A stretch of DNA of 27,743 nucleotides from an uncultured archaeon (GTDB lineage Archaea; Asgardarchaeota; Hermodarchaeia; Hermodarchaeales; Hermodarchaeaceae), in assembly GCA_964347045.1 (NCBI GenBank), contig CAYFXC010000025.1, positions 1 through 27,743 of the forward strand. The letters run 5' to 3'. Every line of letters starts with the position of its first letter. The first letter of the stretch is position 1. The notes under the pieces are model-generated. The model was not told the origin of the DNA. It saw only the letters and a program-made list of their open reading frames with translations, and made no database searches. A program made the position numbers and the translations under genes. Shown here one piece after another: positions 1 through 27,743 of this stretch.

Positions 1-71
1 AGATGGCTCAATAAGCTCTCCAATTCAGCTAAACTGTTGATTTTGTATTCAACATGTTTTAAGATAATCAT
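1..71 (-). CDS. 5' end of a hypothetical protein running off the left edge (MIILKHVEYKINSLAELESLLSH...)
   Basis: ATG at 71 preceded by GAGGTG SD; frame open to the window edge. Confidence 0.6.
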   Translation of the reverse strand, partial: MIILKHVEYKINSLAELESLLSH

Positions 72-130
72 TGCTGCACCTCAATTTTACTTCCCAAAAT
101 GCCACTCAATAGCTGTTTGTCTGAAAGGAA

Positions 131-748
131 CTACGTATCAGGTTCAATCTGAAATATTGGCTGCCAATAGCCTTTGTCCGCTAGTATTAAGCTATGTTGG
201 AGTGTAAGCATGATCCCAAGTTCGGTGGGATGCGCATCCTTCCATTCATCCAGGTGTTCAGGCGCACTAAAGAAATTAATGTAGGGGCAAAGATAAGTAA
301 CACAAGAGCCCTCCCCCTCAGAGCTAGCTCCTAACCAGAGAACGGCTGATGACGGCTCTGCCGAAGCAATGGATCCTTCGGCCATCTTGATGCGGATGGG
401 CTCTCCACAATGGAAACAACTCGACTCGATGTCGATGGGTAAGAACCGTCCTTGAATCAACGCGTCTAAAGCACACGCAACGTAAACCTGCTTCGCATCT
501 GGCAACTTTAGCTGATGTCGAGTTTGGTAATTTACCTCACCAAAAATCGTCTCACCAGTGGAAACTGCCTGGAAATATGCTTGCACCTCGGGCATTTGCA
601 AACGCTTTAAAAGACATTCTTGGAGCAACTCTCCAAACTCGCCCAAGGTCTTAGGTGTTCGGTCAATAGAAAATAACACCTGCAGCCTTGCTCCAAGATC
701 TGTGGGGATGGGAATCGAAGAGAAACTTTCCGACATAAATATCACCAA
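131..748 (-). CDS. merB: Alkylmercury lyase (MerB)-like protein
   Basis: ACALDAL (catalytic Cys/Asp), IESSCFHCGEPIRI and LCPYINFF match the MerB motif order. Confidence 0.75.
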   Translation of the reverse strand: MVIFMSESFSSIPIPTDLGARLQVLFSIDRTPKTLGEFGELLQECLLKRLQMPEVQAYFQAVSTGETIFGEVNYQTRHQLKLPDAKQVYVACALDALIQGRFLPIDIESSCFHCGEPIRIKMAEGSIASAEPSSAVLWLGASSEGEGSCVTYLCPYINFFSAPEHLDEWKDAHPTELGIMLTLQHSLILADKGYWQPIFQIEPDT

Positions 749-1081
749 TCATAAAGAATTAAGATTCTAAGTGACAATAACCGCCTGATACCTGCTCACC
801 TGCCGAAAGCCACATGTTCAGAAGTGATCTTCTAAAGGCGTAAATGTCTTCTTTAATGCTGTTCTCATTTGTAAAAAAGAATTCTCTTGGGGGTTGTACA
901 TTTTTTGGATCAAGGCGTTTCAGAATTTTTTCGAACTACAGTGCGAACTTTTTTGAATCCGCATCAGTTTCTGGAGATGCATATCAGAACCATCTAGCTT
1001 TCTTAAAAGAACTGCCTAGGCTGAAGAACAACCTAAAGCAGATGGTTGCGGAGGGCATGTTCTTTCTGCCAATCCGATGGT

Positions 1082-1276
1082 TCATTCGAGTTTGACTTTA
1101 ACAGCCTTGGGGCCGCGGTCGCCTTCTTCGACTTCGAAGGTGACGGTGTCGCCTTCTTTGAGGATTTTATCGCCTTCAACTTCGCTACCATGAACGAAGA
1201 GATCGGTACCGGTTTCGCGTTCAATGAAGCCGTAGTTGCGGTCGGGATTAAACCATTTGACTGTGCCTTTTTCCAT
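1082..1276 (-). CDS. cspA: Cold-shock domain protein
   Basis: [12 protein letters not shown] (RNP1) and LFVH (RNP2); ATG at 1276 follows GAGGTGA SD, so shorter than the ORF track call. Confidence 0.95.
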
Positions 1277-1529
1277 ATAGTTCACCTCGGTTCTCTTCAG
1301 TTGGGGTGGCTGTTTCACGCAGCCGTGCTGTTCCGTTGAATAATCCTCGTCGGAAGAGCTGCGTAGCTCGATAAGCTAAATTTCAATTAAAAACGAAATT
1401 GTCCTATTTGCTACTGTCTGCAGCTACAAGTATGTGGTATATAGGGGTTTCGATGTTGCATGAAATGGTGCAAATAGCTGTTAGGGTACTTGTGGATTCT
1501 TGATCGAAGCTAAAAAGTATGCGAATTCC

Positions 1530-2048
1530 TTACAGCTTGTTTAGGAGTGGTCTAAGTTTCACGAATTGAGAATCTGTCTGAATAATATCAAGAAGCTCGC
1601 TCGAAAGTGAGTGATTGAGTGCTTTTTGGAGTTGTTCTGTAGCCGCTTTAATTTGATTTAACTCAATGAGCGTTAAGGCGTGATGGAGAAAAATGGTTGG
1701 AGATGCGTCGTCTAGTTTGACGGCTTTTGCATAGCATTGTTCTGCTTCCTTCCATTGACCGAGGAGAATATGGACATAGCCGAGGTTATTCAGGTGCCGG
1801 GGATTATTGGGGTCGAGTAGGGCGATACGTTGGGCGGTTTGGAGTGCCTGTTGAGGTTCTTGATACTGCTGGTAAATCGAGGTCAGGAAGGTGAGCAAGT
1901 CGAGGTTATTTTTATCCTTCTCAAGGAGCTTCAAAATTTGTTGTTTGGCTCGCTCAGGATTGCCACCAGCTAGGGCAGCAACTGATCGCTGGAAAAGGTC
2001 ATTTTCAGCTCCCAAGCCATCACCAAACCAATAATCTATGCCTGTCAT
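1530..2048 (-). CDS. Tetratricopeptide repeat protein
   Basis: TPR patterns such as LDPNNPRHLNNLGYVHILLGQWKEAEQCYAKA; start either ATG 2048 or TTG 2015 (GGTGAT SD). Confidence 0.85.
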   Translation of the reverse strand: MTGIDYWFGDGLGAENDLFQRSVAALAGGNPERAKQQILKLLEKDKNNLDLLTFLTSIYQQYQEPQQALQTAQRIALLDPNNPRHLNNLGYVHILLGQWKEAEQCYAKAVKLDDASPTIFLHHALTLIELNQIKAATEQLQKALNHSLSSELLDIIQTDSQFVKLRPLLNKL

Positions 2049-2217
2049 GAATTTTAAAGAATCTTTGCTTCTGTCTTTTTTTGAAGATTTTTTGGTCAAA
2101 TCGCAAATAGCGGAGATTTGAATCGCCTTGTTTCCAAAAGTCACAATATTGTAACATTCTAAGTTATTAAAAACATGAATTTTCAAGAGCAGGTTATATT
2201 AATTTCACCGGGATGCA

Positions 2218-3105
2218 TTGACAATGCAACTACGTAGTATTGCCCATGATGATCCACAAATCAAAAAATTCAAGGACATAATTAGCCGGTATACCGCTCA
2301 GATTGAACCTTTTGGGTTCACGTATCGGGTATATCTAACAAAAAACCAGCCCGTAGGGATTGCATTTATTGGACAAGAGCCTTTTCAACTCCTTGAACCG
2401 GTTGGAACCCCTTTTGTTCGATTCAATGTAATTGATTATGACCAATCAGCAGAGACGCTCAACGCCTTTGCAGATGCAGTAATGAAACTAGCGAAAAAAC
2501 ACAAGGTGCATTATGCCTACTTGAATATTCCAGTCGAGCAACAAAGATTTGCTGAACATTTAGAGCAAATTGGATTTAAGGAATTCGCCAATCGCTCCAC
2601 GATGAGCCGTCCTTTAGACGAGATCTTTGAGGTGTCAGACCAGCTTCGCTATGAACAGATTACACGCGAGGAAGTAAACCAGTTTTTCTTGTGTCTGAAA
2701 GCGTTCATGCGTGGATCTCCTGACCATGTTGCAGAGAGAATTTTTCATAACTTCAGAGACGTCCCTGAAGTTATGTTAGATGAATGGTATAAAATGGTCC
2801 AAGCATATTTTGTGTACCATAACAAGGATTTGATTGGGATCCTTGACCTTGTACCTCAGATGGGATTTATCCAAAACATTGCCGTAGCCCCTGTGCATCG
2901 CAGGAAGGGCCATGCATCAGAAATGCTACGGTTTTGTCTGAAGCTGTTCAAAGACTGTGGGAGTAAGAAGGCGAATTTAGGTGTTCATGTGGATAACAAA
3001 CAGGCAATTAAACTCTATAAAAAACTGGGATTTTCAGTAGATAGGCAGATTCAGATTTTCATCTGGTGGAAGTCAACCAAACCTGATGTTTTAGAGCCCA
3101 AATAG
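2218..3105 (+). CDS. Tandem GNAT-family N-acetyltransferase
   Basis: C-terminal IAVAPVHRRKGHAS (motif A) and NKQAIKLYKKLGF (motif B); degenerate N-terminal GNAT half. Confidence 0.88.
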   Translation: MTMQLRSIAHDDPQIKKFKDIISRYTAQIEPFGFTYRVYLTKNQPVGIAFIGQEPFQLLEPVGTPFVRFNVIDYDQSAETLNAFADAVMKLAKKHKVHYAYLNIPVEQQRFAEHLEQIGFKEFANRSTMSRPLDEIFEVSDQLRYEQITREEVNQFFLCLKAFMRGSPDHVAERIFHNFRDVPEVMLDEWYKMVQAYFVYHNKDLIGILDLVPQMGFIQNIAVAPVHRRKGHASEMLRFCLKLFKDCGSKKANLGVHVDNKQAIKLYKKLGFSVDRQIQIFIWWKSTKPDVLEPK

Positions 3106-3615
3106 AATTAGGTTGATTAGCAGATGGAAAAAGCAAGCGCTGCCCAGGTAAAGTAGCATGATGAGGAATGCACCGACGAAAATGAGGAGCGAGGTAAATG
3201 CTACAACCCCGTATGCTACGGAATTGGTTCAGCGGATAGCAACTCGGAGCCCAATGAAGGTGATAGTGAAAAGCGGGATCGCCCAGAGAAGAATCAGATA
3301 GGCGGTGACCGGACCGATATTGGGGAACCCGTCAGGGACAAAGACAAGGATGCCTAGAGGATCAGTAAGGAACCAATCAGGGAAGAGCATCAAAAGGCTA
3401 ATGATGAACACAAAGAACCAAAGGGTTAGCCGTTCGTTGTGTTTTCGCCCCCACCCGGTTATGGGTATCATTACATTATAGATGATTACGAGAATGAAAA
3501 GCCGTAGCCCGATTAACACTGGGAGTGATATTAGCAGAACAACGGTACAAACCACAATGAAAAGCAAATGGACAAAAAGAGCCGCACGTTCTGTGGCTTC
3601 CAAAAATCGTTTCAT
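3091..3615 (-). pseudogene. Multi-pass membrane protein interrupted by an in-frame TGA at 3229-3231
   Basis: After the TGA the same frame continues as hydrophobic TNSVAYGVVAFTSLLIFVGAFLIMLLYLGSACFFHLLINLILFGL to TAA at 3091-3093. Confidence 0.6.
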
Positions 3616-3755
3616 AGAACCCGTTTCATGGTTCTTCCTTCATAAACTTGTAAGAATCGCAGACATGGTAACTCACTTTGCTTTCGGTCTCTGTCTCCTT
3701 TTAATTCACCATCTAATTTTCTTTTGATAGAGAAAGCTGTGGTCTGGGCTGTGCT

Positions 3756-4856
3756 ATGTCGCGCTGGGTCATGCATGTGGACATGGATGCGTTCTATGCA
3801 TCAGTGGAACAGTACCGACTTCACCCCGAATACATTGGACAACCCGTGTGCGTGGGACCAGACCCTAAGAAAGGCCAAACTCGGGGTGTTGTCCGAGTTG
3901 CCTCATATGAAGCCCGGTCCTTCGGGATTCATGCAGGGATGGCGGTGCTTAAGGCCTATCGTTTATGTCCTGAAGCGGTGTTTGTGTCAGGTCCGTTTTC
4001 GAATTATGTGGAAGCCTCTGAAGAAGTTATGGGTATACTACAAGAATTTGCGGATGAAGGGCGCATACGCAAGGCTAGTATCGATGAAGCTTATCTTGAA
4101 GTTACTGAACGCGTGAAACCGCATAGTGGCCCCCACGAACTGGCGATTGAAATTCAACAAGTGGTTCGAGAGGAAACTAAGTTACCGTGTTCAATTGGGA
4201 TTGCTCCAAACATGGCTGTAGCCAAGATTGCCACGGATCAAAATAAGCCATTGGGAGTTACTCTAGTTCCCCAAGATCCTGCGTCTGTCGCAGCGTTCTT
4301 GGCGCCATTGGATGTGACTGCAATCCATGGAATTGGACGGGTTACTGGGAATCGTTTGAAAAAGCAAGGCATTACTACTTTAGGGCAAATCCAAGAAATG
4401 TCTTTACAAGCGTTGTTGCCGGTATTTGGGAAAGGGGCGAAATGGTTGTCTGATAGGGCGTGGGGAATTGATAACCGAGGTATCGTACGAAGTGGGGTTT
4501 GGCGCCGGAAATCCATGGGTAAGGACCGCACGTTTTCAAAGGATGTGGACCCGAAGTCGGTAGATGTTGCGTTAGAAACCTTAGAGGAGTTATCTTCGAG
4601 AATTCATCAGAAGCTCCAGTCGAAGTCTTATCACTTCCGAACCGTAACCGTGAAAATCCGCTACCGCGATTATACAACAATTCAGCGAAGTCGAACCTTA
4701 CCTGTTAGCACGAACGACCAAGAGACGTTGTGGAAGACAGTTACATCATTATTTGAAGAACATCGGAAACCGGATACGCCCTTGCGGTTAGTCGGGGTTC
4801 GATTAACGAACCTTAAACGGATGAACGGACAAGCTTCGTTGTATGATTTTACATAA
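3756..4856 (+). CDS. dinB: Y-family DNA polymerase IV with C-terminal PCNA-interacting (PIP) box
   Basis: HVDMDAFYASVE, ASYEARSFG, SIDEAYL, AKIATD..KP motifs; terminal QASLYDF. Confidence 0.97.
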   Translation: MSRWVMHVDMDAFYASVEQYRLHPEYIGQPVCVGPDPKKGQTRGVVRVASYEARSFGIHAGMAVLKAYRLCPEAVFVSGPFSNYVEASEEVMGILQEFADEGRIRKASIDEAYLEVTERVKPHSGPHELAIEIQQVVREETKLPCSIGIAPNMAVAKIATDQNKPLGVTLVPQDPASVAAFLAPLDVTAIHGIGRVTGNRLKKQGITTLGQIQEMSLQALLPVFGKGAKWLSDRAWGIDNRGIVRSGVWRRKSMGKDRTFSKDVDPKSVDVALETLEELSSRIHQKLQSKSYHFRTVTVKIRYRDYTTIQRSRTLPVSTNDQETLWKTVTSLFEEHRKPDTPLRLVGVRLTNLKRMNGQASLYDFT

Positions 4857-4864
4857 GCGGTTTG

Positions 4865-4882
4865 GAATGAAAACATTCATTC
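4865..4882 (+). terminator. Hairpin immediately after dinB
   Basis: GAATGAA-AACA-TTCATTC 7-bp inverted repeat. Confidence 0.3.
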
Positions 4883-4904
4883 AGGTATCTAATCTTAGGT
4901 ACTA

Positions 4905-5198
4905 GTGGTGTGTGAGTTGTACTTCAAAGGCTTATCTTCATTATTGGATGAACCAGGCGATTTGTTTCCGCGACGATCAGAACTGAAGATTCTTCGGGGC
5001 AAAACATTGACAAAAACACCCAGCTGGCATAAGGCCATTGTTTTAGTCGAAGTCGCGAAAGGACAACAACTGCGGTTGATTGGGTGGCAATTGAATAAAG
5101 AAGGAGAATGGCGGATGCGCCAAAAGTTCAACATTTCGAAAGGATATGCCTTAAACATTGCAGAAGTGTGCGAAGCCTATGCTAATGAATGGGAATGA
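4905..5198 (+). CDS. Small conserved-looking archaeal hypothetical protein, possibly PC4-like nucleic-acid-binding fold
   Basis: Beta-rich basic/aromatic pattern WHKAIVLV...LRLIGWQ...WRMRQKFNI followed by a helix; start uncertain. Confidence 0.6.
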   Translation: MVCELYFKGLSSLLDEPGDLFPRRSELKILRGKTLTKTPSWHKAIVLVEVAKGQQLRLIGWQLNKEGEWRMRQKFNISKGYALNIAEVCEAYANEWE

Positions 5199-5222
5199 GG
5201 GGAAGTAGCAGTTCAGACAAGG

Positions 5223-5723
5223 TTGGTGAAAATTGTGGCGACGATCTTGATTGTATATGATTCAGAAACTGGAAATACTGAGAAAATGGCGAAATTCGTT
5301 GAAAAGGGAGCTTCTGAAATCAAAGGAATTACAGTCATGGTCAAACGTGCAAAGGATACGACGAACAAAGATTTACTCACAGCAGATGGAATTATTGCAG
5401 GTTCCCCGGTGTATTATGGGCTCTTGTCGGCGGCACTGAAACGAGTTTTTGATGTTTCTGTGAAGATTCATGGAAAGCTTGATGGAAAAGTTGGTGGCGC
5501 TTTTGCTTCTAGTGGTGGTATCGCAACAGGAGCAGAAACCACCATTCTAGCCATTCTAGAAGCAATGTTAGTACATGGGATGATAGTGCAGGGAAATGCA
5601 AGAGGTCCTATGCAACATTATGGGGCTGCAGCAAGGGGTGCTCCGGATGAGAAGGAACAGAAGGCCTGTTCCGAGCTAGGGGCCCGTGTTGCACGCCTTG
5701 TGATGCGCCTTCAGGGAAACTAG
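5223..5723 (+). CDS. wrbA: Flavodoxin-like NAD(P)H:quinone oxidoreductase (WrbA family)
   Basis: YDSETGNTEKMA FMN loop, GSPVYYG, GKVGGAFASSGG..GAETT. Confidence 0.85.
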   Translation: MVKIVATILIVYDSETGNTEKMAKFVEKGASEIKGITVMVKRAKDTTNKDLLTADGIIAGSPVYYGLLSAALKRVFDVSVKIHGKLDGKVGGAFASSGGIATGAETTILAILEAMLVHGMIVQGNARGPMQHYGAAARGAPDEKEQKACSELGARVARLVMRLQGN

Positions 5724-5759
5724 TGGGCGATTTCATAGCTAACCAGTCTAGAGGGAATC

Positions 5760-6242
5760 TTAGGATGATAGGGTGAGTCTTCGTCGTCGAATCACTGCAA
5801 ACCCAATTGCAAAAATGAGCCCCAACGCTATTGCAAAAATTGGAAACCCAGGAATAGTTGGAGGTGGTTGGGTCTGTAACCCACCACTGGACACGGTGAT
5901 TTGACGCTGGATTTGACCAGATATGCTGCAAATCGCTGTAACCTGCAAAATATCGTTATCTTGGGCATCGATGTTGAATGTGTCGGCCATAGACGAGGTG
6001 GACGCTTGACTAGTGTAGTTGCGTTCCATCACAAAGACGCTATTTTTGTTGATGTTGATCTGTTCAATATAATGAGTATTGGGATCAGCAACTGCGTGGA
6101 ACACAGTTACTGTGAGAATTTGAGTATCATAGTCATAGCTTAGGGTCATGTTGGATGGTGGATGGGCAGAAATTGGTGTAATGGTCAAGGCGAATAGAGC
6201 GAACACCGATAGGACGCCAATTAAAAGAAGTGACTTCCGCAT
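5760..6242 (-). CDS. Exported metal-binding candidate with signal peptide and PGF-CTERM-like anchor
   Basis: Signal peptide ending ISA|HPP; H, HYI and C..SG residues; PPPTIPGFP + TM + RRRR tail. Confidence 0.8.
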   Translation of the reverse strand: MRKSLLLIGVLSVFALFALTITPISAHPPSNMTLSYDYDTQILTVTVFHAVADPNTHYIEQININKNSVFVMERNYTSQASTSSMADTFNIDAQDNDILQVTAICSISGQIQRQITVSSGGLQTQPPPTIPGFPIFAIALGLIFAIGFAVIRRRRLTLSS

Positions 6243-6256
6243 TAGAGTAACAACCT

Positions 6257-6275
6257 CCAGATAATGAATATCTGG
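6257..6275. promoter_or_regulatory. Putative operator (inverted repeat) in a divergent promoter
   Basis: CCAGATA-ATGAA-TATCTGG adjoining the SD of 5760..6242. Confidence 0.4.
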
Positions 6276-6340
6276 TATTAATTTTCTTCCTAACTAATAA
6301 CGTTGATATCTTCTAGATGAGAAACTAATATTGGAGGGTC

Positions 6341-6727
6341 ATGATGCGATTCCGTACTCCTCAATGGCTCACTTTAGAAGAAGTTGTATTTGAGACCCCG
6401 GGCGATGAAGTCACAGGTCTTGTGGTGGGAAAGTTCTTCAGAAAAGCGCGTTTTGGTGAAATTCCAGTTTTTTTGCTCTATGATGACGTAAATAACCGCA
6501 TTATTGTCATTCAAGCATGGGCAAAGATGTTGCAAGACTACTTACAAGGGGGTTCGGGCCGAACTGGTGTCCGAATGGGTGAACACATTACCATCACATA
6601 TCATGGTCGTCGTGCGAAGAAAAAGCCCCCAGGAACATTTTACCATGTATTTCGTCGAACTAGAAGTCATTATATCTCAAAGCCTTACACATACCCTGAA
6701 AAACAGAAGCGAACAAAAAAGAAGTGA
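6341..6727 (+). CDS. Basic hypothetical protein resembling phage-type OB-fold ssDNA-binding proteins
   Basis: Pattern F..PGD.V.G...FG...W.KML...GE.I.I.Y.G...K...YH.F; GGAGG SD; Lys/Arg tail. Confidence 0.55.
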   Translation: MMRFRTPQWLTLEEVVFETPGDEVTGLVVGKFFRKARFGEIPVFLLYDDVNNRIIVIQAWAKMLQDYLQGGSGRTGVRMGEHITITYHGRRAKKKPPGTFYHVFRRTRSHYISKPYTYPEKQKRTKKK

Positions 6728-6759
6728 ATTTTCCGAGTGTTGAAATATGGTGATAGTTC

Positions 6760-7593
6760 ATGGTAATGGTAGTGAAATGGGATGGTCGCTCTGAAGAGTT
6801 TGACCCCAACAAAATCGTGCGCACGTTGACGCGAATGGGAGCCCCTCAAGCCGTTGCGGAAGAGATTGCCTATGACCTTGAAGAACGAGTTGAGGAGGGA
6901 ATGACGACCAAAGAAATCTATGATATGGCTGTAACCGAGCTCGAAACCCACAAGGAGGTTGTGGAGTTTCGCCGCGATTTGCGGGATGGGCTAGCACGGA
7001 TTGGAAGTGGCTTCATTTTTGAAGATTATGTGCGCTTACTCCTCGAAGAATTTGGATACAAGGTTTCAGGGAACGTCGTAATTCAGGGGGCCTGTATTGA
7101 CCATGAAGTGGATAGCATCGCAGAAAAAGATGGAGAAATGGTATATGTTGAGATGAAGCACCATAGCGTATTAGAGCGATATTGCCCCTTTGAGGTCTCA
7201 TTAGCGGCTAAGGCTAAATGGGATGATATACAGGCTGGCTGTGAACAGGGTTTGAATGATTGTCAATTTGATCGGGTTCTGATTGTGACGAATACGCGAT
7301 TAACAGAACATGCTCAACGTTATGCAGAGTGTGTGGGAATTGAGCATTTTGGATGGAACACGCCGCGGGGCCGGGGAATTGATTGGTTTATTGAAAATAA
7401 GAAACTGTATCCTATAACGATTTTACGAACTGTGACCGATGAAGAGCGCGATCAGTTGTATGCGCACAAGATTTTAACTTTGAATCAGTTAGTCGAAGCT
7501 GATTCGAAGTCGATGGGGCTCCCAGAAGTGCGGATTAAAGAATTGATTGATGAGACCCGACGCGTATTTGCTTGTTGTCAAGCTGAATCTTAG
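6760..7593 (+). CDS. ATP-cone plus Mrr-like PD-(D/E)XK endonuclease
   Basis: VVKWDGRSEEFDPNKI ATP-cone start; GFIFEDYV, HEVDSIA, YVEMKHH, IVTNTR; GGTGAT SD. Confidence 0.88.
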   Translation: MVMVVKWDGRSEEFDPNKIVRTLTRMGAPQAVAEEIAYDLEERVEEGMTTKEIYDMAVTELETHKEVVEFRRDLRDGLARIGSGFIFEDYVRLLLEEFGYKVSGNVVIQGACIDHEVDSIAEKDGEMVYVEMKHHSVLERYCPFEVSLAAKAKWDDIQAGCEQGLNDCQFDRVLIVTNTRLTEHAQRYAECVGIEHFGWNTPRGRGIDWFIENKKLYPITILRTVTDEERDQLYAHKILTLNQLVEADSKSMGLPEVRIKELIDETRRVFACCQAES

Positions 7594-7672
7594 CTTGCCA
7601 AGAATTGGGAAACGCGAAAGTCTTTTGATGAAGTTTCTTAGGATAGGGGGATTAGTTATTGTTCCCTTATAG

Positions 7673-8059
7673 GTGGAACTCATTATGGAAATGATGGATG
7701 TTGGAAAGCTCTTAACTCGAATTGGTGCAATTCTCGTCATCATTGCTGGATTTGTACAAATCGGCGAATATGCCTTCTATAACGTTCTAGACATTCTCAA
7801 CTATGGGCAACTGTACATCATACCGATGGCTACTCTTGTTGCCGGCGTCATTGCAGTCGTTTTTGGATTCTTAGTTCTGTTCTTTTTCTTGCGTATGGTA
7901 GATAACAATCGAATCAATGCCGCAATTCTCATCATCATCTTTAGCATCATAGGAGCAGTGTTTGCTTTTGAATGGGCTGTCATAGGAGGACCTGGTGCCG
8001 TTTTATGTCTAGTTGGAGCCATTCTATTCTTCATTGAGCCTGAAAGTGAAGGAGCTTAA
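7673..8059 (+). CDS. Small 4-TM membrane protein
   Basis: Four hydrophobic segments; followed by a terminator-like hairpin. Confidence 0.75.
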   Translation: MELIMEMMDVGKLLTRIGAILVIIAGFVQIGEYAFYNVLDILNYGQLYIIPMATLVAGVIAVVFGFLVLFFFLRMVDNNRINAAILIIIFSIIGAVFAFEWAVIGGPGAVLCLVGAILFFIEPESEGA

Positions 8060-8079
8060 GCTCCTTCCTTCAATTTTTT
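8048..8079 (+). terminator. Hairpin plus T-tract terminator
   Basis: Perfect palindrome GAAGGAGC-TTAA-GCTCCTTC (8048-8067) then TTTTTT. Confidence 0.65.
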
Positions 8080-8120
8080 ATAACTGATGAAAAATTGCAG
8101 TTATCAGAGGATAGAAGCTC

Positions 8121-9202
8121 GTGAACTATCATCTCATCCTAACGCGCAAATGTAACCTGAATTGTAGCTATTGTCATGGAGGTGAAGAGACCGGAGCCTA
8201 CACGGAAATTCAATACTCCACGAATGATTTGGCTCAGTTTCTTCAGCAGGATTCGGATATTCAATTGATGTTCTATGGTGGAGAACCAACTCTTCGGATT
8301 TCTCTCATGACCGAGATAATGGACAGGTTTCCTTCAGCGCGTTACATGCTGCAAACCAATGGCCTCTTGCTGCATCAAATTCCCGTCGACTATTTGCATC
8401 GATTTCATTCCATTCTTGTTTCCATTAATGGAAATCGAGAGGTCACCGATGGGTATCGCTCAACGGGTGTATACGAACGAGTTTTGGAGAACGTGAGGAG
8501 ATTATATCAGCACGGATATCAGGGTGATGTGGTGGCACGGATGGCGATATCTGAGCAAAGTGATATCTACCGAGATGCGCGACACCTATTGACTTGAAAT
8601 CCCCGCATTTCCAGCATGTTCACTGGCAGCTTAATGTAGTGTGGGATGCGGAAGGAAATTGGCATGACTTTGATAGATGGGTTCACGACTCTTATTATCC
8701 AAGAATTGGTAGGCTAATTGATGATTGGTTCACAAAAATGCGAAAAGGCGTTGTCGAAGGGATTGTACCATTCCTTCCCATAATGTATGATCTCTTAACT
8801 GGAAAGAAGAGCACAATTCGATGTGGAGCTGGGCATGACACTTTTGCGCTTCATGTGGATGGGTCCATAGGCATTTGTCCCATTTCACCCGATTTACCCT
8901 TTTCGCTTGTTGGCGACATTTGGAAGACAACCCCTCAAGATCTCCACGATAGCATGCTATTTGATGAACCTTGTCCGTCTTGTGAAGAGTTTGGATTGTG
9001 TGGGGGGCGGTGTTTATTTGCGAATAAGAAACGGCTGTGGGGCGAGGAGGGGTTTCTGAAGATTTGTGATACCGTCAGACATCTTCTTGGTTACCTCAAA
9101 GATATTGTGCCAGAGGTTCACAAACTCATTGAGCAAAGAAAAATCTCGATTAACGACTTTGCGTATCCAGAATTTAATAACGGATGTGAGATTATTCCCT
9201 AA
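8121..9202 (+). pseudogene. Radical SAM/SPASM protein (AF0577-like family) split by a 1-nt frameshift near 8593
   Basis: CNLNCSYC and YGGEP in 8121..8597; SPASM cysteines and terminal NGCEIIP in 8594..9202; junction CTA TTG AC TTG AAA is one base short. Confidence 0.8.
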
Positions 9203-9269
9203 TATTACTTGGTATCCAAAAAGATGGAAATCCTTTTGGTGTGTCTACAAATACAGATAGCATTCAACT

Positions 9270-10484
9270 TTGATGGAGGTTTTGCATTTGCCTATTGTGA
9301 AGATTCCTCAGCATCGGTTTGATGAACGTTTAACTAAGCTTCGTGAGAAACTAGCGGAGAATAAGCTTGCGCATTTTATTGTGTTCAACCCAACGCACAT
9401 CTATTACCTTACAGGATTCGTCCACATTCCCACAGAGCGCCCCTTTGCCTTAGTTATTCAAGATGCGGATATTAGCTTCTTTGTCCCTGAGTTAGAAAAG
9501 CAGCATGTCGAGGAAGAGGTGCAGAATGTAGCGAAAATTGGGTCCTACTTTGACTACCCTGATGCCAAGCACCCGATGAAGCATTTTGCCACCTTCTTAA
9601 AACAAGACCTTAAAATAAAAGAGAAGCTGGGGGCAGAAGCTCCAGGTAGTTCGGGACGATGGGGCTATGAGGGACCGAAGTTAGAGGAAGTCTTAGGATT
9701 TCCAGTGAAGGTGATGTCCCAGCTCATTACGAATATGCGGGTTATCAAGGATGAGGATGAGTTAGCCTGTATTCGGGAATCGGCGATGTGGGCGAATTTA
9801 GCCCATCAGCTATTACAGGATAACACGCAAGTAGGATTAAACGAGGTTGAAGTGTCCACAACTGCGTCTTTGCAGGCGTCGATGGCAATGGGGAAGGCAT
9901 TGGGAATTGCGTATCGTCCCTTTGCGATTGGAGGTCTGCCAGTTCAAGCAGGGTATCGAGGGCAAATTGGTACATATTCAGCAATTCCTCATGCGATGAA
10001 CCGGTTTACGGTTTTTAAGGCAGGCGATACCTTAGTGACGGGTGCTACAGCGAATGTTGCAGGATATTATGCTGAGTTAGAGCGCACCATGTTTCTTGGT
10101 GAGCCAAATACAAAACAACGGAAATACTTTGATATTATGATGGACGCCCAAAAAGCCGCTTTTGATGCTTTTGCCCCGGGAAAGCCCTGTTCAGCTGTTG
10201 ATAAGGCAACGCGTACAGTGTTTAAACAACATGGAGTGATGGAGCTAGCACAGCATCATACGGGACACGCCATTGGCTTGGAAGGTCACGAGAAACCATT
10301 TCTTGACCATGGCATGGATGATATTATGGAACCGGGGATGGTTTTTACCGTGGAACCGGGAATCTATGATCGGTCGATTGGTGGGTTCCGACATTCGGAT
10401 ACAATTTTCATTACAGATGATGGAATGGAAATGGTAACCTACTATCCTTGGGATATGGACTACCTTACCATTGAGATCTGCTAA
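9270..10484 (+). CDS. M24/creatinase-family hydrolase (Xaa-Pro peptidase family)
   Basis: IYYLTGF, MRVIKDEDE, HTGHAIGLEGHE, TVEPGIY; likely start TTG 9288 after GGAGGT. Confidence 0.9.
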   Translation: MMEVLHLPIVKIPQHRFDERLTKLREKLAENKLAHFIVFNPTHIYYLTGFVHIPTERPFALVIQDADISFFVPELEKQHVEEEVQNVAKIGSYFDYPDAKHPMKHFATFLKQDLKIKEKLGAEAPGSSGRWGYEGPKLEEVLGFPVKVMSQLITNMRVIKDEDELACIRESAMWANLAHQLLQDNTQVGLNEVEVSTTASLQASMAMGKALGIAYRPFAIGGLPVQAGYRGQIGTYSAIPHAMNRFTVFKAGDTLVTGATANVAGYYAELERTMFLGEPNTKQRKYFDIMMDAQKAAFDAFAPGKPCSAVDKATRTVFKQHGVMELAQHHTGHAIGLEGHEKPFLDHGMDDIMEPGMVFTVEPGIYDRSIGGFRHSDTIFITDDGMEMVTYYPWDMDYLTIEIC

Positions 10485-10495
10485 CATGAACGTAG

Positions 10496-11254
10496 CTAGC
10501 CGTCCTTTAGAGCTTCTTTGACTAATGGGACATCACAGCAGCGAATCCCTTCATAGCCTTCTTTTGCTAGATGTTTGAGAAGTTTGGAGTAAAGGCGCCC
10601 TCCTTTCATTCGGAACGATTCTTGATGGAACAGAAACGTATAGTATTCCACACGGTGGTCTTTGGCACTATTGAGATCCTTGAGAATATATTTCCACGCC
10701 TCGTTTTCCGTCAGATAAAGGCGCCCAAAGAGATCCGTGTCCATTATACCGATGGGGATCTCAATCATTCCTTCCTCAAGTTGATAGGGTTCAATGGTGC
10801 CGACCGTTTTTGCGCGGTAGGAAGAATCGTAGTGAATGAATTCTTCTTTAAAGAGCGCGAGAAGCGGGGGAAAAACCCAGAGGTTATGGCAGCGTACTCC
10901 TTGGACTGGACCGATAACATCGTTAAAGAACGCTTTCTGAATTTGTAAAAGCCCCGCAGATTGGGGGTGGTTTTCATGAACATAATGGAGTTGAAGTTCG
11001 GTCCCCTCGCGTTGGATGGATTTCAAAGTATCTAAAATACTATAGAGATTGAAGAGGAAAGTGGGAATAAAAAAAGTGGAACGAAAACCCATTTCTGCTT
11101 CTAATTGTACGATATCCGCGATGTTGTTGTAAAGATTAAGGGTACCTTTTTCGGCTGCTTTGAAGTCTTTTTCGGTGAATCGGTCACGGCGGGCGCGGAT
11201 GTGTTCAATGGGTTTTTGAATGGAATCCGCGTCATGGGTAAGTATAATTCTCAT
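10496..11254 (-). CDS. Polysaccharide deacetylase-like (NodB/CE4-type) protein
   Basis: LTHDAD, RSTFF, LH, GVRCH, YDSS, EIP..IMD, LFH motifs. Confidence 0.8.
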   Translation of the reverse strand: MRIILTHDADSIQKPIEHIRARRDRFTEKDFKAAEKGTLNLYNNIADIVQLEAEMGFRSTFFIPTFLFNLYSILDTLKSIQREGTELQLHYVHENHPQSAGLLQIQKAFFNDVIGPVQGVRCHNLWVFPPLLALFKEEFIHYDSSYRAKTVGTIEPYQLEEGMIEIPIGIMDTDLFGRLYLTENEAWKYILKDLNSAKDHRVEYYTFLFHQESFRMKGGRLYSKLLKHLAKEGYEGIRCCDVPLVKEALKDG

Positions 11255-11274
11255 GGTTTTTCGTCTCTCAGATT

Positions 11275-13188
11275 TTATCGTGTTTTGTAACGCCTTTCAA
11301 TAATACGGAGAAAATCGGTCACCTTGTGGAAACAGGGAACTCCAAGTTCGATAAATTGCTGGAACCTATAAGCGTTGTTAGTAATGGCAATCGGTTCCAT
11401 TAGCAAGGTTGCCGCAGATACGGCATCGGTCATGGTGTCACCGACCAAACAAGCCCGTTTTGCGGGAGTATGTAATGACTGAATTGCCAGTTCGGCTTGG
11501 TGTACGCGGTTCATCCCATGTTCGCGCCCAACAATAAAATCCACCGTACCCTCAAGCCCCAGCTGATTAATCGCATTTAGAATATTCCGAGAGGTCTGTT
11601 TTGACACAATAGCTGTTTTAATGTTATATTGTCGAAGCGCCTGGAGACTTTTCGCCATTACTTTTGACTGTGAAAGTTTTGCAACCGCATGCTCTTCATA
11701 GGTTTCAACAATATGGCTCATTTTCTCATATCTATGAGCGTCCGTTTGTTGAGCACGATAAAGATTAACCATAACTGAAACCTCTTGCGGATCGCATAAT
11801 CCTTTTAACAAAAGCATTTGCCAAACCGCGCCCCAGTTGACCTTCAGAGTTGCTAATGTTCCATCAAGATCAAAGATCACTGCTTGAAGGGGGTTTTGTG
11901 AGAGACGTTGTTGGAGTGCGCGAATATTTTGTTTGTGTTGATTCCGAAGCATTTTCTTTGGGCGGCTCGCATCAGTTTTCAAGATATTGAAAAATCTTGA
12001 AAGGATTCCAAACATGAGTTCGGGAGGGTCTCGGAGATGAATATCTGTGCGTTGGTTTCGTTTTATGGCATGCCAAAGCATGCGAAGCCAAACTTTCGGA
12101 TTTGTACGGAAATAGGCACTAAATCCTGGGAGAAGCCAAGAAAAACAGCCACGAGTTCCCCGTTTATGAAAAATAGGATGTTCAGAGGCATCTGGATCTG
12201 GGGTCCATTCATATTCGTGACTATGTAGAAGGTATTGGGGGATATCAAGGTCCCAAGCGGTGGCCAGTTCAAGGCTTCCCCAAAACTTAGGATTTACTTC
12301 AAGCAAGTAATAATCGCCAGTTTCTTCATGTTTACGGAACTCGACCATTATAACGCCAGACCAACCGAGGGATGTCGTTACACTTCTTCCTAAGTCGTAG
12401 ATGGGAGAATCCGAGTCATAACAGGCAACGAGACTAGCACCTCCGCTGGGATTGGTTTCAATTATACGTCGATGAACGTATTCTGCGAGGATACGTCCAT
12501 TTTGAGCAACTGAAAAGTATCCAGTACCAGAACCTGGGATAAATTGTTGGGCAATTAATGGACCCACGCGAGAGCTGACAATTTGCTTGAGTTCTGATGC
12601 GTGAAATACATATTGAGGACGCGCTGCATCTGATATGCCTTTCACAACTAACGGGAATCCTAGAGTTGTAAGCGCTTTTTTCCAGGATCGTTTGCTTATG
12701 CGTTCTGTTTTTGGATAGTGAACTCCGGTAGTTTGGCATAATTCTTTTAATGTGGCTTTATTTGCTGCTTTCTTAATGGCTGTATGATTAGGTGCGAGTA
12801 TGATTCCTTTTTTCCCCAATGATTTGCGATGGTTTGTTAATATCATCGCGTCAATGAATCCTACAGGTACAACAATTGGATTGTATTTTTCCATCAATAA
12901 TTTGATTTGATTGAGATAGGCATTTTCTTTTTCATACGGGTTGCTAATATGATATCGTCGATTAAGATAACGGGAAAAGACGGGGGAGCGCCAAGCATAA
13001 AACGCGCCAATCGTGAAGTATTTCATCTTTTTGAGAGACCTAATGATTGGGTAAGCTTTCTTTTGATTGGCAGATACAATTAATACCGTGCTTTTTCCCC
13101 GTTGAGCCCCAGTTGTCACTGCCCTACTTCGACTGGAGGTCGCTGATAATTGATCGAAGCCATCAAAGGAACCCAAAGGAGAAGGCAT
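11275..13188 (-). CDS. ATP-grasp carboxylate-amine ligase fused to a HAD-family hydrolase
   Basis: GFPLVVK, QQFIPG, MVEFR, LLEVNPKFWGS; C-terminal IFDLDGTL, IVSK, VGDTMTD. Confidence 0.85.
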   Translation of the reverse strand: MPSPLGSFDGFDQLSATSSRSRAVTTGAQRGKSTVLIVSANQKKAYPIIRSLKKMKYFTIGAFYAWRSPVFSRYLNRRYHISNPYEKENAYLNQIKLLMEKYNPIVVPVGFIDAMILTNHRKSLGKKGIILAPNHTAIKKAANKATLKELCQTTGVHYPKTERISKRSWKKALTTLGFPLVVKGISDAARPQYVFHASELKQIVSSRVGPLIAQQFIPGSGTGYFSVAQNGRILAEYVHRRIIETNPSGGASLVACYDSDSPIYDLGRSVTTSLGWSGVIMVEFRKHEETGDYYLLEVNPKFWGSLELATAWDLDIPQYLLHSHEYEWTPDPDASEHPIFHKRGTRGCFSWLLPGFSAYFRTNPKVWLRMLWHAIKRNQRTDIHLRDPPELMFGILSRFFNILKTDASRPKKMLRNQHKQNIRALQQRLSQNPLQAVIFDLDGTLATLKVNWGAVWQMLLLKGLCDPQEVSVMVNLYRAQQTDAHRYEKMSHIVETYEEHAVAKLSQSKVMAKSLQALRQYNIKTAIVSKQTSRNILNAINQLGLEGTVDFIVGREHGMNRVHQAELAIQSLHTPAKRACLVGDTMTDAVSAATLLMEPIAITNNAYRFQQFIELGVPCFHKVTDFLRIIERRYKTR

Positions 13189-13235
13189 ATGTATCAACTG
13201 TATTGGTACTCGTTATTTGGGGTTTTGATTGTTTC

Positions 13236-13805
13236 CTAACGTGGTTTGCAAATAATCTCTTGAATGTAAAGATCAAAGATATTGTTCGTATGGGCAGGTT
13301 TTATAACCATAGCGGCGTCGAGTCCCCATCCTGTTCCACCAAATGCGACGATTGATTGGTCCATAGGAATCAAACCGGCGTCAGCGGCCATGATGGTGAT
13401 TTCAACACCTACTTTCACGCCTTGACCAAGCATTTTGAGCGCATTTCCGATGATGATAGCAGGTCCAACGGTGTCAAACTTTTTCCGAAGACCACGTTCC
13501 ACACCGCTGAGCACATGGCTCGCTGTAAGGATTGGGACATTTGCTTCTTCGAGGGTTTTTCGATGTTCGGGAAGAAGTTGATTGTGGCCAGGTTCTTTAA
13601 ATCCGCTCATATGGGTGACGATGACTAAATTAAGCTCCTTCATGATTTCAAGGGCTTTTACCGCTGATGCCCCCGTCGTGGTGGGTATGACTGCATGGGT
13701 AATCTTCAATTCTTTTGCACGTTTATGGGCAAGTTGCAGAGTTTCGTCAGTGTTTACCGTACCTTTTTCTTTAAAATAGGTGACAGAGACTTTCATAGCG
13801 TTCAC
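13236..13805 (-). CDS. Pyruvate-kinase C-terminal-like (alpha/beta) domain protein, archaeal conserved family
   Basis: YF..KG..NT.ETL, TTG.SA, VTH..GF.EPG, GQGVKV.VEI..MAADAG, GGTG.G.D, EIICKP. Confidence 0.85.
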   Translation of the reverse strand: MNAMKVSVTYFKEKGTVNTDETLQLAHKRAKELKITHAVIPTTTGASAVKALEIMKELNLVIVTHMSGFKEPGHNQLLPEHRKTLEEANVPILTASHVLSGVERGLRKKFDTVGPAIIIGNALKMLGQGVKVGVEITIMAADAGLIPMDQSIVAFGGTGWGLDAAMVIKPAHTNNIFDLYIQEIICKPR

Positions 13806-13886
13806 CTTGGATTTTCTTGTTTTTACCTTTTGGGCAAACCTCTACCTTTTTTGGTAATATCGTCTATTTTCTGTATGGTGCCAATA

Positions 13887-14564
13887 ATGTCTGGTATTCC
13901 TGAAGATGTCGAAAGTACCGTTGTTAAGCGGTTTGAAAAGGATTTGAAGAGCCCTGTTCGACTAGTTTTTTTTACTCAAGAAGTAGAATGCACATTTTGT
14001 GCCCAAACGCATCAACTGCTTGAAGCCGTGGCGGGTTTATCTGATAAAATTAGCCTTATAGTGTATGATTTTGTTAAAGAGAAGGAGAAGGCTGAGGAGT
14101 TGGGGATTGATAAGATTCCTGCGCTAGCGATTTTGAGTGAGAAGGATTATGGGATTCGAATGTATGGCATTCCTTCGGGTTATGAATTTCAGACACTGGT
14201 TGAAGGCATAACGTTAGTATCCAGTGGGGATAGTGCCTTGTCTTCAAATGCTGAGAGAGCTCTTGCTAAGGCAGCGACTAAACCTGTGAAGATTCAAGTG
14301 CTTGTGATTCCCACCTGTCCTGTGTGTCCCCTTGTGGGTGCAATGGCGTTTCAATTTGCTGTAGCAAACTCGCATATTTTTGTCGATATCGTGGAAATTG
14401 CTGAGTTCCCCCAAATTGCGAACAAATACAATGTAATCGGAACCCCTAAGACGGTCTTAAATGAAATTGTTCAATTTGATGGTGTGATTCCTCCTGGACA
14501 ATTCCTTATGCTGATTCAACAAGCGGCACAAGGCTCCCCAACAGGAATTTCTCCAACAATCTGA
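13887..14564 (+). CDS. pdo: Archaeal protein disulfide oxidoreductase (two thioredoxin folds)
   Basis: CTFC and CPVC active sites, YGIPSGYEF; start MSGIP after GGTG. Confidence 0.9.
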   Translation: MSGIPEDVESTVVKRFEKDLKSPVRLVFFTQEVECTFCAQTHQLLEAVAGLSDKISLIVYDFVKEKEKAEELGIDKIPALAILSEKDYGIRMYGIPSGYEFQTLVEGITLVSSGDSALSSNAERALAKAATKPVKIQVLVIPTCPVCPLVGAMAFQFAVANSHIFVDIVEIAEFPQIANKYNVIGTPKTVLNEIVQFDGVIPPGQFLMLIQQAAQGSPTGISPTI

Positions 14565-14598
14565 TTACGATACGATCCCATTTGTGGTTGTGTATTAC

Positions 14599-15597
14599 AT
14601 GAGCAAACAAGAAGAAATGTATGATATTGCAATAATTGGTGGTGGTGTCACAGGCTTTGCAGCAGCAATGTATGCGGGTCGTATGCTACTTAAGACCATC
14701 TTAGTTGGCTATCCCCCGGGTGGTGTTATTGCAACCACTGATTGGATAGAAAATTACCCTGGGTTCATTTCGCTTTCAGGAAAGGAATTATCAGACAAAA
14801 TAGCAGCCCATGCAAGAGAATATGAGGTGGAGTTCGTTTTCGACGTTGTTACTGAAATAACCCGACAAGGACAATATTTCTCTGTTCGCACAGCCTTCGA
14901 TGAATATTCTGCAAAAACTTTGCTTTTTGCCACTGGAACACAATTTCGAAAACTTCAGGTTCCAGGATCAGAACGCTTTGAAGGGAAAGGTGTACAGTTT
15001 TGTGGATTGTGTGATGGTCCGATGTTTGCACAAAAGACTGTAGCAGTGGTTGGAGGGGGGGATAGTGCGGCAAAAGAAGCGTTAATTCTTGCACAATGGA
15101 CCGACCACATTTACATAATCGTTCGAGGTGATAGGCTAAGAGCTGAACCAGTAAATCTCGAACGCGTGAAACAAAACGAGAAGATAACAATTATTCTAGA
15201 TACGAGTGTGTCAAGTATTGAAGGAAGCACACGAATTGAAAAGGTTGTGTTAGACAAACCCTTTGATGGGAGCAATGCGCTGGCGGTTGAAGGTGTGTTT
15301 GTGGCTATTGGCAATGTTCCATTATCGGATTTAGCATCAAAGTTAGGCGTTAAGACTAATGAGAAAGGAGAAATTCTCATCAACCGCCAAACCGAGACTA
15401 ACATCAAAGGAATTTTTGCTGCGGGAGATGTTACAGACACAGACTTTAAACAAGCCATTACAGGTGTGGCAGAAGGAGTCACTGCAGCCTATCAGGCTTA
15501 CAAATTCATAGGCGGCGAGCAAGTGTGTACAAGCGTGGACTCAGAGTATGCCGATTGCCCACCCGCTTCAGATGATATGCGACGTATACCTGATTAA
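14599..15597 (+). CDS. trxB: Thioredoxin reductase (low-MW type)
   Basis: IIGGG, IENYPG, CGLCDG, VGGGDSA, FAAGD. Confidence 0.93.
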   Translation: MSKQEEMYDIAIIGGGVTGFAAAMYAGRMLLKTILVGYPPGGVIATTDWIENYPGFISLSGKELSDKIAAHAREYEVEFVFDVVTEITRQGQYFSVRTAFDEYSAKTLLFATGTQFRKLQVPGSERFEGKGVQFCGLCDGPMFAQKTVAVVGGGDSAAKEALILAQWTDHIYIIVRGDRLRAEPVNLERVKQNEKITIILDTSVSSIEGSTRIEKVVLDKPFDGSNALAVEGVFVAIGNVPLSDLASKLGVKTNEKGEILINRQTETNIKGIFAAGDVTDTDFKQAITGVAEGVTAAYQAYKFIGGEQVCTSVDSEYADCPPASDDMRRIPD

Positions 15598-15608
15598 ATT
15601 CCAAGTAG

Positions 15609-16598
15609 ATGAATAGGATGAAATTCTACTATGATGAAGACGCGAATTTAGATTACATAGCAGAACGTACAATTGGTGTCATCGGTTATGGTAATCAAGG
15701 ACGCGCGCAAGCCCTAAATTTGAGAGATAGCGAAGTAACAGTTATCATTGGCACACAAAAAGATGAGACTTTGGATCAGGCTATTGCCGATGGTTTTTCT
15801 GTGTATTCTGTAGCAGAAGCTGTGAAACAATCAGATGTGATAGCTCTGCTTATTCCAGACGAGGTGGTTCCTGAAGTTTATGAGGCATCTATTCAACCAT
15901 ATCTAAAGAAAGGAAAAACGCTGAACTTCGCTACTGGTTATAACGTTGCATTCGGTCTTATTGACTTGCCACCTAAAATTGATGTAATCATGGTCGCTCC
16001 TCGTATGCTTGGTGAAGGGGTTCGTGAACGTTATTTAAGCCAAAAAGGGTTTCCGAGCTTTGTTGCAGTTCACCAAGATGCCTCTGGTCATGCGAAAGAA
16101 ATTCTTCTAGCCTTCGCAAAAGGAATTGGCAGTACCCATATGGGTGTGATGGAAATATCCATGCACGAAGAGGCAGTCATGGATCTTTTTTACGAACAGG
16201 GTGTAGGACCCTTGATAGGACGTTGTTTGCTTGCAGCCTATCAGGTCTTAGTTGATGCCGGATTCCCGCCTCAAGCTGCACTATTAGAATTGTACGTATC
16301 AGGAGAATTAGCAATGGCCTTCCAAGCAATGGCAGAAAAAGGAATTTTGGAACAAATGAAGCTGCATTCACCTACAAGTCAATATGGCTCGATGTCAAGA
16401 AGCGCTCGTGTCGATATGGCTCCTTACTTTGCACACCTTCAGTTAATATTGGATGAAATACAAAGTGGCGCATTCGTGGACGAATGGACAAAAGAAAAGG
16501 AAGCGGGCTATCCTACGTTGAAACTGCTAAGAGAAAGCGCGAAAATGTTACCGATGCACAAAGAGGAAGCGCTGTTACGAAAATCTCTCCGTCGATAA
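15609..16598 (+). CDS. ilvC: Ketol-acid reductoisomerase family protein (divergent)
   Basis: GYGNQGRAQALNLRDS, LIPDE, MVAPR..G..VR, E...DLF.EQ, S.TSQYG. Confidence 0.85.
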   Translation: MNRMKFYYDEDANLDYIAERTIGVIGYGNQGRAQALNLRDSEVTVIIGTQKDETLDQAIADGFSVYSVAEAVKQSDVIALLIPDEVVPEVYEASIQPYLKKGKTLNFATGYNVAFGLIDLPPKIDVIMVAPRMLGEGVRERYLSQKGFPSFVAVHQDASGHAKEILLAFAKGIGSTHMGVMEISMHEEAVMDLFYEQGVGPLIGRCLLAAYQVLVDAGFPPQAALLELYVSGELAMAFQAMAEKGILEQMKLHSPTSQYGSMSRSARVDMAPYFAHLQLILDEIQSGAFVDEWTKEKEAGYPTLKLLRESAKMLPMHKEEALLRKSLRR

Positions 16599-16622
16599 AC
16601 GATAATTGCCTTCACCAAGACG

Positions 16623-17492
16623 CTATTCAGGAATAAGTTGCCACAAATTTGAGTTGGGTTTGACATAGTATTTCATTTGCTCTGAGACTTTGAAGCCCTC
16701 TGTTTCGAAGATATGTCGTGCAGGTTCATTGGCGATGGAAACACGGAGCCACGCTCTGAAATGTCCTTGTTCGCTAAGATAGTTTTTTGCCCATTGCGTC
16801 ATCGTACGACCATAACCTTTACCACGCAGGTTAGGGTGGACCCCCAACATTCCAATTGTAGGTCCCTCAAGGCTGATAACTCCAATTGTGTTAGTTTGTT
16901 CTTTGACTAAGATAACTTCCATTTGTGAGAGAGTGGATTCGAGCTTGTCTGGAGGAAGTTGACGAATATTATAGAGTACTGTGTGAAGCAGCCGATCGGG
17001 TGTATCGTGCATCATTGCTTCAATATTATTCAAAACAAGAGATGTTTCGTCAGGTGATGTACGAGTAAAGGTCAATTCGGTCTGAGGGGGAGCCACATCC
17101 TGTAGCGGAATACCCATTTTGACTGTTTCATCATATACAGTGAAGTTTGCATTTTCAAGCGATTGACTAGTTTCCTGTTTATCGGCACTGACGATACAAG
17201 TAAGGTAGGCGGCCTGTTGCTTGGCCGCAATTGTATCAGCTTCATTAAGTAACCGTGTGACGGCTTCGGTTTCGTGGCGAAAGAGATAGATTTGGATGAA
17301 AGGTGTGCTTGCAGGTTGTAATAGTTCGCGGGGTTCTTGTGCGGCAACAATTAATCCTAATACGGTTTGATCTTGAACCAGCACCCAGTATGGAAACTCA
17401 GCTTGTTCGAAGATGGTCTTTAGACCAAGGAATTGATCTGAGTAGGTTTCTATTTCAGCTTCAGTTGATGCGATTAAGTGCACGTTTATCAC
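16623..17492 (-). CDS. Tandem GNAT-family acetyltransferase, paralog of 2218..3105
   Basis: LGVHPNLRGKGYG, NEPARHIFETEGF; shared QEP..LL.P..TPF block. Confidence 0.85.
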   Translation of the reverse strand: MINVHLIASTEAEIETYSDQFLGLKTIFEQAEFPYWVLVQDQTVLGLIVAAQEPRELLQPASTPFIQIYLFRHETEAVTRLLNEADTIAAKQQAAYLTCIVSADKQETSQSLENANFTVYDETVKMGIPLQDVAPPQTELTFTRTSPDETSLVLNNIEAMMHDTPDRLLHTVLYNIRQLPPDKLESTLSQMEVILVKEQTNTIGVISLEGPTIGMLGVHPNLRGKGYGRTMTQWAKNYLSEQGHFRAWLRVSIANEPARHIFETEGFKVSEQMKYYVKPNSNLWQLIPE

Positions 17493-17590
17493 CAGCGGTA
17501 TTTGAATTCCTCCTGAGAAACCACTTAAACATGGCGCTGAAAACGTAAATTCAAGAAATTTGTCAGGTGATTCGCAGAAAGGAAATTGTG

Positions 17591-18622
17591 CTATTTTGAA
17601 GGTGTTTCGTCTTTTAAGAGCATGATGGGAATGGGGAGATTACACGATGGACAACGCCCTTCCCGGGTTAATCGTACAGAAATAGTTTGGACGCCTAATC
17701 GTTCGATAAGAAGAGCCCCACAGTTATCACAAATAGTATTTGCCCCTTGGTGCCCGGGGACATTTCCTAAATAGACGTATTTAAGTCCAGCACGAGACGA
17801 GGCGGCCGCGGCAGCTTCAAGTTTCTGAATAGATGTGGGTGGAAGATTGCTCATTTTGTGATGTGGATAGAACCGTAAAAGGTGCAGTGGAGTATCTTCA
17901 CCTAGCTCTTGCACAATCCATTGAGCAAGGGTTTCTGCATCTTGAGTATCATCACCGACATCGGAAACGAGGAGATTTGTGATTTCAATATGAATTCCAG
18001 CTGCTTTCATGGCTTTAAGCGAATCAAAGATAGGATCAACTGAGGGTACATTACAGAAGTTTTTATAGAATGCTGGATTGGCATTGCCTTTGAAATCAAC
18101 CGTAGCCGCATCGAGGTAAGGGGCAATGGTGTCAATGGCTTCTGTTGTCATGTAGCCGTTAGTGACAAATGTGTTGAAGAGGTTTTTTTCTTGAGCAATC
18201 TTTGCGGTATCATAAGCGTATTCAAAGAATATGGTTGGTTCGGTATATGTGTACGATACTCCGGTGCACCCAGTATTCAGTGCATAGTTGACAATTTTTT
18301 CAGGGGAAATGTTACGACCCACAATATCGCGTTCATGGCTGATTTGCCAGTTTTGACAAAATTGACAGCGAAAATTACATCCAACCGTTGCTATAGACAT
18401 GACGAGCGACCCTGGGCGGTAGTGCCAGAGGGGCTTTTTTTCGATGGGATCAGGATTAGCAGAGCAGGCTTTTCCATAGACTAACGAATTTAGGACCCCT
18501 TTTTCGTTTTTGCGTACTTGGCAGTATCCTAATTTCCCGTCTGTAATGGTGCATCGACGGCTACAAAGAAAACAACCAACCTTATTGTCCTTGAGTTTAT
18601 TGTATAACATTGCTTCGTGCAT
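17591..18622 (-). CDS. amrS: AmmeMemoRadiSam system radical SAM enzyme
   Basis: CFLCSRRC..GYCQVR, DPIEKKPL, GCNFRCQFCQN, SYTYTEP, YVYLGNV. Confidence 0.93.
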   Translation of the reverse strand: MHEAMLYNKLKDNKVGCFLCSRRCTITDGKLGYCQVRKNEKGVLNSLVYGKACSANPDPIEKKPLWHYRPGSLVMSIATVGCNFRCQFCQNWQISHERDIVGRNISPEKIVNYALNTGCTGVSYTYTEPTIFFEYAYDTAKIAQEKNLFNTFVTNGYMTTEAIDTIAPYLDAATVDFKGNANPAFYKNFCNVPSVDPIFDSLKAMKAAGIHIEITNLLVSDVGDDTQDAETLAQWIVQELGEDTPLHLLRFYPHHKMSNLPPTSIQKLEAAAAASSRAGLKYVYLGNVPGHQGANTICDNCGALLIERLGVQTISVRLTREGRCPSCNLPIPIMLLKDETPSK

Positions 18623-18832
18623 TACCTAGGACCTCAGGAGTACTATATTGCAGGGATTAACCTCAGTTTTCTTAGAGGGGTGTTTGAGAAGATACTCGAT
18701 GAAAGCTATAAAAATAATCACGAAACGCCTTCAAAGCTTTTCCCGTCTTTCAGTGAATAGCAGTTTTACTACTAAGGCAAAAGCAGCACTTTAATAAGAT
18801 AGAATAGAGTTCGGTGTTTCGGGTGAACTAGG

Positions 18833-19099
18833 TTGGCAAAGACCTACGAGCTTGGAAAACTAACTATTGAAGATCATGAAAGCCAGACCCTTACCGGTGC
18901 TTTTGGTCTAAAGGAAAATCAATTCGACGATATTGTGAACACGGCACGTGAAGCTTGGAACTTTGAAGATACAGTTTCAGAAAGTGTTGAATTCCTGGTT
19001 AAGAAACTCAAGAATTCTGAATTAGTCCTCAGTTTGTTAATCCTTGGCCGCATCTGGGAAGAAAACAGTATAGAAGATGAAGAAGAAGCAGAGAAGTAG
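18833..19099 (+). CDS. Small acidic hypothetical protein
   Basis: TTG start after GGTGA SD; natural composition; pyrimidine tract after the stop. Confidence 0.7.
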   Translation: MAKTYELGKLTIEDHESQTLTGAFGLKENQFDDIVNTAREAWNFEDTVSESVEFLVKKLKNSELVLSLLILGRIWEENSIEDEEEAEK

Positions 19100-19133
19100 A
19101 TGTCTACTCCTCTTTTTCTCCTTTCTTCACTGA

Positions 19134-19631
19134 ATGAAGGAGGAGAACAAGACGTCGAATGAGGAATCGGGACGTTGTGTAATTTGCTTAAGACCTATTG
19201 ACCGAGTTGTCGAATCACGGACTATCCGGCTTGCAGGTTCAGAGTTTCTAGCACATGGCTTCTGTCTCCTCCGTTTGCGTCAACTGGCTTGTAAATTATA
19301 TGATGCACCCACATCTACACCGACATTGAAGCGAGCATTAACTTTGAATGAGTTCCTTTTATCGAAACGCCCCCGTAATGCTTCAGAGATTTTGTGCTGC
19401 ATGGCATTCTATCTACATCGCAGAGGCGCTAGGACAGCAATTACCGCATCCTTGGTGCAACAGCAGCTGCGTTTATCAGCTTTCAAAATCACTGACATTC
19501 CCTCCGCTCTTCAAGAAGCATCAGAAAAGCGCGGATACCTAAGCAAGCGGGCTGGAAGGGGGCAAGGAGCCTTCGTGCTTACGGACAAAGGGTTACAACT
19601 TGTGAACCGCCTTCCTGCCATGCCTGAGTGA
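19134..19631 (+). CDS. Zn-finger (C-x2-C-x22-H-x2-C) plus winged-helix protein
   Basis: CVIC...HGFC; C-terminal RGYL....FVLTDKGLQLV wing signature. Confidence 0.7.
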   Translation: MKEENKTSNEESGRCVICLRPIDRVVESRTIRLAGSEFLAHGFCLLRLRQLACKLYDAPTSTPTLKRALTLNEFLLSKRPRNASEILCCMAFYLHRRGARTAITASLVQQQLRLSAFKITDIPSALQEASEKRGYLSKRAGRGQGAFVLTDKGLQLVNRLPAMPE

Positions 19632-19634
19632 ACA

Positions 19635-20048
19635 TCACATGTCTTTGCTGCGATCGGTAACATTGACAATAACCCACTCGTTTTCTGTGTTAACAAAGTG
19701 AAAGTAGGTATAGTGCACACCGACACATTGACCCATACTTAGCATCTGCCATTCAACGGTAGCAGATGCGATCAGATTGTCTTTCTGTACGTCAATTTGT
19801 TTGATACGTTTTATGAGACAGGTAACAGAAAAGTCTGGATTCTCTTCTTGTGTCTTTCGAATTCCATGGAGCTGGTTCGCAAGGATGGCTTCTGTAGCAA
19901 ATATGTAGAGCTCGTCGTTTGACCCAAAGCCAAAACGCCGTGCGTCTGGATGCCATACTTTCAGAAAGAGCTTTTCATCTCCTGTTTCTTGGGCTAAATA
20001 AAATAATCGAAGTGTTTCGCGAATTCTTTCTTTTGCCTCCATCGACAT
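19635..20048 (-). CDS. NTF2/SnoaL-like (putative lumazine-binding type) protein
   Basis: IRETL..FY.A..TGD...F.KVWHPDA...WVIVN pattern. Confidence 0.75.
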   Translation of the reverse strand: MSMEAKERIRETLRLFYLAQETGDEKLFLKVWHPDARRFGFGSNDELYIFATEAILANQLHGIRKTQEENPDFSVTCLIKRIKQIDVQKDNLIASATVEWQMLSMGQCVGVHYTYFHFVNTENEWVIVNVTDRSKDM

Positions 20049-20130
20049 ATCGTCACTTCCTCGTCACTGGTTAAATCACATCAGCGTGGCTTGGATGGGA
20101 TAATAATATGTCGAGTAGTTCTTGTAATAA

Positions 20131-20445
20131 AATGAGGGGGGAGAGCCCGCTTTTTGCCCAAAGAGGACTCTCCCAAGATGCCACTTTAGACACCGACGCA
20201 CTGATCCTCAATTTAGAGAAAAGAAAGTAAGAGTGATGTGCACTCCGATTATCCGCGAAACCGGAGTTAATTTGCCACCACTCTTTTAGCAAATCACTGG
20301 TAAGATGCTCTCGACGTCTTTTTCGCAGGCATCCGCGAATATTTAATCAAGTTCTTAAGCCTGCGAGCAACAGCTAGCCTTTATCGAATCCGATAATATT
20401 TCCTCGGATTTTAATGGCGTTGTTCTTTCAGGCTTAAAGAACTCG
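20131..20445 (-). ncRNA. Candidate structured RNA (or structured 3' trailer of the small-ORF transcript)
   Basis: Stems at 20422-20442, 20387-20410, 20323-20366, and three-way junctions at 20232-20298 and 20133-20210; G-U pairs only on the minus strand. Confidence 0.5.
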
Positions 20446-20547
20446 CTCCCGAATATATGATTCAAATATGCGATTCTTGCGGTGATTTTCTTCCTCAAGG
20501 TTAATGTGAGGTTCATTTTGTTTATCTCCCTTAGATTTGTGGGTCAT
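20434..20547 (-). CDS. 37-aa small ORF MTHKSKGDKQNEPHINLEEENHRKNRIFESYIRERVL
   Basis: Strong SD AGGTGAGGT just upstream of the ATG; stop codon lies inside a 7-bp hairpin. Confidence 0.5.
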   Translation of the reverse strand: MTHKSKGDKQNEPHINLEEENHRKNRIFESYIRERVL

Positions 20548-20643
20548 GGTTACCTCACCTCTTGGCGTTGAATCGAAGTTAAGTTTTTGACAGGCTGCAA
20601 GATTGCAGCTGAGCAATCCGATGCTGATTTTATTTACGCTCAG

Positions 20644-20711
20644 TGTCATTTTGATGTCACGTTGTGTCCCCCTTATGTCAAACCGGTATATTAATATTAC
20701 TGTATGTGACA
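20644..20711. promoter_or_regulatory. Helically phased TGTCA direct repeats plus an inverted copy around a TATA-like element
   Basis: TGTCA 20644, TGTCA 20655, TGTCC 20665, TGTCA 20676 (spacing 11/10/11); TATATTAATAT about 20687-20697; TGACA 20707. Confidence 0.6.
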
Positions 20712-20769
20712 ATGTTAAAATAGAAAATAACCTTCGAAAATGAAATAGCTGTAATCGGATTGATGAATT

Positions 20770-21441
20770 ATGGGTGATTATGAAAAAAAAGAGAAGCCAA
20801 AGGATTATGATGATTTTATTACAGCTCGCCCGGAACCTATTCTCTTCTTAACCGAGAAACAGGAGGCGGTAGTAAAAGAACATGGCGATATCATCCGGGC
20901 CATGGTTGGCAAAAATCTCACTGCAAAAGAGGTGCATGCCCTGTATTTTAACCCGAGCAAAGAAACCTATGATAAAACTATCAAGACCGTGTACCGTCAC
21001 CTCGAAGTCCTTGAGAAAGCCGAACTAGTTATGGAGTGTGGACATCGAAAGCCCCATGATAGCCGCCTAACCGAGAAATTGTTCTGCCGTACAGCCAACA
21101 TCTTTGTACTCGACGAAGGCAAACCCAAAGACAAAAGTTGGAAGAAAGATATTAGAAAAAAGATCATTCAACAACTTAGCGTTCTTATCCCTGAACTCGT
21201 TGAAGTTGAACTCAAGGATCCCGTAGCGTTCCAGAAAATAATGGAACAGTATTTTGAACAGCATGACAGTATTATAATGGAATTATGGCGAAAAGTTCCC
21301 AAGAATGAAGCAATTTCTGAAATTTTTCATGAAGCTAATCTCTGGGAAATTAAAACCCTATCAAATTTAGTCTCGACGTTTGGGGTCATGCTTCGCAACC
21401 CAGAACTTTGTGACAATTTTAAAAAAGCCCTCGGTAAATAG
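20770..21441 (+). CDS. ArsR-like winged-helix transcriptional regulator
   Basis: LTAKEV...KTVYRHLEVLEKAELV...EKLFCRTA. Confidence 0.8.
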   Translation: MGDYEKKEKPKDYDDFITARPEPILFLTEKQEAVVKEHGDIIRAMVGKNLTAKEVHALYFNPSKETYDKTIKTVYRHLEVLEKAELVMECGHRKPHDSRLTEKLFCRTANIFVLDEGKPKDKSWKKDIRKKIIQQLSVLIPELVEVELKDPVAFQKIMEQYFEQHDSIIMELWRKVPKNEAISEIFHEANLWEIKTLSNLVSTFGVMLRNPELCDNFKKALGK

Positions 21442-21474
21442 GAATTTCTCTTTTCTTGAACCTACATAAAAAAA

Positions 21475-21488
21475 CCGTCATATGACGG
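21475..21488. promoter_or_regulatory. Palindromic operator copy 1 (CCGTCATATGACGG)
   Basis: Perfect 14-bp palindrome just upstream of TTTATAT TATA-like box. Confidence 0.7.
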
Positions 21489-21537
21489 GTGTATTTATAT
21501 GTAGGCGATAAAAGTTGAAAGAATCGAGGTTGTCATC

Positions 21538-22260
21538 GTGACTTTGTTCGAGTTAGTCTTCAAAGTAATCCATGATTGCCCCTTTGGAAACTTTTCCCGG
21601 AAATTCCCATCTCTGAAGATGTTCTTTTGGTGCAATGGCGATCATGATGTGATTGAAATTGTTTCTGTGAGCAGTAATGATGAAGAACAAGTGATGGAGG
21701 AGCTGACACAGTTATCGGGAATTATTGAACAAACCTTTGAGAAAGGACGAATTCACCTTATTGTGAAGCAATGCGCGTGTAAGTATGAAGGTACAATTTC
21801 TGACCTGATAGACGAGTTTAGTATTTTACATCTTTTACCAGTCATCCATGATGAAGGCTGGGAATACTATCGGACTATTGTATTTCGACATGAGGACATC
21901 GATAATCTCTTCCAACGCTTTGATGAGAAAGGCTACCAATATGAAATAATTCGAAAAGCCCCCTTTGAGGGAGTAATTTCCGGTTCATTGACCCTAACAG
22001 CAGATGCGCTGTTTTCGAGTTTAACTGAGAAACAGCTCGCTGCTTTAGTGATAGCGCATTCAAATGGATATTACAATTTTCCTCGACAGACCAACGTGAA
22101 GAATCTAGCGGCACTGAAACGCATTCCCCGTACAACGTTCCAAGAGCATTTGCAGAAAGCGGAAAGTAAGCTGTTAACGTCGTTGATACCCTTTTTACAA
22201 CTTTACGTGCATTTACCAATGGAAGTTAAACACCGCCTAACCTCCATGGCCATGACATGA
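21538..22260 (+). CDS. Bacterio-opsin-activator-type (HTH_10) transcriptional regulator
   Basis: LTEKQ...L..A...GYY.FPR......LA.......TFQEHLQKAE.KL. Confidence 0.9.
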   Translation: MTLFELVFKVIHDCPFGNFSRKFPSLKMFFWCNGDHDVIEIVSVSSNDEEQVMEELTQLSGIIEQTFEKGRIHLIVKQCACKYEGTISDLIDEFSILHLLPVIHDEGWEYYRTIVFRHEDIDNLFQRFDEKGYQYEIIRKAPFEGVISGSLTLTADALFSSLTEKQLAALVIAHSNGYYNFPRQTNVKNLAALKRIPRTTFQEHLQKAESKLLTSLIPFLQLYVHLPMEVKHRLTSMAMT

Positions 22261-22315
22261 CACTGTTTTAATCTTTATTTCGATAACCAGCCTCCTTTGT
22301 TTTCTTATTGTATTT

Positions 22316-22329
22316 CCGTCGTCTGACGG
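22316..22329. promoter_or_regulatory. Operator copy 2 (CCGTCGTCTGACGG)
   Basis: Same CCGTC-N4-GACGG arms, 50 bp upstream of the next ATG. Confidence 0.65.
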
Positions 22330-22379
22330 TAGAAAGAATATGCTTCACCAAACCATCGCACCATACTGGTGATACACAA

Positions 22380-23180
22380 ATGACAGATTCATTATCCCAA
22401 CAGGTTAAGCAAAGAGCGTTGGATGTGGGATTTGCTGCGGTCGGAATCACACACCCAGTTAATCTCGAGAAGCTACCTCATGGCTGGGTGGGTCAAGTTC
22501 GAAAACTGAGCCGCCCGGATGAAGAATTTTCTCCCGTTAAATCGATAATCGTTTTGGCATTTCATGTATGGGACAGAATCTTCAACCTCAATGTTACTGC
22601 ACCAAGCTCAATATTGACAGGCCCTGAATCACCCTCCGATCCTTTTCGCGGGTATTTTTTGGGATACGAGATAATGAAAAACAAAGCGTGGAAAATCATT
22701 CACTTCTTGCAAAGCAAAGGATTCGAAGCCATCTATTCTGTAGGAATTCCCCTCAAACCCCTCGCAGTACAATGTGGACTTGGCTGGCAAGGAAAAAACA
22801 CCCTGCTTATTACCCCCCAGTATGGTCCTCGGGTAAACCTCATAGCGATACTCACCAGTGCTGAACTCACTCCAGATACTCCATTCCAAAAGAATCTGTG
22901 TGGAGACTGCGAGAAATGTCTGAACGCCTGTCCCGCAAAGGCGTTGTCAGCATATAAATGCCAAATCAATCGATGCATCGTATATTCTCTTGAGTGTCCC
23001 ATAGCCCCTGAAGTCCCAGAGGATGTACGCAGTCTTGACAAACGATTGACCCCCAGGCCAACTCCGCATAGTTACCTTGAGTGTTCAACTTGTATGGATG
23101 TATGTCCTTATGGTAAATCTCCAAAAACTTCGGGTTTGTGGAAAGGTTTGAACTATCTTCTCAAGCCATTAGTTATCTAA
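22380..23180 (+). CDS. Epoxyqueuosine-reductase/reductive-dehalogenase-like Fe-S (probably cobalamin) protein
   Basis: K.LA..CGLGWQGKN.LLI.P.YGP, CGDCEKCLNACP, CSTCMDVCP; ATG 22380 after GGTGAT. Confidence 0.85.
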   Translation: MTDSLSQQVKQRALDVGFAAVGITHPVNLEKLPHGWVGQVRKLSRPDEEFSPVKSIIVLAFHVWDRIFNLNVTAPSSILTGPESPSDPFRGYFLGYEIMKNKAWKIIHFLQSKGFEAIYSVGIPLKPLAVQCGLGWQGKNTLLITPQYGPRVNLIAILTSAELTPDTPFQKNLCGDCEKCLNACPAKALSAYKCQINRCIVYSLECPIAPEVPEDVRSLDKRLTPRPTPHSYLECSTCMDVCPYGKSPKTSGLWKGLNYLLKPLVI

Positions 23181-23210
23181 TATCTCTTGGAATAATATGA
23201 AAAGCGCTGA

Positions 23211-23822
23211 TTACGTTGGACTTTGAATTAGGCTGTGAGTGGGCGCTATGAACCCCTGCTGGTTACGTTGCATGGCAGTACAAAGTTTACTAAAAACTAA
23301 TTGTACGTTTTTCCCTGTTTTGGCTGAACACGATATATAGTCTGAAATGTTATGTCTGGTGCAAAATGCTTGGATGGTTCGCTGAGAAACCGTCGATTCA
23401 AGATCGATTTTATTTCCAACAAGGATGACGGCAAAATTGCCTTGCGAAGTGTTCCAAGATGAGATGAACTCTAACCATTTATTTGCCACTTCAAGTGACT
23501 TAGGTTCCGTCACATCAAAAACCAGAGCTACCCCCGTCGCTCCTTGACAGAAACGAGGCATCAGACATCGAAACCGTTCCTGCCCGCTCAAATCCCAGAT
23601 ACTTAGATTAATGGGTCCCGTTTCCCCGTAACAGATTTTCTGGGCGAAATTAACACCAATTGTTGGTGTGACAGCAGTGAACCCCTCAAAGATTAGACTA
23701 TTGACGAGACTGGTTTTTCCAACATTAGATTTACCGGCAACGAGCACTTTTGCGAGGGAAACTCTTTCAGATATCATAACTGCGTTCATTGCATCATTTG
23801 CAACGACCCTTAAAGCCTCCAC
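23211..23822 (-). CDS. Rab/Ras-like small GTPase (eukaryotic signature protein)
   Basis: G1 GKSNVGKTS, G2 PTIGVNF, G3 WDLSGQERF, G4 GNKID, G5 CSAK; start may be ATG 23789 or 23777. Confidence 0.92.
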   Translation of the reverse strand: MEALRVVANDAMNAVMISERVSLAKVLVAGKSNVGKTSLVNSLIFEGFTAVTPTIGVNFAQKICYGETGPINLSIWDLSGQERFRCLMPRFCQGATGVALVFDVTEPKSLEVANKWLEFISSWNTSQGNFAVILVGNKIDLESTVSQRTIQAFCTRHNISDYISCSAKTGKNVQLVFSKLCTAMQRNQQGFIAPTHSLIQSPT

Positions 23823-23906
23823 AACTATGTGGCTTGTTCTCTTTTGTAATATATCCTTACACTGACAGTAGAACCCCGGATAACAATACGCCCACTCAGA
23901 AGAGAA

Positions 23907-24107
23907 TTAACGCATACGTTGTCCTATGTATTCGATAACCCACTCTTTTCGAGGTTTTTTTAATCTCAAATCCGATTCCAATCCTTCAACACAATGCATG
24001 ATTTTCAACTTAGAAAACAGCCCCAAAACCTCATCCTTTGTGAAGAAATGGTAGTGTAATTTGTATTTAGCAATCCATTCACCACTCAGGAGGAACCCGA
24101 TTGCCAG
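23907..24107 (-). pseudogene. Start-less remnant resembling the C-terminus of a class I SAM methyltransferase
   Basis: Open frame ...HYHFFTKDEVLGLFSKLKIMHCVEGLE...WVIEYIGQR*; upstream in-frame TAA at 24138-24140. Confidence 0.4.
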
Positions 24108-24197
24108 AAAAGATGAAGCTTTTAAGCTAATAGAATCTTATAAACTATAATTTTTCTTCAAAGAATTAATAAAAATGAATTACGAAGTGGTGAACCT

Positions 24198-24693
24198 ATG
24201 GCTGATTTAGTGACAACAATACTGTTAGGCATTGTAAATTGGATTCATCTTTTGGCAACCGTTTTTTGGATTGGAGGAGTTCTCGTGAACCTCTTTGTTG
24301 TCCTACCTTCAACGCAAAAAGCACTGGACCCTTCAACTGCGGGAAAATTCATCGGGATGGTCATGAATCGATTCCGACCCCTAACCATCATTAGTATGAT
24401 TGTGCTGCTGTTTTCGGGTATACCGATGACGATGCTGGATCCTAATTATGTTCCCTTAAACTTCACAAGTCAGTGGGCTATGGTTATCCTAATTAAGCAT
24501 ATTGTCGTTGGGATCCTTGTGGTACTAACACTCTAGTTTTTTTATCCTTGGACCTAAAGTAGAAGAGGTCGCTGTAAAGGGTCCTTCACCAGAGCTTGCT
24601 CGATTGCAGACACGACAATTACGAGTGGTCCAACTCGGTGCACTCCTTGGCATAATAGTGCTTCTCCTAACGGGAATTGGGACAGCATTCTAA
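24198..24693 (+). pseudogene. CopD-like membrane protein disrupted by a frameshift near 24534
   Basis: WIHLLA...WIGG motif; after TAG another frame gives FFILGPK...LGIIVLLLTGIGTAF to TAA 24691-24693. Confidence 0.7.
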
Positions 24694-24696
24694 ATA

Positions 24697-25137
24697 CTAC
24701 AACTGCACAACCTTTGCGGGGAACCAGCCTCGGGGAACGTCGGTGACGTGAATACGCTTTAAAGTGATTTTCACCACAGAGGTTGCGACCATTTCAAAGA
24801 AGGGTTTGTACTCGGGAACCCGCCCCAGAACGAGTGTTCGCCCTTTTAAGTCTTCATCGCCTTTTACTACTTCAGCAGCGCCAGCGAGTTGAACAAACTG
24901 ATTAGGTATCTGATTGTCAATGGCCAATGCCACGTTAGGATTATTTTTCAGTTTTTTCATCCCTTCTCCACGATCTTCCACAATGCAGTAAATATGCATG
25001 CCATCAAGGGCAAAGAACATCGATGTTGCCCAAGGCTTCCCATTACTTTCAGTTGCCAGAGTGCACACCGTGTAATTGTGAATGATTTCTTTCATCGCCA
25101 GAAGAACTGCTTCATCTCTGACATTATTATTTGACAT
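24697..25137 (-). CDS. Pyridoxamine 5'-phosphate oxidase-like FMN-binding protein
   Basis: TLAT...GKPW...F, K.LK.NPNVAL.I, VQL.G.A. Confidence 0.85.
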   Translation of the reverse strand: MSNNNVRDEAVLLAMKEIIHNYTVCTLATESNGKPWATSMFFALDGMHIYCIVEDRGEGMKKLKNNPNVALAIDNQIPNQFVQLAGAAEVVKGDEDLKGRTLVLGRVPEYKPFFEMVATSVVKITLKRIHVTDVPRGWFPAKVVQL

Positions 25138-25316
25138 GAACCTCTACCTTCCTAAATATCTAAAATAAATGTAATGTTGTGGATTATGGTAAAGACAACC
25201 ATCCACTAACCCATCAACAAGATACGCTAATACCGACTTGGAATTTCTAATCTTGCGTAGCTCCTCTATTCACCAATAATTTCATTATCTAAATTTCTCT
25301 AAAAAGTGTAATTAAT

Positions 25317-25361
25317 TGCAAGAAAAAGAAAGTGGTGGTCGTATACCCTCAGGAAAATATC
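25317..25361 (+). repeat. Direct repeat copy 1
   Basis: TGCAAGAAAAAGAAAGTGGTGGTCGTATACCCTCAGGAAAATATC. Confidence 0.75.
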
Positions 25362-25453
25362 ATTCCAGAACCACTTTACCGAAATCTATTATTTCCAAAA
25401 CCGCTTAGATGAAAGCTAAATCCTTGATTCCAACCTAATCAGTATAAGAAAAA

Positions 25454-26176
25454 TTGGAAGAGAAAATATTGAGTGTCAACGGATCACAGAAACCTCCTGA
25501 AAATAGTGTAGAGACATTTTCTGAAAAGGAATCTGACCGTCTTGACCGCCTAGAAAAAACCTTCACACTATTTATCACCGTGCTTGTCATCAGCCAATCT
25601 ATCTATTTGGCTATGTCCCAGTCCATCTATGGACCTAGTGTGGATTTGCGCCTTCTTCTTCGCCCTACATTTGCTCCTTTGGTTATAGGGATTGCATTTT
25701 GGGCAATTGGACAGATGTCACCTCGTGATAATATCCGAACTAACCTTATGGCTCTAGCTTGGACACCTGTTCTTCACACGGCTATCTATTATACGATAGG
25801 AGGCTTCCTTGCAGTGACTTTTCTCGACTTTGCCTTTATAATAGTTCCCGCTGATTTCGGAGTCATCTTTGCATTTCTATTTGCCCCCTATCAGTCTGAA
25901 GTTTTAATCACAATTTATGATCGTAAAGCTAAAGCTGACAAAAAACCGCTTTACCATCGATCGAAACTACTGATTCAAATATGGTCACGCGTATTGATGA
26001 TACTATTCACATTGACTGTCTGGGCACCTTACTTCCGATTATGGAGCTGGGGATTATTATGGTTTGGTCCTGAATTTGGTCCATGGATAGGGCTCAGTTG
26101 TCTAATGATTACGGGACTAATTGTATCATTTTTGCCCCAAGTATATTCAACGCTAAGAACGAGAATACCCAAATAA
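25454..26176 (+). CDS. Polytopic membrane protein of unknown function
   Basis: About six hydrophobic segments; start uncertain. Confidence 0.7.
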   Translation: MEEKILSVNGSQKPPENSVETFSEKESDRLDRLEKTFTLFITVLVISQSIYLAMSQSIYGPSVDLRLLLRPTFAPLVIGIAFWAIGQMSPRDNIRTNLMALAWTPVLHTAIYYTIGGFLAVTFLDFAFIIVPADFGVIFAFLFAPYQSEVLITIYDRKAKADKKPLYHRSKLLIQIWSRVLMILFTLTVWAPYFRLWSWGLLWFGPEFGPWIGLSCLMITGLIVSFLPQVYSTLRTRIPK

Positions 26177-26248
26177 CGCAAACAAACCTGTTGTAATTTT
26201 CAAAACAATCTCTATGTTTCCTAATATCATTGTGACTTGATAATGAAG

Positions 26249-26761
26249 TCACTTCTCTTCTCGTCGGTGCCAGTCGCCCTTGATTGCACTGAGATGCCCG
26301 TTATGATGATTCAAGTGGACGAATGTATCAGCAATCGCATCGATGACACGCATACCTTGGTAGTACTGAGGAACATCAGTTCCTTTGAGTATACGTCTCA
26401 GTTCTTCCTCGGACGCATGCTCAAACCATGTAAGAAAATCTTGCTCAGCTGAATCAAAGTAGTCATTAATCTCTTGGACGGAGGTTCCTTTCCAGTCTCC
26501 CTTGTCACTACTATCACCTCTGTATGAGTAGAAGAGATCTGGATTCTTGGGGGGCTTGCCTTTGATTAGCATGTTCAAGGTATAGTCATAAGCCGCAGCC
26601 TGATGGGCGAGGAGCCATCCCATAGATGACATCCCGGTTTTAGGTCGATAGGATAGATCACTGCATCCTTTCTCTTGGAGGTTTCGAAAAACCCTTTCGC
26701 GCCACGCTCTCGTGGATGCGGCCAGACTTTTAACCAGTTCTACGACCAACATTTCTATCAA
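26249..26761 (-). CDS. DinB/YfiT-superfamily four-helix metalloprotein (thiol S-transferase-like)
   Basis: S.GWLLAH and H..HH.GH His triad. Confidence 0.85.
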   Translation of the reverse strand: MIEMLVVELVKSLAASTRAWRERVFRNLQEKGCSDLSYRPKTGMSSMGWLLAHQAAAYDYTLNMLIKGKPPKNPDLFYSYRGDSSDKGDWKGTSVQEINDYFDSAEQDFLTWFEHASEEELRRILKGTDVPQYYQGMRVIDAIADTFVHLNHHNGHLSAIKGDWHRREEK

Positions 26762-26921
26762 CCCTTTCCCTAAGCCGTTTCATTTTATATATTGGCAACA
26801 AAGCACAACACATCTATCTTGTGGGAGTAATTCTGCTGTAAAATTCTGCATCTTAAAGTCATGAATGTGCTCAATGCTTAGAAAGTGAATATCCATATAT
26901 CGCTAAAAAAGCCTGAATAAA

Positions 26922-26963
26922 TGCAAGAAAAAGAAAGTGATGGTCGTAAACCTTAGAAATATC
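26922..26963 (+). repeat. Direct repeat copy 2
   Basis: TGCAAGAAAAAGAAAGTGATGGTCGTAAACCTTAGAAATATC. Confidence 0.75.
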
Positions 26964-26988
26964 GGATAAGGAACCCGGGTCAATTGAA

Positions 26989-27743
26989 TTAGGAGATGTG
27001 AACACGTTTTCGATGGCGTTTTTTTCGATAAATCAGGCTAATTCCAAGGCAAAGAGCTAATCCCAATAGCAGAGCGTCAAATGGAAATCCCGGAATAACT
27101 GGTAGAGTCGGGGGTGGTGTAATAACGGGGATTTGGATTTCTATAGATTCGATATTACTCCATTGGCTGGGAGTTTCCTCATTATCGATGGCGCGAACTC
27201 GGAAATAGTAAATACCTTCAGCTAATCCCGTCGCTTGAATTATGGTTGTAGTGAGGTTGTGAGAATCGAGAATTGTGATAAAAGTGCTGGATAGACTTAT
27301 CTGGAGTTGATAGTGGTCAATGTTGCCATCGAAATCGGTGCTAGGTGACCAGCTAATTGTGACATTCCCATCATCATCGATGGTCCCTGGGTTGTTAAGG
27401 ATTGGAGTCGTTGGTGGTTGATTAGGGATAAGCACAATAATAGATTCCTGGTTACTCCAAGAGCTCGTATCATTGTGGTCATCAATGGCGCGGACATGGA
27501 AGTAATAGGAACCATCAGATAGACCCATGATGGCTTGATTAGTGGCACTGGTGTTCCATTCATTTAGTATAACGAGGAAGCTGCTAGAATTACTCATTTG
27601 AAGTTGATATGATACGGGTTGTCCCTCGGGATCCGTACTGGTACTCCATGTAACTGTGAAACTGCCATCACTATCAGTGGTGCCGGGATCGGTAAGGGTG
27701 GGCATGGTTGGTGGTTGATTGGCTATGGTGAAGCTGTAAACAA
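26989..27743 (-). CDS. 3' part of a fibronectin type III repeat surface protein with PGF-CTERM-like anchor (continues past the right edge)
   Basis: Two 99-aa repeats (NQPPT..P.L..PG..D.DG...W..STD...YQLQ...YYF.VRAID...WSN); PPPTLPVIPGFP-TM-basic tail; frame open to the edge. Confidence 0.9.
   Translation of the reverse strand, partial: VYSFTIANQPPTMPTLTDPGTTDSDGSFTVTWSTSTDPEGQPVSYQLQMSNSSSFLVILNEWNTSATNQAIMGLSDGSYYFHVRAIDDHNDTSSWSNQESIIVLIPNQPPTTPILNNPGTIDDDGNVTISWSPSTDFDGNIDHYQLQISLSSTFITILDSHNLTTTIIQATGLAEGIYYFRVRAIDNEETPSQWSNIESIEIQIPVITPPPTLPVIPGFPFDALLLGLALCLGISLIYRKKRHRKRVHIS

Follow-up and report, generated by a model that had tools for sequence, protein, structure and literature searches.

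A small-protein gene of one Asgard archaeal genus and its conserved non-coding tail, a probable modular 3' untranslated region

What does an Asgard archaeon encode in a 721-nt gap between two protein genes, and does the conserved part of that gap act as DNA, as RNA or through a protein? The gap (20049-20769) lies in a 27,743-nt stretch of a contig from an uncultured member of the Hermodarchaeaceae (GenBank assembly GCA_964347045.1, contig CAYFXC010000025.1), referred to below as the window; the other gaps between large ORFs of the window mostly measure tens of bases to ~100 nt. It is flanked on one side by an NTF2/SnoaL-like gene on the minus strand (19635-20048), which lies downstream of the unit described here, and on the other by a divergent plus-strand gene (20770-21441) for a 223-aa protein with a weak winged-helix (HTH_20) match. 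An initial annotation, made from the letters of the window, had placed in this gap a large structured minus-strand RNA of about 530 nt carrying a small ORF. Our comparison with related genomes supports a minus-strand unit of ~530-570 nt that runs from a promoter to a hairpin/U-run terminator; it is not one large structured RNA, because ~215 nt of it are a conserved coding frame. The reading that we favour, at a probability of roughly 0.6 and on comparative evidence, is that this single unit specifies the mRNA of a small protein with a modular 3' untranslated region (3'UTR) of ~300 nt that would act mainly in cis.

The locus was recovered by DNA and pattern searches from 11 other genomes of the same genus and from a few metagenome contigs. 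The resulting sample of 18 sequences represents ~8 lineages, which leaves little power for covariation, and 15 sequences entered most comparisons after near-duplicates had been dropped. All genomes compared are metagenome-assembled genomes (MAGs). The sequences fall into group A (the window, L040, L011, L010, L009, L020 and L012), group B (L017, L015, L025 and L016), group C (L013 and L021), group D (L018), group E (L014) and group F (L019), with L081 and L082 as single sequences outside these groups; alignments beyond group A were anchored on motifs. Each genome holds a single copy of the unit, constantly at the same locus. A MITE-like mobile or repeated element was ruled out, the window's own genome having one copy only, and both the covariance model R1 and a pattern built on hairpin H3 (see below) matched this locus and no other. 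The sister genus and the rest of the phylum yielded no copy of the locus; they do contain widespread paralogues of the 223-aa protein.

A conserved promoter block and a genus-specific small protein

The unit begins with a 30-nt promoter block (20683-20712, minus strand), in which an inverted GACA-type half-site precedes an A/T-rich, TATA-like core of 18 nt. The block is identical in 12 of 12 same-genus loci, and the DNA on its flanks is unalignable. Searching public metagenomes and archaeal MAGs with the promoter 18-mer led back to this locus. Four direct GACA repeats follow (20644-20679, minus strand) at spacings of 11, 10 and 11 bp, and both the repeats and their spacing are kept in all 12 loci. 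The fourth repeat overlaps the first ATG of the reading frame described below, and an inverted GACA copy is found on the opposite side of the TATA-like core. Taken together, the promoter block looks like a control region common to both divergent genes, and the GACA array is a probable operator: its four repeats, one helical turn apart, would be bound by a protein, probably the winged-helix protein encoded divergently.

Downstream of the promoter, a frame of 71 codons (72 in some relatives) opens at the ATG at 20649 and runs to 20434 on the minus strand. None of the 15 loci has a stop codon in it, against 0-6 stops in the other five frames, and its first segment measures 105 or 108 nt in all sequences, in each case a multiple of 3. 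Changes in its upstream half are distributed 36/40/54 over the three codon positions, a periodicity that is not significant (p=0.13). Within the frame lies a Shine-Dalgarno-like 12-mer (20551-20562, minus strand), which ends 3 nt before an internal ATG at 20547 (GTG in L016). The GAGGUGA core of the 12-mer ends 7 nt before that ATG and is presumably complementary to the 3' end of 16S rRNA. In 14 of the 15 loci the 12-mer is unchanged, third codon positions included, and L019 has one change.

The internal ATG opens a core ORF of 37 codons (20434-20547, minus strand; stop codon at 20434-20436) that ends in a conserved C-terminal helix. Divergence in the core ORF is 0.30/0.17/0.40 by codon position, and five independent pairs show 29/23/58 changes (p=7e-5). 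The small ORF that the initial annotation had reported in this unit is thus conserved and has codon periodicity in its core. In distant relatives, BLASTN similarity extends without interruption from the 223-aa gene through the promoter as far as 20434, where the stop codon lies, and no further. A 92-codon ORF with a TTG start, offered by the ORF-listing program, proved not to be real: relatives carry stops in its first part.

A profile search against 1.84 billion representatives returned seven related clusters, all belonging to the small-protein family itself, and the protein had no match in Pfam or NCBIfam. Its C-terminal peptide is strongly conserved, and AlphaFold2 predicted one C-terminal helix (residues 51-70) with low confidence (mean pLDDT 63). 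Judged by its open frame, its excess of third-position changes and the spacing of its ribosome-binding site, the ORF is a protein-coding gene specific to one genus. The 37-aa product can be regarded as secure, and a 71-aa isoform starting at the first ATG is likely, since the longer frame stays open. We envisage that the promoter drives an mRNA in which the 37-codon ORF would be read from behind the near-invariant Shine-Dalgarno element.

Leader stems had also been drawn at 20609-20643 and 20594-20609. Complementary arms do exist at both places; they fall inside the open frame and are not conserved, being kept, by eye, in the nearest relatives only. RNAalifold on the 5' leader region of 15 loci gave 3 trivial pairs and no consensus structure.

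A non-coding tail under selection

After the stop codon of the small ORF comes a non-coding tail of ~300 nt. To read its conservation we take the neighbouring gene as reference. At four-fold degenerate sites of that gene the window is 38-42% identical to its closest relatives and 21-30% identical to most others (38% to L018), values so low that neutral sites are evidently saturated. The first 120 nt of the tail have a mean column identity of 88% within group A. Furthermore, in groups A, B, C and E the distances of motifs and helix arms from the stop codon are nearly constant. In particular, a 7-mer in the 5' arm of hairpin H1 lies at +27/28 after the stop, the two arms of hairpin H2 at +72-74 and +101-107, a single-stranded 8-mer at +129-137, and the arms of the H3 base at +149-156 and +185-202. 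Judged by BLASTN end-points, conservation of the tail seemed restricted to the four closest genomes; the motif-offset analysis overturned this impression by revealing a collinear architecture across most of the genus. As motifs and hairpins hold fixed positions despite saturated synonymous sites, the tail is under purifying selection and hence clearly functional.

Could this conservation be the remnant of a protein gene, or the folding a chance property of spacer DNA? The tail does allow ORFs of 40-73 codons. The conserved blocks, however, are stopped in all three frames, the tail ORFs have no matches in Pfam or NCBIfam, and decay or chance would not be expected to preserve sequence where synonymous sites are saturated. 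We consider this explanation extremely improbable.

An RNA source from a relative bears on how the tail is transcribed. The only informative contig of a wetland metatranscriptome, 182 nt long, 88% identical to the window and derived from a relative, spans 20325-20506 and joins in one piece the 3' half of the ORF, the stop codon and the first tail block; DNA carry-over is possible. It gives no strand and no transcript ends, and it supports joint transcription of ORF and tail in that relative only weakly. Nineteen sequencing runs held only ~13% of the words searched for (12% in the RNA run) and, four runs excepted, gave no evidence of habitat or expression.

We also compared the region with known RNA families. 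As the initial annotation had supposed, no known family was recognized: Rfam 15 at gathering thresholds gave zero matches over the whole window. Below threshold (E up to 10), the best scores were 13-19.5 bits against cut-offs of 36-60, and none of these matches lay on the minus strand of the tail. A tRNA/tmRNA scan found nothing. An archaeal C/D-box or H/ACA guide RNA was rejected as a candidate, since C/D matches in the tail occurred only on the plus strand and far below threshold, and the alignment of H3, read for a D box or an ACA box at its 3' end, showed neither conserved.

Hairpin modules and their strand bias

Folding statistics separate the whole unit from its 3' part. The whole 530 nt fold better than shuffles on both strands (z -4.6 minus, -4.2 plus) and are not strand-specific; the 3' 181 nt are minus-specific, with -65.4 kcal/mol (z -5.0) on the minus strand versus -44.7 kcal/mol (z -1.6) on the plus strand. 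The latter result agrees with the earlier remark that several G-U pairs work on the minus strand only. For the whole tail, z is -5.2 in the window; most relatives range from -0.8 to -3.2, and L019 reaches +0.4. Such exceptional stability is peculiar to the window, values in relatives being unremarkable and their strand bias inconsistent. RNAalifold on a MAFFT alignment of 15 tails returned 0 pairs, which reflects the limits of the alignment as much as biology. Covariation between relatives is clear in the last hairpin, T (5 of 14 pairs), and weak elsewhere, with no consensus for the tail across the genus.

The local hairpins of the initial annotation fared better than its larger architecture. 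Those at 20422-20442, 20388-20409 and 20323-20366, named here SL1, H1 and H2, are all in the sequence, as are the two hairpins in the area of its claimed junctions, at 20230-20284 (with an inner 9-bp stem; H3) and at 20139-20174 (T), each followed by a U-rich tract. The closures of the two junctions, 20232-20298 and 20133-20210, are absent from both minimum-free-energy and centroid folds and are not kept in relatives. A pairing between the 5' and 3' ends, taken from the fold of the 530 nt, was discarded as it is not conserved in relatives. The 9-mer reported to recur in two loops does occur in exactly two copies 80 nt apart in the window; at least two copies are reached in 5 of 100 shuffles, a borderline result, and only the first copy is conserved in relatives.

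SL1 (20422-20442, minus strand) is a 7-bp hairpin that takes in the stop codon together with the two codons before it. It is supported by one synonymous change with compensation, in L010 of the close group; genus-wide support is weak, with per-sequence P from 0.02 to 0.97 and a rough Fisher combination that is not significant (p ~0.09). On the 7 group A sequences RNAalifold preferred a long-range fold (20340-20455, minus strand) in which the last codons and stop region pair with 20340-20363 and which is mutually exclusive with SL1 and H2. A covariance model of this fold finds an eighth, more divergent copy in L082 (81 bits). With L082 included, four pairs show double changes, a number as high in 0 of 500 shuffles, in an alignment that was fitted to the model. 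The close-group covariance model made no detection in distant lineages, even with filters off, and the alternative pairings (SL1 versus the long-range helix; H2 versus helices 3 and 5) are confined to the close group.

H1 (20388-20409, minus strand) carries the 7-nt motif in its 5' arm. The position of the motif is kept in 10 of 18 sequences, and in most lineages hairpins of differing sequence occupy the place of H1, weakly so in group B and L081. Complementarity between this motif and the leader of the regulator gene amounts to 7 nt in the window only and is not conserved in relatives.

H2 (20323-20366, minus strand) has a perfect 8-bp stem (20323-20330 with 20359-20366) and a 28-nt loop, and in groups A, B and E each of its arms keeps a fixed distance to the stop codon. 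Across 15 sequences, 82.7% of cells are paired in H2 versus 19-37% in slid controls. Its U-G pairs in groups B and E suit the minus strand only. Covariation in H2 was not above shuffles in the same 15 sequences; in H2 as in the base of H3, both arms are conserved in sequence, which accounts for the lack of covariation.

Between H2 and H3 lies the single-stranded 8-mer (20294-20301, minus strand), 12-20 nt upstream of H3 and present in group A (2 of 7), group B and group C. An upstream copy, also conserved, repeats the 5' arm of H3 without sequestering it.

H3 (20214-20284, minus strand) is terminator-like, with a hairpin at 20230-20284 and a U/C-rich tract at 20214-20229. The sequences compared for H3 and for T were picked for carrying these elements, so that the counts given for them describe conservation where the element is present and not its frequency. 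The 7-9-bp base of H3 is conserved in sequence in 7 loci of 3 groups. Above it, the upper hairpin is lineage-specific: the sequences are unrelated, and pairing is retained in every case. Total length is 55-57 nt in 6 of the 7 sequences, and the sense strand folds with z of -2.4 to -6.5, mostly better than the antisense strand.

The T element (20125-20182, minus strand) consists of an invariant 8-mer (20175-20182), a hairpin (20139-20174) and a U-run (20125-20131). In the 6 sequences compared, the hairpin has 14 consensus pairs, 5 of them with double compensatory changes, and its G-U pairs fall on the minus strand. Similar unit-ending hairpins, with a purine 5' arm, a pyrimidine 3' arm and then U6-8, were present in 12 of 14 loci scanned, L013 and L019 being without one. 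In relatives the U-run of 6-8 U begins 5-8 nt past the T stem; the window has only 4 U followed by AUU, beginning 7 nt past the stem. We take T to be the probable 3' end of the unit. Another gene of the window ends in a similar hairpin and U-run, near 8074.

These observations also bear on whether the conserved islands work as DNA, with transcription factors that regulate the neighbouring genes binding them as inverted and tandem repeats. In H2 and in the H3 base, each arm is conserved in sequence without covariation, which would fit such a role, as would the recurrence of an 8-13-nt tail motif just upstream of the start of the NTF2-like gene, beside two 8-nt direct repeats 11 bp apart. The half-sites in the tail are, however, 28-45 bp apart with variable spacers, and positions are fixed relative to the stop codon. 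Moreover, the upper stems of H1, H3 and T change in sequence with complementarity preserved, a property relevant to single strands alone that counts against binding as duplex DNA, and G-U pairs and folding energies favour one strand. A DNA function of the islands is unlikely in our judgement. Most likely the tail acts as RNA, as suggested by strand bias, by G-U pairs and by stems that are altered in sequence yet paired.

Downstream genes, modes of action and known systems

The gene that follows the tail differs between loci: it is the NTF2-like gene in 4, a DJ-1/PfpI gene in 7 and a convergent gene in 1. At the DJ-1/PfpI loci the next gene has a conserved upstream block of its own. By this comparison the tail is part of the small-ORF unit and does not belong to the NTF2-like gene. 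The initial annotation had considered an attenuator upstream of the NTF2-like gene, in which translation of the small ORF as a leader peptide would control read-through of H3 and T. Several features recall such a device: a stop codon within a hairpin, alternative pairings of the last codons (SL1 versus the long-range helix), two hairpin/U-tract elements before the next gene, and a strongly conserved C-terminal peptide. The tail is nevertheless unchanged whichever gene follows, DJ-1/PfpI in relatives included, and the DJ-1/PfpI gene has its own upstream block. The alternative pairings are lost beyond the close group, and no antiterminator logic is evident, the upstream copy merely duplicating the 5' arm of H3. 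An attenuator is thus disfavoured, and we rate it as very unlikely.

The small-protein mRNA with a mainly cis-acting 3'UTR remains our preferred reading. The tail would be a series of separate hairpin modules, namely SL1, H1, H2, H3 with its U-rich tract and T with its U-run, and the 3' end would arise at two consecutive hairpin/U-tract terminators, transcript ends and termination being predicted from these elements. The tail may protect or tune the small-protein mRNA, and may also shield it from the gene that follows. For termination, oligo-U alone is generally considered sufficient for archaeal RNA polymerase, and hairpins are not known to be a requirement in archaea; a conserved terminator hairpin is therefore not explained by termination alone. 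In addition, the conserved single-stranded motifs and helix-arm sequences exceed what a terminator or stabilizer needs, which hints at recognition by a protein or an RNA.

Such recognition could mean that the transcript is a protein-binding scaffold or a regulated dual-function RNA, as the initial annotation had also suggested. In the latter case, besides encoding the small protein, a 3' domain made up of the 8-mer, H2 and H3 would act in trans or sequester a protein, either within the whole transcript or as a processed 3'UTR-derived fragment. We hold the dual-function reading as a tentative and less likely alternative. Selection on the tail is about as strong as on the coding part and falls at sites no terminator needs, unpaired motifs are conserved, and the layout, with a divergent regulator gene and operator array, then the ORF, then the RNA domain, is that of SgrR/SgrS-SgrT; as a very weak hint, the relative's RNA contig stops at 20325, where the first tail block also ends. 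The family is narrow, however, being limited to a single genus, and not every lineage has the full set of modules: L010 has a deletion of H3, L009 and L012 carry another hairpin in its stead, and L013, L018 and L019 lack H2. In SgrR/SgrS-SgrT, the regulator gene sgrR is divergent, the ORF comes first and the RNA domain after it. By analogy, the Asgard unit might conceivably be a regulator-controlled dual-function RNA, switched by the winged-helix protein and outside any described RNA family, although we would give this well below even odds. Its transcript would yield a small helical protein, and its hairpin array might serve as a riboregulator or protein sponge, a doubtful proposal at present.

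Several known systems resemble parts of this locus. Bacterial dual-function sRNAs, among them SgrS/SgrT, RNAIII/hld, SR1/SR1P and AzuCR (PMC12612679, PMC12310071), have in common with it a short transcript, a small ORF at the 5' end, a structured non-coding 3' part and a terminator hairpin. SgrS/SgrT in addition has a transcription-factor gene diverging from a common control region, as here. Unlike SgrS-type sRNAs, the present unit has an Asgard host, a longer (~300 nt) and modular tail, no kinship in sequence or Rfam family, and a trans role that is a candidate only. Among archaea, small-protein-encoding sRNAs ('spRNAs') and the small proteome of Methanosarcina mazei have been reported (PMC11456600; bioRxiv 10.1101/2025.10.28.685009). 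They too are short archaeal transcripts that encode proteins of at most 70 aa and may have a role at the RNA level; they come from another phylum, share no homology with our unit, and were established by expression and Ribo-seq data, whereas our case is built on comparative evidence.

A 3'UTR can also give rise to a regulatory RNA, as with GlnZ from the glnA mRNA (PMC9731577). Like GlnZ, the tail is a conserved, structured 3'UTR that reaches to the mRNA terminator and is selected independently of the coding part; in contrast to GlnZ, the parent gene is itself a tiny ORF, and processing and a target are hypothetical here. H3 and T resemble intrinsic terminators in being G+C-rich hairpins followed by U-rich runs, T with covariation; they depart from them in that the T-run of the window is short (4 U) and lies 7 nt past the stem.

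With a unit confined to one genus and with no known phenotype, the general importance of the finding would be limited unless a function in trans were shown. Almost nothing is known of how Asgard archaea, the prokaryotes most closely related to eukaryotes, use regulation at the RNA level. The locus described here is a compact unit that combines a conserved promoter and phased array, a small protein with a well-conserved ribosome-binding site and a 3'UTR under selection. It could be used to study how Asgard transcripts terminate, what part hairpins play in that process, and whether 3'UTRs serve as regulators in these organisms.

The divergent winged-helix family and its leader

The 223-aa winged-helix protein encoded divergently on the plus strand (20770-21441) is one of a family whose paralogues are numerous throughout the phylum: in a phylum-wide search, matches were found in 46 of the 151 sampled genomes, with up to nine per genome. 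Pairing with the small ORF (minus-strand core of 37 codons, 20434-20547) was seen in this search only for the 223-aa orthologue of the window's genus.

A few nucleotides 5' of the ATG of the 223-aa gene, its leader contains an SD-like motif (20753-20762, +) that is conserved. In the window only, this motif is extended to a 7-nt complement of the motif in H1, a module (20388-20409) of the roughly 300-nt non-coding minus-strand tail that follows the small ORF; this complementarity between leader and H1 is not kept in relatives.

Sequences within the tail and up to the next gene

Immediately upstream of the ATG of the NTF2-like gene (19635-20048, minus strand), which is the next gene after the tail, we observed two identical 8-nt direct repeats (20050-20057 and 20061-20068) spaced 11 bp apart. 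A 13-nt segment adjoining these repeats, within the stretch 20050-20076, nearly repeats (85%) the conserved motif region of the tail (20294-20306), and the shared motif may be bound by a protein at the DNA or RNA level.

In six same-genus loci (L009, L011, L012, L040, L017 and L014), a conserved block lies 20-120 nt 3' of the T hairpin, the probable terminator at the tail's 3' end (20139-20174 in the window), between this terminator and the next gene, which encodes a secreted DJ-1/PfpI-family protein. This block, which contains 8-9-nt motifs repeated in direct and inverted orientation, is not present in the window; it may be a control region of the DJ-1/PfpI gene itself.

Two group-B genomes (L015 and L016) carry about 210 nt of additional sequence between the H3 module and the terminator, at about +205 to +470 from the small-ORF stop. 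This segment is higher in G+C and folds strongly.

A second hairpin with a U-run in the window

Immediately 3' of a gene ending at 8059, the plus strand contains a clean hairpin (~8024-8083). In the style of the T hairpin, its 5' arm is purine-rich, its 3' arm is pyrimidine-rich, and U6 comes after it. This element suggests that hairpin/U-run terminators are in wider use across this Asgard genome.
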